This document shows, in pieces, positions 1-64,000 of a stretch of DNA of 64,000 nucleotides. The position numbers and the translations under genes were made by a program. Location: the sequence record OZ035742.1; one strand, written 5' to 3'. Numbering within the stretch: the first letter of the stretch is position 1; each line of letters begins with the position of its first letter. The stretch comes from Felixounavirus AN17P8. The notes below the pieces were generated by a model. It saw nothing but the letters and a program-made list of their open reading frames with translations. It was not told the origin of the DNA and did no database searches.

Positions 1-14
1 CTGAATAATTCTAT

Positions 15-1631
15 TTGCGGAGGTGCTTAATGGACTTAAATGCTGTTAAGCAGAAGCGAGTGGAAGATGTTAGGAAAGTCCTAGCTGGAGAGTTGGGGCT
101 TTCTGAAGAAGTAAAAGAAATTATCAAATCATTCGGTAAAGACTCCTCTAAATTCCTTCCAACTCAAATTCTGACTTTATTAAGATACACACCAGACCAA
201 GTTCGCCTTATCTTTAAATTGATGACTGATAAGAACTATGTAGCTCCTCAGCCGGGTTCTCAAGAGGTCTTTTTAAACACTAATGCTGACTTGGTTCTCT
301 ATGGTGGTGCTGCTGGTGCTGGTAAGACTGCTGCATTGTTAATGGACTCTTTAAGATTTATTGAAGACCCTAACTATAATGCTGTATATTTCCGTCGAAA
401 TACAACACAGCTACAAGGTGGTTTATGGCCTGCTGCAAAGAAACTATTTGGTAAGTTTGGTGGGATTCCTCACGAGCAGAAAATGACTATCACATTCCCT
501 TCTGGGGCAACTATCAAGTTTACCTACCTAGAACTTGAAAAGCACGCTGAAGGTCATCAGGGTATTGAATACTCAGCTATTTACTTTGACGAAGGTACAC
601 ACTTCTCTGCTTCACAGATTTCATACCTACAAACCCGTCTACGTTCTGGTGCTGAAGGCGATTCATACATGAAGATTTCCATGAACCCAGACAGAGACCA
701 CTTTATTTACGATTGGGTAGAGCCATTCTTAGATGAAGAAGGCTATCCAGACCCTGAAAAATGTGGTCGTATTCGTTGGTATGTAATGAACGATGGTGTG
801 ATGGTTTCTGATTGGGAGAGAGACAAGATTCTTGAAATGTTCCCTCTTGAGATTCCTCAAACATACACCTTTATCTCTGGTACGATTGATGATAACCCAA
901 TCCTTGACTTCTTAGAGCCTAAGTACCGTGGTAAGTTGGAAAACAACACTCCTGTAAACGTTGCAAGACTTCGTTTCGGTAACTGGAAGGCTCGTGCAGA
1001 AGGTTCAAACTATTGGCAAAGACAATGGTGTGAAATTGTTGATTCACTCCCAGAAGATGTATTTGATGTTAGAGCATGGGACTTAGCAGCAACTTTACCA
1101 TCTGAGATTAACCCTAATCCAGACTGGACAGCAGGTGTTAAGATGGGTAAATCTAAAAAAGACGGTTGCTATTATATCATTGATGTAGTAAGATTTAGAG
1201 ATAGACCCTCTGGAGTCGAAACACAAATTAATTTGACTGCTGAAAGTGACGGTAAGCGAACTGGTATTTTTATCCCTCAAGACCCAGGCGCTGCTGGTAA
1301 ATCCTACGCAACATCCCTCATCAGGAAACTTGCCGAGAAAGGTTATCGAGCAAGAGCCAAACCAACAAATAAAGATAAAGTTACCCGCTTTGCGGGATTT
1401 TCTGCTGCTTCTGAAGCTGGACTTGTAAAAGTCTTGAGAGGTAGTTGGAATGAAGCTTACTTTCAAGAACTTGAAGGCTTTTGTGGTGACGGCAAAACTA
1501 AAGATGACCAAGTGGATGCTACCAGTGATGCTTTCAACAGTCTTAACGAAGTTAAATTATTCAAGCCACCATCAATGGGTGCTCACACAGATTTAGTGAG
1601 AGGAAACCCATATGAGGGGCTTAGACGTTGA
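15..1631 (+). CDS. terminase large subunit
   Basis: 538 aa; Walker A-like LYGGAAGAGKT near N-terminus, acidic nuclease-like C-terminal half; sits directly upstream of portal gene; RBS ggaggtg before ATG. Confidence 0.75.
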   Translation: MRRCLMDLNAVKQKRVEDVRKVLAGELGLSEEVKEIIKSFGKDSSKFLPTQILTLLRYTPDQVRLIFKLMTDKNYVAPQPGSQEVFLNTNADLVLYGGAAGAGKTAALLMDSLRFIEDPNYNAVYFRRNTTQLQGGLWPAAKKLFGKFGGIPHEQKMTITFPSGATIKFTYLELEKHAEGHQGIEYSAIYFDEGTHFSASQISYLQTRLRSGAEGDSYMKISMNPDRDHFIYDWVEPFLDEEGYPDPEKCGRIRWYVMNDGVMVSDWERDKILEMFPLEIPQTYTFISGTIDDNPILDFLEPKYRGKLENNTPVNVARLRFGNWKARAEGSNYWQRQWCEIVDSLPEDVFDVRAWDLAATLPSEINPNPDWTAGVKMGKSKKDGCYYIIDVVRFRDRPSGVETQINLTAESDGKRTGIFIPQDPGAAGKSYATSLIRKLAEKGYRARAKPTNKDKVTRFAGFSAASEAGLVKVLRGSWNEAYFQELEGFCGDGKTKDDQVDATSDAFNSLNEVKLFKPPSMGAHTDLVRGNPYEGLRR

Positions 1632-1638
1632 TAGCTAG

Positions 1639-3114
1639 GTGAGAAGAATGGCAGATATTACAGAAACACAAGAAAGCTTACCACCATTTAGAATGGGTGA
1701 AGTAGGTTCTTTGGGTCTGAAGGTTAAGAATGGAAGAATCTATGAAGAACCTCGTCAGGCACTAAGGTTCCCTGAAAGTATTAAAACTTTCCAATTAATG
1801 ATGCGTGACCCTGCTGTAGCAGCATCTGTAAATATTATTAAGATGTTTGTCAGAAAAGTCAACTGGAGATTCGTACCTCCAAAGGGAAAAGAGCAAGACT
1901 CTAAAATGCTTGAAAGAGCAGACTTCTTTAATTCTTTAATGGATGACATGGAGCATGATTGGGCAGATTTTATTAATTCTGTAATGTCATTCTGCACTTA
2001 TGGGTTCTGTGTTAACGAGAAAGTTTATAAGAAGCGTCAGGGTAAGAAAGGGAAGTACCAATCAAAATTCGATGATGGTTTAATCGGATGGGCTAAATTG
2101 CCAATCAGAAACCAGTCAACGCTTGATAAGTGGTACTTTGACGAAGACTTTAGAAAAGTTACTGGTGTTAGACAGAATCTGAGAAATGTTTCACATATTG
2201 CTGGAGCAATTAATCTTGGAGAAAGACCACTGACAAGAAAACTTCCACGAGCTAAATTCATGCTGTTTAAGTATGATGATGAATATGGAAACCCAGAAGG
2301 TCGTTCACCATTACTTAATGCCTATGTACCGTGGAAGTATAAAGTTCAGATTGAAGAGTATGAAGCTGTTGGTGTTTCAAGAGACTTGGTTGGTATGCCA
2401 AAAATTGGTTTACCACCAGATTATCTGGATGAAAATGCAGAACCTGAAAAGAAAGCTTTCGTACAATATTGCAAAACTGTTGTTAATGATATGATTGCAA
2501 ATGACAGAGCAGGTTTAATCTGGCCTAGATATATCGACCCAGATACTAAAGAGGATATTTTTGAGTTCTCATTAGTTTCTAGACAGGGTGCTAAAGCATA
2601 CGATACAGGTTCTATTATTGACAGATATTCCAAGCAGATTATGATGGCATTTATGTCAGATGTTCTTGCTATGGGTCAGTCAAAATATGGTTCATTCTCT
2701 CTTGCAGATTCTAAGACAAGCTTACTAGCGATGTCGGTAGATATTCTGCTGAAGCAAATTAAGAACGTAATTAACCGTGATTTAGTTGCACAGACTTATG
2801 CTCTTAATATGTGGGATGATGAAGAACATGTACAAATCACATATGATGATATCGAAACTCCAGACCTTGAAGCAATTGGTTCTTATATTCAGAAGACTGT
2901 TGCAGTAGGTGCTTTGGAAGTTGACAAAGAGCTATCTAACAAGCTTAGAGAGCATATTGGTCTTCCTCCTGCTGATGAGTCTCAGCCAGTATCTGAAAAG
3001 CTTTCTCCAAATAGCCAAAGCCGCTCAGGAGATGGTTATAAGACCGCTGGAGAAGGTACTGCAAAGACACCTTCAGCAAAAGACCCAAGCACAGCAAATA
3101 AGGCAAATAAATAA
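1639..3114 (+). CDS. portal protein
   Basis: 491 aa ORF immediately downstream of terminase and upstream of protease/capsid genes; synteny and size typical of portal. Confidence 0.6.
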   Translation: MRRMADITETQESLPPFRMGEVGSLGLKVKNGRIYEEPRQALRFPESIKTFQLMMRDPAVAASVNIIKMFVRKVNWRFVPPKGKEQDSKMLERADFFNSLMDDMEHDWADFINSVMSFCTYGFCVNEKVYKKRQGKKGKYQSKFDDGLIGWAKLPIRNQSTLDKWYFDEDFRKVTGVRQNLRNVSHIAGAINLGERPLTRKLPRAKFMLFKYDDEYGNPEGRSPLLNAYVPWKYKVQIEEYEAVGVSRDLVGMPKIGLPPDYLDENAEPEKKAFVQYCKTVVNDMIANDRAGLIWPRYIDPDTKEDIFEFSLVSRQGAKAYDTGSIIDRYSKQIMMAFMSDVLAMGQSKYGSFSLADSKTSLLAMSVDILLKQIKNVINRDLVAQTYALNMWDDEEHVQITYDDIETPDLEAIGSYIQKTVAVGALEVDKELSNKLREHIGLPPADESQPVSEKLSPNSQSRSGDGYKTAGEGTAKTPSAKDPSTANKANK

Positions 3115-3614
3115 TGGCTGAAGTTATCTCTATTTCAAATGCTACACGAGTGCATTCGTATAGAGGTGTTCTTATCGTTACTGACAAATTATCTGCAGAG
3201 GCTGGCTCAAGGGTCAGCCTTTCAGGTTATGTAAGTGATGGTGGAACCTCTGACGTTTTCACTATTTGCAGGTTACTTGATGCACCAATGAGTGGAAAAC
3301 CGTTTATTTTAGGAAATTGTAGTGAAATTGTTAAAATTCCATTTGACAGTTCATGCCTTTTGGGTGTAAAGTTATATAACTGCGAGAATAAACGTATCAA
3401 TGTTAATAGCATTGAAGCCGCTTTCATTACCCTCGACACTGCATTTCAATCTCCAATGACAGTTAATAAAGAAACAAACAGACTTGAGTACATTTTTTCA
3501 CAAAATGATTACAAAGTACTTGTCAAAGGTAAAGTATATGATATGATTGTAAATGTGGTAGATGAATCTGGTAACCATTCAACAGTCCTTAAACAAAAAG
3601 TAAGGTTTAATTAA
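3114..3614 (+). CDS. hypothetical head-module protein
   Basis: 166 aa ORF, start overlaps portal stop (ATGA-type coupling); no recognisable motif. Confidence 0.4.
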   Translation: MAEVISISNATRVHSYRGVLIVTDKLSAEAGSRVSLSGYVSDGGTSDVFTICRLLDAPMSGKPFILGNCSEIVKIPFDSSCLLGVKLYNCENKRINVNSIEAAFITLDTAFQSPMTVNKETNRLEYIFSQNDYKVLVKGKVYDMIVNVVDESGNHSTVLKQKVRFN

Positions 3615-3946
3615 TGGGAACATTAACTATTGATGGTAAGAATAAAATCCTCGCCACGCTAACCCCAACGACTATTATTTTACACAATGTAGACCCAACG
3701 GCAGACCCTACAGCAAATAAGGTTACTCAGCCAGTGGCTATTTATTTTTCTGAACCGGATAATGGCTTAATTGCCTCAGAAGATACAGTTAATATTACTG
3801 TTCCAGCTTCTGCAACGGTCTCACACTATAGCTTGTGGGATGCTAACGATAAATGCGTGGCAACTGGTGCTCTTAGCAAACCTCAATTCTTTGCTGAAGA
3901 AGGTATCTATGTTATCTCTTCAGTCTCTGTAGATTTAAACAAATAG
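3614..3946 (+). CDS. hypothetical head-module protein
   Basis: 110 aa ORF translationally coupled to upstream ORF. Confidence 0.4.
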   Translation: MGTLTIDGKNKILATLTPTTIILHNVDPTADPTANKVTQPVAIYFSEPDNGLIASEDTVNITVPASATVSHYSLWDANDKCVATGALSKPQFFAEEGIYVISSVSVDLNK

Positions 3947-3957
3947 GGTGAGTAAAA

Positions 3958-5304
3958 ATGAGTTCGAATATCTTCAGACTTGCTGATAGATTATTCAACC
4001 AACCTTTACTAGCCACTGAATCATTAGCTCACTCAGCAGCAACTTATGTGAATAACAGATTGCTGGGTGATGTCCAAGCAGCAGTAAACTTTGATAAACC
4101 CAAAGGTGAAGCAAGAAGTCTTTTAAAAGTAAAAGATGACATTGCTATTATCCCTATTATGGGCGGTTTAACCCATCGTATGACATTCATTGATGCAATG
4201 TGTACAGGTGGTTTAAGCTCTTATGAAGGTTTGCGTAGAGGCTTTGACGAAGCTTTAGCAGATGAGTCGATTAAGACTATTGTTCTGCACATCGATTCTG
4301 GTGGTGGTGAAGCTTCAGGTTGCTTTGAATTAGCACGTCACATTATGGCTTCAAGAGGCCAAAAGAAAATTATTGCTTATGTAGATGAGTTCGCTTGTTC
4401 CGCTGCATACGCTCTTGCATCTTCTGCTGAAGAAATTATTGCATCACCAGATGCAGATGTTGGTTCTATTGGTGTAATTATGGTTCATCAGGAATTAACT
4501 AAAGCATTTGAAAAGAATGGCGTGACAATTAACGTCATCAAAGCTGGTGAGTTTAAAGGTATGGGTTCACCATTCCAAGCACTTTCAGAAGAAAGCAAAG
4601 AAAGACTTCAAAAGAGAATTAATGATACCTACGCAACCTTTACAGGTTTTGTAGCCGAATCTCGTAATCTCTCTGAAGAAGCTGTAAAGAATACTGAGGC
4701 GAATGTTTATTCTGCTCAGGAAGCTCTTGAACTTGGTTTAATTAACTCAATCATGTCTCAAGATGATTTCTTAAATTACTTACAAGGTTCTGAAGAGGCT
4801 CCTGTAAGTTTAAACGTTAACAATTCAGGTGAAGAAATGACTGAACAAGAAAAGCAAGAACTAGAAGCTTTGCGTCTTCAGGTTGCTCAAATGAAAGCTA
4901 AAGAACAGGAAGCTGCTTTGTCAGATTTGACTAATAAGATTTCTGCTTCTGCTGAAGCTTTTGGATTTGATGCAAAAGAAGCTGCAACGACTATTTTAGG
5001 TGCTGGTCTTGATAACCCTCTGAGCGTTCTGTTTATGAATGTTATGGAAGGTGCTAACCAGAAACTTAATGAAACTATCGCGTCCCATGCTTCTGCAATG
5101 GAAGAAAAAGAATCAGAAATCACCAAGCTGAAAGAAACTGCTGGTGCTGTTCTTGAACATTCCAACGCTATGGAAGAAGTGGGTAATGACGGCGAAGCTG
5201 ATTTGGTTGAAGAAGAAAAAGAACCAGCTAAGAATGCTTCCGAAGACACCGCTGAACAACGCAAACTGGCTCTCCAGAATGCTCTAAAATCTCTTATCAA
5301 ATAA
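3958..5304 (+). CDS. prohead protease (S49/ClpP family) fused to scaffold-like C-terminal domain
   Basis: 448 aa; IDSGGGEASG and EFACSAAYALA resemble S49/SppA-type serine protease motifs (lambda gpC-like); C-terminal third is Ala/Glu/Lys-rich coiled coil typical of scaffolding. Confidence 0.65.
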   Translation: MSSNIFRLADRLFNQPLLATESLAHSAATYVNNRLLGDVQAAVNFDKPKGEARSLLKVKDDIAIIPIMGGLTHRMTFIDAMCTGGLSSYEGLRRGFDEALADESIKTIVLHIDSGGGEASGCFELARHIMASRGQKKIIAYVDEFACSAAYALASSAEEIIASPDADVGSIGVIMVHQELTKAFEKNGVTINVIKAGEFKGMGSPFQALSEESKERLQKRINDTYATFTGFVAESRNLSEEAVKNTEANVYSAQEALELGLINSIMSQDDFLNYLQGSEEAPVSLNVNNSGEEMTEQEKQELEALRLQVAQMKAKEQEAALSDLTNKISASAEAFGFDAKEAATTILGAGLDNPLSVLFMNVMEGANQKLNETIASHASAMEEKESEITKLKETAGAVLEHSNAMEEVGNDGEADLVEEEKEPAKNASEDTAEQRKLALQNALKSLIK

Positions 5305-5315
5305 GGAACACAATA

Positions 5316-5693
5316 ATGGCATATCAAGGTTTTACTAAGTTAGGTAAAAGAGAACCTCTGAATGATATCATTCTTTGGGAACAGGTTACCCCAACAGGCC
5401 ACTCTCGTAAAGAGTACACTCCACAGGCATCTACAGAATATCGTGTAGGTGAAGTTCTGAAAGCAGATGGTACTAAGGTACAAGCTGGAGAAGAAGCACA
5501 AGCAGATTCTGTATGTATCGTTAATTTCTACGCAGACCTGCAACTGTCTTATCATGGTCAGTTGAAAGTAGTAGGTATCCACCGTGATGCAGAACTGAAA
5601 GACCTGCTAACTCTTGAATCAAGCGTTGATGCTACTGAAGTCAAGAAAGCTCTGGCTGCTAAAGGTATTGATTTCGTACCAACTGGCCTGTAA
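5316..5693 (+). CDS. head decoration protein (gpD-like)
   Basis: 125 aa ORF between protease and major capsid gene, the position and size of lambda gpD-type decoration proteins. Confidence 0.45.
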   Translation: MAYQGFTKLGKREPLNDIILWEQVTPTGHSRKEYTPQASTEYRVGEVLKADGTKVQAGEEAQADSVCIVNFYADLQLSYHGQLKVVGIHRDAELKDLLTLESSVDATEVKKALAAKGIDFVPTGL

Positions 5694-5726
5694 TAACAAT
5701 AATAAGACATTCTGGAGAATTTTACA

Positions 5727-6833
5727 ATGTTGACTAATTCTGAAAAAAGCAGATTTTTCCTTGCTGACCTGACTGGTGAAGTCCAGTCTATCCCAAATAC
5801 TTATGGGTATATTTCCAACTTAGGTCTGTTCCGTTCAGCACCAATCACCCAAACTACTTTCCTTATGGACTTGACTGATTGGGATGTTAGCTTGCTTGAT
5901 GCGGTAGACCGTGATAGCCGTAAAGCAGAGACTAGCGCACCTGAGCGTGTTCGTCAAATCAGCTTCCCAATGATGTACTTCAAAGAAGTTGAAAGCATTA
6001 CTCCTGATGAGATTCAGGGTGTACGTCAGCCAGGCACTGCAAACGAACTGACTACTGAAGCTGTAGTACGTGCTAAGAAGCTGATGAAGATTCGTACCAA
6101 GTTCGATATTACTCGTGAGTTCCTGTTTATGCAAGCTCTGAAGGGTAAAGTTGTTGACGCTCGTGGTACTCTGTACGCTGACCTGTACAAGCAGTTCGAC
6201 GTTGAGAAGAAGACTGTTTACTTCGACCTTGACAACCCTAATGCTGACATCGACGCTTCTATTGAAGAACTGCGTATGCACATGGAAGACGAAGCTAAGA
6301 CTGGCACTGTAATCAACGGTGAAGAAATTCACGTAGTTGTTGACCGTGTATTCTTCAGCAAACTGGTTAAGCATCCTAAGATTCGTGACGCTTATCTTGC
6401 ACAGCAGACTCCACTGGCTTGGCAACAGATTACTGGTTCTCTGAGAACTGGTGGTACTGACGGCGTTCAGGCTCATATGAACACCTTCTACTACGGTGGT
6501 GTTAAGTTTGTCCAGTACAACGGTAAGTTCAAAGACAAGCGTGGTAAGGTTCACACTCTGGTGAGCATTGATAGTGTAGCAGCAACTGTTGGTGTTGGTC
6601 ATGCCTTCCCTAACGTATCTATGCTGGGCGAAGCTAACAACATCTTCGAAGTGGCATATGGCCCATGTCCTAAGATGGGTTATGCAAATACACTTGGTCA
6701 GGAACTGTACGTATTCGAATACGAAAAAGACCGTGACGAAGGTATTGACTTCGAAGCTCACTCTTACATGCTGCCATACTGCACTCGTCCTCAGTTGCTG
6801 GTAGATGTTCGCGCTGACGCTAAAGGTGGCTAA
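5727..6833 (+). CDS. major capsid protein (lambda gpE-like)
   Basis: 368 aa; position after protease and decoration genes; strong RBS; highest codon regularity in module. Confidence 0.6.
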   Translation: MLTNSEKSRFFLADLTGEVQSIPNTYGYISNLGLFRSAPITQTTFLMDLTDWDVSLLDAVDRDSRKAETSAPERVRQISFPMMYFKEVESITPDEIQGVRQPGTANELTTEAVVRAKKLMKIRTKFDITREFLFMQALKGKVVDARGTLYADLYKQFDVEKKTVYFDLDNPNADIDASIEELRMHMEDEAKTGTVINGEEIHVVVDRVFFSKLVKHPKIRDAYLAQQTPLAWQQITGSLRTGGTDGVQAHMNTFYYGGVKFVQYNGKFKDKRGKVHTLVSIDSVAATVGVGHAFPNVSMLGEANNIFEVAYGPCPKMGYANTLGQELYVFEYEKDRDEGIDFEAHSYMLPYCTRPQLLVDVRADAKGG

Positions 6834-6853
6834 TAAACTTAGGAGGGTTATGA

Positions 6854-7303
6854 ATGTGTTATACAGGCGACCCAGCCAATAACCCTCTTGATAGAGTAAG
6901 AATCCTCTGCACAGACACTAATAATGATGAAATTCTTATTGAGCAGTCTGTGCTAGAGTGGTTCTATCTAGAATCTGGAAAGGATGAAAAGAAAGCAGCC
7001 ATCAAAGCTCTTAAATATTTACTCTTTCAAGTAGCCAAGATGGGAGATGAGAAGGTTGGTGGTGTTTATTTACGTAACTCTTCCAGATTCAAATCTCTGA
7101 AAGCTGTTTATGATGACCTTGTTAAAAGCTCTGTTTCAGGACTACCCTATGCAGGTGGTATTAATCAGTGTGATATTGACATGCGTCGTCAGAATCCTTG
7201 CTCTGTCAAGAAATACACAGAATATGGTGATGCTGCCAGATACGAAGGCAGAGATTACTGCAACCGTGTTAATGGCGTATTTATTATCGAGCGAGATGAA
7301 TAA
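6854..7303 (+). CDS. hypothetical head-tail joining protein
   Basis: 149 aa ORF in head-to-tail junction region. Confidence 0.35.
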   Translation: MCYTGDPANNPLDRVRILCTDTNNDEILIEQSVLEWFYLESGKDEKKAAIKALKYLLFQVAKMGDEKVGGVYLRNSSRFKSLKAVYDDLVKSSVSGLPYAGGINQCDIDMRRQNPCSVKKYTEYGDAARYEGRDYCNRVNGVFIIERDE

Positions 7304-7785
7304 TGGTTAAAAGGGTTATTCACCCCGCTAGAGCAAAATTAGTCGGGGCTATGAAGAACTTGCAAACGGCTAATGCTCAAGTTGGGTATTTTCAAGAACA
7401 AGGTCAACATAGCTCTGGTTTTTCTTATCCTGCTTTAATGTATTTACAAGAAGTTATTGGGGTTCCTTCAGCTTCTGGTAAAGTATATCGTAGGTTGTTT
7501 GAAATCACTATGATGCTAAACAAACAGACCTTGTTAGAGCAGACTAAGAAGAATCTATATAAGCAACTTAGCAGTCTCAACACAGACCCTTCAAATACCT
7601 TAGAAGCATTTGCAAAGAATGCTCAAAAGGCAATTAAAAGGGGCTTTGGTAATTCTGCTATCCTCCCTCCTAACGCACCTTCCACAGTCAAGAAAAAAGG
7701 CTTTAACGCACCTCTTGTTGAGACAGGTGACTTAAGAGATAACCTTGCTTATAAAATTTCTACTAAGAAGGGTATTAAGAAATGA
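7303..7785 (+). CDS. hypothetical head completion/neck protein
   Basis: 160 aa ORF, start overlaps upstream stop. Confidence 0.35.
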   Translation: MVKRVIHPARAKLVGAMKNLQTANAQVGYFQEQGQHSSGFSYPALMYLQEVIGVPSASGKVYRRLFEITMMLNKQTLLEQTKKNLYKQLSSLNTDPSNTLEAFAKNAQKAIKRGFGNSAILPPNAPSTVKKKGFNAPLVETGDLRDNLAYKISTKKGIKK

Positions 7786-8183
7786 GACTCTTAAACAGAC
7801 ACAGCTTTGTAGTAAAGCGTAAAGTCTCTGAAGACGGTTATTACAATGATGATGGTGATTGGGTAGCTTCACAAGATATTGTAGAGGTTAACTGTAAAGG
7901 TAATATCCAGCCATATATCAAAGGTTCTGTAAAGAATGGTACACAGATTGCTTTACCGGAAGGTATCAGGCTTACCGATACAAGAATCCTGTATACCACA
8001 TATAAACTTAGAACTTCAGATGATGTAGAGTGGAATGAGTCTGATATTGTTATGATTGATGGTCATGAGTATGAAGTATTTATGACTATGGATTGGTCAC
8101 AGCAATTAGCCCATACGTCCCATTATGAATATATCATTATTAGAAGGGATAAAATGAATGCAGTTAGAAACAGCAGAACTTGA
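7782..8183 (+). CDS. hypothetical neck protein
   Basis: 133 aa ORF, overlapping stop/start. Confidence 0.35.
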   Translation: MRLLNRHSFVVKRKVSEDGYYNDDGDWVASQDIVEVNCKGNIQPYIKGSVKNGTQIALPEGIRLTDTRILYTTYKLRTSDDVEWNESDIVMIDGHEYEVFMTMDWSQQLAHTSHYEYIIIRRDKMNAVRNSRT

Positions 8184-8757
8184 AAAAGGTCTAGTTAGAA
8201 CCTTAGTGGGTGTTATTGGTCACAGACTAGCTCGTGATAAAAATAATAGGCCAAACGTAATTAGAGCTTACCCTTCTGATAACTCAAATGACAAAGGTTT
8301 AAAACCTGACCAACCATTTATCACCGTATACTGTCAAGATGCTGCAACACCTTATGGTTGGGTTCTTGATAAGTTTGTTGAGGATGATGTAGTTTGTTAC
8401 AGAATTGCTTTTCAGATTCCTGTATTAATTACGGTGAATGGTAAAGGTGCTCACAGTATTATGCTTGAGCTTAAACAACGATTAGAGATGAGTTCAGTCA
8501 GAGATTTAATCCTTGAAGAGACAGGAGCTACAGTACTAGACACTGGAGCTATCCCGAATGACTATACTTATCTCAATACAGATTTCGAAAATTCTGCGCC
8601 TCTTGTTGTAACTCTTGTAAAAAACTCAGTCCTGAAGGATGAACGTGGAAGTATTATTGAGCGTGTCATTGTTGATGGTGAGTTGGTTTATGAAGAAGGA
8701 CAAGAGCCACCAGAATATACTATCCATCTAGATGTAGACTCCAAAGGGGTAAAATAA
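8158..8757 (+). CDS. hypothetical tail completion protein
   Basis: 199 aa ORF immediately upstream of putative sheath gene. Confidence 0.35.
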   Translation: MQLETAELEKGLVRTLVGVIGHRLARDKNNRPNVIRAYPSDNSNDKGLKPDQPFITVYCQDAATPYGWVLDKFVEDDVVCYRIAFQIPVLITVNGKGAHSIMLELKQRLEMSSVRDLILEETGATVLDTGAIPNDYTYLNTDFENSAPLVVTLVKNSVLKDERGSIIERVIVDGELVYEEGQEPPEYTIHLDVDSKGVK

Positions 8758-10110
8758 ATGTGGAATCCAATTGTTAATGTAGATATTACATTGAACACCG
8801 CAGGAACTACAAGAGAAGGTTTTGGTTTGCCACTATTCTTAGCTTCAACAGATAACTTTGAAGAAAGAGTGCGTGGTTACACTTCCTTAACTGAAGTTGC
8901 TGAAGATTTCGATGAGAATACTGCTGCATATAAGGCTGCTAAACAACTTTGGAGTCAGACTCCTAAAGTAACTCAGCTTTATATCGGTAGACGCGCTATG
9001 CAGTACACTGTATCAATTCCTGATGCCGTTACAGAAAGTACAGACTACTCAATTACTGTAGCTGCTGGCGGTGGAATTTCTCAACCATTCCAGTATACAG
9101 CACAAAGCTCAGATACTGCTGAGGTAGTTTTGCAACAGTTTAAAACACAGATTGAAGCTGACCCAACAATCAAAGATAAGGTTTCTGTGAACGTAACTGG
9201 TAGCAATGGTTCTGCCACAATGATTATTACCAAAGCTGGTGATAATGACTTTGTGAAAGTAACAACCACAGCACAGACTGTATATATTGCAAGTACAACT
9301 GCCGATACAGCATCAACTGCTCTGGCAGCTATCGAAGCTTATTCTACCGACTGGTATTTCATTGCAGCAGAAGACAGGACTCAACAGTTTGTCTTAGCAA
9401 TGGCTTCTGAGATTCAGGCTCGCAAGAAAATCTTCTTTACAGCTAACTCCGATGTAACAGCCCTGCAAGGTACAGAATTAGCCAGTGCAAATGATGTTCC
9501 AGCACAGCTTGCTAAGAATATGTACACTCGTACAGTTTGCTTGTGGCATCACGCAGCAGCAGAAGATTACCCAGAGATGGCATACATTGCTTATGGTGCT
9601 CCATATGATGCAGGTTCAATTGCTTGGGGTAATGCTCAGCTAACTGGTGTGGCAGCTTCTCTACAACCATCTAATCAGAGACCACTGACAAGTATTCAGA
9701 AGTCTGCTTTAGATGCACGTCACTGTAACTTTATTGACCTTGATGGTGGTGTTCCAGTGGTTCGTAGAGGGATTACTTCTGGTGGGGAATGGATTGATAT
9801 CGTCCGTGGTGTTGACTGGTTAGAATCAGACCTGAAAACTTCTCTGAGAGACTTGCTAATTAATCAGAAGGGTGGTAAGATTACTTATGATGATACTGGT
9901 ATTACCCGTATTCGTCAAGTCATTGAAACCTCTCTGCAAAGAGCAGTCAACAGAAACTTCCTGTCATCTTACACAGTTAATGTTCCTAAAGCCTCTCAAG
10001 TTGCTTTAGCAGACAAGAAAGCTCGTATCCTGAAAGACGTTACCTTCGCAGGTATCTTAGCAGGGGCTATCTTGGATGTTGACTTGAAAGGTACAGTGGC
10101 TTACGAATAA
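8758..10110 (+). CDS. tail sheath protein (putative)
   Basis: 450 aa ORF followed by a 148 aa ORF, a chaperone pair and tape measure: the canonical sheath-tube-chaperone-TMP order of contractile tails. Confidence 0.5.
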   Translation: MWNPIVNVDITLNTAGTTREGFGLPLFLASTDNFEERVRGYTSLTEVAEDFDENTAAYKAAKQLWSQTPKVTQLYIGRRAMQYTVSIPDAVTESTDYSITVAAGGGISQPFQYTAQSSDTAEVVLQQFKTQIEADPTIKDKVSVNVTGSNGSATMIITKAGDNDFVKVTTTAQTVYIASTTADTASTALAAIEAYSTDWYFIAAEDRTQQFVLAMASEIQARKKIFFTANSDVTALQGTELASANDVPAQLAKNMYTRTVCLWHHAAAEDYPEMAYIAYGAPYDAGSIAWGNAQLTGVAASLQPSNQRPLTSIQKSALDARHCNFIDLDGGVPVVRRGITSGGEWIDIVRGVDWLESDLKTSLRDLLINQKGGKITYDDTGITRIRQVIETSLQRAVNRNFLSSYTVNVPKASQVALADKKARILKDVTFAGILAGAILDVDLKGTVAYE

Positions 10111-10125
10111 TAGAGGTAAATTGGA

Positions 10126-10572
10126 ATGGCTATGTATCAGCAATATTCCCCTAAAGACGTTGTATGTAGCTGGAATGGTATTGCCATTGAAGGCTTTGCC
10201 CCAGACTCATTCTTGCGTCTACAGAGAACATCACCACTCGTGACACCAGTTGTTGGTGCAGGTGGTCAAGTTGCTCTGACACGAAATGCAGACAAGACAG
10301 GTACTATTGAGATTGAGCTAATGCAGACTTCTCTCTCTAACCAGATGCTTTCTGCAATTCAAGCTAAACAAGACAATATGGAACTTGAAGAAGATATCTC
10401 TTCTAACTTCGTAATCTACGACCCATCAGGCTCTGTTCTGGCAACTGGTATTAACGCTTGGTTGCAGGAGTTACCACAGATTGAACTTGGTCGTGACCAG
10501 AACTCTAAAACTTGGATTTTTGGTTGTGAGAAGTTAGACTACACTTCTACAATTCCAGCGTCAAGTGTTTAA
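10126..10572 (+). CDS. tail tube protein (putative)
   Basis: 148 aa ORF after sheath; followed by strong terminator. Confidence 0.5.
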   Translation: MAMYQQYSPKDVVCSWNGIAIEGFAPDSFLRLQRTSPLVTPVVGAGGQVALTRNADKTGTIEIELMQTSLSNQMLSAIQAKQDNMELEEDISSNFVIYDPSGSVLATGINAWLQELPQIELGRDQNSKTWIFGCEKLDYTSTIPASSV

Positions 10573-10583
10573 TAAATCCTATA

Positions 10584-10617
10584 AGGGGGAGACTTTAAAA
10601 GGTCTTCCCCTTTTTTG
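10584..10617 (+). terminator. rho-independent terminator
   Basis: GC-rich hairpin aagggggagac...gtcttcccc followed by TTTTTT. Confidence 0.6.
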
Positions 10618-10644
10618 TTTCTTTTAAAGTATTAAGGAATCACA

Positions 10645-11043
10645 ATGAAAACAGAATCTAGAATAATTAATGGTAAGAAAGTAAATATCGTTCTGCTTGG
10701 GGCAAGAGATGGTATTAAGATGTCTATGAAGTTGGGTAAAATTGTTGTTCCAACCTTTGCACAGATGCTATCAAGTCTGACTGACAAGGGTAAGAAGGAA
10801 GCTCCGATGGTTCCATTTAAAGAGCTTGTTGAAGCTTGTTTTGACAGAATTGAAGAAATTAACCTTGAAGAGATGGCTACCTTATTATTTCAAGGGGCAA
10901 CTGTTGACGACTTCCCACTTAATATTGATACGTACTTCCAAGCAAACTACGGTGAGTTTATTGATTACTTAGCATTTGCGCTGGAGGCAAACTTCGGAAG
11001 TTTTTTCGAAGCAAGCATTTTCAAAAGCCTAACTTCTCAGTAA
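10645..11043 (+). CDS. tail assembly chaperone (G-like)
   Basis: 132 aa ORF directly upstream of tape measure gene; contains slippery heptamer near 3' end. Confidence 0.5.
   Translation: MKTESRIINGKKVNIVLLGARDGIKMSMKLGKIVVPTFAQMLSSLTDKGKKEAPMVPFKELVEACFDRIEEINLEEMATLLFQGATVDDFPLNIDTYFQANYGEFIDYLAFALEANFGSFFEASIFKSLTSQ
11001..11007 (+). other. putative -1 programmed ribosomal frameshift slippery site (T TTT TTC)
   Basis: X_XXY_YYZ heptamer in frame of the 10645 ORF; the -1 frame is open from here through the ATG at 11046 and the whole 11046-11285 ORF. Confidence 0.45.
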
Positions 11044-11045
11044 AC

Positions 11046-11284
11046 ATGGGTAACACTCTACAGACACCACTAACTGATGCTGCTGTAGAGGCAACCTATG
11101 AAGAAGCAGACGAGATGAAATTTGTGCTTGCTATTTATGGTATGGAAGGGTGTAAAGAAACACTTGACCAACTCTTTGCTATGACATTCTCTGATTTATT
11201 ATCATTGAGACAATTTCTTGAGATTCAGAGGTCGTATAAAGAGGAAATTGCTTACAACGAACTTAGAAGAGCAGGAAAAATGTA

Positions 11285-11285
<1 letters not shown>
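11046..11285 (+). CDS. tail assembly chaperone frameshift-extension ORF (GT-like)
   Basis: 79 aa ORF in the -1 frame relative to upstream chaperone ORF, ending at the tape measure start. Confidence 0.45.
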
Positions 11286-19304
<8,019 letters not shown>

Positions 19305-19306
19305 TA

Positions 19307-20473
19307 ATGGCAGTAGGTGAAATTCAAATTAGTGCCTTGCCTCAAGCAGCCTTACCAATTGACCTTAGTGATATCCTCCATCTTAAGCAGGGTATTGAGG
19401 ATAAGAGATGCACTCTTGAGCAATTACTTGCTCCACACTCAAGCCTAAGAAATAACCCTCACGGTGTTACTAAAACACAAATTGGTTTAGATAACGTTAT
19501 CAATGCTCTTCAGTTAGTTGCTGCAAATAACTTATCAGATGTTACTAATGTCACTGAGGCAAGGGCAAATCTACAGATTATGTCTTCAGAAGAGGTTAAT
19601 AATCTTATTCAACAACATATTGATGATAAGAGCAACCCGCACAACACCACTAAGGCACAGGTTGGTTTGAGCAATGTCCAGAACTGGGTGACATCTAACC
19701 TTTATAATGAGGATGCAGATAAGTACGCTACAGCAAGAGCAGTAAATAACTTGTACAAGGCTGTTCAGGCTTCTTATCCAGTAGGTACTATCCATCTCTC
19801 TATGAATCCTGCAAACCCTTCTACATATTTAATTTGTGGAGGTACTTGGGAGTTAGTTTCAAAAGGAAGAGCACTTGTAGGTTATGATAGTGCTTCTAGG
19901 CCAGTTGGTAGTAACTTTGGCTCAAGTAGTGTTAGCTTATCTAGTAACAACCTACCATCACATAGCCATTCAATCTACCTAACTGGTGGTGGACATACTC
20001 ATGGTGCTGCTATTACTATCGATGGCTTTGATTACGGCAATAAGAGCACAAACAGCTTCGATTATGGAACAAAGACCACTAATAGTACTGGTGCTCACAC
20101 TCACTCAGTGAGCGGTTCAACAAATACCACAGGTAATCACACACATACTGTAGGTGGTCGTTACGGGGGTGACTCTATTGGTGGTAAACAACGTGTTCAG
20201 GTCTCAGGGACTGCTCAGGTTTCCAGTGTAGCCGGTGACCACTCACACACTGTTAGCGGTTCAACAAATACCACAGGTAATCACACACATACTGTTGCAA
20301 TTGGTGCTCACACACACACTGTTGCAATTGGTGCTCATACCCATAAAGGCACAGTAACTTTGCAGTCATCTGAGCATACTCACTCAGGTACTACAGGTAC
20401 TACAGGTGCTGGTCAAGCATTTAGCGTTGAACAACCATCCTTTGTGGTTTATGTATGGCAAAGAACCGCTTAA
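19307..20473 (+). CDS. tail fibre protein (short) with His-x-His repeat C-terminal domain
   Basis: 388 aa; C-terminus carries repeated (S/T)GxHTHxV and HSH motifs and ends ...VYVWQRTA, closely matching the C-terminus of the next gene. Confidence 0.7.
   Translation: MAVGEIQISALPQAALPIDLSDILHLKQGIEDKRCTLEQLLAPHSSLRNNPHGVTKTQIGLDNVINALQLVAANNLSDVTNVTEARANLQIMSSEEVNNLIQQHIDDKSNPHNTTKAQVGLSNVQNWVTSNLYNEDADKYATARAVNNLYKAVQASYPVGTIHLSMNPANPSTYLICGGTWELVSKGRALVGYDSASRPVGSNFGSSSVSLSSNNLPSHSHSIYLTGGGHTHGAAITIDGFDYGNKSTNSFDYGTKTTNSTGAHTHSVSGSTNTTGNHTHTVGGRYGGDSIGGKQRVQVSGTAQVSSVAGDHSHTVSGSTNTTGNHTHTVAIGAHTHTVAIGAHTHKGTVTLQSSEHTHSGTTGTTGAGQAFSVEQPSFVVYVWQRTA
20111..20295 (+). repeat. coding direct repeats within tail fibre gene
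   Basis: 41-nt exact direct repeat agcggttcaacaaataccacaggtaatcacacacatactgt at 20111-20151 and 20255-20295; tandem 27-nt unit at 20291-20344. Confidence 0.8.
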
Positions 20474-20522
20474 AAATTCTTTTACAGGGGGCTGTACAGC
20501 CCTCTTTCTAGAGGACAAAATA

Positions 20523-22871
20523 ATGGCAGATTATAAGTTGAGTGAATTAAACTCAATCGATACAATCCGTTCAGATGACCTTCTTCATGTCAGGGTTAAA
20601 AAGAGACCTGAAATGCTGGGTGATGAAGACCGTCGAATGACCTATCAAGATTTCTTAGCATCTTTTAAGCTTGAAAGATTTGTTCAGATTGCTGGTAGTA
20701 CTATGACTGGTGACTTAGGGATTGTTAAGTTACTTTATGGTGGTAAGGCAGTCTTTGACCCTACAGGCTCTTCTGAGATTACTATGGGGGATGTTTTAAA
20801 GACTTTTAAACTTAACGCAAATGGTCTTAAACTAACTATTGCAGATGCTTCGAGGTCAGCAACTGTTTATCACACTCTGAATAAACCAAGTCCTAATGAA
20901 CTTGGGATGAGAACTAATGAAGAGAATGATGCAAGATATGCAAAACTGGCTAACTCGAATACGTTTAAAGCCAGGCAAACTATTACATCGAATGGTGAGA
21001 TTTTAACGCTAGTCACCCCTGCGGAGGCGAGTTCAGCGTACTGTGCCCTTGTAGGTAGAGACGCGAGTAATGAAAAGAATTGGGCTATTGGGAACCTAAT
21101 TAGAGGCAGCTTTGATGTTCAAATCGAGAGTAGACAAGGTTCCATCCTCACTCTAGGTACAACTGTAACGATTAATAAGACCCTTGCTGTTGTTGGTCAG
21201 GTCAAACCTTCTGACTTCTCTAACTTAGATGCAAGATACTTTACTCAGACGGCAGCTAATCAGAGGTTTGCACAGTTAGCTGGTAATAACACATTTAGTG
21301 GTTCTAATACTTTCACTAATTTTGTTATTAAGAAGAATGCTAATGCTATTACTATTCAAAATGTAGATACAACTACGGCTTTGTATATCCAAGCAAGGAA
21401 ATCAGATGGAACTAATAAGTGGTACATTGGTAATGACGGTGATGAGAACATTGTAAACATCTATAACTATTTAGCAAAAACACAAATCTCACTAGGTAAC
21501 ACCATTACCATGAGTAAAACAGTCCAAATTGGTGGTCAAGTTCAACCTTCTGATTGGACTAACATTGACTCTAGATATATTCCGGCAGCAACATTAAGTA
21601 CGATTGCAAGAACTAATGCACAAAATACTTTTAATGGTGCGCAAACAGTTGTTAGTGATGGCGAAGGTTTAGTTATTAAAAACTCTACTCAGAATAGGCC
21701 ATTGTATATTCGTGGTAAGGACGCTGCCAATGTATCAAGATGGTGGTTAGGTGTTGGTGACCCAAATTCTACTGATGTAGCCTTAAACAACAGCTTCTCT
21801 GGCACTCAGTTAATTTTAGGTAACTCATCTGCAAGTATCAATAAGACATTAACCCTAGCAGGGCAGATTCAACCCTCAGATTTCTCTAACTTAGATGCTA
21901 GATATTTTACCCAATCAGCAGCTAATCAGAGATTTATGTATGCAGGCTCTACAGGAACAGCTAGTGAAGTAGGGGATAGCAAAGGGGTTGCTTGGAATGC
22001 TAAAACTGGTCTATATAATGTTATGAGGTCTAATGGAGGCTCAACACTACTTGTTTTTCAAATGTATCAAGGTTCAAGCTCTACTCCTTCTGCTCAATTG
22101 AGATTCGACTACCGGAATGGAGGATTTTGGTATAGGTCATCAAGGGACAGTTTTGGTTTTGAAGAGGACTTCACACAAATTTATACAGAAAAGTATAAAC
22201 CAACTCCTTCAGCTATCGGTGCATACACTAAAGCAGAAACTGACCAGAAGATTGCACAGGCAGTAAGTGACTCTACAGACCTTAACAAAATCTACCCTGT
22301 TGGTATTGTGACTTGGTTTAACAGTAACGTTAACCCTAATACCGCACTTCCTGGATTAACTTGGACGTACCTGAACAATGGTGTTGGTAGAACTATCAGG
22401 ATTGCAGCAGCGAATGGTTCAGATGTTGCTACAACTGGAGGTTCAGATTCTGTTACATTAGCAGTTGGAAACTTGCCTTCACACACTCATAGTTTCTCTG
22501 CGACAACCTCTAGCTTTGACTACGGTACTAAGACCACTAATACAACTGGTGCTCACACCCACTCAGTGAGTGGTTCTACTAACAACACCGGTGCTCATAC
22601 ACATACAGTTGGTGGTCGTTATGGTGGTGACTCTATCGGTGGTAAACAACGTGTTCAGGTATCTGGTACAGAACAGGTATCTAGCTCTGCTGGTGCTCAC
22701 GCTCACACTGTATCTGGTACTGCTGCCTCTAACGGAAACCATGCTCACACTGTTGGTATTGGTGCTCACAGTCATACAGTTAGTGGTAACACTGGTGGTA
22801 CAGGTTCTGGTTCAGCATTTAGTGTAATTAACCAGTTCTATAAGCTGATGGCTTGGGTAAGAACTGCTTAA
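20523..22871 (+). CDS. tail fibre protein (long) with His-x-His repeat C-terminal domain
   Basis: about 782 aa from ATG at 20523 (MADYKL..., preferred over the 20406 start that overlaps the upstream gene); three internal repeats around Q(V/I)(K/Q)PSD(F/W)(S/T)N(L/I)D(A/S)RY; C-terminal HxH domain homologous to 19307-20473. Confidence 0.7.
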   Translation: MADYKLSELNSIDTIRSDDLLHVRVKKRPEMLGDEDRRMTYQDFLASFKLERFVQIAGSTMTGDLGIVKLLYGGKAVFDPTGSSEITMGDVLKTFKLNANGLKLTIADASRSATVYHTLNKPSPNELGMRTNEENDARYAKLANSNTFKARQTITSNGEILTLVTPAEASSAYCALVGRDASNEKNWAIGNLIRGSFDVQIESRQGSILTLGTTVTINKTLAVVGQVKPSDFSNLDARYFTQTAANQRFAQLAGNNTFSGSNTFTNFVIKKNANAITIQNVDTTTALYIQARKSDGTNKWYIGNDGDENIVNIYNYLAKTQISLGNTITMSKTVQIGGQVQPSDWTNIDSRYIPAATLSTIARTNAQNTFNGAQTVVSDGEGLVIKNSTQNRPLYIRGKDAANVSRWWLGVGDPNSTDVALNNSFSGTQLILGNSSASINKTLTLAGQIQPSDFSNLDARYFTQSAANQRFMYAGSTGTASEVGDSKGVAWNAKTGLYNVMRSNGGSTLLVFQMYQGSSSTPSAQLRFDYRNGGFWYRSSRDSFGFEEDFTQIYTEKYKPTPSAIGAYTKAETDQKIAQAVSDSTDLNKIYPVGIVTWFNSNVNPNTALPGLTWTYLNNGVGRTIRIAAANGSDVATTGGSDSVTLAVGNLPSHTHSFSATTSSFDYGTKTTNTTGAHTHSVSGSTNNTGAHTHTVGGRYGGDSIGGKQRVQVSGTEQVSSSAGAHAHTVSGTAASNGNHAHTVGIGAHSHTVSGNTGGTGSGSAFSVINQFYKLMAWVRTA

Positions 22872-22950
22872 TCCCTTATTGACTGATTGTTAAGATGGTG
22901 TTAATATTCTTTATGGGTATTCTCACCATCTTGGCTGATGAGGTGATTAA

Positions 22951-23145
22951 ATGCCTACAATCCTAGCAATTCTTCTAAAAAATCTAGGTAGCTTCTTCTG
23001 GAAACTCATTTTATCCCTTCTGAGTGAATACATGATTGAGAAAGTGTTCTTTAAGCTTGCAAGATACCTTGCGAGTAAAACAGACACACCTATTGATGAT
23101 GAGTTCGTAGATAACTTAGAAAAAGCTTTTAAGGGGGAGAAATAA
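22951..23145 (+). CDS. small membrane protein (holin/antiholin candidate)
   Basis: 64 aa, single hydrophobic helix, charged C-terminus; RBS gaggtg. Confidence 0.3.
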   Translation: MPTILAILLKNLGSFFWKLILSLLSEYMIEKVFFKLARYLASKTDTPIDDEFVDNLEKAFKGEK

Positions 23146-23517
23146 ATGAAGTGGCTAGAGGAAGCTTTTAAAAATAATATTGGTGCAATTGTTGTTGGTA
23201 TTTTTAGTGTTATTGGGATGTATACCACGATGCAAGTTTCAAGTGGTAAGCAAGAAGTGTCTGTCACAACAAAATTACAGCAGCTAGATAATTATAGTAA
23301 ATCTAATTACTCAGCTATTCGTGATTTGCAGTCTGACATGAGATTGATTCAGCTAGGGATGGAGAACCAGAAAGTTCAGTTAGAGAATGTTAAGGGTGAA
23401 AACGCAAAACTTACCAAAACTCTTGATAAATTCTCTGACAGTGTAAATAATCTGGCTCAATCAGTATCAGCCTTGCAAGCTATTACTGAAAAGAACACAA
23501 AGAATACTGAAAAATAA
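23146..23517 (+). CDS. membrane-anchored coiled-coil protein (holin-like candidate)
   Basis: 123 aa; N-terminal TM helix IGAIVVGIFSVIGMY followed by coiled-coil; sits after tail fibres as holin t does in T4-like genomes. Confidence 0.3.
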   Translation: MKWLEEAFKNNIGAIVVGIFSVIGMYTTMQVSSGKQEVSVTTKLQQLDNYSKSNYSAIRDLQSDMRLIQLGMENQKVQLENVKGENAKLTKTLDKFSDSVNNLAQSVSALQAITEKNTKNTEK

Positions 23518-23519
23518 AA

Positions 23520-23552
23520 TTTTAAGGCTCCTTTTTACGGGAGCCTTTTTTG
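23520..23552. terminator. bidirectional rho-independent terminator
   Basis: hairpin aggctcc-tttttacg-ggagcct flanked by A-run upstream and T-run downstream, between convergent gene blocks. Confidence 0.65.
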
Positions 23553-23555
23553 TTT

Positions 23556-24455
23556 CTACTTACCTACTGACAAAGGTGCTTCAATCTTTCCTGCATGTTG
23601 GTAATTGTAAATGCCACCAATAAAATCACTTGCAGTGAGATGTTTTAAGTCACTTAAAGTGTTAAGTGGGATACCAATCTCAAAAGTTGGTGCATGGAAC
23701 TCTTCATTGTTCATCAGTTCATAAACCTGCTTCATATGATTCTGATAAATCTGAGTATCTCCAAAGACACCTATCAAGTACCGTGGAGTGTATCCAGTCA
23801 TCTTACAAAGAACTTCCAGAATAAAACCATAAGATGCAATATTAAACGGGAGTCCTAAAAAGGTGTCTACTGAACGCTGATACCATTGTAAGTCAACTTC
23901 ACCCTCGTTAGTGATATAAATCTGAAACAGAACATGACAAGGTGCTAAAGCCATCGAGTTGGATGCAATATCTGCTGCATTCCAAGCATTAACAAGCATG
24001 TAGCGGTCTGTAATATCACCCTTCATCTTCGTTACTAAGGTCTCTAACTGGTCTACAACACAACCATTATGACCTTCAAAGTTTCTCCACTGAACCCCGT
24101 AGATTCTCCCACCTGCGTCATCTAACCAGTCTTGTTCAGAAGAATAATTAGAGCTTAACCAGCGTTTAAAATCATCTGACCAGATAGTCCAGCGTTCTCC
24201 ATCATTTTCATCCCAAGTGCGGTAACGGAGTTCACCCAGTTTATTCTCACCATTCAGGAACCATAAAGCTTCCCCAATAACTTGCCGTGTAAACACCTGT
24301 TTAGATGTTAAGAGCGGGAAACCAGTTCGCATATCAAAACGAAACTGAGGTGGAGCAAAAGCAGAGATAACATCTCCAGTTCGTGTAGTACGTAGTTCAC
24401 CAACGGATAAAACATGGTTCAGTATATTTTTGTAACTCGAATCTGCTTGTGACAT
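23556..24455 (-). CDS. thyA: thymidylate synthase
   Basis: 299 aa; active-site ALAPCHVLFQIY and YQRSVDTFLGLPFNIASY match ThyA family motifs; Asn retained in PFNIASY (dUMP-type); adjacent DHFR. Confidence 0.75.
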   Translation of the reverse strand: MSQADSSYKNILNHVLSVGELRTTRTGDVISAFAPPQFRFDMRTGFPLLTSKQVFTRQVIGEALWFLNGENKLGELRYRTWDENDGERWTIWSDDFKRWLSSNYSSEQDWLDDAGGRIYGVQWRNFEGHNGCVVDQLETLVTKMKGDITDRYMLVNAWNAADIASNSMALAPCHVLFQIYITNEGEVDLQWYQRSVDTFLGLPFNIASYGFILEVLCKMTGYTPRYLIGVFGDTQIYQNHMKQVYELMNNEEFHAPTFEIGIPLNTLSDLKHLTASDFIGGIYNYQHAGKIEAPLSVGK

Positions 24456-24456
24456 A

Positions 24457-25002
24457 TCAAAAGTGTCCTTTTACTTGTGGAACATAAATTTCAAAAGTTG
24501 CTTTACCATCCTCTGATGGTTTTGACTGTACCTTTGTAAATACACGGTTATCATACAGCTTCTCAAAGAAGTTTTCAAAAGGTAAATGCACAGTGACCTC
24601 TTCAGTAACTTTATGGAAAACAGTATGGAACACTACATCAGCATACGGTAAAGCATCGACAAGGACACCTGCGCCACCAATTACAAAGACATCTTCATCA
24701 ATAGAGCTATCAAGATACTTCAAAAATGCTCCAAATGACTCTTTACTGGCTTTAGCATACATTACATCATCTTTGCCAAAGTCTATGCCTAAGTATGGTA
24801 CAGAATTTGTTAAGACGAGGTTTGCACGTTCTGGTAAAGGCTTACACCCCAGAGTCTTGAAAGTCTCATTCCCCATCACTACTAAGTTATTTTTAGTTAG
24901 TCTCTTAAACTCTTGCATATCCTGTTTGTGTCGAGGCCACGGCATACCAGTTGGAGTACCAAACTCCCCATTTTCACCACTTGCAAAGATTAACTTAATC
25001 AT
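24457..25002 (-). CDS. frd: dihydrofolate reductase
   Basis: 181 aa; MIKL...MPW...VVMGNETFKTLG...LPERANLVLT...VIGGAGV...ALPYAD resembles bacterial and T4 DHFR. Confidence 0.8.
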   Translation of the reverse strand: MIKLIFASGENGEFGTPTGMPWPRHKQDMQEFKRLTKNNLVVMGNETFKTLGCKPLPERANLVLTNSVPYLGIDFGKDDVMYAKASKESFGAFLKYLDSSIDEDVFVIGGAGVLVDALPYADVVFHTVFHKVTEEVTVHLPFENFFEKLYDNRVFTKVQSKPSEDGKATFEIYVPQVKGHF

Positions 25003-25259
25003 TTTGTAAATCCTTTCTTAATGAACCAGTTGATAACATTCTTCACAGCTTTATTGCTATGGTAGATTAAGTGCGGTGTGGGTTGGTATGAACCATAAGC
25101 CCAGAATGATAGCTGCTCACCACAACCAACACATGTCGTACTCTCTTCAGATATATGACCATTAACAATCATATGAACTTCACCTTGTAAATCTGTACAC
25201 CCACAATGTGGACATCGGATAGGTGTTCCATCAGACTCATAGCAGTGTTCAATTTTCAT
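24999..25259 (-). CDS. small zinc-ribbon protein (hypothetical)
   Basis: 86 aa with CPHCGC...CVGCG cysteine pairs. Confidence 0.35.
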   Translation of the reverse strand: MKIEHCYESDGTPIRCPHCGCTDLQGEVHMIVNGHISEESTTCVGCGEQLSFWAYGSYQPTPHLIYHSNKAVKNVINWFIKKGFTK

Positions 25260-25775
25260 TTACTTAACCTCAAAAACTGGCTCAAGAACCAATATAAAGT
25301 CTACACAGTCATCTTCTTCATCCAGAATACCATCAAAGTTCTTAGGAACGAAGTCGAAGAGGCTCATAACAAAACAGTCAGAAGTGACCCTGATAGTTCC
25401 TCCCATGTTCTCTACAGTTAACACTGTACGACTTTCTTTTACCTCCCTCAGAAGATTACTCACAAAGTCATCTAAGAAGTACTTCATTAGTGACTTGAAA
25501 CCTTTAGGGTAATTTGTACCAGAGTATGTTTCAATCTGAGGCACAAGCTTAACATTTATACTAGTCTTTGTTAAGAATGTGCTAGAGAACATGCTATCAG
25601 GTAACTTACAAACAGTCTTTTCAGTACCTTCATGTTCAATCTCAACAAAACCAGCTTCGTCGCCACATGTGACTATTTTAAAAGATGCTTCATTCTCATG
25701 CTGCGAAGCCATAAACTTTTTAAGCATCACTTTAAGGAAATCTGCATGAGCATCTTGTAAGTAGATATCAATCAT
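25260..25775 (-). CDS. hypothetical protein
   Basis: 171 aa ORF tightly packed in minus-strand operon. Confidence 0.35.
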   Translation of the reverse strand: MIDIYLQDAHADFLKVMLKKFMASQHENEASFKIVTCGDEAGFVEIEHEGTEKTVCKLPDSMFSSTFLTKTSINVKLVPQIETYSGTNYPKGFKSLMKYFLDDFVSNLLREVKESRTVLTVENMGGTIRVTSDCFVMSLFDFVPKNFDGILDEEDDCVDFILVLEPVFEVK

Positions 25776-25788
25776 AGTTAATCACCTA

Positions 25789-26148
25789 TTATGGGAACAG
25801 ACACTTGATGTCATCGTTTTTAAAAACAAAACTTGTGTAGTTATAACCGTCAACATCCAGCCAAACAGCCTGAACATCTACACCATCAAGATTCTGGTAA
25901 AGCTCTTTGATGAAGTGGTCTTTTACAATCTGACTGCTAGTTGTTTCCAGCTTAATGTTCGAGATTGCTGAACCTACAGCCATATAACCCATGACACGTT
26001 TCTTTTCAGTATGCTTAATCTTACCATCTTTGTAAGACATAATGAGATTGGAAAGAATCTTTACACCATAATACTTTTCAAGGTGAGTAGGTACACCATA
26101 AAAGCCTAATGCGAAGTTTTCAGAGTGGATAATGTTTTCACGTTTCAT
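25789..26148 (-). CDS. hypothetical protein
   Basis: 119 aa ORF. Confidence 0.35.
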   Translation of the reverse strand: MKRENIIHSENFALGFYGVPTHLEKYYGVKILSNLIMSYKDGKIKHTEKKRVMGYMAVGSAISNIKLETTSSQIVKDHFIKELYQNLDGVDVQAVWLDVDGYNYTSFVFKNDDIKCLFP

Positions 26149-26149
26149 A

Positions 26150-26479
26150 TTAGTCTGCCAACCTTAAATTGAAATTAACACCAAATTTTTCACATACTTC
26201 CAACATATACTCAAGGGAGACATTACCAGTGAGGTGGATTATGTTGGATACACGAGCCTGAGAGATACCACAAATTTTAGCAACTTGCTCTTGAGAAAGA
26301 CCTCTGGATTTAATCTCTCTCTTAAAACGATGTGCAACGAAGTCTCTCATTTCGTCTACATCCATTGGACAAATATAACTCTCCATTTCAGCCTCTCTAT
26401 CAGCCTCCCAATCATCTTGTGGAGCATAAGGGTCAAAAACTTCATTCATCTTTCTTCTTCCGTTTGCGTGAAGTGTCAA
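26150..26479 (-). CDS. putative HTH DNA-binding protein
   Basis: 109 aa; C-terminal segment LSQEQVAKICGISQARVSNIIHL resembles an XRE-type helix-turn-helix. Confidence 0.4.
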   Translation of the reverse strand: MTLHANGRRKMNEVFDPYAPQDDWEADREAEMESYICPMDVDEMRDFVAHRFKREIKSRGLSQEQVAKICGISQARVSNIIHLTGNVSLEYMLEVCEKFGVNFNLRLAD

Positions 26480-26654
26480 TTAATGAATCTATGTTTGTAG
26501 CCCTAACCTTTTCACGTTCATCGTTAAGATAATCATCAAGAGCCTTTTCAATCTGTGAATCATCTTGACAGATAACTGTAAAGACTGTAAAGCCGTCTGT
26601 ATCGTCAATTATCTTACCATAACCGCTTCTGGGATGTAACTTTTTAAGAGCCAT
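26442..26654 (-). CDS. hypothetical protein
   Basis: 70 aa ORF overlapping downstream gene start. Confidence 0.3.
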   Translation of the reverse strand: MALKKLHPRSGYGKIIDDTDGFTVFTVICQDDSQIEKALDDYLNDEREKVRATNIDSLIDTSRKRKKKDE

Positions 26655-26655
26655 A

Positions 26656-27039
26656 TCAAATACCTGTGCAGCTTCTGTTTTCTAAGAAATACTCCACACC
26701 ATACATAGCTTTTTGCATCAAATCTTCTTTAAACTGGATACGATGGTTGAGCATAGCCTGTACATCAATATCATCATGGTGCTTTTCTTTAATATTTGCA
26801 GATTGCAGGAAATACTCTGCAAGAACACGATATTGATAGTCAGTTACCTTATCAGTCATCTCTGTTAAAGACTCTTCAGAGATTGGTTTAAGTAGCTCAC
26901 CATTCGCTAGAGCAACACCTTTAACAATCTGGCAAGTGTCTTCTGGAACACCTGATAAATCCACATTTGGAAGTTCTGTTGCACTGACTGGTAAATTCAT
27001 TGCCATAACCATTGCAGCAGCTAATAAAATCTTTTTCAT
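26656..27039 (-). CDS. secreted/periplasmic protein (hypothetical)
   Basis: 127 aa with N-terminal signal peptide MKKILLAAAMVMAMNLPVSA. Confidence 0.4.
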   Translation of the reverse strand: MKKILLAAAMVMAMNLPVSATELPNVDLSGVPEDTCQIVKGVALANGELLKPISEESLTEMTDKVTDYQYRVLAEYFLQSANIKEKHHDDIDVQAMLNHRIQFKEDLMQKAMYGVEYFLENRSCTGI

Positions 27040-27259
27040 AATGACCTCAAAGTTATATTAAATTTTGTATTACATTGAGTATAAAAATAAGCTATAACAC
27101 CTGACTTGTCAACAGATTTTATAGCTTATTTGGCAGATTTTTTATAAGGCTACTGCCATCCTTCCATACCAAACCTCACCTGACCTCGCCTAACCCTACC
27201 TTACTCCACCATACAGCACCTTATTAAAACACCCTGTTTAAAGACCTTTTAAAAAGGTA

Positions 27260-27390
27260 AGTCTCATTTTAATGTAGCTGAGACTAACTACCCATACCTC
27301 ACCCTACCAGACCCTACCAGACCAGACCTTACCCTACCAGACCCTACCGAACATCACTTAAAAACCCTCTTAGAAGACTCTTAAGTGATG
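27260..27390. repeat. composite structured non-coding element, copy A
   Basis: hairpin 1 (agtctc / loop attttaatgtagct / gagact), conserved box aactacccatacctcacc, C+A-rich tract with 10-11 nt periodic ccctaccagac units, hairpin 2 (catcacttaa / 19-nt loop / ttaagtgatg). Confidence 0.7.
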
Positions 27391-27391
27391 T

Positions 27392-27535
27392 AATCGAATT
27401 TTAATGTAGCTCCGATTAACTACCCATACCTCACCTCACCCAACCATACCATGCCTTGCCAGACCGCACCTTACCTCATTAAAAGACCCTCTTAAAAGAC
27501 CTTTTAAAAAGGAGCCTCCGAAGAGGCTACCTAGT
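27392..27535. repeat. composite structured non-coding element, copy B
   Basis: hairpin 1 with altered but still pairing stem (aatcg / same loop / cgatt), identical box aactacccatacctcacc, C+A-rich tract, 3' end replaced by terminator hairpin. Confidence 0.65.
27501..27530 (-). terminator. rho-independent terminator (minus strand)
   Basis: on minus strand: hairpin agcctc-ttcg-gaggct followed by TTTTT, immediately downstream of the 27540 stop. Confidence 0.55.
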
Positions 27536-27539
27536 CAAC

Positions 27540-27980
27540 TTAGAAAGGTTTTCTACGTTGCTTGTTAATGTTAGCTTTCATAGCAGCTAAATGGTTTTGC
27601 TGTTCAATCAGTCGTGAACGTTCTTGATGACTAAGCGCCATAGTGTTCACATTCTCAATTGCTTGAGTGGCTTGCTTTAAAGCTCGACCAATCTTACCAG
27701 ACATTTTGCGTTTTGCAATAGTTGCTTGATGCTTAGGTTCAACCACACGATAACCAACACCCATTGAAGCAACCAGATAAATCTTCTCTTCTTTAAGAAG
27801 CTTTTCAATAAACTTCTCAAGTCGGTTTAGACGTGTAAGTGCATAAGCCTTCATTTCATCTTCGTACTTAACAATGTCACCTTGATAAGTTGGCTTCACA
27901 ATACCTAAGAAGGTGTCCATCTCGGAATGTGATACAGTGTCGCCGTAACTAAACTTTGCTGCTAATGCTTTTGTATTCAT
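27540..27980 (-). CDS. hypothetical protein
   Basis: 146 aa ORF; basic C-terminus. Confidence 0.4.
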   Translation of the reverse strand: MNTKALAAKFSYGDTVSHSEMDTFLGIVKPTYQGDIVKYEDEMKAYALTRLNRLEKFIEKLLKEEKIYLVASMGVGYRVVEPKHQATIAKRKMSGKIGRALKQATQAIENVNTMALSHQERSRLIEQQNHLAAMKANINKQRRKPF

Positions 27981-27982
27981 AA

Positions 27983-28588
<606 letters not shown>

Positions 28589-28646
28589 TTAGTTGATTGT
28601 TAAGTTGTTTGTAAAGAACCCTCAACAGAAGACTCTTTAGAAACTT

Positions 28647-28783
28647 GGTAGATTTTTAACGTGGCTACTACCATCCACCCATACCTCACCTAACAACACC
28701 TAACAACACAAAACTACACCCCACACCACCGCACCACACCAAACATCACTTAAAAACCTTCTTAGAAGACTCTTAAGTGATGC
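28647..28783. repeat. composite structured non-coding element, copy C
   Basis: hairpin 1 with third stem variant (ggtag / loop atttttaacgtggcta / ctacc), box cccatacctcacc, nearly G-free C+A tract, hairpin 2 almost identical to copy A (one substitution). Confidence 0.65.
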
Positions 28784-28847
28784 TGGTGAGTACCCGTTGG
28801 TTTATGCTGCTCAGTATACTCACCAAATTTTCTATGTCAACAACTTT

Positions 28848-29987
28848 TTATTCGTAGTCTCGAATAACTAACCCGACAGGGAACTGTAAAGACCCCTTAC
28901 GAGTCATCTTCTGGAACTGAACCGTTAAAGGCTTCCCGATAAACTCTTCAGGATGCTCAGCAAGATACTGTTTCTTCTCATGAGTAGTCTTCCATGAGAC
29001 ATCTACAAAGACGTTAGGGAGGGTCTCTACAACGAACTTGCCATGACCACGCTTATCAGTCTTTACACCAGTCACTTTAAACTCTTCAGTGTGCATCTTC
29101 TTGTGTTTAATCAAGAAGTATGAACGGTGACAACACTCATAGAAGGAGTCTTCAGAGATTGAACGGTACATTGCACCTTCAAACTTAGCTTCAACCCACT
29201 TATCATGAGCTTCATCAAACTCTTCCCAAGAATTTACACGACGAGATTTAACAGGAACAACTCTACAGCCGTCTCTAAAGTCATTCAATGGTGAAGTCTC
29301 AATAATATCTCTACGCTCAGGCCACGTCTTAGTACTGTCACAGATATCGTACCAGTAAAACTTGAGTAGGTGTCGGTCAGGATTGTCTTCATTTTTAATC
29401 ATGGAGACAATATCTTCTAAGTCCTGCCCATGAGCATAAATCTCACCATCAAATTCATCAACATCTTTGTGGAGCCTTAACATTGCCATAATGTCAGGTA
29501 TTAGCTCAGTAGGAATTTTATAAACAGTATTCTCACGAGAGTATGCTGTAAATACACTACCGATGCTCAAGTGTCTTGAAATTCTACAACGGACACCATC
29601 AAGTTTTGGTTGAGCATCAGCAGGGAACTTCAGGTACTTCGCATGACTAACCTTTGCAGCATCATGAGCAAGCTGTACACCTACCTTCTCAGTATTCTGT
29701 GCAGACTCTTTTGTGTAAGCATAACCTTTACGGTCAACTTGCTTTTTATACTTAGCAGCAACTTCAAAGAGAGCTTGCTGTTCAGCGTTACGCTCATTCT
29801 TTTTACCGATGTTTTTAGGTTCTGCTGTATACTCTTCAAACATCATCTTGCCATTTTCTTTACCATAGGTTGTAATAACTTTGTCACCTACAGCAACGCA
29901 TGACCAGACGTTGAAAGAGCCATCTTTATTTTGTTTGTATAGGATTGTCATTTTATTCCTCTGAGTGATACCAAGTGTTGCAAGCAT
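28848..29987 (-). CDS. ATP-dependent DNA ligase
   Basis: 379 aa; KxDG adenylation motif PKLDGVRC; size and context similar to T7/T4-type ligases. Confidence 0.6.
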   Translation of the reverse strand: MLATLGITQRNKMTILYKQNKDGSFNVWSCVAVGDKVITTYGKENGKMMFEEYTAEPKNIGKKNERNAEQQALFEVAAKYKKQVDRKGYAYTKESAQNTEKVGVQLAHDAAKVSHAKYLKFPADAQPKLDGVRCRISRHLSIGSVFTAYSRENTVYKIPTELIPDIMAMLRLHKDVDEFDGEIYAHGQDLEDIVSMIKNEDNPDRHLLKFYWYDICDSTKTWPERRDIIETSPLNDFRDGCRVVPVKSRRVNSWEEFDEAHDKWVEAKFEGAMYRSISEDSFYECCHRSYFLIKHKKMHTEEFKVTGVKTDKRGHGKFVVETLPNVFVDVSWKTTHEKKQYLAEHPEEFIGKPLTVQFQKMTRKGSLQFPVGLVIRDYE

Positions 29988-30144
29988 TACATGCGTAAAG
30001 CTCTAAGTCATTTTTATCCGGTTTATGAAAACAGTTTGCTCCGCAGTGGCAACGAAATGGCTTTCCACCAACTGTCAGGACGAAGGACTGAATCTTTCCA
30101 TCAGGAGTTCGTACAGCATTTTTATGCTTATCTTCTTTGTTCAT
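29953..30144 (-). CDS. small zinc-ribbon protein (hypothetical)
   Basis: 63 aa with CHCGANC...CNACN cysteine pairs. Confidence 0.3.
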   Translation of the reverse strand: MNKEDKHKNAVRTPDGKIQSFVLTVGGKPFRCHCGANCFHKPDKNDLELYACNACNTWYHSEE

Positions 30145-30347
30145 TTCCTCTTGCCACCAATTTCTACGTCAATAACTTGAACATCACCAGCAACATCAAA
30201 CTTATGAATGATGCTTTCCACAGTGTAAGTCCAATCCTCAATGCGAACCAACTCACCTTCTCGTGGGACGATTGGATTACGTTGAGCTACCGTTGTAGTG
30301 GAGTGAACAACATCATAACGATAGATATAGTTTACTAATACTTCCAT
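30141..30347 (-). CDS. hypothetical protein
   Basis: 68 aa from internal ATG (MEVLVNY...) with GAGG RBS; chosen over the 30446 start that would overlap the upstream lipoprotein gene by 89 nt. Confidence 0.3.
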   Translation of the reverse strand: MEVLVNYIYRYDVVHSTTTVAQRNPIVPREGELVRIEDWTYTVESIIHKFDVAGDVQVIDVEIGGKRK

Positions 30348-30357
30348 CGTGAAAACC

Positions 30358-30615
30358 TCACTCAATAACCGTAGTATGTGATTGACCATTTTTGCCATAG
30401 CTATAAGATGTTGTTGTTTGAGAGTTTGGGCATCTGACAACAACAATATCTCTGCTTATAGCATCACCATTGAGTTTGTAGATTTTGCAGTCTTGCATCT
30501 CTGGAGGGAGGCTGTAAGAAGCATCTTTGTTTTCATAAGATGGGTTGCAGCCAGCCAGAAAAATTACTCCAAGTGCAACCATTGCTTTCACGCAACTCTT
30601 AACCTTATTGTTCAC
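30358..30615 (-). CDS. putative lipoprotein
   Basis: 85 aa; signal peptide with lipobox LAGC (MVALGVIFLAGCNPS). Confidence 0.4.
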   Translation of the reverse strand: MNNKVKSCVKAMVALGVIFLAGCNPSYENKDASYSLPPEMQDCKIYKLNGDAISRDIVVVRCPNSQTTTSYSYGKNGQSHTTVIE

Positions 30616-30747
30616 GATAGTCTACCTCTCTGTATGTTTTTAAATAGTGAGTGATGAGTTCTGGTAATTCACTACGTTTAACGTTTGAACGAAGAAGTGT
30701 CCAGTCAAAACCTTTACCAACCCTTCCCCAGAGACTGTACATTTTCT

Positions 30748-30981
30748 TCATAGCAACTCCAGAATATCAATACGTTCGCCTTTGAGTACTCCAGTACGGT
30801 CTTTTGCAATCTTACCGTCAACGATAAGGATGTGTGTAGACCTTAAAGCATCGTTGTTAAAGGTTTTTACGAACTTGCTAGGCATGACTACAATGGACAT
30901 CTCCTGAATTAACTCTGGAGTGTAGCAGTTATCATGAAGTTGCTGAATAACGTCTGCAAGTGTCATTTTTGGTGTCTCCAA
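30748..30981 (-). CDS. hypothetical protein
   Basis: 77 aa ORF. Confidence 0.3.
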   Translation of the reverse strand: METPKMTLADVIQQLHDNCYTPELIQEMSIVVMPSKFVKTFNNDALRSTHILIVDGKIAKDRTGVLKGERIDILELL

Positions 30982-31172
30982 TACTCAATATCAATAAGTT
31001 CTTGTGCAATACTTTTCAGATTACCTTTCAAGAAAACCTTCTCAGAACCTGAAAGAGATGAATTGTCAATTAACCTGCTCATCCTCTCAAACAACTTCTG
31101 TTTACGGTTCTTGATAGTTTCCTTTGAAGCACCTTTCATCATCGCTGCATGGGTTCTTCCACGGTGGCTCAT
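30963..31172 (-). CDS. hypothetical protein
   Basis: 69 aa ORF, basic. Confidence 0.3.
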   Translation of the reverse strand: MSHRGRTHAAMMKGASKETIKNRKQKLFERMSRLIDNSSLSGSEKVFLKGNLKSIAQELIDIEYWRHQK

Positions 31173-31223
31173 AATCCCTCCTATATAAGATATTGTATAA
31201 GGTACTCTTCCATGAGCACCTTG

Positions 31224-31757
31224 TCAAGATAGTTTTGCAAACTCTCCGTGGAGTTTAATAGCAGCTTCACAGTAAGCTTTATGGGCTTCTTCTGGTGTGT
31301 CATGGTAACCTAAAAACATCTTCTTACCTTTATAACTTATCTGTGCGACCCACTTACCAGACTTCTTTTTAAGACTTACACCCTTGTACCCAGATTTATT
31401 GGTGACTGGTTTACCTTTATTCCAAGCACTTTGAAAATCATCTGCTTCCCTTAAGTTTACAATCCTGTTGTCAAGCGAGTCTCCGTTGATATGGTCAATG
31501 ATACCTTTTGGCATCTTGCCATACACGTAAAGCCATGCGAGTCTGTGTGCTTTATGTGCTTTCTTGTCAAAATAGATACTAATCTGTTTATGACCACTTG
31601 AATCAGTCTGGATATTACCTGCCACCTTTCCTGCATAATTACTGTTAAAAACACTAACAGCTCTTGATTTACCTTCTCTACGAAGCCAAGTAAAGACCCC
31701 TGTTTCGGGGTCATAGTGCAGCAGCTCCTTTAAACGTTTTTGTAAAATTAAATCCAT
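31224..31757 (-). CDS. HNH homing endonuclease with AP2-like DNA-binding domain
   Basis: 177 aa; IIDHINGDSLDNRIVNLREAD (HNH_3-type) and C-terminal YKGVS...GKWVAQISY...HGEFA; paralogous to 53909-54400. Confidence 0.6.
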   Translation of the reverse strand: MDLILQKRLKELLHYDPETGVFTWLRREGKSRAVSVFNSNYAGKVAGNIQTDSSGHKQISIYFDKKAHKAHRLAWLYVYGKMPKGIIDHINGDSLDNRIVNLREADDFQSAWNKGKPVTNKSGYKGVSLKKKSGKWVAQISYKGKKMFLGYHDTPEEAHKAYCEAAIKLHGEFAKLS

Positions 31758-31760
31758 TAA

Positions 31761-34490
31761 TCAATGTACCTCATACCAGCTCTTACCAACCTTTGCTGTA
31801 CCAGTTACAAGTGTTTCTTTCCTCAAACCTAAGTTTTTTGAAGCTTGTCCATACATCCAGTCAGCAATTGCTTTCATATCATGTGTCATACCCTCTGGAC
31901 ATTCCCAACTATTTTCATCGTGATATGCCAGAAGTAACCTTGCTCCGATAGCTGGTTTTCGAGCATTCAGTTTTGTCAGGCCATCTTCACAGGCTTTTCT
32001 TGCTGCTAGGTTGATGGCCTCATTCTGAATCTGTGCTTCCGAACTCATCAGGAGGTAGTTCAGTAGTTTATGTGGAGATTTGCACCATATCCATGCTCCA
32101 GCGACCCTGATATAACCACCTTTAGCAATTGAAGAATTCTTCCCAAAAACCTCTTCCAGAGCCTTTTTAGACGCCTTAAAATCGGCTTCTAAGCTATCAA
32201 GTAACTTCTTAATCTTTGGCAGACGCATATAGTAAGTTTGTTTAGTCAATGCACCTTCTTCCGTAGATGATGCCTTGATAGTTTTTGCAAACTTCTCGTC
32301 TCCGGCTCCAAATAACAGGGCGTAGATGCCATTTTTGCTCTTCTTACGGCCTTTTGTAATCTCGTGAAGAAGTTCCTCATCCTGTGTCTCCCTACAACGA
32401 ACAATATCTTCTTCCTTGTTCAGACCAAAGTAAATACTGTTCAGTGTATGCGCATCAGTCCCTGTGTAGACTTCATAGAGGTCGTTCTCAGCATCATAAC
32501 GAAGATACTTGTCAGTTTCTGGATTAAGATACTTATCGAGATGCTTGCAATAGTATCTGCCATCCTCTTGCTTAGTGAACTCTACTGACTCTTTACCCTC
32601 AGTTACTGCTTTAGTGAAGTCTTCATCACCCATAAAGTTACAAAGGAGAACTAGCTGGGCTGAGTTCATATCAACGGAGACTACGTTGGTTCCTTCCTCG
32701 CAAATCCACACCTCCCTCATAGGCGCTCCATAGACAGCAGCACCAGATGGTACGTTTACAATACCATATTGTGTCATACGTCCAGTTGAAGTACCAAACA
32801 CCATTGCACCAGCACTAAGGCGACCATCAGGACGAATCTGGTTCAACCAACCTTTTTCATCATCTTTTGAGTTCTCAATAGTTCTGCGTCGGTGCATTAA
32901 AGTATAGTACTTAGCAATCTTCTGTCCAAGCTCACCTTCAATCGTATCATAAGATGATTCAGTAAGTTTTGGTGAAGTACGGATTAAGCAAGGCTCAAGC
33001 AAATCTGTGTATTTCTTCACAGACCAGTTATGCTCAATGTACTGTACACCTTCATGTTCAACATAACTCAAACCACATCGTTCCACCATTTCCTGCCACT
33101 TAGGATGTTTTGTAATCATCTTTTTATTGTCTTTGAAACGACAAACTTTGACAGGGCGACCGTCTGAGTCTTTCTTGTAGTTCCAGTCATCTGGAATCCA
33201 ACCAACTGATTTCAAGTAGTCTTTAACAACTGCTACCTGAGTCATACGAGAAACTTCGAACTCAATTGGTGTATATGGTGCATCAATCAAACCTGTGTAG
33301 CGACTTGACTCAAGTTCAAAGTGGTTAACAACGTGACTGTTATAGTACTTCACAGTTTTGACTGTTTTTACTGGCTTCCAGTCTTTGCATTTCTTACCAA
33401 TCTTTGCGTTCAACTCATTGCAAATTGCACGAGCATCCTTCATTGCTACAAAACCTTCCTTGTACTCTTCACCAGTTACAGTGTTGGTTGGTGTATAGCA
33501 ATTTCTCTTTTCAATGTTAAAAATCTTTGTAGTTGGCTTACCAAATGGTTTGATTTCGTATGTCTGCATCTCGCCATTACGTACCTGCTGACGATACTTT
33601 GTCTTAGGGTACTTGGTAATTCTTTTCAGTCCATCTGCATGACCAAATGTTTCAACATACTCATTCCAAGCTTTTGCAAACTCTTCTCCAGTGACTTTAC
33701 CTTTGGTCTTAATAGTTGGAGGCAGATGTGGTTCAACCTCTGAAGCAAGCTCATTAGTCAACTTGTCAAGTTCCTTTACATGGAACTCCATAAGCCCCTT
33801 ATCAGCTTTCCAACCATTGATAGCTTGTTGACTCATCCAGAAAGATGTTTCTTTAGCTCGCATGTAGGTTTCATAAGTGTCTATGCCACACTTCTTAAGC
33901 TTGAGATACTCATTATCAAGTGCCCGTTTAGTTTTGGCGTTAATACGGATATCTTCTACAACACGAGTGAAGATTTCTGCATTCCACACACCCCAATGCT
34001 CAATCTCTGGCTTACGAACACCAACACGAGCACCCCAAGCAGCCAAGCCATGAGCACCTTTATAACCCTTTGGAGTTGGTCTATCCATCCACTGAACACG
34101 AGACTGGATAAGAGAGTCCTGAAAGAAATTACTCCACGGTTTACACTTTGGATTATCAAAGTTCCATAAATCAGGTGCAATGTGATTGAAAACCCACCAG
34201 TCATAACCGAGACCATTATGGATGCAAAGACGTTTTGCCTTTAACGCAAATTCAACACCTTCACGTAAACCACCCTTGATGTACTTAGTGTACTTGTGAC
34301 CGAGGATAGGCTCATCTGTAAAGACCCATACAGGTGGCTCTTCATCGTCAGATTTATAGTCTGCGAAAGCCATTACGTGAACTTTAGTGAACTCAAGGAG
34401 TAAACCATCAGTTTCTGTATCACCAACCAAATGTAAGTTTTTAAAATCTACGTTTTCCATTTTTACTCCCTCTAAAATCATTAACCCCAT
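31761..34490 (-). CDS. DNA polymerase, family A, with 3'-5' exonuclease domain
   Basis: 909 aa; exo motif GDTETDG; family A motif A VSVDMNSAQLVLL, motif B KNGIYALLFGAG, motif C LLAYHDENSWE. Confidence 0.85.
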   Translation of the reverse strand: MGLMILEGVKMENVDFKNLHLVGDTETDGLLLEFTKVHVMAFADYKSDDEEPPVWVFTDEPILGHKYTKYIKGGLREGVEFALKAKRLCIHNGLGYDWWVFNHIAPDLWNFDNPKCKPWSNFFQDSLIQSRVQWMDRPTPKGYKGAHGLAAWGARVGVRKPEIEHWGVWNAEIFTRVVEDIRINAKTKRALDNEYLKLKKCGIDTYETYMRAKETSFWMSQQAINGWKADKGLMEFHVKELDKLTNELASEVEPHLPPTIKTKGKVTGEEFAKAWNEYVETFGHADGLKRITKYPKTKYRQQVRNGEMQTYEIKPFGKPTTKIFNIEKRNCYTPTNTVTGEEYKEGFVAMKDARAICNELNAKIGKKCKDWKPVKTVKTVKYYNSHVVNHFELESSRYTGLIDAPYTPIEFEVSRMTQVAVVKDYLKSVGWIPDDWNYKKDSDGRPVKVCRFKDNKKMITKHPKWQEMVERCGLSYVEHEGVQYIEHNWSVKKYTDLLEPCLIRTSPKLTESSYDTIEGELGQKIAKYYTLMHRRRTIENSKDDEKGWLNQIRPDGRLSAGAMVFGTSTGRMTQYGIVNVPSGAAVYGAPMREVWICEEGTNVVSVDMNSAQLVLLCNFMGDEDFTKAVTEGKESVEFTKQEDGRYYCKHLDKYLNPETDKYLRYDAENDLYEVYTGTDAHTLNSIYFGLNKEEDIVRCRETQDEELLHEITKGRKKSKNGIYALLFGAGDEKFAKTIKASSTEEGALTKQTYYMRLPKIKKLLDSLEADFKASKKALEEVFGKNSSIAKGGYIRVAGAWIWCKSPHKLLNYLLMSSEAQIQNEAINLAARKACEDGLTKLNARKPAIGARLLLAYHDENSWECPEGMTHDMKAIADWMYGQASKNLGLRKETLVTGTAKVGKSWYEVH

Positions 34491-34717
34491 ACATTACTGC
34501 AAAAAATTATAAAAAGCAAGTTGACAATGCACTTGACAAGGTGTTAATCTTTGCGAAGTGGGTTTTTACTTAAAAGGTTACTTAACAGTTTAGCTATACA
34601 GATACTTTAAAACTCTTAAAAGATTATTTAATAGCTTTTAAAAAGCTTTAAAGTATAACGTATAGAATACGTTAAGATAAAAGATTAAAACTTAATAGTT
34701 ACTTAAAAGAGGCTTAC
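34491..34717. promoter_or_regulatory. divergent AT-rich promoter/operator region
   Basis: 227 bp between divergent polymerase and early plus-strand genes; two TTGACA boxes (34521, 34533), TATAAT on minus strand (34506-34511), perfect palindromes aagcttttaaaaagctt and taacgtatagaatacgtta. Confidence 0.45.
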
Positions 34718-35140
34718 ATGCAGAAAATGTTTGTTCACCCAGACATAGCTGACTTTGTTAGAGCTTTGCAGAAGTTGGAAGAACTTGACATTGCTGCTCA
34801 ACGGGAATATGCTCACCATCACAGGAGAATGGTTGATATACAACATGAAATAGAGTTATCTGAAAACTATGAAGATGACTTAAAATGTTCTGTATTTGAG
34901 CATATGAAAGATGTTGCTACAGCGAGACGTAAAGCTAAAGACACAGTTGCTTTACTAGATTCTCTTAAAAAGAGGTTGCAAAGTGGTACAGACCTGTGTA
35001 ATCTAGCGTCACTGATTAACGATGTTGAAACTTCTTGGGATAGGCACTATTATCCACGTTCTGAAAAGACACTTGACTTTTCTTCATCCGAAAACTTAAA
35101 ATGTTCTAGAAAGAAACTTAACAAACTGAGAGAGAAATAA
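34718..35140 (+). CDS. hypothetical early protein
   Basis: 140 aa ORF, first gene after divergent promoter region. Confidence 0.35.
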   Translation: MQKMFVHPDIADFVRALQKLEELDIAAQREYAHHHRRMVDIQHEIELSENYEDDLKCSVFEHMKDVATARRKAKDTVALLDSLKKRLQSGTDLCNLASLINDVETSWDRHYYPRSEKTLDFSSSENLKCSRKKLNKLREK

Positions 35141-35141
35141 T

Positions 35142-35942
35142 ATGAATATCGATGTAGAAAAGATGCTTGAAGAAAAAGGTATTGACGAAGCATTTTTAAT
35201 CAATGCCGTAGAAAGCATGGCTATGATTCTTCGTGGGAACAACTACACAGAACAGTTTATGCCTGCAAGCTATAATCTGCCTGAAGACAAGTCTGATAAC
35301 GGTGCTTTTGCAGAACAGGTTAACATGATGTTGACAGACACTACACTTGCTCTGGCATCTATTGCGGTTGGTGTTGATGCACTTGCTGAGTTCATTTTTT
35401 ATGAAATGCAAAAGAATGACTATATCAGGATGTCAGACGAAGATAAGGAACTGTTGCTGACTAAGGACACTGATTTCATTATTGATACGCTTATCTCATC
35501 AACAAGTGCTGTTATGGCTGCTCTTGAGAAGCGTATGGAAGAGAAACTTTCACGATATGAAAAACTTGATTGGGGTGTAGAAGAACTAAACCAACGAATC
35601 AAGGAGATTATCCAGCAAACTAAAGAGTCTTTGGAAGAAGCTGTTGAAAATGACTCTGTAGCTGATATAGAACCACTTCAGGTGAAAGTTGCACTGATGA
35701 TTCCAGCTATCTCTACGATGATGAATATCGTTGCACTAATCCAACTTTCACAGATGATGGGTATGAGTATTGAGTTCATTGAGGAGATGACTGGTGGTGT
35801 TAGTATGCAAACAATCAATGATGTTTTGGTGAATATTGGTGCTTCAATCATTGAAGAGAAACTACGCATTAACTTCGGTGATGATTTTGTGAAGCAAATC
35901 TCAGCTATGGCTGAAAAAGAGTCTGCTGAGCAACTGCACTAA
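35142..35942 (+). CDS. acidic hypothetical protein
   Basis: 266 aa, strongly Asp/Glu-rich. Confidence 0.4.
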   Translation: MNIDVEKMLEEKGIDEAFLINAVESMAMILRGNNYTEQFMPASYNLPEDKSDNGAFAEQVNMMLTDTTLALASIAVGVDALAEFIFYEMQKNDYIRMSDEDKELLLTKDTDFIIDTLISSTSAVMAALEKRMEEKLSRYEKLDWGVEELNQRIKEIIQQTKESLEEAVENDSVADIEPLQVKVALMIPAISTMMNIVALIQLSQMMGMSIEFIEEMTGGVSMQTINDVLVNIGASIIEEKLRINFGDDFVKQISAMAEKESAEQLH

Positions 35943-35959
35943 GTCTTTATAAGTCTTAC

Positions 35960-35985
35960 AGGCCCCCTTAGTTGGGGGCTTTTTA
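35960..35985 (+). terminator. rho-independent terminator
   Basis: hairpin gccccc-ttagtt-gggggc followed by TTTTT. Confidence 0.6.
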
Positions 35986-36003
35986 GTAATTAATGGGGAT
36001 AAA

Positions 36004-36747
36004 ATGAGTAATATTATCGCATTTACTGGAAAGGCACGTTCTGGAAAAGACACCTCATGTTCTATTGTGAAGAACATCTTAGAGGATGAGTACGGCTACA
36101 ATGTTGCAGTAATGGCCTATGCAGACAACCTTAAGCTATCTGCATCAAGGATATTTGACCTGACTTGGAATGACCTGTATGGTGAAACTAAAGAGACTCC
36201 ACAGGTTTTTGACTTATCATATCCTGGACTAATGTTCAAAGTTACCGAAGCTATGGAGTTCACCTTCAAAGGCGAACGTTACCATATGGATTTTAAGCTT
36301 ATGTCAGAGTTAACCGGACGATTAATCATGGAGCTTAAGAAGGTTGCTAAACCGACTCTATTAACACGTCTGGGATTTAGCAAGAAGTATAAATTTTCAT
36401 CAAGACAAATTCAACAGATTTGGGGCACTGAAGTTATCCGTAAAGTTATGGGTGACAAGTTCTGGGCTAAAGACCTCGAAAAACGAATGGTAAATTTCTT
36501 TGATGTTTGCTCACTTAGAAATCAAGAAGGTGTTGTTTTAATCAGTGATTTAAGATTTGACTCTGAAGCTGAGTGGCTGAGTAGATTTGCACACCAAACT
36601 ATTGAAGTAAAAAGAGACAATGTGGACAAAGTTTCATCACATGTTTCAGAAAATGGCATTTCTACAAAATATGAGCGTGACATTATTCATAATAATGGTA
36701 CTCTTGCAGACCTTGAGAGCAAACTAAGAGCTATCCTGAAGATTTAA
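36004..36747 (+). CDS. deoxynucleoside monophosphate kinase (T4 gp1-like)
   Basis: 247 aa; N-terminal P-loop IIAFTGKARSGKDT closely resembles T4 dNMP kinase start. Confidence 0.55.
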   Translation: MSNIIAFTGKARSGKDTSCSIVKNILEDEYGYNVAVMAYADNLKLSASRIFDLTWNDLYGETKETPQVFDLSYPGLMFKVTEAMEFTFKGERYHMDFKLMSELTGRLIMELKKVAKPTLLTRLGFSKKYKFSSRQIQQIWGTEVIRKVMGDKFWAKDLEKRMVNFFDVCSLRNQEGVVLISDLRFDSEAEWLSRFAHQTIEVKRDNVDKVSSHVSENGISTKYERDIIHNNGTLADLESKLRAILKI

Positions 36748-36755
36748 AAGAGAGA

Positions 36756-36956
36756 ATGAAGATGAGAGTAAAAGATAATTTTAAAGTTATTGACCACCGT
36801 TTAGTGGAACTCTCATCTCTTTCCAATGAGGTAATGATTGAACGTCTTAAGAGAGTTGAATCACGAAGGAAAGAGATTGCAGATGAAATTCATGAACTGG
36901 ACAAGATTGAAAATGGATTGAAGGCAGAACTACAACGAAGAGGTGCTAATGTCTAA
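36756..36956 (+). CDS. small coiled-coil protein (hypothetical)
   Basis: 66 aa ORF. Confidence 0.3.
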   Translation: MKMRVKDNFKVIDHRLVELSSLSNEVMIERLKRVESRRKEIADEIHELDKIENGLKAELQRRGANV

Positions 36957-38934
36957 AGGTCGTAAATTGAAAGAGGCTGGTCAGTTTATTGGTCATTGTG
37001 CATGTCCACGTTGTGGTTCATCAGATGCTGGTTCAATCTATCATCATGACGATGATTCTTATTCGATGACTTGCTTTAGTTGTAACAAAGGTTTCCCAGA
37101 GTGGGATTTTGATAAAGGACAAATCGTGAGCACTTATTCTACTGGTTCAGACAATAAAAACCGTACTTTCCGTGGAATGGATTTAGACGATGTAAAAGAA
37201 AACCTAGAAGCAATGGACTTGAAAGACAGGAAGATTCCTGCAAAAGTCCTTGAACGCTTAGGTATAAAGGTTGACATTGACAGTGATGGTGAAATTGATG
37301 CGCATTTCTATCCAACTTACAAACGTAATGAAGATGGCAAGCTAGAGCACGTTGGTTACCGTGTACGTCATCGTTACCCAGAAGACCATCCAAAAGAACA
37401 CCTACGAGGTAAGCTAAAAGACTTTTCAGGTGGTGTTGGAGACATTAAAGGTGAACTGGCAATGTTCGGTTCATGGATTGCTCCAGAAGGTGGTAACCGT
37501 CTATTCATCTGGGAAGGTGAGATGGAATGTGCAACAGCAATCTATATGACTTCTCTTGCGATTAAGGACAAGTCTCGTCGTAAGAATTACTGTCACGTAT
37601 CTGTTCCATCAGGTGCAAACATTAAGTCTATCAAAGACAACTATCAGTACATTACATCATTTGATGAAATTTACTTGTGCTTTGATAATGATGAAGCTGG
37701 TGCTAAAGCTACTAAAGAGGCTGCTGGTATCCTCCCTATCGAGAAGGTTCGTTTATTCCAGTATCCAGAAGGTGTAAAAGACCTTAACGAATGGTGGACA
37801 AAGTTCTATAAAGAGAAAGATACAGTTCTGGAAGGATTTAAGCAGCGTATCTACAATGCACCTCGTTACTGTCCTGCTGGTATCAAGAACTTCGCAGATG
37901 GTTTTGAGGCAATGAAGAATCGTGGTCAGATTCCATTGATTCCTTTCCCAGAATCTTTCGGAGATTTGAACAGACTGACTTATGGTGGTTATGGTCTAGG
38001 TGAGATTACAACTCTGGCAGCACCATCTTCAGTGGGTAAATCAGCATACACTCGTGAAATGATTTACACAGCTTGGAAAGATACCGATTACAATATTGGT
38101 GTAATTCCTGTAGAAGATACCTATGAAGAGTTGATGGAGATGCTCTGTGCAATCCACCTAAGCAAGCAGATTTCTGAGATTCCTTATGACGAACGTGATT
38201 GGGATGAATTGAAGGAAGCACACGCAGAACTATCTAAAGGTCGTCGTATCCACATCGTAGACCATCAAGGGGCAATTGACCAAGATAACTTGCTGGAGTT
38301 TGTTGACTATCTTGTTAATAGTTTAGACTGTAAGATTATTATTCTTGACCCTATTACGTTGGCTCTGTCACGTTCAGATACGGATGAAGAGGAAGTTTTG
38401 TCTGAGCTATTGCGTCGTTGCAAACGCTACCAGTATGCACAGGTAAACGTCTGTCACGTTCGTAAAAGTGCAGGTGGTCAGAAGGCTAACTCCGAAGGTG
38501 GAGATATCTCTGAAGAGGATATTAAAGGTTCTGGTGCGTATTTCCAGATTTCTATGAACAACATCCTGTTAATGCGTAACAAAGTTGACCCAGACCCTGT
38601 TAAGAAAAACTTGACAAAAATCAAGCTAACTAAATGTCGTCGTCACGGTAAGTCAACGGGTATTGCTGGTCATACTTGGTACAATCCAGATACAGGACGC
38701 CTCATCAAAGCATCTGGTTGCGGAGTTGACATTGATGGTGCAGCAGAAAATATTCGCCAACAGTTTGGTATTGGTGAAGCTGAAGACCATTACGATGACT
38801 CTTTGCCACATTATGAGGATGAAGTGTTTGACCGTGAGACTGGTGAAGTCTATACTGAAGAGCAGCGCCAAAGCTCAACGATTCCACCTGTATTAAGTGA
38901 GGATGCAGATGACTGCCCATTCGAAACTGAGTGA
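36943..38934 (+). CDS. bifunctional DNA primase-helicase (T7 gp4-like)
   Basis: 663 aa; N-terminal Cys4 zinc ribbon CPRCGSSD...CFSCNKGF, TOPRIM EGEMECA, DnaB-type Walker A AAPSSVGKSAYT and Walker B IIILDP. Confidence 0.85.
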   Translation: MLMSKGRKLKEAGQFIGHCACPRCGSSDAGSIYHHDDDSYSMTCFSCNKGFPEWDFDKGQIVSTYSTGSDNKNRTFRGMDLDDVKENLEAMDLKDRKIPAKVLERLGIKVDIDSDGEIDAHFYPTYKRNEDGKLEHVGYRVRHRYPEDHPKEHLRGKLKDFSGGVGDIKGELAMFGSWIAPEGGNRLFIWEGEMECATAIYMTSLAIKDKSRRKNYCHVSVPSGANIKSIKDNYQYITSFDEIYLCFDNDEAGAKATKEAAGILPIEKVRLFQYPEGVKDLNEWWTKFYKEKDTVLEGFKQRIYNAPRYCPAGIKNFADGFEAMKNRGQIPLIPFPESFGDLNRLTYGGYGLGEITTLAAPSSVGKSAYTREMIYTAWKDTDYNIGVIPVEDTYEELMEMLCAIHLSKQISEIPYDERDWDELKEAHAELSKGRRIHIVDHQGAIDQDNLLEFVDYLVNSLDCKIIILDPITLALSRSDTDEEEVLSELLRRCKRYQYAQVNVCHVRKSAGGQKANSEGGDISEEDIKGSGAYFQISMNNILLMRNKVDPDPVKKNLTKIKLTKCRRHGKSTGIAGHTWYNPDTGRLIKASGCGVDIDGAAENIRQQFGIGEAEDHYDDSLPHYEDEVFDRETGEVYTEEQRQSSTIPPVLSEDADDCPFETE

Positions 38935-39190
38935 TAGTTATAAAAGAGAGGGGTTCACACCCTTCTTTGAAGAAAAAAGTTTAAATAAATTTCAGGAAGA
39001 GTGTTTGACAAAGATTGATAGGTTCTATAGAATGCTCCTTATGAAATGCGATGGGGAAGTTGAGATAAAAGAAGATTTCCACCAAAGCATGATTACAGTC
39101 ATCATTGCGCTGCCTCAGCATAATATTAGCTGGCTGTTTATAATTAAAGAAAATGTGTTTGAATATCAAGTATATCGGAGAATATCATGA
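38897..39190 (+). CDS. hypothetical protein
   Basis: 97 aa ORF overlapping primase-helicase stop. Confidence 0.3.
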   Translation: MRMQMTAHSKLSDSYKREGFTPFFEEKSLNKFQEECLTKIDRFYRMLLMKCDGEVEIKEDFHQSMITVIIALPQHNISWLFIIKENVFEYQVYRRIS

Positions 39191-39343
39191 AACACTCTAA
39201 AGCATTTGAAAAAGTTTTTGGGGATTCCTTAAAAGCCACTGCTGGAAAACCAGCAAAATACTATGAAGAGAAACGTGTAAGAACTGGAAAAACTGCACGT
39301 AAAGCAGCTTCTAAAGATAAGCACAACTTCCAGTAATTAGTAT

Positions 39344-39372
39344 TTGACAATAGAGTATCAACAAATTAGAAT
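39344..39372 (+). promoter_or_regulatory. sigma70-like promoter (TTGACA-17-TAGAAT)
   Basis: -35 TTGACA at 39344-39349, 17-nt spacer, -10 TAGAAT at 39367-39372, about 37 nt upstream of SSB-like gene. Confidence 0.55.
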
Positions 39373-39408
39373 TGGTACTCTTCATAAATTGAGATAGAGG
39401 TTTAAATA

Positions 39409-40266
39409 ATGTCTAAAGTTGTTAAAATGAAAGCTCCGGTAGAGAAGTACAACGGTACTGAACGTCAAACTCTGCGTTACCTGCTGAAAGACGTCTGGTT
39501 TTATTACCTGAACACTTCACCACGTCCGGGGAAAGGTAAGTCTATTGATAAAAAATTCCCAGGAAAAGATTGTAACTACAGCGTATCAATTCTGGCAGAG
39601 GATGGTAACAAACTGTTTAAAGAGTTTACTAAGTCTAAGAAAAATCCAGAAGGCTGGGATAAAGTTACTACTGAAGCAGTTGATGCAGATGACTTCGAAG
39701 AGAAGTTTGGTTGTAAACCACCTTTTGAAGCAGATACTTACTACATCTTGAAAGTAAGTCGTGCAGCAGCTTATAAAGATGGTGCTGTATGGACAGCTAA
39801 ACAGTCATTCCCTGTAATGCTGATTGAAGAAGTAAATGGTAAGCGTGTAGCTGTTAAGCAGCCGATGAAGAAAATCAAAGCTCAAGCATCTGATAAACAT
39901 GAAGATGACAAGAACTATGACGTAATTCATCCAGATATCGCAGTTGGTAACGGTTCTTTTGGTAGTGTGATTCTTTCTACTCACTTCTACACTTTTGAGA
40001 ACAATGTTCTGACAAAACCTATTCAGGAACAGTTTATCATTGATACTCTTGTACCTTACACTGGTGGCAACGGTGCTAACGGTGAGCCTGAACTGGATGA
40101 AGATGAACTGGCTATGCTTGGTCTTGATGGTGTTGAAGATAACGGTGAAATCACTGAAGAAGACGCAACAGACCATAAATCTTCGAATGCTTCTGATGAT
40201 GGTGATGATGAAGATTTGCCAGACCCAGATGACGAAGAAGATGAAGACTTCGATACAGAAGACTAA
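39409..40266 (+). CDS. single-stranded DNA-binding protein (gp2.5-like, putative)
   Basis: 285 aa; very acidic C-terminal tail ...DDEDLPDPDDEEDEDFDTED typical of phage SSBs; sits in T7-like replication module. Confidence 0.5.
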   Translation: MSKVVKMKAPVEKYNGTERQTLRYLLKDVWFYYLNTSPRPGKGKSIDKKFPGKDCNYSVSILAEDGNKLFKEFTKSKKNPEGWDKVTTEAVDADDFEEKFGCKPPFEADTYYILKVSRAAAYKDGAVWTAKQSFPVMLIEEVNGKRVAVKQPMKKIKAQASDKHEDDKNYDVIHPDIAVGNGSFGSVILSTHFYTFENNVLTKPIQEQFIIDTLVPYTGGNGANGEPELDEDELAMLGLDGVEDNGEITEEDATDHKSSNASDDGDDEDLPDPDDEEDEDFDTED

Positions 40267-40283
40267 TCTCTAAAAGTTACTTT

Positions 40284-40313
40284 AAAGCCCTGTACTTAGT
40301 ATGGGGCTTTTTC
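40284..40313 (+). terminator. rho-independent terminator
   Basis: hairpin aaagccc...gggcttt followed by T-run. Confidence 0.55.
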
Positions 40314-40328
40314 ATATGGAGAGCCATA

Positions 40329-41369
40329 ATGGAGAAGTACACATTAACAAAACTTCCCGATTCAGTTACACATGTTTTTATTGACTCTGACAGCATTGCC
40401 TATAAAGGTGCTTGTGTAGTTGAGAAAGCAAAATATAAATATGTCAATAAACTCACAGCAGAAGAATCTGATTCGTTTGATAATGCAAAAGATGCTGCAA
40501 GATGGTTAGCAGACCAGAGAATCCTTGTGGAAGAGCTTGGTCTGACATTTGATGAAGATGAATGGGAAAGACAGACTTGGAAAGAAGCTAAGAGTGAAAA
40601 AGAAGCTATCATGGCTACTCAACAGGTGCTTCAGGAATGGCTTAAGGTTGTTGGTAAAGAAAGAACTTGGGTAGGTTATTTAACAGAGAAAGGTGTGCAT
40701 AAACATAAAGACGTTAAAGGTCTTGAGCACCAATATCAAGGCAACCGTAAAGATGCTGTCACACCAACACACCTAGTTGCTTGTCGTGAGTATCTTCTGT
40801 CAAGACCAGAGTTCAAACTCTTAAAGGGTGGCTTCGAAGCTGATTCAATCGTAATTGCTAAAGCTGAAAAGATGGGTAAGAAAGCCGCTCTTATGAGTAT
40901 TGACAAAGACCTTCGACAAGCTGAAGGGACTTATTGTATTGATATGACTTATGAAAAATCACCACTAATTTTTATTGCTGACAATAATGTTGGTGATATC
41001 TGGGATTGTCCTATCAAATCAAAACCAAAAGCTGCAAAAACAGTTGGTGTAGGTTTTAAATTCTTGTGTTATCAGGCTGTTGCTGGAGATAATGCAGACA
41101 ACTACTTCGGCCTTAAGGGTGCTGGTAAAGTAGCTGTGATGAATGCTTTAGATGGTAAAGAGACCTATAAAGAGTGTCTTGACGCTATCTATGAACTCTA
41201 TGCTAAAAAAGACTCTTATACCTATGTGTCATGGGATGGACAGACTGTTACAAAGACACCGTTAGAGTTAATGGAACAGCATTTCTGGATAGCATATCAA
41301 GAGAGAAATCCAAAAGATAATTTCTCTTTCAAGAAATATAATTGGGAGCCGTGTATGAATGAAGATTAA
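40329..41369 (+). CDS. 5'-3' exonuclease / flap endonuclease (RNase H-like, putative)
   Basis: 346 aa; N-terminal VFIDSDSIAYKGA resembles the FEN/5'-3' exonuclease acidic motif; position in replication module. Confidence 0.45.
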   Translation: MEKYTLTKLPDSVTHVFIDSDSIAYKGACVVEKAKYKYVNKLTAEESDSFDNAKDAARWLADQRILVEELGLTFDEDEWERQTWKEAKSEKEAIMATQQVLQEWLKVVGKERTWVGYLTEKGVHKHKDVKGLEHQYQGNRKDAVTPTHLVACREYLLSRPEFKLLKGGFEADSIVIAKAEKMGKKAALMSIDKDLRQAEGTYCIDMTYEKSPLIFIADNNVGDIWDCPIKSKPKAAKTVGVGFKFLCYQAVAGDNADNYFGLKGAGKVAVMNALDGKETYKECLDAIYELYAKKDSYTYVSWDGQTVTKTPLELMEQHFWIAYQERNPKDNFSFKKYNWEPCMNED

Positions 41370-41856
41370 AGGATTTGGCAATTGTCCCACCTATGGTCAT
41401 TGGGTATCTTTATGTGGGGAAGTTGACCCCACTAAACATTTTGGCTTTGTCTATTTAGTACACTGTAAGAAGACTGGACAATATTATATCGGAAAGAAAC
41501 AGCTTAACAGTGTGACCAAAAGAAAAGTTGCTGGGAAGACTCGGAAGAAGGTAGTCACTAAGGAAAGTGATTGGATGACTTACGAGACTTCTTCTGAGTA
41601 TATTAAAAAAGATATTGAGAGCTTTGGAAAAGAATTTTTTGACTTTTACATTATCCAAACCTACTACACAAAAGGTGGCCTAGTTTATGGTGAAGCAAAC
41701 CTTCAACATAAGTTCGATGTAATGACAAAAAGGATTGACTCGAAGCTCAGACTCTTCTACAATGCCAATATTGCAGCAATTAAGTTTATTACTAAAGAAA
41801 CTTATGAAGATGCTGAAAAAAGAATCCATAAGGTAATGAAAGTAAATTGTGCTTGA
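41359..41856 (+). CDS. putative GIY-YIG domain nuclease
   Basis: 165 aa; FVYLVHCKKTGQYYIGKK has GIY-(10)-YIG-like spacing followed by Arg/Glu residues; weak. Confidence 0.3.
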   Translation: MKIKGFGNCPTYGHWVSLCGEVDPTKHFGFVYLVHCKKTGQYYIGKKQLNSVTKRKVAGKTRKKVVTKESDWMTYETSSEYIKKDIESFGKEFFDFYIIQTYYTKGGLVYGEANLQHKFDVMTKRIDSKLRLFYNANIAAIKFITKETYEDAEKRIHKVMKVNCA

Positions 41857-41862
41857 TAACTA

Positions 41863-42126
41863 TTGAGAGAGAATAAAATGTTTAACAAAAGTAAAGCTGT
41901 AAGTCATGTAGCAAAAGTTGACAGCAAGATTGAAGAACTTGAGCGCATTCTTGCAAATGCTAAAGAGTCAATCATTAAAGAAGTTGAAGCTGTTGAATCT
42001 CAAATGCAGCACCTGATGCTTAAACGTCAAGAGCTACGTGAGCACCTAGAATATATTGAAACACGAGAGCTAAAGGTTAACAAATATTTTAAGGAGTCCG
42101 AATGTTTAACTCAAGAGAATCAGTAA
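41863..42126 (+). CDS. small coiled-coil protein (hypothetical)
   Basis: 87 aa ORF. Confidence 0.3.
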   Translation: MRENKMFNKSKAVSHVAKVDSKIEELERILANAKESIIKEVEAVESQMQHLMLKRQELREHLEYIETRELKVNKYFKESECLTQENQ

Positions 42127-42857
42127 AAAACTGGAACCTTCGTTGTGGGAACACTCAAAAGCAACCTTACAGCAATGAGTATTGGGAATCTTTAAAATCT
42201 CAATCTCTGTGTATGCTTGAAGAAGCAAAAGAGCTTGTAAAAGCAATTGAAGAGAAAGACCCCATTGAGACACTGGATGCTCAGGCAGATTTGCAATATG
42301 TTCTTGACGGATTGATTTATCTGTCACAACATGACCATAACGGCGCTATGAAAGCTGTTTGCCATAATAATGACCTGAAGTACACAGATGACTATGAAGA
42401 AGCTTTAAAACGTCTTGCAGACATTGAAAAGCGTACTGGTCAAGAGTGTATTATCAGAATGTCAGTAGTTGATGGTAAAGAGTGGTATGCGATTGTTCGT
42501 GCAGCAGATGGGAAGATTATGAAGCAATCAAATATCCCTAAAGTACAGCTTGGTGAATACATTGTAGAACTTGAAAGCCAAGAACTTTTTGTGGTAGTAT
42601 CTGAGACATGCGTTATCTGCAAAGGTATTGTAGGTAGCTTAAAGGATTTGGGTGTAGATGGTTTTGTAGAAGTTAATCCAATTACCTCTAAAGCAGATAA
42701 AGACTTCTGTAAAGAGAATGGACTATGGATTGCAGATATTGTCTACTATGATGGTGAGCAGTTCCATGTAACCTCATACCCGAAACTGAATTATGATGCT
42801 AATAACCTGAAGTGCTGGTTAAAAGGGGTTGGTTATAATGGATTCACAGAACATTAA
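42102..42857 (+). CDS. hypothetical protein with possible MazG-like NTP pyrophosphohydrolase N-terminal domain
   Basis: 251 aa; helical, Glu/Asp-rich EEAKELVKAIEE...ETLDAQADLQYVLDGL resembles the MazG-type EExxE/D pattern; C-terminal 130 aa unassigned. Confidence 0.3.
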   Translation: MFNSRESVKNWNLRCGNTQKQPYSNEYWESLKSQSLCMLEEAKELVKAIEEKDPIETLDAQADLQYVLDGLIYLSQHDHNGAMKAVCHNNDLKYTDDYEEALKRLADIEKRTGQECIIRMSVVDGKEWYAIVRAADGKIMKQSNIPKVQLGEYIVELESQELFVVVSETCVICKGIVGSLKDLGVDGFVEVNPITSKADKDFCKENGLWIADIVYYDGEQFHVTSYPKLNYDANNLKCWLKGVGYNGFTEH

Positions 42858-43161
42858 TAAAGAGGGTGTGGCTCAGAAGAGCCACTTCTCAAACTACAAT
42901 ATTTCTATGACGGTGTTTATGAATGACCCGTTACTAGAAAAATATGGTGAGACTCCAGATACACTTCTGGACAATGAACAAGTTTTAAAAGCAGTCCTGT
43001 ACAAATACGGGATTGATATTGAGAAAGAATATTCCTTTGAAATCTGCCAACACAGGAACACTTTCGGTAAAGTTGTGATGGCTCCACTCTTTATGGGTGT
43101 AGAAAGAACTGACTATGGTTGGTTGTATCTAAAAAGAAACTTGGAGAAATACCGTGTCTAA
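42829..43161 (+). CDS. hypothetical protein
   Basis: 110 aa ORF. Confidence 0.3.
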   Translation: MVIMDSQNINKEGVAQKSHFSNYNISMTVFMNDPLLEKYGETPDTLLDNEQVLKAVLYKYGIDIEKEYSFEICQHRNTFGKVVMAPLFMGVERTDYGWLYLKRNLEKYRV

Positions 43162-43489
43162 AGCAAAAAAGCTATCTTATGATGACATCATCTCAGGTGC
43201 TAAGTTAGGTGTTGACAGTATCGGACAAGATATCAAGCACGGAGACACAGTTATGTACTGTGATGACCGAAGAGGTAGAAGTGCAATCTTGTTTGGAAGA
43301 ATTGTTTGCAAGATGAGAGGTAATTACGTTGTTGCAGACATGGATGTGAACGTTACACAAAAACTTGAAACAATTATAGATACTAGCGCACAATCATGGT
43401 TCCTAAATTGTATGCACACCTCGTCAGTCACAAAAGTAAGTGATAAGTTTTACGATATGTGGCAGAATGAGCAAATTTTCAAGATTTAA
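43154..43489 (+). CDS. hypothetical protein
   Basis: 111 aa ORF. Confidence 0.3.
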   Translation: MSKAKKLSYDDIISGAKLGVDSIGQDIKHGDTVMYCDDRRGRSAILFGRIVCKMRGNYVVADMDVNVTQKLETIIDTSAQSWFLNCMHTSSVTKVSDKFYDMWQNEQIFKI

Positions 43490-43494
43490 ACTAT

Positions 43495-43518
43495 GGAGCC
43501 TCTTTGGAGGCTCTTTTC
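43495..43518 (+). terminator. rho-independent terminator
   Basis: hairpin gagcctc-tttg-gaggctc followed by TTTT. Confidence 0.55.
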
Positions 43519-43535
43519 ATCTGTAGGATTCAAAA

Positions 43536-45770
43536 ATGATTAAGACAATTAAAAAATCAAACGGTACAGTAGTAAGCTTTGACCCAGAAAGACTGAACAA
43601 GTGGGCATCATGGGCAGATAAGCGTGGAATTATCTGGTCAGAAGTCACTATGGAAGCCATGAAACGTGTCTATGAAGGATGCACTACAAAAGAGATGCAC
43701 CAAGCCATGATTGATGTTTGTGTTGATAAACAAACTCAAGAGTACTCAGACATGGCTGGACGGCTACTTTTGGGTATTATCTACAAAGAAGCCTTTGGAG
43801 GCTTTACTAAGGTTCCTACGCTGGTTACATTCGTTAAAAATATGGAGAGAGCAGGACTTTGGGAGAAGATGGATTATTCACAGGAAGAGCTTGAATACCT
43901 GCAAGGTTACATCGTACACTCAAAAGATATCTCTTACGGCTATGCAGTATTGAAACAGTTCAGAGACAAGTATGGTATCCGTGATATTAAAACTGGAAGA
44001 CTTTTTGAGTCACCACAATTTATGTTTATGGGTATGGCTATGAAAGCCTTTGAGAAGCAACCAAAGCACCGTAGACTGCAAGATGTTATCAAGCTGTACA
44101 CTTACCTATCTGACCTGAAGATTAACGCTCCTACGCCTTATTTAAACGGTTTAAGAGCAACTAAATCAGGCTATGCGTCATGCTGTTTGATTAAGGCAAA
44201 TGATACTGCTGAATCACTTGGTATTGCTGCAAAGGTTGCTTATGATATGACTACAAAGCAAGCTGGTATTGGGATGCTGATGGAGACTCGCACTATTGGT
44301 GATGGTATCCGTCAAAATACTATTGAGCACATGGGTAAGCTACCTTATTACAAGCTTGTACGTTCATCTGTAGAGGCAAATAAACAGAAGAGTCGTGGTG
44401 GTTCAGCTAATAACTTCTACACTGCTCTAGACCCGCAGATTGAAGATTTACTGCGTTTGAAGCACCCTACAACGGTTCCTTCTAAACGTATTAATGAGAT
44501 GGACTACTCATTCGGCACAAACGATTATTTCTGGCAGTGTGTTCAGTATGATACAGATTGGTTGCTATTCTCTTACAAAGATGCACCAAAACTCTATGAC
44601 ATGTTCTACACAGCATCTGCTGATGAGTTTGCTATGGCAGTTGGTCATGCAGTACATTCAGGTGTTAAGCACAGACGGGTAAAAGCTCGTGAAATTGCTA
44701 AGCTGTTTATTCAACAGCGTTATGCTACAGGCCGTGTGTATCCATTCTTCACTAACAATGCAAACACACATACACCATTTAAAGAACCATTGAAGATGTC
44801 AAATCTTTGTATGGAAATTGTGTTGCCAGTGTATGGTTTTGAGAAAGAGACAGACCTTTACAGAGACGATGCTGTGAAAGAGGATGGTGAGGTAGCTCTT
44901 TGCTTCCTAGCTAGTTTGGTTGCAGGGAGAATTTCAGAAGATGAATACGCTGACGTTGCTTATTATGCTCTTGCAATGGTTGACTCCGTTATTGACCTTA
45001 TGGATTATCCGTATCCGTCGATGCGTAACCATGTTCAGAAGCGTCGTTCTGTTGGGATTGGCCTTACAAATGTGGCTCATTACCTTGCGAAGAACTACGT
45101 GAACTACTCTTCACGAGCAGGTAAAACGAAACTTCATGAACTTGCAGAGATGCACTCTTACTATCTGCATGAAGCCTCTCTGAGACTTGCTAAAGAGCGT
45201 GGTGTTCCAGAGTACATGAAGTTTACTAAGTATCCTGAAGGCTGGGTTCCTCCAAAGACAGCCAACAAGAAGATTGATGAAAAGCATGATGCAAAACTAC
45301 GATATGATTGGGATGACTTAGCACAACGTATCAAAGAAAATGGTGGAATCCGAAACTCTGTATTAGAAGCTTACATGCCTAATGAGAGTTCTTCACTGGC
45401 AACTAATACGACAAATGGCCTGTACCCAATTCGTGACTTTATTTTAACTAAAAAGTCTGCAACTGGTAACGTGTTGTTTATTGTTCCAGATTATGAAGAG
45501 TTGAAGTATGTATATGAAATTGCTTGGGGTATTGACACCTTTGACCTGATTGATTGTTATGCAATTGTTCAAAAGTTCACTGGTCAAGCTATCTCTTCAG
45601 ATTTCTATGTTGACTACGCAAAAGCTAAGAAGGTATCATTGGCTCAAGCTTTGAAGTACATGATTTATGCCAACTCGGTAGGTATGAAAACCATGTACTA
45701 CCTTAACAGTCGCATTGGTGTAGGTAAATCTGCACTGCAAGATGCTTATTGCGAGGGCTGCGGTGTTTAG
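43536..45770 (+). CDS. nrdA: ribonucleotide reductase class Ia alpha subunit
   Basis: 744 aa; N-terminal ATP-cone-like region, catalytic core, C-terminal CEGCGV cysteine pair; followed by beta subunit gene. Confidence 0.85.
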   Translation: MIKTIKKSNGTVVSFDPERLNKWASWADKRGIIWSEVTMEAMKRVYEGCTTKEMHQAMIDVCVDKQTQEYSDMAGRLLLGIIYKEAFGGFTKVPTLVTFVKNMERAGLWEKMDYSQEELEYLQGYIVHSKDISYGYAVLKQFRDKYGIRDIKTGRLFESPQFMFMGMAMKAFEKQPKHRRLQDVIKLYTYLSDLKINAPTPYLNGLRATKSGYASCCLIKANDTAESLGIAAKVAYDMTTKQAGIGMLMETRTIGDGIRQNTIEHMGKLPYYKLVRSSVEANKQKSRGGSANNFYTALDPQIEDLLRLKHPTTVPSKRINEMDYSFGTNDYFWQCVQYDTDWLLFSYKDAPKLYDMFYTASADEFAMAVGHAVHSGVKHRRVKAREIAKLFIQQRYATGRVYPFFTNNANTHTPFKEPLKMSNLCMEIVLPVYGFEKETDLYRDDAVKEDGEVALCFLASLVAGRISEDEYADVAYYALAMVDSVIDLMDYPYPSMRNHVQKRRSVGIGLTNVAHYLAKNYVNYSSRAGKTKLHELAEMHSYYLHEASLRLAKERGVPEYMKFTKYPEGWVPPKTANKKIDEKHDAKLRYDWDDLAQRIKENGGIRNSVLEAYMPNESSSLATNTTNGLYPIRDFILTKKSATGNVLFIVPDYEELKYVYEIAWGIDTFDLIDCYAIVQKFTGQAISSDFYVDYAKAKKVSLAQALKYMIYANSVGMKTMYYLNSRIGVGKSALQDAYCEGCGV

Positions 45771-45825
45771 TTTTAACAACTATGAGGGTCGTAAAAGACC
45801 CTCTAAAAATAACTTTGGAGAGAGT

Positions 45826-46083
45826 ATGAAGGACTTAATAGCAAATCATGAGTGGCCAATTTATCTGCTCTACAAACCTCGGAAAACGTTGTACTATGTA
45901 AGTAGCACAGATATGATGATAAAACAAAATGATGACTCATGGGTCGATGGTGTGTCATACATCTCTACAGCAGATGGTAAAATCTATGCAAGACCATATG
46001 AAATGTTCAATGAAGAAAATTGGGAAGTTCTAGACCGAAAACAAGCCTTAGAAATGATAAAGAAAGGAGAAATCACACTATGA
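45826..46083 (+). CDS. hypothetical protein
   Basis: 85 aa from ATG at 45826 with ggagagag RBS, just after a stem-loop; start refined from track ORF 45742. Confidence 0.3.
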   Translation: MKDLIANHEWPIYLLYKPRKTLYYVSSTDMMIKQNDDSWVDGVSYISTADGKIYARPYEMFNEENWEVLDRKQALEMIKKGEITL

Positions 46084-47153
46084 TTAACCAACACCCAATC
46101 TTTTTAGGTGGTGAGAGAAAGACATTTGACTCACTTAATAAACACTACCCAAAAATCTTTGAGCTATATAAACAACAAAAAGCGCAAGACTGGTCAGAAG
46201 ATGAGTTTCCTTTTGAACAATCACGTCTTGATTTTGAGAGTGTGCCAGCATCAATGTCAGGTGTAATGCTTGAGATTCTTAAGTGGCAGTGGGAAGCAGA
46301 TACCCAAGTTGCTAAGAGCTTGGCATTCGCCTTTGCACCATTCATCTCTGATGACATCTATGCAACTGCAATTATGAAGCAGTCTGAGATTGAAAACCTA
46401 CATGCTCTTACTTACTCAGAGATTGTAAGGCAATGTATTAAAAACCCTGAAACAATCTTAGATGAGATTAACCAGAATGTTGCTGTACAAGACCGATTAA
46501 AAACTGTGAATCGTGTTCTTGAAGAATTACTGGATGAAGGTATAAACTATCGCCTGAGTTATGTCCGTGATTCACTTCTGGACAAAGACCATTTACACTT
46601 CCATAAAGTGATTCTGAAAGGGCTGTTTGCAGTGACTGCACTTGAAGGTATATCTTTTATGGCATCCTTTGCATGTACTTTTGCACTTGATGCTCAAGAT
46701 AAATTTCAGGGTATTGCTCAAGCTGTACAGAAAATTATGCTTGACGAAATCCTTCACACTAAAATTGATATTGAAGTTTTAAAAGAAACTTTAAGAGATG
46801 ATGAGTGGCAGAAAGCTTTTCAACAAATTCTTCCAGAGATTAAAGTAATCTTAGATGAAGTAGTTGAAAGTGAAGAGAGATGGTCGTATTATATCTTCTC
46901 CGAAGGACGTGCTGTAGTTGGCTTAAATACAAAGCTTCTTCATGAGTGGGTTTACTATAATGCTGCCCCACTGTATGATATGTTTGGCATTCCCAGAGAT
47001 TTTGTAGCTCCTAAAGAACCACCTTTGAAGTATATGATTAAGAAGATGGAAATTGATAAAGAGCAGAATGCTAATCAGGAGCAACAGAACGGTGCGTACC
47101 TGTTGAATACTGTTGTAGATGATTTGAATAGTGGATTTTTAGAGGTTCCTTAA
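46080..47153 (+). CDS. nrdB: ribonucleotide reductase class Ia beta subunit
   Basis: about 357 aa from ATG at 46080 (MINQHPIFLGG...); helical ferritin-like protein after nrdA. Confidence 0.8.
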   Translation: MINQHPIFLGGERKTFDSLNKHYPKIFELYKQQKAQDWSEDEFPFEQSRLDFESVPASMSGVMLEILKWQWEADTQVAKSLAFAFAPFISDDIYATAIMKQSEIENLHALTYSEIVRQCIKNPETILDEINQNVAVQDRLKTVNRVLEELLDEGINYRLSYVRDSLLDKDHLHFHKVILKGLFAVTALEGISFMASFACTFALDAQDKFQGIAQAVQKIMLDEILHTKIDIEVLKETLRDDEWQKAFQQILPEIKVILDEVVESEERWSYYIFSEGRAVVGLNTKLLHEWVYYNAAPLYDMFGIPRDFVAPKEPPLKYMIKKMEIDKEQNANQEQQNGAYLLNTVVDDLNSGFLEVP

Positions 47154-47395
47154 TGACTTATGTAATTTACTCCAAAACTGGATGCCCTCAGTGCGAGACC
47201 GCAAAGAATTTTGCAAAAGCTCTTGGTATTGACCATGTTGTGAGAATGTTAGGGCAGGATTATGAGCTATCAGAACTAATGGATATTGCACAGATGCCAG
47301 TTCGTCAGATGCCATTCATCATGAAAACTGATGGACAAAACCTAAAACCTGTTGGGACGCTACAGAATTTTATGGCAGAGGTGAATAATGCTTAA
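47153..47395 (+). CDS. glutaredoxin-like protein (NrdH/NrdC-type redoxin)
   Basis: 80 aa; CPQC active-site motif near N-terminus; immediately downstream of nrdB. Confidence 0.6.
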   Translation: MTYVIYSKTGCPQCETAKNFAKALGIDHVVRMLGQDYELSELMDIAQMPVRQMPFIMKTDGQNLKPVGTLQNFMAEVNNA

Positions 47396-47594
47396 ACGCC
47401 TTTGGGAAGGTTTGGTTGTTGATGCACCAGCTATTGTGATTGGTATGCTTATTGTTAACCTATTTACTGACTTTGAACAAGGTTCGTTGTTTGGAGCCAT
47501 GTTACTATGGGTTATCTTTGAAATATTAGAGATACAGTTAGGTATCACTGAAAAACTAAGAGAACTCTTTTCGAAGTTTTCTAAAAAGATTTAA
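47388..47594 (+). CDS. small membrane protein (hypothetical)
   Basis: 68 aa, two hydrophobic segments. Confidence 0.3.
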   Translation: MLKRLWEGLVVDAPAIVIGMLIVNLFTDFEQGSLFGAMLLWVIFEILEIQLGITEKLRELFSKFSKKI

Positions 47595-47601
47595 AATGAA
47601 A

Positions 47602-47624
47602 GGGTCTCTTCGGAGGCCTTTTTA
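47602..47624 (+). terminator. rho-independent terminator
   Basis: hairpin ggtctc-ttcg-gaggcc (one G-U pair) followed by TTTTT. Confidence 0.55.
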
Positions 47625-47642
47625 GCATGTAAAGGGGCAATA

Positions 47643-49787
47643 ATGAACAAAGTACAAATTATTAAAAAGAATGGCTCACTTGAAGAACCTGATATCAAAA
47701 AAGTTTTAGCAGCCGTCACAAAGTCGGCTAATAGGGTTGGTTATAAAGAGCTTCCACCAGATGTTACTCAAGCTCTTGAGTCAGCATTTATGAGGATTCT
47801 GGTAAAGTCCACTAAGCAGAATAATTTGCTAATTTCTGTAAATGATATTCACAGTATTGTTGAGGGTGCTTTGGCAGAAGTCAATCACGAGATTTATGAG
47901 TCTTACTCAACATATAGAAATTACCGTAAAGAAGTTGCTCAAAATTGGGATGAACTCTACCAGAAGACCAAAGATACACTCTTCTTAGGTGACCGAGAAA
48001 ACGCTAATTTTGACAGCAGTTTAATTTCTACAAAAGGTTCAATTATTCGTGGTTATCTGACTAAAGAAATCTTTAAACAGTACCATTTAACACCAGAGGA
48101 ACTTGAAGCCATTGAAAAAGGGTTTATCTATATCCATGATTTAAGAGACCTAATTTTTGGTGGTATCAACTGTTGCCTGTTTGACATTGGTAAAGTCCTG
48201 AAAGGTGGCTTTGAAATGTCTGGCATCGAATATTGTGAACCAAAGTCTGTGCTGTCGGCCTTACAGGTTATTGGTGACGTAGTTCTTTCAGCAACTGCAC
48301 AGCAATTTGGTGGCTTTACTTTAGCAGAGATTGATAAGGTACTTGTGCCGTATGCTAAGAAGTCTCTACGCTATCATGCTGAGAAAGCAGCATCTTATGG
48401 TATTCCTAAAGAACATTACCACAATTATGTCATGGAGCAGCTACAGATTGAACTGACTCAAGGTTTCCAGTCACTTGAAATGAAACTAAACACTGTACCT
48501 TGTAGCCGTGGGGATTTTGCATTCACAACTTTGACATTCGGGTTACTTGACTCAGATATGTCCAATGAAGATAACCGACTGCAATATATGATTGCAAGTA
48601 CTCTCCTAGATGTTCGTATGAATGGACAAGGTAAGAGCAAGAAGCCTGTTGTATTTCCTAAACTGGTTTATATTTATGACCAGAAGAGACATGATGAGAA
48701 TATCTGTCAAGGCCACCTGTACAGTAAAGCTGTTGAGTGTTGCTCTAAAGCTATGTATCCAGATTTCTTAAGTGTGTCTGGACATGGTGCTGTAGCAGAG
48801 GCTTTTGAGCGTTCTGGTAAGGTAATTTCCCCGATGGGTTGCAGAGCTTTCTTATCTCCATATTTTAACGAGAATGGGGAAGAGTTCTACGTTGGTCGTG
48901 CTAACATTGGTGCTGTATCTTTGAACTTGCCAATGATTTACCAGTATTCTAAAGAGAATGGCTTAGATTTCTGGAAAGAGCTTGATAAGTACCTAGAAAT
49001 GATTCGCAGCTTCCACAAGAAACGTTACGAAATGATTGCTAATATGCCAGCAAGTTCTAATCCTCTTGCATTCACACAAGGTGGTCTGTACAAAGGGAAT
49101 AAGAAACCTACCGACAAGGTTGGCTGGGGTATCGTGAAGTCCTTCACAGCTTCTTTTGGGGTTACTGCGCTTGATGAGCTATCTGTTCTTGCTGAAGGTA
49201 AACGACTTCATGAAGTTGGAAGCTGTAGTTTTGCATATGATGTTCTAGAATATATCAACATGAAGACTGAAGAGTTTAAAAATGAAGACGGCTTCTTATA
49301 TGCAGTCTATGGCACTCCAGCAGAATCACTTTGTGGAACTCAGCTAAAACAGTTCAGAGATATGTTTGGCGTTATCAAAGGCGTTTCTGACAAGGAATAC
49401 TTTACAAATAGTTTCCATATGAATGTTGCAGCAGACATCACACCATTTGAGAAGCAGGACTTAGAAGAACCTTTCTTTCATATCTGTAGAGGCGGAAGAA
49501 TCCAGTATGTAAGAGTAGCTAACCCAGAAAACTTATCAGCACTTAAGAGTTGTATTACAAGAGGGATGTTGAAGGGTTTTTATCAGGGGCTTAACTTTGA
49601 CTTAGCAATCTGTGAACATTGTGGTAACAGACCAAAGGCTGATGTTGAAGAATGTGAGGTTTGCCATTCACATGACATCTCTGTGATTAACAGGGTGTGT
49701 GGGTATCTTGGATGGACTAAGATTAAAGGTGAATCCCGAATGAACGATGCAAAAATCGCTGAGATTCGTGACAGGATTTCTATGTAA
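47643..49787 (+). CDS. nrdD: anaerobic ribonucleoside-triphosphate reductase
   Basis: 714 aa; C-terminal zinc site CEHCGN...CEVCHS and glycyl-radical motif RVCGYLG. Confidence 0.85.
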   Translation: MNKVQIIKKNGSLEEPDIKKVLAAVTKSANRVGYKELPPDVTQALESAFMRILVKSTKQNNLLISVNDIHSIVEGALAEVNHEIYESYSTYRNYRKEVAQNWDELYQKTKDTLFLGDRENANFDSSLISTKGSIIRGYLTKEIFKQYHLTPEELEAIEKGFIYIHDLRDLIFGGINCCLFDIGKVLKGGFEMSGIEYCEPKSVLSALQVIGDVVLSATAQQFGGFTLAEIDKVLVPYAKKSLRYHAEKAASYGIPKEHYHNYVMEQLQIELTQGFQSLEMKLNTVPCSRGDFAFTTLTFGLLDSDMSNEDNRLQYMIASTLLDVRMNGQGKSKKPVVFPKLVYIYDQKRHDENICQGHLYSKAVECCSKAMYPDFLSVSGHGAVAEAFERSGKVISPMGCRAFLSPYFNENGEEFYVGRANIGAVSLNLPMIYQYSKENGLDFWKELDKYLEMIRSFHKKRYEMIANMPASSNPLAFTQGGLYKGNKKPTDKVGWGIVKSFTASFGVTALDELSVLAEGKRLHEVGSCSFAYDVLEYINMKTEEFKNEDGFLYAVYGTPAESLCGTQLKQFRDMFGVIKGVSDKEYFTNSFHMNVAADITPFEKQDLEEPFFHICRGGRIQYVRVANPENLSALKSCITRGMLKGFYQGLNFDLAICEHCGNRPKADVEECEVCHSHDISVINRVCGYLGWTKIKGESRMNDAKIAEIRDRISM

Positions 49788-49794
49788 AACTTGA

Positions 49795-49837
49795 CAAGGT
49801 GGTGTGGGTGTTGATAGGCTTACATCACCTTTTTTTA
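49795..49837 (+). terminator. putative terminator after nrdD
   Basis: inverted repeat aaggtg...cacctt followed by TTTTTTT; large loop, so weaker call. Confidence 0.35.
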
Positions 49838-49942
49838 TTGGGTGTTAGATATGGCAGAGAATATTATTGGGTTGTTCATAGGTTCTGTCTTACTAGGGTT
49901 CTTTTTAGGACTCTCTTATTGTGAATTGAGAGATAAGTTAAA

Positions 49943-50143
49943 ATGTTTAAAATATCAAAAACGTTGATACCCATACTCCGCATACTAGCCTTCTTCTTTG
50001 GGGTTAGTGTTATGGTATGGGGTTTTTCTGACCCACAATGGGGTTTCTCATATCATGGTCAGATGGATTTATGGTCATGCTTCAAACCATTTTTAGGTTT
50101 AGTTATAGCATTCAGTGCATTACCAGCTAAGGTGAAATTATGA
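49943..50143 (+). CDS. small membrane protein (hypothetical)
   Basis: 66 aa, two hydrophobic helices. Confidence 0.3.
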   Translation: MFKISKTLIPILRILAFFFGVSVMVWGFSDPQWGFSYHGQMDLWSCFKPFLGLVIAFSALPAKVKL

Positions 50144-50535
50144 TTAAGTTGAACCAAAAACAGTTAGAGTGGATTAAAGATTACGCCTCAGAGTGTGGCT
50201 CTTGCGAAAAGAATCACGTAAGATACTCAACATTCCATACGGTATTTACATTGTACATCAGTGATAACGTTCTAAGTGATTCCGTAGAAGATGGTATAGC
50301 ATTACCTAATGAATTGCTTGACAAATTAGCTGTAGTCACTGGAACTTGGTCTGAAGAAGATGGTCATGAATTATCTGATGATGTTGTCTTCTACACCCTT
50401 GAAAACATCATGAATCCAGAGTACATTATGCTAATGACTTGCGCGCAAGACTGTGTTCCATTACAAAACTTTATTAAAGAGCACTGTGAAGAGTTTATTA
50501 CTAAACAGGTTCCTTGTCAGGTGGTATTTGAATGA
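50140..50535 (+). CDS. hypothetical protein
   Basis: 131 aa ORF, overlapping start/stop. Confidence 0.35.
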   Translation: MIKLNQKQLEWIKDYASECGSCEKNHVRYSTFHTVFTLYISDNVLSDSVEDGIALPNELLDKLAVVTGTWSEEDGHELSDDVVFYTLENIMNPEYIMLMTCAQDCVPLQNFIKEHCEEFITKQVPCQVVFE

Positions 50536-50831
50536 GCAAAACAATTCGAAGAAAAGGTTTAAAGAACGTTCATGGACTTTATGAGTGGAGAAATGAGGTA
50601 CGTAACAGAGAAAATGCTTCAGAGGTCTACTACCACTCTGATATGATATCTAGAAAAGGTGGCTCTTACGACTTCACAAGCCAGCCTTGTAGAGAGATTA
50701 AGAAGGCTACTAAACGTCTTACAAGAACACAAATAAGGCAGCTTTCTAAGACATCCTTCTTAGATGAAGACTTTGACATTGATAGTAAGTCCCCAAAGAA
50801 AGCTGCTAAGAACACTTATATGTATTGGTGA
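50532..50831 (+). CDS. hypothetical protein
   Basis: 99 aa ORF. Confidence 0.35.
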   Translation: MSKTIRRKGLKNVHGLYEWRNEVRNRENASEVYYHSDMISRKGGSYDFTSQPCREIKKATKRLTRTQIRQLSKTSFLDEDFDIDSKSPKKAAKNTYMYW

Positions 50832-50840
50832 GGTAACTAG

Positions 50841-51326
50841 ATGAATTACATGGAGATTAGACCATTTGATACAGCTAATGGTGAAGGGGTTCGTGTAAGC
50901 CTCTTCGTAGCTGGTTGTAAGCATCACTGTGAAGGCTGCTTTAACAGGGAGTCTTGGAAGTTTAATGCTGGTAAAGAGTTTACTTATGCAAACCTTTACG
51001 GCATCATTAAGTTAATGGATGATGAGGCCATCAGTGGGCTGTCAATACTTGGTGGGGAGCCTCTGGATGATAGAAACATTCAAGAGGTCACCAACATATG
51101 CAAGCGTATTAAAACTGTTTATCCAGAAAAGTCTATATGGCTTTGGACAGGTTTTCAACTGCACGAAAAAATCCACTTAGATGTGATGAAATATGTTGAC
51201 GTGGTGATTGATGGTAAGTATGATTCATCTAAACCAACAGTTAAACCATATCGTGGTTCTGATAACCAAAACCTCTGGAGAAAAGAGTATGGGTGGCAAG
51301 GCGATTGCCAATGGCGAGCAGAATGA
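50841..51326 (+). CDS. nrdG: anaerobic ribonucleotide reductase activating protein (radical SAM)
   Basis: 161 aa; GCKHHCEGC matches CxxxCxxC radical-SAM cluster motif; paired with nrdD. Confidence 0.75.
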   Translation: MNYMEIRPFDTANGEGVRVSLFVAGCKHHCEGCFNRESWKFNAGKEFTYANLYGIIKLMDDEAISGLSILGGEPLDDRNIQEVTNICKRIKTVYPEKSIWLWTGFQLHEKIHLDVMKYVDVVIDGKYDSSKPTVKPYRGSDNQNLWRKEYGWQGDCQWRAE

Positions 51327-51564
51327 TTATTCTGGTAAGTGGACTTATGACATCAACAAGTTAGATGCCTGGATGATTTATACGAGAGAAAAATTTGGTA
51401 CACATTCATTATGTGCTCTTGCAACTATGGTGAAGAACGTTACCTTTGAAATTCATGAATCAGATAAGTTTGGAGACTTCTACAGGATTCAAAACATCAG
51501 AGAAGGTATAACTCCAATCGGTATCACTGAAGAAGAACTTCATAAGTTCTGTATTAAACTTTAA
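51289..51564 (+). CDS. hypothetical protein
   Basis: about 91 aa from internal ATG at 51289; the track ORF starts inside nrdG so true start is uncertain. Confidence 0.25.
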   Translation: MGGKAIANGEQNDYSGKWTYDINKLDAWMIYTREKFGTHSLCALATMVKNVTFEIHESDKFGDFYRIQNIREGITPIGITEEELHKFCIKL

Positions 51565-51845
51565 TGAGAGAGACTAAAATGGGAATTTTAGGTAATATTA
51601 AAGCTGGCTTTTTGAAGGCACTGGCAAAAGCAGCAGCAATCATTTCTATGACTGGGGAGCAGGTTGGTGTAGATGCTTCAGCAATTGCACAGGTTCTTGC
51701 AAGCCAAATTGAACAGCAGCCTTACATCCACGTTGGACGTGGTAAAGGTGGTAAAAAACAAGCACATCGACCAACTGGTGCAGCAGCAATTAAACGTGCA
51801 GCTAAGAAAGCTCGTAACCGTAAACGTAATAAGAAGGCTAAATAA
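51564..51845 (+). CDS. hypothetical protein with basic C-terminal tail
   Basis: 93 aa; Lys/Arg-rich C-terminus. Confidence 0.35.
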   Translation: MRETKMGILGNIKAGFLKALAKAAAIISMTGEQVGVDASAIAQVLASQIEQQPYIHVGRGKGGKKQAHRPTGAAAIKRAAKKARNRKRNKKAK

Positions 51846-51847
51846 TC

Positions 51848-52168
51848 ATGAGCAAAGTTTATAACACTCGCAAATTACAGATTTTCGTACTGTGTCAGTT
51901 TATGGCTAAAGAATACAATTTCTACTATTGTGGCACAGGTTTCATTAGCGACGATGATGGCTCATACCTCCCATTTAAAGAAGCTGTGAAGCTCTTCAAT
52001 GAAGAGGAAAGCTCTAAGAAAGATATTGAAAAGGTTAAGCTAACCTACAGCAAGAAAGATAAGAAGATAATCTGCCTAGATAACTTTGTAAAAGTTACTG
52101 GAGAAGCAAAAGAGTTTATGGATGAGAGTGAGATTTCATTCACAAGCATCTTGAAAGTGGCTCAGTAA
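51848..52168 (+). CDS. hypothetical protein
   Basis: 106 aa ORF. Confidence 0.35.
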   Translation: MSKVYNTRKLQIFVLCQFMAKEYNFYYCGTGFISDDDGSYLPFKEAVKLFNEEESSKKDIEKVKLTYSKKDKKIICLDNFVKVTGEAKEFMDESEISFTSILKVAQ

Positions 52169-52181
52169 ACAGATACTATAA

Positions 52182-52210
52182 GGGAACTGTAAAGGTTCCC
52201 TTTTTATTTT
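52182..52210 (+). terminator. rho-independent terminator
   Basis: hairpin gggaac-tgtaaag-gttccc followed by TTTTT. Confidence 0.6.
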
Positions 52211-52220
52211 TGGAGATAAA

Positions 52221-52736
52221 ATGTATCTGTCAAACCTGAAACGTTCGGCTGCAATGTCAGTTCTAAGACTCAGCTTTGAGGAACGTCAAGAGTTCATTGA
52301 CTCCCACCAATACGACCCTTCTAACTCGAATCACATGGTTCTTTGGAATCGTGATAACTTCCGTGAAAGAGCACTTGTCCGTTATTACCCACACTACACA
52401 ATAGATAACCTGTATGAATGGTGTGTTGTGAAGAACACTATTGCAACACTGAACAATCTTTGCAGGTATACAGGTAAGCAAGCATTTACATTAGGCCACC
52501 ACAAACCTGTTACAAAGGGTGGTGAGCATCACTGCGCAAACTGGTTTATCCAGACTAAACTTGATAACCAGAAGCAAGGGGATAACCTTCTAAGCACACC
52601 TAAGATGACCTATGAAGAGCAAGAGAAATATGTCAAAAATAATATGCCAGATGTGCTTGACAACAACTATACAGATTTGGCAATATCTCTCCTGTTGAAG
52701 TTCGAGACAGTTTATAGGGCAACTTACAATGGCTAA
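52221..52736 (+). CDS. hypothetical protein (possible HNH-type nuclease)
   Basis: 171 aa; GHHKPVTKGGEHHCANW...N..Q loosely resembles an HNH motif. Confidence 0.3.
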   Translation: MYLSNLKRSAAMSVLRLSFEERQEFIDSHQYDPSNSNHMVLWNRDNFRERALVRYYPHYTIDNLYEWCVVKNTIATLNNLCRYTGKQAFTLGHHKPVTKGGEHHCANWFIQTKLDNQKQGDNLLSTPKMTYEEQEKYVKNNMPDVLDNNYTDLAISLLLKFETVYRATYNG

Positions 52737-53007
52737 AGAGAAGTGGGAGATTTTACCATTAGTCAGTGAAGGCGGTAATGGTTGTGAAATGTACATGATA
52801 CGTGGTCATGTTCCAGAACCAATTGCACTTGAGATGGTAAACAACTTTACAGATGGCTCTTACAAAGACTTAGGGGAGCCAACTATAAAGCAGCAATGGG
52901 TAAAGCCTGTACCAGACAGCACAGGTAACTGTAGTGTACTTTATCACGTTGTAGACCCTGTAAAATGCAAATCTGCAATGGCAGTAACAAATGTAACTTT
53001 TGATTGA
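52729..53007 (+). CDS. hypothetical protein
   Basis: 92 aa ORF. Confidence 0.3.
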   Translation: MAKEKWEILPLVSEGGNGCEMYMIRGHVPEPIALEMVNNFTDGSYKDLGEPTIKQQWVKPVPDSTGNCSVLYHVVDPVKCKSAMAVTNVTFD

Positions 53008-53900
53008 GAGAGAAAACTATGAAAACATCTATCCGTGTTACAGTTCATTCACCAACTAAAGGGACTCATGAAGAAGAGTTTAACATCGTCCAATTTCCTT
53101 CTGGTGAGATTGGTGGACATTTTTCACCAGAGTTTGTTGACTTTACTGCTTATGCTGCATCATCCATCAACAACGTGATTATGATTGTAAAGGGTTATGA
53201 CAAAGACACATTATTTGCTGTGGCACTTGCTAAAGAGGCAATTGATGATTTAGTACCTCATAAGTTTGCTATGAAGACTGCTATCTTTTACTATTTGCCA
53301 AATGCACGTTACGACCGTCACATGTTTAAAGGTGATGCAGCAGCTTTGAAAGTGTTTGCACAACAGGTTAATGCAATGGGTTTTGATGCAGTCTGTGCAG
53401 TTGACCCTCACAGTTGCGTTCCAGATAACCTGTTTAACTGCTTCCAGAGTATTCCTCAAAAGGAGATTGCAGTTCACTATGCAAATGACCCTCTGATTGA
53501 TTACTTAGTAGCCCCAGATGCAGGTGCAGCTAAGAAGATTGCAGAGACTGCTAAAGAGGTGGATAAACCATATATCACAATGTCTAAAGTGCGTAACCTT
53601 AAGACTGGTGAGATTACGGGTATGCGAATCCTTGATGATGTTGATTTGACAGATAAAACCGTCATGATTCTGGATGATATCTGTGATGGTGGTCGAACCT
53701 TCGTAGAAGCAGCAAAACATCTTCGTGAAGCAGGTGCAAAACGTGTGGAACTTTATGTAACACATGGTATCTTCTCTAAAGATGTTGAAAACCTTCTTGA
53801 CAATGGTATTGACCATATCTACACTACAAACTCTTTAGGGGAAGCTAAAGACCGTGGATTAGCACATTATGCCCAAGTTACTGTAGCAAACCTTGATTAG
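53004..53900 (+). CDS. ribose-phosphate pyrophosphokinase-like (PRPP synthetase family; candidate ADP-ribose pyrophosphate synthetase)
   Basis: 298 aa; PRTase motif VMILDDICDGGRTFVEAAKHLREAGAKRVELYVTHGIFS aligns with E. coli Prs CVLVDDMIDTGGTL...GAKRVFAYATHPIFS. Confidence 0.75.
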   Translation: MREKTMKTSIRVTVHSPTKGTHEEEFNIVQFPSGEIGGHFSPEFVDFTAYAASSINNVIMIVKGYDKDTLFAVALAKEAIDDLVPHKFAMKTAIFYYLPNARYDRHMFKGDAAALKVFAQQVNAMGFDAVCAVDPHSCVPDNLFNCFQSIPQKEIAVHYANDPLIDYLVAPDAGAAKKIAETAKEVDKPYITMSKVRNLKTGEITGMRILDDVDLTDKTVMILDDICDGGRTFVEAAKHLREAGAKRVELYVTHGIFSKDVENLLDNGIDHIYTTNSLGEAKDRGLAHYAQVTVANLD

Positions 53901-53908
53901 GTAATAGT

Positions 53909-54400
53909 GTGAATAAGGGTTATTTTGAAAAATACCTAATATATGAACCAGATACAGGTTTATTAATTTGGAGAGTAACCCTTTGCAGTACCGCTATTGC
54001 TGGTAATGTGGCTGGCACAAGGTCTAAGAAGGGTTATATCCAAGTCCAGATAAATAAGAAGAGGTACTATGCACATAATATTGCATGGATTATGTCTGGA
54101 GGTGAGATACCAAGTGGATATGAGGTAGACCACATAGACCTTGATAAAGCTAATAATAAGTTGGAGAATTTAAGACTTAGCACAAAGTCACAAAATCAGA
54201 GAAATAGGGGTATACACAAGAATAATAAAACTGGTGTGAAGGGTGTAAGTTTTTGTAAACAAACAGGTCTTTACAAAGCAAGAGTCATGCTTTACTATAA
54301 AGAATACTTTTGTGGAAGATTTAAAACGGTAGAAGAAGCAAAAGAAGCTGTAATTAAAAAGCGAATAGAACTTCATGGTGAGTTTGCAAGACATAACTAA
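53909..54400 (+). CDS. HNH homing endonuclease with AP2-like domain
   Basis: 163 aa; YEVDHIDLDKANNKLENLRLSTKSQN and GVKGVSF...HGEFA; paralogous to 31224-31757; inserted between Prs-like and NAMPT-like genes. Confidence 0.6.
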   Translation: MNKGYFEKYLIYEPDTGLLIWRVTLCSTAIAGNVAGTRSKKGYIQVQINKKRYYAHNIAWIMSGGEIPSGYEVDHIDLDKANNKLENLRLSTKSQNQRNRGIHKNNKTGVKGVSFCKQTGLYKARVMLYYKEYFCGRFKTVEEAKEAVIKKRIELHGEFARHN

Positions 54401-54414
54401 GAGAGAGATAAAAT

Positions 54415-56196
54415 ATGAGTAAGTCACTTTACGCAGTACCAGCAGGTCTTAATGCAGATGCTTACAAGGCATCACATATATATCAGTATCCAGATGCTAC
54501 GCAATATCTTATGTTGAACCTAACACCACGTAGCGACAAATGGTTTAACAGTCCTTTAGCAATTGATGGTGTAGTGGCTTTTGGTATTCAACGTTTTGTT
54601 AAAGATTACTTGATAGACCACTGGAACGCCACTTTCTTTGAACGTGATAAAAAAGAAGCAATTGACGAAATCTTAGAAGTTATGAATGGTGTTCTGGGTA
54701 AAGATGCTATCGGTCGAGAGCATTGGGAAGCACTTCACGACTTAGGCTATCTACCAGTTGAAGTGTACGCTGTAGAAGAAGGTACAGTTGTTCCTATGCG
54801 TGTCCCAATGATTGTCTTCCAGAACACTGTTTCAGGTTTCCATTGGGTAGCAGGTTATCTGGAAGACGCTTTCTCTGCTGAGATTTGGAAGGCTTGCACC
54901 ATTGCAACTATTGCATTGCACTACAAACGTATCTGTAAGAAGTGGGCTGACCTCACTTGCGACAACGACTTGCATTTACCTTATCAGTGCCATGACTTTG
55001 CTATGCGTGGTATGTCCGGCTTTACTGATGACGCATTCAACGCTGTAGGACACTTAACCAGCTTTAAAGGGACTGATAGCTTCCCTGCTGTATACACGGC
55101 TAAACGTATCTATGGGCAGACCTATCCAATCTCTGATATTGGAAGCTCTGTACCAGCCACTGAACACTCTGTAATGTGTGCAAACATTGCTTGGGAAGGT
55201 GGTAACGAGTTGGTTGAAGAAGAAAGACGATTTAAAGGTGAGTTGCAAACCTTCCGTCGTTTCTTAACAGAAACTTACCCAACTGGTATTGCAAGTATTG
55301 TTTCAGATACTTATAACTTCTGGAGAACTGTGTCAGAAATCTTACCAGCACTTCGTAAAGAAATTATGGAACGTGACGGTAAGCTGGTAATTCGCCCTGA
55401 CTCTGGAGACCCTGTACACATTGTCACAGGTTATAAAGCAATCCACTTAGAGTGTGCTAAGAAGGCTTATTATGAGCACCTAAGCAAGCTGGAAGCTAGT
55501 GACACAATGTTGAATGCTGTTCTGAACATGAAGCTTGAAAACATCAACTATGGTATTGCTGGATGGCTACTGTCAGAAGGCTACGAAATGGTTGTTGACA
55601 GAGAAGACTTTGAAGTTGCTGATACAGTGATGTTGAAAAATGCTTATATGGTCGGTTCTGCAAACGTTGTAACACGTCCTGTAGCTGAAATTGATGGAGC
55701 TATTAAGACACTGTACAACATCTTTGGGGGAACTATTAACTCTAAAGGGTTTAAGGTACTGGATGAACATATCGGCCTTATCTATGGTGACTCTATCACG
55801 CTGGAACGTGCAAACGAAATCCTGAAGCGTCTGTATGAAATGGGTTTTGCAAGCTCTAACGTAGTGTTTGGTGTAGGCTCTTACACTTACCAGTACATGA
55901 CTCGTGACACCTTTGCATTTGCTGTCAAAGCAACTCTTGCAAGCATTGGTGGTAAAGAGATTATGCTTGCAAAAGACCCTAAAACAGATAGTGGTGTTAA
56001 GAAGTCTGCCTTTGGTGGTGTAGCACCTATGTGGGACGGTGATAAGCTGAAAGCTGTAGATGGATATGGATTCCAGAGTTTTGCAGATGTACTTGACCAC
56101 CCAGCCTGTGCTTTACGTTTAGTCTTTAGTGACTCTGAGCAGTTCGGTTACACGACTCTTGGTGATATTCGAAATAATATTGACAAGCAGCTTTAA
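54415..56196 (+). CDS. nicotinamide phosphoribosyltransferase-like (NAMPT family; candidate nicotinamide ADP-ribose transferase)
   Basis: 593 aa; DAYKASHIYQYP, HDFAMRGMSG, SFKGTDS, VSDTYN, IRPDSGDP, IYGDSI align with conserved NAMPT motifs (DSYKVTHYKQYP, HDFGYRG, NFKGTDT, VSDSYD, IRPDSGNP, IQGDGV). Confidence 0.8.
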   Translation: MSKSLYAVPAGLNADAYKASHIYQYPDATQYLMLNLTPRSDKWFNSPLAIDGVVAFGIQRFVKDYLIDHWNATFFERDKKEAIDEILEVMNGVLGKDAIGREHWEALHDLGYLPVEVYAVEEGTVVPMRVPMIVFQNTVSGFHWVAGYLEDAFSAEIWKACTIATIALHYKRICKKWADLTCDNDLHLPYQCHDFAMRGMSGFTDDAFNAVGHLTSFKGTDSFPAVYTAKRIYGQTYPISDIGSSVPATEHSVMCANIAWEGGNELVEEERRFKGELQTFRRFLTETYPTGIASIVSDTYNFWRTVSEILPALRKEIMERDGKLVIRPDSGDPVHIVTGYKAIHLECAKKAYYEHLSKLEASDTMLNAVLNMKLENINYGIAGWLLSEGYEMVVDREDFEVADTVMLKNAYMVGSANVVTRPVAEIDGAIKTLYNIFGGTINSKGFKVLDEHIGLIYGDSITLERANEILKRLYEMGFASSNVVFGVGSYTYQYMTRDTFAFAVKATLASIGGKEIMLAKDPKTDSGVKKSAFGGVAPMWDGDKLKAVDGYGFQSFADVLDHPACALRLVFSDSEQFGYTTLGDIRNNIDKQL

Positions 56197-56210
56197 AAGT
56201 ATATGATAAG

Positions 56211-56233
56211 AGGCTCCTACGGGAGCCTTTTTA
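56211..56233 (+). terminator. rho-independent terminator
   Basis: hairpin aggctcc-tacg-ggagcct followed by TTTTT. Confidence 0.6.
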
Positions 56234-56249
56234 ATTTCTGGAGAAAGAC

Positions 56250-56585
56250 ATGAAAATCAAAGAGATGAATATTAACGTTGTCTTGGAAGAACGCTGGGAA
56301 AACATTAAGAAACCTGAAGATGGTAAAAAGTTTCTTAACAAAATTTTAGTAGCGGCTAAAGAAGAACTGACGGGTAAGGTTGCAGCAGCAATCACAATAA
56401 AGGTTTGTGTAAAAGGTCTTCCACAACATCACCAATTTGCACTTGACGAGTTTAAAGAAAGCTTCTACAATCCAAACAAACAGATGCTTGAAAGTAACTT
56501 TGCAGTATCTACAAGTATCGTCCATGACAGAAGCTTTATCCTTTACAAAAACATGAGAGGTGAGTCATGCAAGCATATTGGATAG
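56250..56585 (+). CDS. hypothetical protein
   Basis: 111 aa ORF. Confidence 0.35.
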   Translation: MKIKEMNINVVLEERWENIKKPEDGKKFLNKILVAAKEELTGKVAAAITIKVCVKGLPQHHQFALDEFKESFYNPNKQMLESNFAVSTSIVHDRSFILYKNMRGESCKHIG

Positions 56586-56743
56586 AAATTTTACTGTCAC
56601 TTGGTAGTGTAGCAGTATTTGTTTACCTTCTTTGCAAGTACTATGCAGAGCACAAGAAGTGTGACTACTGTAACGGAGAAGGGTACACAAGAGCAGGCTG
56701 TTGCCCTATGTGTGGTGGTTCTGGTAAAATGTTTAATAAGTAA
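56567..56743 (+). CDS. small membrane-anchored zinc-ribbon protein (hypothetical)
   Basis: 58 aa ORF below the track cutoff; hydrophobic N-terminal helix then CDYCNGEG...CPMCGGSG. Confidence 0.25.
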   Translation: MQAYWIEILLSLGSVAVFVYLLCKYYAEHKKCDYCNGEGYTRAGCCPMCGGSGKMFNK

Positions 56744-56771
56744 TTTAACAGTAAACTAAGAGGAAAGTATT

Positions 56772-59138
56772 ATGCGCATGGTAAACGACCACGCAGAAGT
56801 GATTAAGAGTTCAACTTCTTTGGAGACATCTCAAGCACAGATTACAATGACACCTGAAATGTTTAGCCTTCTGAGTTCTGGTGTATACACGTTTAAAGAG
56901 CGAGCAGTGATTCGTGAACTGTCATGTAACGCAGTAGATGCTCAGAAAGAAGCTGGAAAAGAAAACATCCCATTCCATGTGCATTTACCTACTCGATTTG
57001 AGCCTTACTTTGAAGTCCGTGACTTTGGAACTGGTTTAACCCACGACAAAGTAATGAGTTTGTATCTGAACTACGGGGCTTCTACGAAGAATGACTCTAA
57101 TGATTACATTGGTGCAATGGGTATCGGCTCAAAATCCCCATTTGCAATTGCTCAGTCATTCACAGTATCTAGCTATGTTGATGGTGTTGTTAATAAGTAC
57201 TCTGTTTACCTTGAGAATGGTATCCCTCAAGTGACTAAGCTTACTACTAACCCAACAAATGAACCTAATGGCTTAGCTGTACGTGTGGCAGTTGCTGACC
57301 ACCGTATTTCAAAGTTCTTTGAAGAGGCTGGTCACGTATATTCATACTTTGCTGTAAAACCAGAAAGTAACATTGTATATGATGACGTGTTAGCAGATAT
57401 GAACGTCATTGCTCGTGAAGAAGGTGTTTATGACGCTATGATTCATAAGCAAAGCTGGCGTTCTAGTGGTAACAGGACAGAGTTTAATGTGGTGATGGGT
57501 AATATTGCCTATCCAGTGAACATGGAAGCATTACTTGGTGATGATTTCTTCAAAGTCTTGCCAGAGTTTTTCCGTAGGAGCGTAGACCTTGTAAACATCT
57601 ACATGCCTATTGGTTCAGTTGCTATAGCAGCTTCTCGTGAAGCATTGCAGATGAATGATACGACAAAAAATGTTATCATTGAGGCAACTAAAAAGATAAC
57701 TGAAGCAATTACAAAGGATGTTATCAAGAAAGTTAATAGTCAACCTACACTCATGGATGCTGCACAGGCTTATGCTGAGTTACGTTTGAACTCACGAGAA
57801 ATGTTTAATGCTGTGTGTCCAAAGCTAGAGTGGGGAGGTGTTAAGCTTGATTCTCTGGAAGAAGAATTGCTAAACATTCGTCGTGGGATTATCTACGCAG
57901 AAGACGGCTCAGTCATTTATGAACGTGACGGTAAAGGCAATATTAAGGTTGATAGGAACGGAAACAACATCCCTAAAGTAGATTATCTTTATAACCCAGT
58001 TGCTTATGTCAAGTTCAACTCTTTAGAGAGTAAGGTTCGTGCAACAGCACTTTCCTACACTCAAGAGGCAAGTATGTTCAATATCTTTGGTGCAATGCGT
58101 AAGAGCCAAATTGAACAGTTTTTGTTCGTGATTAATGACCGCCGCAATAAAAACGGTACTGAGAAGACTGTAGGCCGCAATCAGATTCTGCGTGGTGCAT
58201 GTCGAGACTATGCCAGTGAGTCAAGTCTGTTTCACAGATACAATGGTATTGTGTTTGTATTCTCGACTGAAAAAGAGTTAGATGATTTAATCAATCTACA
58301 CAAACTTGATAAAAGCTTGTTAAAGATTGTGAAAATGTCTGATAAGGAACACCATTACCAGCGCAAAGAAGCTGTAAGAGGTGTTGTAAAACTCTGGAAA
58401 GCAGTTCCAGCAGAATCTGTAGCTTCATACACAGAGGTGTCAGAAGACTTAGACACAATTGAAGAGCCTCAGCTTTACATTAAGGCAGTAGGTGACACAG
58501 TTGATGGCAAATGCTTTTGCTCATCTCCAGAAGATGTAGCTAAGTCAGTTGCTAATGTTATAGGGAAGACAGTCTATGTTTTCCGAAAAGCAAATTGGAA
58601 AAAGATACCAGAAGACTGGATTGAAGTAGATGAGAAGCTCTTGAACGACAGCTTAACTGATGTTCACTGGATTAATCATAACAGGTATATGACACGCATC
58701 TACATGAATGGTGTTCTTGACCTTACAAGCAGTTGGATTATTGCCAGAAACTTTACATTCAATAACAGGAAGATTTCTCGTGGTTATTGCTACTCACGAG
58801 ATACTAGCAAAACTATCTTCCTAGAAGGTAACGAAGAGGCTGTAGAGGCAATTTTCGGTAAAATCCAGTATGTTGCTGCACCGTTTGCATACACTTACAC
58901 TATTAGTGTGTTGAAGACTTTGAAAGAATGTCTTGACAATGATACAAAGCTTTACAAGAAAATTAAGAAAGCTGGCGACCGCATGGTTATTAAGTTGGCA
59001 AACTACCTTTCAAAAAGAAAACAAGAAAACTTCTTGCTTTCCCATTTAGATTGGAATAAAGTGTCACCTATTGAAGTGAGTAAGTTTTTGGGCTTTAATG
59101 TGAAATGTGTTCCAGAAGGTACAACAGTTTACGATTAA
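56772..59138 (+). CDS. rIIA: rIIA-like protein with N-terminal GHKL (HATPase_c) ATPase domain
   Basis: 788 aa; GHKL motifs ELSCNAVDA (N box), VRDFGTGL (G1), GAMGIGSKS (G2); followed by rIIB-like gene. Confidence 0.6.
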   Translation: MRMVNDHAEVIKSSTSLETSQAQITMTPEMFSLLSSGVYTFKERAVIRELSCNAVDAQKEAGKENIPFHVHLPTRFEPYFEVRDFGTGLTHDKVMSLYLNYGASTKNDSNDYIGAMGIGSKSPFAIAQSFTVSSYVDGVVNKYSVYLENGIPQVTKLTTNPTNEPNGLAVRVAVADHRISKFFEEAGHVYSYFAVKPESNIVYDDVLADMNVIAREEGVYDAMIHKQSWRSSGNRTEFNVVMGNIAYPVNMEALLGDDFFKVLPEFFRRSVDLVNIYMPIGSVAIAASREALQMNDTTKNVIIEATKKITEAITKDVIKKVNSQPTLMDAAQAYAELRLNSREMFNAVCPKLEWGGVKLDSLEEELLNIRRGIIYAEDGSVIYERDGKGNIKVDRNGNNIPKVDYLYNPVAYVKFNSLESKVRATALSYTQEASMFNIFGAMRKSQIEQFLFVINDRRNKNGTEKTVGRNQILRGACRDYASESSLFHRYNGIVFVFSTEKELDDLINLHKLDKSLLKIVKMSDKEHHYQRKEAVRGVVKLWKAVPAESVASYTEVSEDLDTIEEPQLYIKAVGDTVDGKCFCSSPEDVAKSVANVIGKTVYVFRKANWKKIPEDWIEVDEKLLNDSLTDVHWINHNRYMTRIYMNGVLDLTSSWIIARNFTFNNRKISRGYCYSRDTSKTIFLEGNEEAVEAIFGKIQYVAAPFAYTYTISVLKTLKECLDNDTKLYKKIKKAGDRMVIKLANYLSKRKQENFLLSHLDWNKVSPIEVSKFLGFNVKCVPEGTTVYD

Positions 59139-59142
59139 GTGC

Positions 59143-59172
59143 TTGACAAGGGGCTTCAAAGCCCCTTAGAAT
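59143..59172 (+). promoter_or_regulatory. sigma70-like promoter (TTGACA-18-TAGAAT) with hairpin in spacer
   Basis: -35 TTGACA 59143-59148, -10 TAGAAT 59167-59172; spacer forms palindrome aaggggct-tcaa-agcccctt; about 45 nt upstream of rIIB-like gene. Confidence 0.5.
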
Positions 59173-59216
59173 AGCCTCACAAAATGAGTTATTAACTAAC
59201 AAGAGAGAGTAATAAG

Positions 59217-60326
59217 ATGACTACTAAAACTAAAGCACAGATTGACGCAGAAATTTACAAACTGGTTAAAGAGGGTAAGCTGACTAAAACAGCTATTGCA
59301 CAGAAATTTAACACCTCAACACGTTCAGTTGGTCGTGCTGTAGAGCGTCATGAAGCAACCTTAAAAGGTAAGAAAAAGGTAGCTTCTAAACCAGCTACGA
59401 AGACTTTGAAGCAAGTTGCTAAATCAGTTAAAAAGAAAGCTGGAAAACCAGTTGAAAATGTTGTTAAAGAGACTGTACAAAAGGCTCCGGTAAATAAACT
59501 ACACGAAGCTATGCAGAATGGTAACCAGATTGAGTATATGATTACTGGCGATTCTATTATCATGACTTTTGGTGCAGATTCTGAAATCGTTGAATCTACC
59601 CATCCGAACTACAAAGAAATCGTAATGGCTGTTGTATCCGGTGAGTATAAGAAAGCTTTCGAACTGATGAACATTCGTAAGTCTATCGAAAACTTCACTC
59701 AGGGTGCTATCACCATCAAAGGTGACAAGTTATTCTATGGTGCTGTTGAGATGCGTTCTACTCTGGTTGACCGTATTCTTCACATGATGAAGACTGGAGA
59801 TAAGGGTTTTGAACGCCTTGTGATGTTCTTCGAAAAACTGATGGAAAACCCATCTAAAGATTCTGTAGAACAACTTTGGGGATTCGTATCTCACCTTGAT
59901 GTTGAAATTGATGAAGAAGGCTACATCATTGGTTGGAAGAAAGTCTCTACTCGTGAAGGCAAGCTGGTTGACTCCCACACCTACAGAGTTCCTAATGATT
60001 TGGGTAACATTGTAGAAATGCCACGTTGGATGGTTGATAATAACCGTAACGTGACTTGCTCTCAAGGTCTTCACGTTGGTGCTTGGGATTACGTTCGTTG
60101 CTTCTCAGGCGACACAATCCTGAAGGTTCGTGTCCATCCACGAGACGTTGTATCCGTACCAACTGATTACAACGATATGAAGATGCGCTCGTCTCGTTAT
60201 GAAGTTGCAGCAATCGTTGATAATCAACGTAAAGTGCTGAAAGCATGGGATGGCAAGACTGAAGCTTTACATGTCATCGTCGGTACTGCTGGAGAACTTA
60301 TCTCCCAACGTAAACGTGAAATCTAA
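59217..60326 (+). CDS. rIIB: rIIB-like protein
   Basis: 369 aa; adjacency to rIIA-like gene; segments RSTLVDRIL, VEMPRWMVDNNRNVTCSQGLHV, VRVHPRDVVSVPTDYNDMKMR resemble T4 rIIB as recalled from memory. Confidence 0.5.
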   Translation: MTTKTKAQIDAEIYKLVKEGKLTKTAIAQKFNTSTRSVGRAVERHEATLKGKKKVASKPATKTLKQVAKSVKKKAGKPVENVVKETVQKAPVNKLHEAMQNGNQIEYMITGDSIIMTFGADSEIVESTHPNYKEIVMAVVSGEYKKAFELMNIRKSIENFTQGAITIKGDKLFYGAVEMRSTLVDRILHMMKTGDKGFERLVMFFEKLMENPSKDSVEQLWGFVSHLDVEIDEEGYIIGWKKVSTREGKLVDSHTYRVPNDLGNIVEMPRWMVDNNRNVTCSQGLHVGAWDYVRCFSGDTILKVRVHPRDVVSVPTDYNDMKMRSSRYEVAAIVDNQRKVLKAWDGKTEALHVIVGTAGELISQRKREI

Positions 60327-60343
60327 TAAGTAATTTCTTAAAA

Positions 60344-60367
60344 GGCTGCTTCGGCGGCCTTTTTTAT
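60344..60367 (+). terminator. rho-independent terminator
   Basis: hairpin ggctgc-ttcg-gcggcc followed by TTTTTT. Confidence 0.6.
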
Positions 60368-60426
60368 TTGTATTTTGTGCAGAGTGCTGTATAATTGTTG
60401 TCACGATAAACTAAACAGGAGAACCA

Positions 60427-60975
60427 ATGAAGAAATTGATTCTAGGTTTGTGCTTAATGTTTACAGCACACTTATCTTATGCAGTTGACTGCCCAGAGCT
60501 ATCAATTAGCCAAAAAGTAAACATGTTAAAAGCTTACCAGTATGGTGAGAATAACATGGGTAAAGGTTGGGGTATCACTCTAGCTGCTATAGCCTTACAA
60601 GAGTCAGAGTTAGGTCTAAAGGTAGAGAATAAAAAGACCCATGACTATGGTATTTTCCAGAATCACTTGAAGACTGTTGTAAAGCGTAACAAAATCAGTC
60701 CTAATGTGGCTAAAAAGAAACTCTTAAAAGACTTTGACTATGCTGCGAAGGAAACGCACAAAGAACTTGAGTTTTGGACAAAGGTACATGGTCAGCCAAA
60801 GTCAAAGAAGACTTTACAAAAAGTTTTAGCGTCATATAATGCTGGGTATTCGTACAGAATCCCTAAAGCTAAGAAATATTCTCAAGATGTTTATAACAAT
60901 ATGAAAGTAATTGCTCAATGTGAATTTGCAACAAACATTTCTAAGGTAAACCATGAAAAAATTAAGAAAGTCTGA
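60427..60975 (+). CDS. lytic transglycosylase-like endolysin with signal peptide
   Basis: 182 aa; signal peptide MKKLILGLCLMFTAHLSYA; SLT-like catalytic region AIALQESELG and SYNAGYSY; perfect TATAAT 30 nt upstream. Confidence 0.55.
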   Translation: MKKLILGLCLMFTAHLSYAVDCPELSISQKVNMLKAYQYGENNMGKGWGITLAAIALQESELGLKVENKKTHDYGIFQNHLKTVVKRNKISPNVAKKKLLKDFDYAAKETHKELEFWTKVHGQPKSKKTLQKVLASYNAGYSYRIPKAKKYSQDVYNNMKVIAQCEFATNISKVNHEKIKKV

Positions 60976-61648
60976 TGTAGTATTGTGCCATGCTTATGAC
61001 TTACATCCTCATGAGTTAGGTCTTGATTCCTGTGTATGGACTCCAGAACAGTGCAGGGATTTTGAAGACACCGCAAGAGAAGTTGTATGTTCACTTGAAG
61101 AGTTCCACACATCAGAACCAATTGTGAACGTTGTGGACAAAGAGACTGGACAATCCATAGGTGTAAGACGTGATAGTTTAGTCATAGTTAATAAAGACCT
61201 TATAGAAAAAGGGAATCTCATCTTAGCAGATATTGATGGTGTTCTTACAAATTTTAATCACGAAGATTGTTCAACGGAATTGACTGATGGTTCATTTTCA
61301 CAGTACACTAATCTTCTTGATTCTGTAAGAGCAAAACCAACGTATGTTTTCAATATCATTGATGCAATTGCTAATCATGCTGCCGTTGGACTCTTGACAG
61401 CGAGAGGTGAATCTCAGAGAATACCCACTGAGATGTTTTTAAGGCATAACACGGAGCATGACTACATGCTTTTTATGCGTGGTTTTGGGACTAACTCTAT
61501 AAGTGCAGAAAGTTTGAAAGTGAGGATGATTCAGTCTTGCATTCTGCCTTACTTTAATATAGTATGTTTTATAGAAGACACAGAGAAGAATGTGCAGAAG
61601 GTGAACAGAATCCTTCCACACATCAAAACCATGTTAGTTAAACATTGA
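60953..61648 (+). CDS. HAD-superfamily hydrolase-like protein (putative nucleotidase/phosphatase)
   Basis: 231 aa; ILADIDGVLTN matches HAD motif I (DxDG); start may be further downstream. Confidence 0.35.
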   Translation: MKKLRKSDVVLCHAYDLHPHELGLDSCVWTPEQCRDFEDTAREVVCSLEEFHTSEPIVNVVDKETGQSIGVRRDSLVIVNKDLIEKGNLILADIDGVLTNFNHEDCSTELTDGSFSQYTNLLDSVRAKPTYVFNIIDAIANHAAVGLLTARGESQRIPTEMFLRHNTEHDYMLFMRGFGTNSISAESLKVRMIQSCILPYFNIVCFIEDTEKNVQKVNRILPHIKTMLVKH

Positions 61649-61658
61649 GAGAAAACTT

Positions 61659-62123
61659 ATGAACAATATCATTACGGTAGCACTGGACGTTACGGCAAAC
61701 AAATCTGAAGTAGTTCGTAACATTATCAAGAGCAACTTTGAGGGTAAAATCTTCCGTGCTGTCAATGTAAAAGCAGACGGTAACATTCGGGAGTATCGTG
61801 CCCTTTTGAATGTTAAGAAACACGTCAAAGGTGCTGGTTCAACGACTGCACACAAAGAAAACCTGATGACCATCTATGATATGGGGATGGCTTCAGAATT
61901 AGGTGCTGAAGGTATCGTTAAAGAAGGTGCTCCGTATCGCTCTTTCAATCTGGAAACTGCTCTCATGCTTTCCTTTACAAGTGGTTCTAAAACAACTACT
62001 TATCTCTTTACTGATGCTGCAACGGTATCTGCTATCAAGGATAGCACTGTCAAAGCTGGGGTAGCTGCTGCTGCAAAAGCTTCTTCGATGGCTGCAAATG
62101 TCCTTGCTAAAGTCCTCGGTTAA
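61659..62123 (+). CDS. hypothetical protein
   Basis: 154 aa ORF, Ala-rich C-terminus; followed by terminator. Confidence 0.35.
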   Translation: MNNIITVALDVTANKSEVVRNIIKSNFEGKIFRAVNVKADGNIREYRALLNVKKHVKGAGSTTAHKENLMTIYDMGMASELGAEGIVKEGAPYRSFNLETALMLSFTSGSKTTTYLFTDAATVSAIKDSTVKAGVAAAAKASSMAANVLAKVLG

Positions 62124-62134
62124 GGTTAAGATAC

Positions 62135-62157
62135 AGGCTCCTTCGGGAGCCTTTTTC
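62135..62157 (+). terminator. rho-independent terminator
   Basis: hairpin ggctcc-ttcg-ggagcc followed by TTTTT. Confidence 0.65.
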
Positions 62158-62175
62158 ATTTCAGGAGATTGTTAA

Positions 62176-62523
62176 ATGACATTTAAAGAGTTCTGTCAAG
62201 CTACTTTCATAATTGTTTTCTTAGTTGGTGCAGGTGTCTGGGGAGGATACTCTTACAGAGACTATCAAGTTGCTGAAACTGAGCTAAACAATCAAAAGCT
62301 CATAAGTGTTGCTAAAGATGCTTATCAGGAAGGATTAGTCACACTGAGCACCAATTACAAGAATGATTTGAAAGATGTGCTTGCTAAGAATAAGCATACA
62401 AAAGAGGTACTAACATATGAAAAAACTAAGCCAGAGTTTTATAATGTTTGTGTTACTGATAACTATGTCAGGGTGTTCAACGAACAAAGTGAACAGTACA
62501 TTCAAAAACTCCCAAGTAAGTGA
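62176..62523 (+). CDS. i-spanin (Rz-like) candidate
   Basis: 115 aa; N-terminal TM helix FIIVFLVGAGVWGG then charged coiled-coil domain; 3' end overlaps lipoprotein ORF in another frame. Confidence 0.4.
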   Translation: MTFKEFCQATFIIVFLVGAGVWGGYSYRDYQVAETELNNQKLISVAKDAYQEGLVTLSTNYKNDLKDVLAKNKHTKEVLTYEKTKPEFYNVCVTDNYVRVFNEQSEQYIQKLPSK

Positions 62524-62686
62524 GAGTGATAAGTACACTCAAGAAGAATCACGGTATATCATCAAAGGTAACACAGGCGGTGATGTAGCAGCAGCCCTTG
62601 AGTTCTATCGTGATGGATTTTACCAGTGTACACTCAAAGCTAATAACCTTATTGACATGATTTTATTAGGGAATAAGCAGCAATGA
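62417..62686 (+). CDS. o-spanin (Rz1-like outer membrane lipoprotein) candidate
   Basis: 89 aa; signal peptide ending in lipobox-like ITMSGC; starts inside the 3' end of the i-spanin candidate in a different frame. Confidence 0.4.
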   Translation: MKKLSQSFIMFVLLITMSGCSTNKVNSTFKNSQVSESDKYTQEESRYIIKGNTGGDVAAALEFYRDGFYQCTLKANNLIDMILLGNKQQ

Positions 62687-62952
62687 CAGAGAATCAAGAT
62701 ACTTTCTATGTAGAGGGCTACTTACTGTTACCACGACCAAAAGAAACTTATATGCGAATTGATTTCTCACCAACCATCATGGATAATGTGATGTGCCATA
62801 TCTTTATGCAAGGTGTCACAGCACAACTTAAGCATGTTGGCAAAGAGTGCAAAATAAAGGTTGACACTCATCCAGAAATCAAAGAAAATCACTACACATG
62901 GTTCTTACCAGACTCTAAAGAAATCTTAGCAGTTCTTAAAACGAGGAAATGA
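62683..62952 (+). CDS. hypothetical protein
   Basis: 89 aa ORF. Confidence 0.3.
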   Translation: MTENQDTFYVEGYLLLPRPKETYMRIDFSPTIMDNVMCHIFMQGVTAQLKHVGKECKIKVDTHPEIKENHYTWFLPDSKEILAVLKTRK

Positions 62953-63263
62953 TTATGCAATTCCAGCCAACAAATCGTGGATTTTCTTATGCAGAATTTA
63001 AAGATGCTAAAGGGGAAATTTGTACTTTACAAGAGAGTTCATCATACGAACCATGTATCTGGTTAGGTGCTAAAGAGGTCTCTGTTCAGTACCTAGACAA
63101 TGGCTGGAAAACACTTGATATCCCAGCATTAGTTGGTAAAGATTTTGTAGGTAATCAAAGAATGAAGCTCAATCAAGAACAGGTAAAAGAGTTGTTGCCG
63201 TACCTCCAATACTTTGCTGAAAATGGTGAATTACCAACAGAGGAACTTACAAATGCAGATTAA
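62949..63263 (+). CDS. hypothetical protein
   Basis: 104 aa ORF. Confidence 0.3.
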   Translation: MIMQFQPTNRGFSYAEFKDAKGEICTLQESSSYEPCIWLGAKEVSVQYLDNGWKTLDIPALVGKDFVGNQRMKLNQEQVKELLPYLQYFAENGELPTEELTNAD

Positions 63264-63579
63264 TGGAAGAGACTTTGTAGCCGTTTACTACGAGAAAGGT
63301 AAAGAGGTTGGTGTAGCACAAGTAACTTATGGCAATGGTAAGTGGCTATATGGAACAATCGCAGTAGTAGGAACAAGAAGTGATACAAAAACTTTTAAAG
63401 ATTGTGTTGACCTTCTTGAAGAATCCATCCAGAATCATTGGTGTCTGATATGGATGACTGATAACGAAGTGATGGAGCGTTTCAAAAAGATTGATATCAA
63501 CATTGACAGTATTGAGCATGTTGATTTATATGAGCTAACTGAGAAGGTAAACTATGAAAGTAATACTAGCCAGAGATAA
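63214..63579 (+). CDS. hypothetical protein
   Basis: 121 aa ORF. Confidence 0.3.
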   Translation: MLKMVNYQQRNLQMQINGRDFVAVYYEKGKEVGVAQVTYGNGKWLYGTIAVVGTRSDTKTFKDCVDLLEESIQNHWCLIWMTDNEVMERFKKIDINIDSIEHVDLYELTEKVNYESNTSQR

Positions 63580-63781
63580 AAAGACACGAAAACTTATCAG
63601 GTCAGCAGTGTTCATTGGACGAAATGAGGTCATCCCATTTACAGCAAATGATGTGATAGCTTACAGGAAGAACTTAGTATTCACTGACTGCTTACGTGGC
63701 TTCATCTCTGAACCATTGGAAGACTTTAAAAGTCGTTGTGGTAAAGGTATCATCATTCAAGAGGCAATTATTCATGGCTGA
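63554..63781 (+). CDS. hypothetical protein
   Basis: 75 aa ORF. Confidence 0.3.
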   Translation: MKVILARDKKTRKLIRSAVFIGRNEVIPFTANDVIAYRKNLVFTDCLRGFISEPLEDFKSRCGKGIIIQEAIIHG

Positions 63782-63974
63782 CTTCTGTAAAGACTGTTCT
63801 ATCGAAATGTTCGGACGTGATACAGGTGACTTAAAAGGTCTTATCACTGAAGAGGACTTTAAATATGGCTATGCAATGCCAGTAATCTGTGAAGGTTGTG
63901 GGTGCATCTGGGTAGACCACGAAGGGCAGCGTGTAAAACCTTCAGAAGATAAAGAATCTTGGGAGAGATGTTAA
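63774..63974 (+). CDS. small zinc-ribbon protein (hypothetical)
   Basis: 66 aa from ATG at 63774 (MADFCKDCS...) with GAGG RBS; CKDC...CEGCGC cysteine pairs; avoids overlap implied by the 63696 start. Confidence 0.3.
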   Translation: MADFCKDCSIEMFGRDTGDLKGLITEEDFKYGYAMPVICEGCGCIWVDHEGQRVKPSEDKESWERC

Positions 63975-64000
63975 ATGGGTATTGTAAAAATCATCAATGG

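Follow-up and report, generated by a model that had tools for sequence, protein, structure and literature searches.

We find that positions 60427-62686 of the window, by which we mean the whole 64,000-nucleotide stretch of Felixounavirus AN17P8 DNA (OZ035742.1) that was analysed, very likely belong to the rII-proximal block in the genome of a virulent Salmonella/E. coli myovirus of the Felix O1 type and are not a self-contained lysis cassette. An earlier note made from the sequence alone had read these five genes as a lysis cassette with an SLT-type protein as its muralytic enzyme. That reading is not supported, because the wall enzyme located upstream is a relative of phage T4 Vs.1 rather than the lysis enzyme of the phage, because the endolysin gp35 is encoded elsewhere, and because two genes and a terminator separate the SLT gene from the spanins. 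By DNA comparison the window is 97.9% identical to Salmonella phage Felix O1, a difference of ~2%, and the five ORFs all lie on the + strand at the coordinates that had been given for them, as does the overlap of the last two in different frames (62417-62523). The gene arrangement is ordinary and already known, and the spanin pair is already catalogued.

The first ORF of the block (60427-60975, + strand) codes for a 182-aa protein that is very probably an exported lytic transglycosylase with Glu59-Ser60 as its predicted catalytic residues. A BLASTP comparison with T4 Vs.1 shows 32% identity over 174 columns that cover the full length (E=2e-16), and a tblastn search of the window with T4 Vs.1 matched only the 60427-60975 ORF (E=2e-13). 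Homologs of Vs.1 are present in >2,000 phage records that include T4-like, Vi1-like and Felix O1-like phages. The match of the window protein to the Pfam SLT profile (PF01464) is below cut-off, with 19.2 bits versus a gathering score of 21.3 (E=9e-4), a sequence search against solved structures returned no match, and NCBIfam profiles gave only noise for all five proteins of the block. The assignment as SLT-type nevertheless goes beyond this weak Pfam match, and the earlier description holds in this regard, because the family has invariant motifs, because 20 of 22 homologs match PF01464 at E<=0.01 (best 8.2e-12), and because the predicted structure is GH23-like. Specifically, E59, G63, Q78, Y137, N138, G140 and Y151 are invariant in the family, with S60 (after E59), G75 (in G75-I-F-Q78) and S136 (in S136-Y-N-A-G140) nearly so. 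The AF2 model has a pLDDT of 84.8 with a core above 90 and disordered residues 1-18, and the top 33 PDB matches found by Foldseek are all GH23 (probability 0.8-1.0, TM 0.37-0.57, modest E-values of ~1e-2 at TM 0.45-0.57), with g-type lysozymes, MltE, Slt70, MltF, MltD and phiKZ gp144 among those named. Finally, Cys22 and Cys165 co-occur among the homologs and probably form a disulfide.

The cleavable-looking signal peptide that had been described for this protein is also observed by our rule-based analysis, which assigns it to residues 1-19 (60427-60483) with an N-terminus that reads MKKLILGLCLMFTAHLSYA followed by VDC. A hydrophobic core of ~13 residues (L4-L16), Leu-rich with only one Gly and one Ala, is followed by S17-Y18-A19, which fits the -3/-1 rule for a signal peptidase I site. 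Sec export, one of the two routes that had been proposed, fits this signal peptide well. The other, a SAR anchor, is unlikely as judged by a heuristic that considers core length, composition, cleavage site and an adjacent pinholin; a SAR segment is longer than this core and spans the membrane, is weakly hydrophobic and uncleaved, has many Gly, Ala and Ser residues, and usually comes with a pinholin. A lipoprotein reading of the same signal (L-G-L-C9) was ruled out because Leu is disallowed at -1 of a lipobox and because Cys9 is too near the N-terminus. Sec would thus export the protein, signal peptidase I would cut after Ala19, a Cys22-Cys165 disulfide would then stabilise the mature form, and this form would work as a periplasmic GH23 lytic transglycosylase with Glu59 as its catalytic residue. 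We regard it as an accessory, holin-independent remodeller of peptidoglycan with lysis executed by another enzyme, where 'accessory remodelling' is a best guess.

A Sec- or SAR-exported endolysin that forms, together with the spanins, a compact holin-less or pinholin-type cassette is a very unlikely alternative identity for this protein. An enzyme of muralytic type that bears an N-terminal export signal would suit such a cassette, as would its gene being located 1.2 kb upstream of the spanin genes on the same strand and the label 'putative lysin' that it carries in some records. The short Leu-rich core that leads into a signal peptidase I site and the lack of an adjacent pinholin are contrary to this, as are the two unrelated genes and the conserved terminator that separate the SLT gene from the spanin genes. 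Published RT-PCR results place ORF3 (SLT), ORF4, ORF6 (i-spanin) and ORF35 (endolysin gp35) all in the 25-min class, which is compatible with an endolysin in that timing does not set the SLT gene apart from lysis genes. However, the T4 homolog Vs.1 is encoded far from the T4 spanins in a phage that also has the cytoplasmic endolysin E, and T4 still requires gene e for lysis. Linkage of Vs.1 with spanins was likewise not found in the other phage families examined, these being T4-like and Vi1-like phages; in Aeromonas phage Asswx_1 the Vs.1 homolog is located between alc and pseT and the ORFs that follow are not spanins.

Felix O1-type phages also encode a canonical lysozyme endolysin at another site. 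The Felix O1 endolysin gp35 is encoded at 18691-19155 on the minus strand, about 13 kb from the block, and a gp35 homolog was not found in the 64-kb window. A cd00737 lysin that is 99% identical to that of Felix O1 has been expressed and purified (PMC9156722). The absence of an adjacent holin that had been reported is also what we observe, as none of the ORFs adjoining the block has a membrane segment suited to a holin. A putative holin homolog of 123 aa, corresponding to Felix O1 gp79, is encoded at 23146-23517 (+ strand) at the end of the tail-fibre module. Its product is 91% identical to CPT_Moogle54, the 'putative holin' of phage Moogle (E=6e-84), matches phrog_4038 (no function given), and has an N-terminal TM segment with a long helical tail. 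Note that gp79 is one of five holin candidates in Felix O1, for which it was stated that 'holin-lysin cassettes ... were absent' (PMC3185647), and that the lysis genes of this phage group have been described as 'scattered around the genome' (PMC4319497). Wall removal would accordingly be carried out by a cytoplasmic lysozyme of the Felix O1 gp35 type, with its gene outside the window, that is freed by a holin encoded elsewhere, for which 23146-23517 is a putative in-window candidate.

The two genes that had been placed between the enzyme and the spanins are located as described. The first of these (60953-61648, + strand) codes for a 231-aa protein that resembles HAD phosphatases of the Pnkp type and has no kinase domain. 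The earlier description as HAD-like is upheld by four HAD motifs (D93-I-D-G-V, T149, K189 and E208-D209) that are invariant in 8 homologs, with conserved stretches at LTARGES, K189 and IEDT. All of its matches are weak, ranging from E 3.5e-6 (phrog_415 profile) to 0.012. They include phrog_3970, phrog_415 and phrog_505, all labelled 'polynucleotide kinase', with the phrog_505 match spanning profile positions 159-282 of 295. Pfam HAD_PNKP (PF25109) matches residues 84-231 with E=0.012 and 16.2 versus 27.6 bits, a match that appears only if the scan is restricted to the C-terminal 148 aa. The family profile has Pnkp1 4xrp as its best match in the PDB (E=0.0097), and hhalign aligns the protein to T4 PseT residues 151-289 (E=6.8e-4). 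As a single-sequence query the protein had no match among solved structures, and BLASTP against T4 PseT gave nothing significant, only weak motif-level matches. A P-loop or Walker A motif (GxxxxGK[ST]) was not found in the protein, and its N-terminal ~85 aa are not assigned to any known fold. On the strength of these sequence comparisons we consider the 'polynucleotide kinase' label to be an over-annotation, because the phosphatase domain alone is present. The protein would most likely heal the 3' ends of nucleic acids or dephosphorylate nucleotides and would have no role in lysis. The second gene (61659-62123, + strand) codes for a highly conserved 154-aa protein that is limited to the Ounavirinae and closely related Felix O1-like phages, with a small Sm/SH3-like (WYL-like) beta-barrel, a long C-terminal helix and no membrane segment; sequence searches against solved structures gave only noise. 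It would be a small, very conserved beta-barrel protein of the cytoplasm.

These three genes are bounded by two intrinsic terminator hairpins, both on the + strand and both found by a consensus scan. The upstream hairpin follows rIIB at 60340-60363 and leads into a T-run; it has 10 bp and a UUCG loop, an RNAfold energy of -14.7 kcal/mol, and is kept with compensatory changes in Suspvirus and Mooglevirus. The downstream hairpin at 62135-62152, with a T-run to 62157, has an RNAfold energy of -14.0 kcal/mol, adjoins the ribosome-binding site of the i-spanin gene and is kept in every member of the Ounavirinae that was examined; in Erwinia phage Rouille it occurs as a variant with full compensation. 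Both are tabulated for Felix O1, as t2 and t5, respectively (PMC3185647 Table 2). A sigma-70-like promoter candidate for the three genes can be read at 60368-60395 (+ strand), with a perfect -10 TATAAT at 60390-60395 and a weak -35, and it is because of this weak -35 that a simple scan did not report it. The arrangement TGTGCAG-N5-TGTATAAT is kept in seven phages of at least three genera, and the equivalent in SUSP1 and Moogle is TTGAAA-N16-TATAAT, which suggests that this segment may function as a promoter. We also considered TGTGCAG-N5-TGTATAAT as a recurring phage promoter, and rejected this since it occurs at a single site and further matches do not exceed chance. The T4-type late promoter TATAAATA was also rejected, as its one match in 64 kb is away from the locus and below chance. 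A first unit would thus contain the SLT, HAD and 154-aa genes between two conserved terminators with a sigma-70-like -10 ahead, and a second would begin directly after t5 with the overlapped spanin pair. There is no promoter space between t5 and the i-spanin start, so read-through of t5 may place the spanins on the transcript of the SLT unit, and spanin expression would then depend on it. Such co-transcription may provide a weak transcriptional link from the SLT unit to the spanins.

This link is relevant to the possibility, which we view as somewhat unlikely, that the Vs.1-like enzyme assists lysis as an auxiliary factor, reaching the periplasm independently of the holin and pre-weakening or locally opening the peptidoglycan. 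It could in this capacity make final lysis faster or allow spanin complexes to pass through the wall, and the position of its gene upstream of the spanins would reflect co-expression through terminator read-through. A predicted exported GH23 enzyme, the plausible read-through into spanin genes that lack promoter space after t5, and the order SLT-HAD-154aa-spanins, which is kept in Felixounavirus, Suspvirus and Mooglevirus, are all consistent with this role. However, the linkage is not kept in the T4-like and Vi1-like phages examined outside of the Ounavirinae, and Kolesnikvirus has other genes between the HAD gene and the spanins. In addition, T4 vs.1 has no known phenotype, and our literature search for a function of Vs.1 returned only a 2006 remark on a marginal SLT match (PMC1524935).

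The location of the block instead brings to mind a periplasmic role in early or mid infection that is unrelated to lysis, such as a wall modification that excludes superinfecting phages or the countering of a host envelope response, which we view as rather unlikely. Spackle and RI are examples of periplasmic proteins of T4 that would be analogous in place and timing. The Sec signal and the sigma-70-like promoter candidate fit with it, as does conservation of the family in T4-like, Vi1-like and Felix O1-like phages. The block also adjoins rIIA/rIIB and other homologs of T4 early genes (a Tk.4-like macro-domain phosphatase and the PseT-like gene), with the rII genes confirmed here for the Felix O1-like group only. 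These points are all indirect, the literature search gave no experiment or paper in support of this role, and the intact catalytic site, while suggesting action on peptidoglycan, is silent on purpose. Finally, SLT-domain virion proteins are common among phages, and with phiKZ gp144 among the structural matches one may ask if the protein is a virion-associated wall-piercing enzyme for DNA injection like T7 gp16 or PRD1 P7. This is extremely improbable given its cleavable Sec signal, its small single-domain form, the distance of its gene from the structural module, and the absence of gp3 from the Felix O1 virion proteins detected by mass spectrometry (PMC3185647).

The last two genes of the block appear from their sequences to be a genuine two-component spanin pair of the 'overlapped' type. 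The i-spanin gene (62176-62523, + strand, 115 aa) and the o-spanin gene (62417-62686, + strand, 89 aa) share 107 nt, with the latter in the +1 frame relative to the former and preceded by a GAGG ribosome-binding site 8 nt upstream of its start. The i-spanin matches phrog_1152 'Rz-like spanin' (E=1e-41), is labelled i-spanin or Rz-like spanin across many records, and has a single N-terminal TM segment at about residues 9-25 with a periplasmic domain after it. Its hydropathy peaks at 1.75 over residues 6-24 (FCQATFIIVFLVGAGVWGG) in a 19-residue window, with no second peak. The o-spanin matches phrog_4180 (E=9e-50) and phrog_456 'Rz-like spanin' (E=8e-5), and its N-terminus reads MKKLSQSFIMFVLLITMSG followed by C20-S21. 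The lipoprotein that had been implied for the 62417 ORF is borne out by the same rule-based approach that was used for the signal peptide, with a lipobox ITMSG-C20, Ser at +2 and no Asp at that position. This lipobox is kept in SUSP1, Rouille, SU10, Moogle, M719 and KMM4, and the C-terminal motif is shared by SUSP1, Rouille and SU10. Suspvirus, Kolesnikvirus and Kuravirus relatives have a lipoprotein ORF in the +1 frame that carries this motif, and the overlapping arrangement is retained in relatives at only about 27-33% identity. Several database records miss the o-spanin gene or give it a wrong start.

Coding constraint in the shared segment is evident from six Ounavirinae loci, where diversity at third codon positions is 0.31 and 0.38 in those parts of the two spanin genes that code in a single frame versus only 0.09 and 0.11 inside the overlap. 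This indicates that the overlap is no chance ORF and that selection appears to act on both frames. Each subunit has one periplasmic Cys (i-spanin C92 and o-spanin C71), both kept in distant relatives, and at least one periplasmic cysteine is found in 507/528 two-component spanin systems (PMC6139136). The N-terminal segment of the i-spanin would serve as its inner-membrane anchor. The o-spanin would carry its lipid on Cys20, and with Ser as residue +2 it would be sorted to the outer membrane. The C-terminal parts of the two subunits would bind each other in the periplasm, C92 and C71 would likely form homotypic disulfides, and the pair would fuse both membranes after removal of the wall.

The result is mainly corrective for genome annotation. 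The labels 'putative lysin' and 'RegB endoribonuclease' that are attached to Vs.1 homologs are unsupported or wrong. There is some chance, though we would not put it high, that the Vs.1 family is a conserved group of lytic transglycosylases that Sec exports independently of a holin and that have a dedicated job in the periplasm. If so, this job may be wall opening for spanin assembly or a peptidoglycan change that excludes superinfecting phages, and the Ounavirinae position upstream of promoter-less spanins could mean functional coupling over accident. The window itself makes the question no more tractable than before. An exported and apparently active wall cutter is nonetheless predicted in thousands of virulent myoviruses that have a separate endolysin, and its role, once defined, would inform how large lytic phages handle the host envelope.

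When compared with known systems, the SLT protein is most like T4 Vs.1, a hypothetical 20.7-kDa protein of the vs-regB region. The two are nearly the same length (182 versus 181 aa), begin with a signal peptide, and have in common the motifs E-S, G-x-F-Q and S-Y-N-x-G. Vs.1 differs in that it lacks the Cys22/Cys165 pair and in that its gene, flanked by regB and vs, is about 73 kb away from the T4 spanin genes. The predicted fold and the Glu-Ser motif are also those of family 1 lytic transglycosylases and other GH23 enzymes (Slt70, MltE, MltD and goose-type lysozymes). As a difference from this family, the window protein is predicted to be a minimal single domain of ~163 mature residues that is soluble and has no lipid anchor. 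The C-terminal 148 aa of the HAD protein resemble PseT and Pnkp1 (4xrp) in having the DxDGT/V, T/S-x-R, K and [DE]D motifs. It differs from both in its unrelated 85-aa N-terminal region, and it has no P-loop kinase domain, whereas T4 PseT carries the Walker A sequence GCPGSGKS.

The window spanins are similar in size to T4 PseT.3/PseT.2 (115 and 89 aa versus 117 and 99 aa), and both pairs are unlinked to a holin or endolysin and located beside a pseT-type gene. BLASTP between the two pairs gave no significant similarity, only a resemblance of the lipoprotein signals. The T4 genes are separate and upstream of pseT, whereas the window genes are overlapped and downstream of the pseT-like gene. 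As in lambda Rz/Rz1, a type II inner-membrane protein is paired with an outer-membrane lipoprotein from the +1 frame, and in this sense the Rz/Rz1 economy that had been invoked is present. The architecture is nonetheless overlapped and not embedded, as lambda Rz1 is wholly contained within Rz while the window o-spanin gene extends 163 nt beyond the i-spanin stop. The lambda genes also sit in a holin-endolysin-spanin cassette, whereas the window spanins adjoin neither a holin nor an endolysin. Lambda Rz1 is proline-rich; the mature o-spanin of the window has no proline. The closest counterparts are ORF6/ORF7 of Felix O1, which is listed among the 'overlapped' two-component spanins in SpaninDB (Kongari et al., 2018, PMC6139136). 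The i-spanin is identical to its Felix O1 counterpart and the o-spanin differs at 2/89 residues, with the 107-nt overlap, the lipobox and the periplasmic Cys of each subunit all the same and nothing of substance different.

Comparison of window positions 59000-64000 with Salmonella phage Felix O1 revealed 97.9% identity to its positions 2154-7155, and at least 90% identity to more than 200 further Felixounavirus genomes. The gene order in the window is that of Felix O1 ORF1-ORF12, with rIIA (56772-59138) and rIIB (59217-60326) followed by five plus-strand ORFs that we confirmed at exactly the positions claimed by an earlier note, which had read 60427-62686 from sequence as a lysis cassette without an adjacent holin. 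Specifically, these ORFs code for an SLT-type protein that is the counterpart of Felix O1 ORF3 (60427-60975, 182 aa, N-terminus MKKLILGLCLMFTAHLSYA/VDC), a HAD-like protein (60953-61648, 231 aa, DIDGV at residue 93), a 154-aa protein (61659-62123), an i-spanin with a single hydrophobic segment close to its N-terminus (62176-62523, 115 aa, Felix O1 ORF6) and, in the +1 frame, an o-spanin (62417-62686, 89 aa, N-terminus MKKLSQSFIMFVLLITMSG/CS, Felix O1 ORF7). The SLT, i-spanin and o-spanin starts each have a good Shine-Dalgarno sequence upstream. Overall, the observation in the earlier note is accurate and its interpretation is half right, and everything structural found here was known from earlier papers or databases. 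Two records titled 'Campylobacter phage' also contain Felixounavirus-type sequence, one being A132 (MG065664, 70.7 kb) with 98% identity at the protein level, which suggests that these records are mislabelled or contaminated.

The spanin pair is genuine and has been described before. The i-spanin matches a PHROG titled 'Rz-like spanin' (E=1e-41), the o-spanin matches phrog_4180 (E=9e-50) as well as a spanin PHROG (E=8e-5), and many GenBank records already label the pair as i-spanin and o-spanin. The two genes overlap by 107 nt, and we analyzed this overlap by calculating the mean pairwise difference at third codon positions among six Ounavirinae loci. Third positions exhibited a difference of 0.31 (i frame) in the i-spanin-only region and 0.38 (o frame) in the o-spanin-only region, as compared to 0.09 (i frame) and 0.11 (o frame) within the overlap. 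Such low values at third positions are what is expected when both frames are under constraint. The overlap persists in Erwinia phage Rouille and the podovirus SU10, whose i-spanins are just 27-33% identical; each has a +1-frame ORF that runs over the 3' end of its i-spanin gene. These ORFs have lipoboxes (TAS/C and MSA/C, respectively) and share the o-spanin C-terminal motif LE[FYW][YW][RQ]D..[YF]..C...N.L. One periplasmic Cys is also kept in each subunit (C92 of the i-spanin and C71 of the o-spanin), in line with the almost universal requirement for homotypic disulfides in spanins (PMC6139136). The spanin pair of the earlier note, overlapping in different frames, stands. Note that the architecture is 'overlapped', a form of two-component spanin that includes Felix01, FO1a and UAB_phi87 (PMC6139136), and differs from the embedded form of lambda Rz/Rz1.

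Several related records have annotation problems at these genes. The Rouille o-spanin gene (OQ818707, 2712-2987) is unannotated, with the proper start giving MKRLFNLFF...TAS/C. The annotated o-spanin starts of SU10 (NC_027395, ~2679-2939) and phage dune (MN850636, 4419-4688) are too far downstream so that the signal peptide is lost, the proper starts giving MRKLNQFF...MSA/C and MKKLSQSF...MSG/C, respectively. In Citrobacter phage BSwM KMM4 (OP902293, ~2477-2540), the i-spanin gene is out of frame at its 5' end and has a stop there, whereas the o-spanin is intact; this is either a sequencing error or a natural disruption.

The SLT protein itself matches Pfam SLT weakly (E=9e-4, 19.2 bits with a cut-off of 21.3), and the PHROG label of its family is 'unknown'. 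The SLT assignment is supported by its homologs, 20 of 22 of which match SLT (best 8e-12), and by conserved motifs. Specifically, E59 is invariant in the homolog alignment and S60 nearly so, and G-I-F-Q (75-78) and S-Y-N-A-G (136-140) are kept with Q78, Y137, N138, G140 and Y151 being invariant. It is also supported by a confident AlphaFold model (pLDDT 84.8, core >90, residues 1-18 unstructured) whose top PDB hits are without exception g-type lysozymes or lytic transglycosylases (MltE, Slt70, MltF, MltD and phiKZ gp144), with probabilities near 1 and modest E-values. T4 vs.1 is named in the GenBank annotation of Felix O1 ORF3, and T4 Vs.1 is 32% identical to the SLT protein over its full length (E=2e-16) with a similar signal peptide. 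Homologs of Vs.1/SLT are present in 2,127 phage records by tblastn, including T4-like, Vi1-like, Aeromonas, Vibrio and Acinetobacter phages. In 2006, T4 vs.1 was described as marginally similar to SLT and 'some role in cell lysis' was proposed (PMC1524935); we found no literature on Vs.1 function after this remark. Ounavirinae-type members have both Cys22 and Cys165 and T4-type members have neither, a co-occurrence that would fit a periplasmic disulfide. Several records, among them Salmonella phage Marshall (Marshall_110, 2902-3519), label Vs.1/SLT homologs as 'RegB endoribonuclease' or 'endoribonuclease', a label that probably goes back to the former T4 designation 'protein in vs-regB intergenic region'; these mislabelled proteins are SLT-like and not RegB.

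The N-terminus of the SLT protein contains two Lys, a ~13-residue hydrophobic core and Ser/Ala at -3/-1. The core is Leu-rich with one Gly and one Ala, and both the core and the -3/-1 pattern are conserved family-wide. SAR domains are longer and Gly/Ala-rich. By these rules, Sec export with cleavage, expected after A19, is much more likely than a SAR domain. Thus, where Sec export or a SAR endolysin had both been proposed, the cleavable signal holds up and the short Leu-rich core and -3/-1 site speak against SAR.

A role of the SLT protein as the endolysin of a lysis cassette is not supported. Felix O1 has a canonical lysozyme endolysin, gp35, coded on the opposite strand (18691-19155) ~13 kb beyond the spanins. 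No homolog of gp35 or of T4 E was found anywhere in the 64-kb window, indicating that the endolysin is located outside of it. Expression and purification have been reported for a cd00737 lysin that is 99% identical to that of Felix O1 (PMC9156722). According to the Felix O1 genome paper, holin-lysin cassettes are absent and the candidate holins are gp79, 116, 118, 119 and 131 (PMC3185647), and the Moogle announcement describes lysis genes as scattered in Felix O1-like phages (PMC4319497). The virion proteins identified for Felix O1 by mass spectrometry do not include gp3, the counterpart of the SLT protein (PMC3185647), which argues against an injection role too. In the window, the homolog of the Moogle 'putative holin' (91% identity) lies where the tail-fibre module ends (23146-23517). 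T4 has both Vs.1 and E, and its e mutants fail to lyse, so that a Vs.1-type enzyme is no substitute for the endolysin in T4. The earlier note stands in finding no adjacent holin, but its 'lysis cassette' with the SLT protein as implied endolysin is not supported, given the separate gp35, the scattered lysis genes and the presence of both Vs.1 and E in T4. Vs.1-family exported transglycosylases may have an accessory or a non-lysis periplasmic role, either of which the data would allow.

The 23146-23517 product is the counterpart of Felix O1 gp79, a 123-aa protein that has a transmembrane segment at its N-terminus and a long helical tail; a 64-aa membrane protein (phrog_402) is coded at 22951-23145, in the same part of the tail-fibre module. 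Expression of gp79 is maximal at 5 min in published RT-PCR, which is odd for a holin.

The HAD protein matches PHROGs titled 'polynucleotide kinase', but no Walker A motif was found in it whereas T4 PseT has one. Its C-terminal 148 aa match Pfam HAD_PNKP (E=0.012) and align to T4 PseT residues 151-289 (E=6.8e-4), the best solved relative of their family profile is Pnkp1 (PDB 4xrp, E=0.0097), and all four HAD motifs are conserved. The description as HAD-like was thus right, and judging from these similarities the protein appears to be a Pnkp-type phosphatase domain without the kinase. Searches with residues 1-85 (60953-61207) gave no matches; this region has an invariant H13-A14-Y15 and several Cys/His that are mostly not conserved, and could be a small metal-binding or substrate-recognition domain. 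The 154-aa protein is the most conserved of the block, with 86-92% identity across Felixounavirus, Suspvirus and Mooglevirus (neighbours ~75%), and is predicted to fold into a small WYL/Sm-like barrel that has a long helix at the C-terminus.

The SLT, HAD and 154-aa genes are flanked 5' and 3' by strong hairpins with T-runs at 60340-60363 and 62135-62152, which correspond to terminators t2 and t5, respectively, as published for Felix O1 (PMC3185647). Both are kept across genera with compensatory changes, and Rouille has a different but equivalent hairpin immediately 5' of the i-spanin. A perfect, conserved TATAAT (60390-60395) is located downstream of t2, with SUSP1 and Moogle also having a TTGAAA -35, and T4-type late promoters are absent. 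Within 62153-62175, the i-spanin Shine-Dalgarno begins ~8 nt past the t5 T-run, leaving no promoter space between them, and spanin expression probably depends on terminator read-through. Published RT-PCR places ORF3, ORF4, ORF6 and ORF35 in a 25-min class and ORF2 and ORF5 in a 10-min class, these classes being too coarse to separate the genes. Escherichia phage pEC-M719-6WT.1 (2160-2501) has ~290 additional bases between t5 and the i-spanin start as compared to 23 in other phages, and this insert could carry a promoter or small ORFs.

The order rIIB-SLT-HAD-154aa-spanins is common to Felixounavirus, Suspvirus and Mooglevirus, and outside of these genera the SLT-spanin order does not hold in T4, Marshall or Asswx_1. 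The Vs.1 homolog of the Vi1-like phage Marshall lies amid hypothetical genes, that of Aeromonas phage Asswx_1 is flanked by alc and pseT and has no adjoining spanins, and T4 vs.1 is located between regB and vs, ~73 kb from pseT.3/pseT.2. In both T4 (pseT to pseT.3) and Felix O1-type phages the spanins are at most two genes away from a pseT-type phosphatase gene. However, the T4 and Felix O1-type spanins are unrelated in sequence and their order relative to the pseT-type gene is reversed, and this proximity may be accidental or may be left over from a common ancestor of the block.
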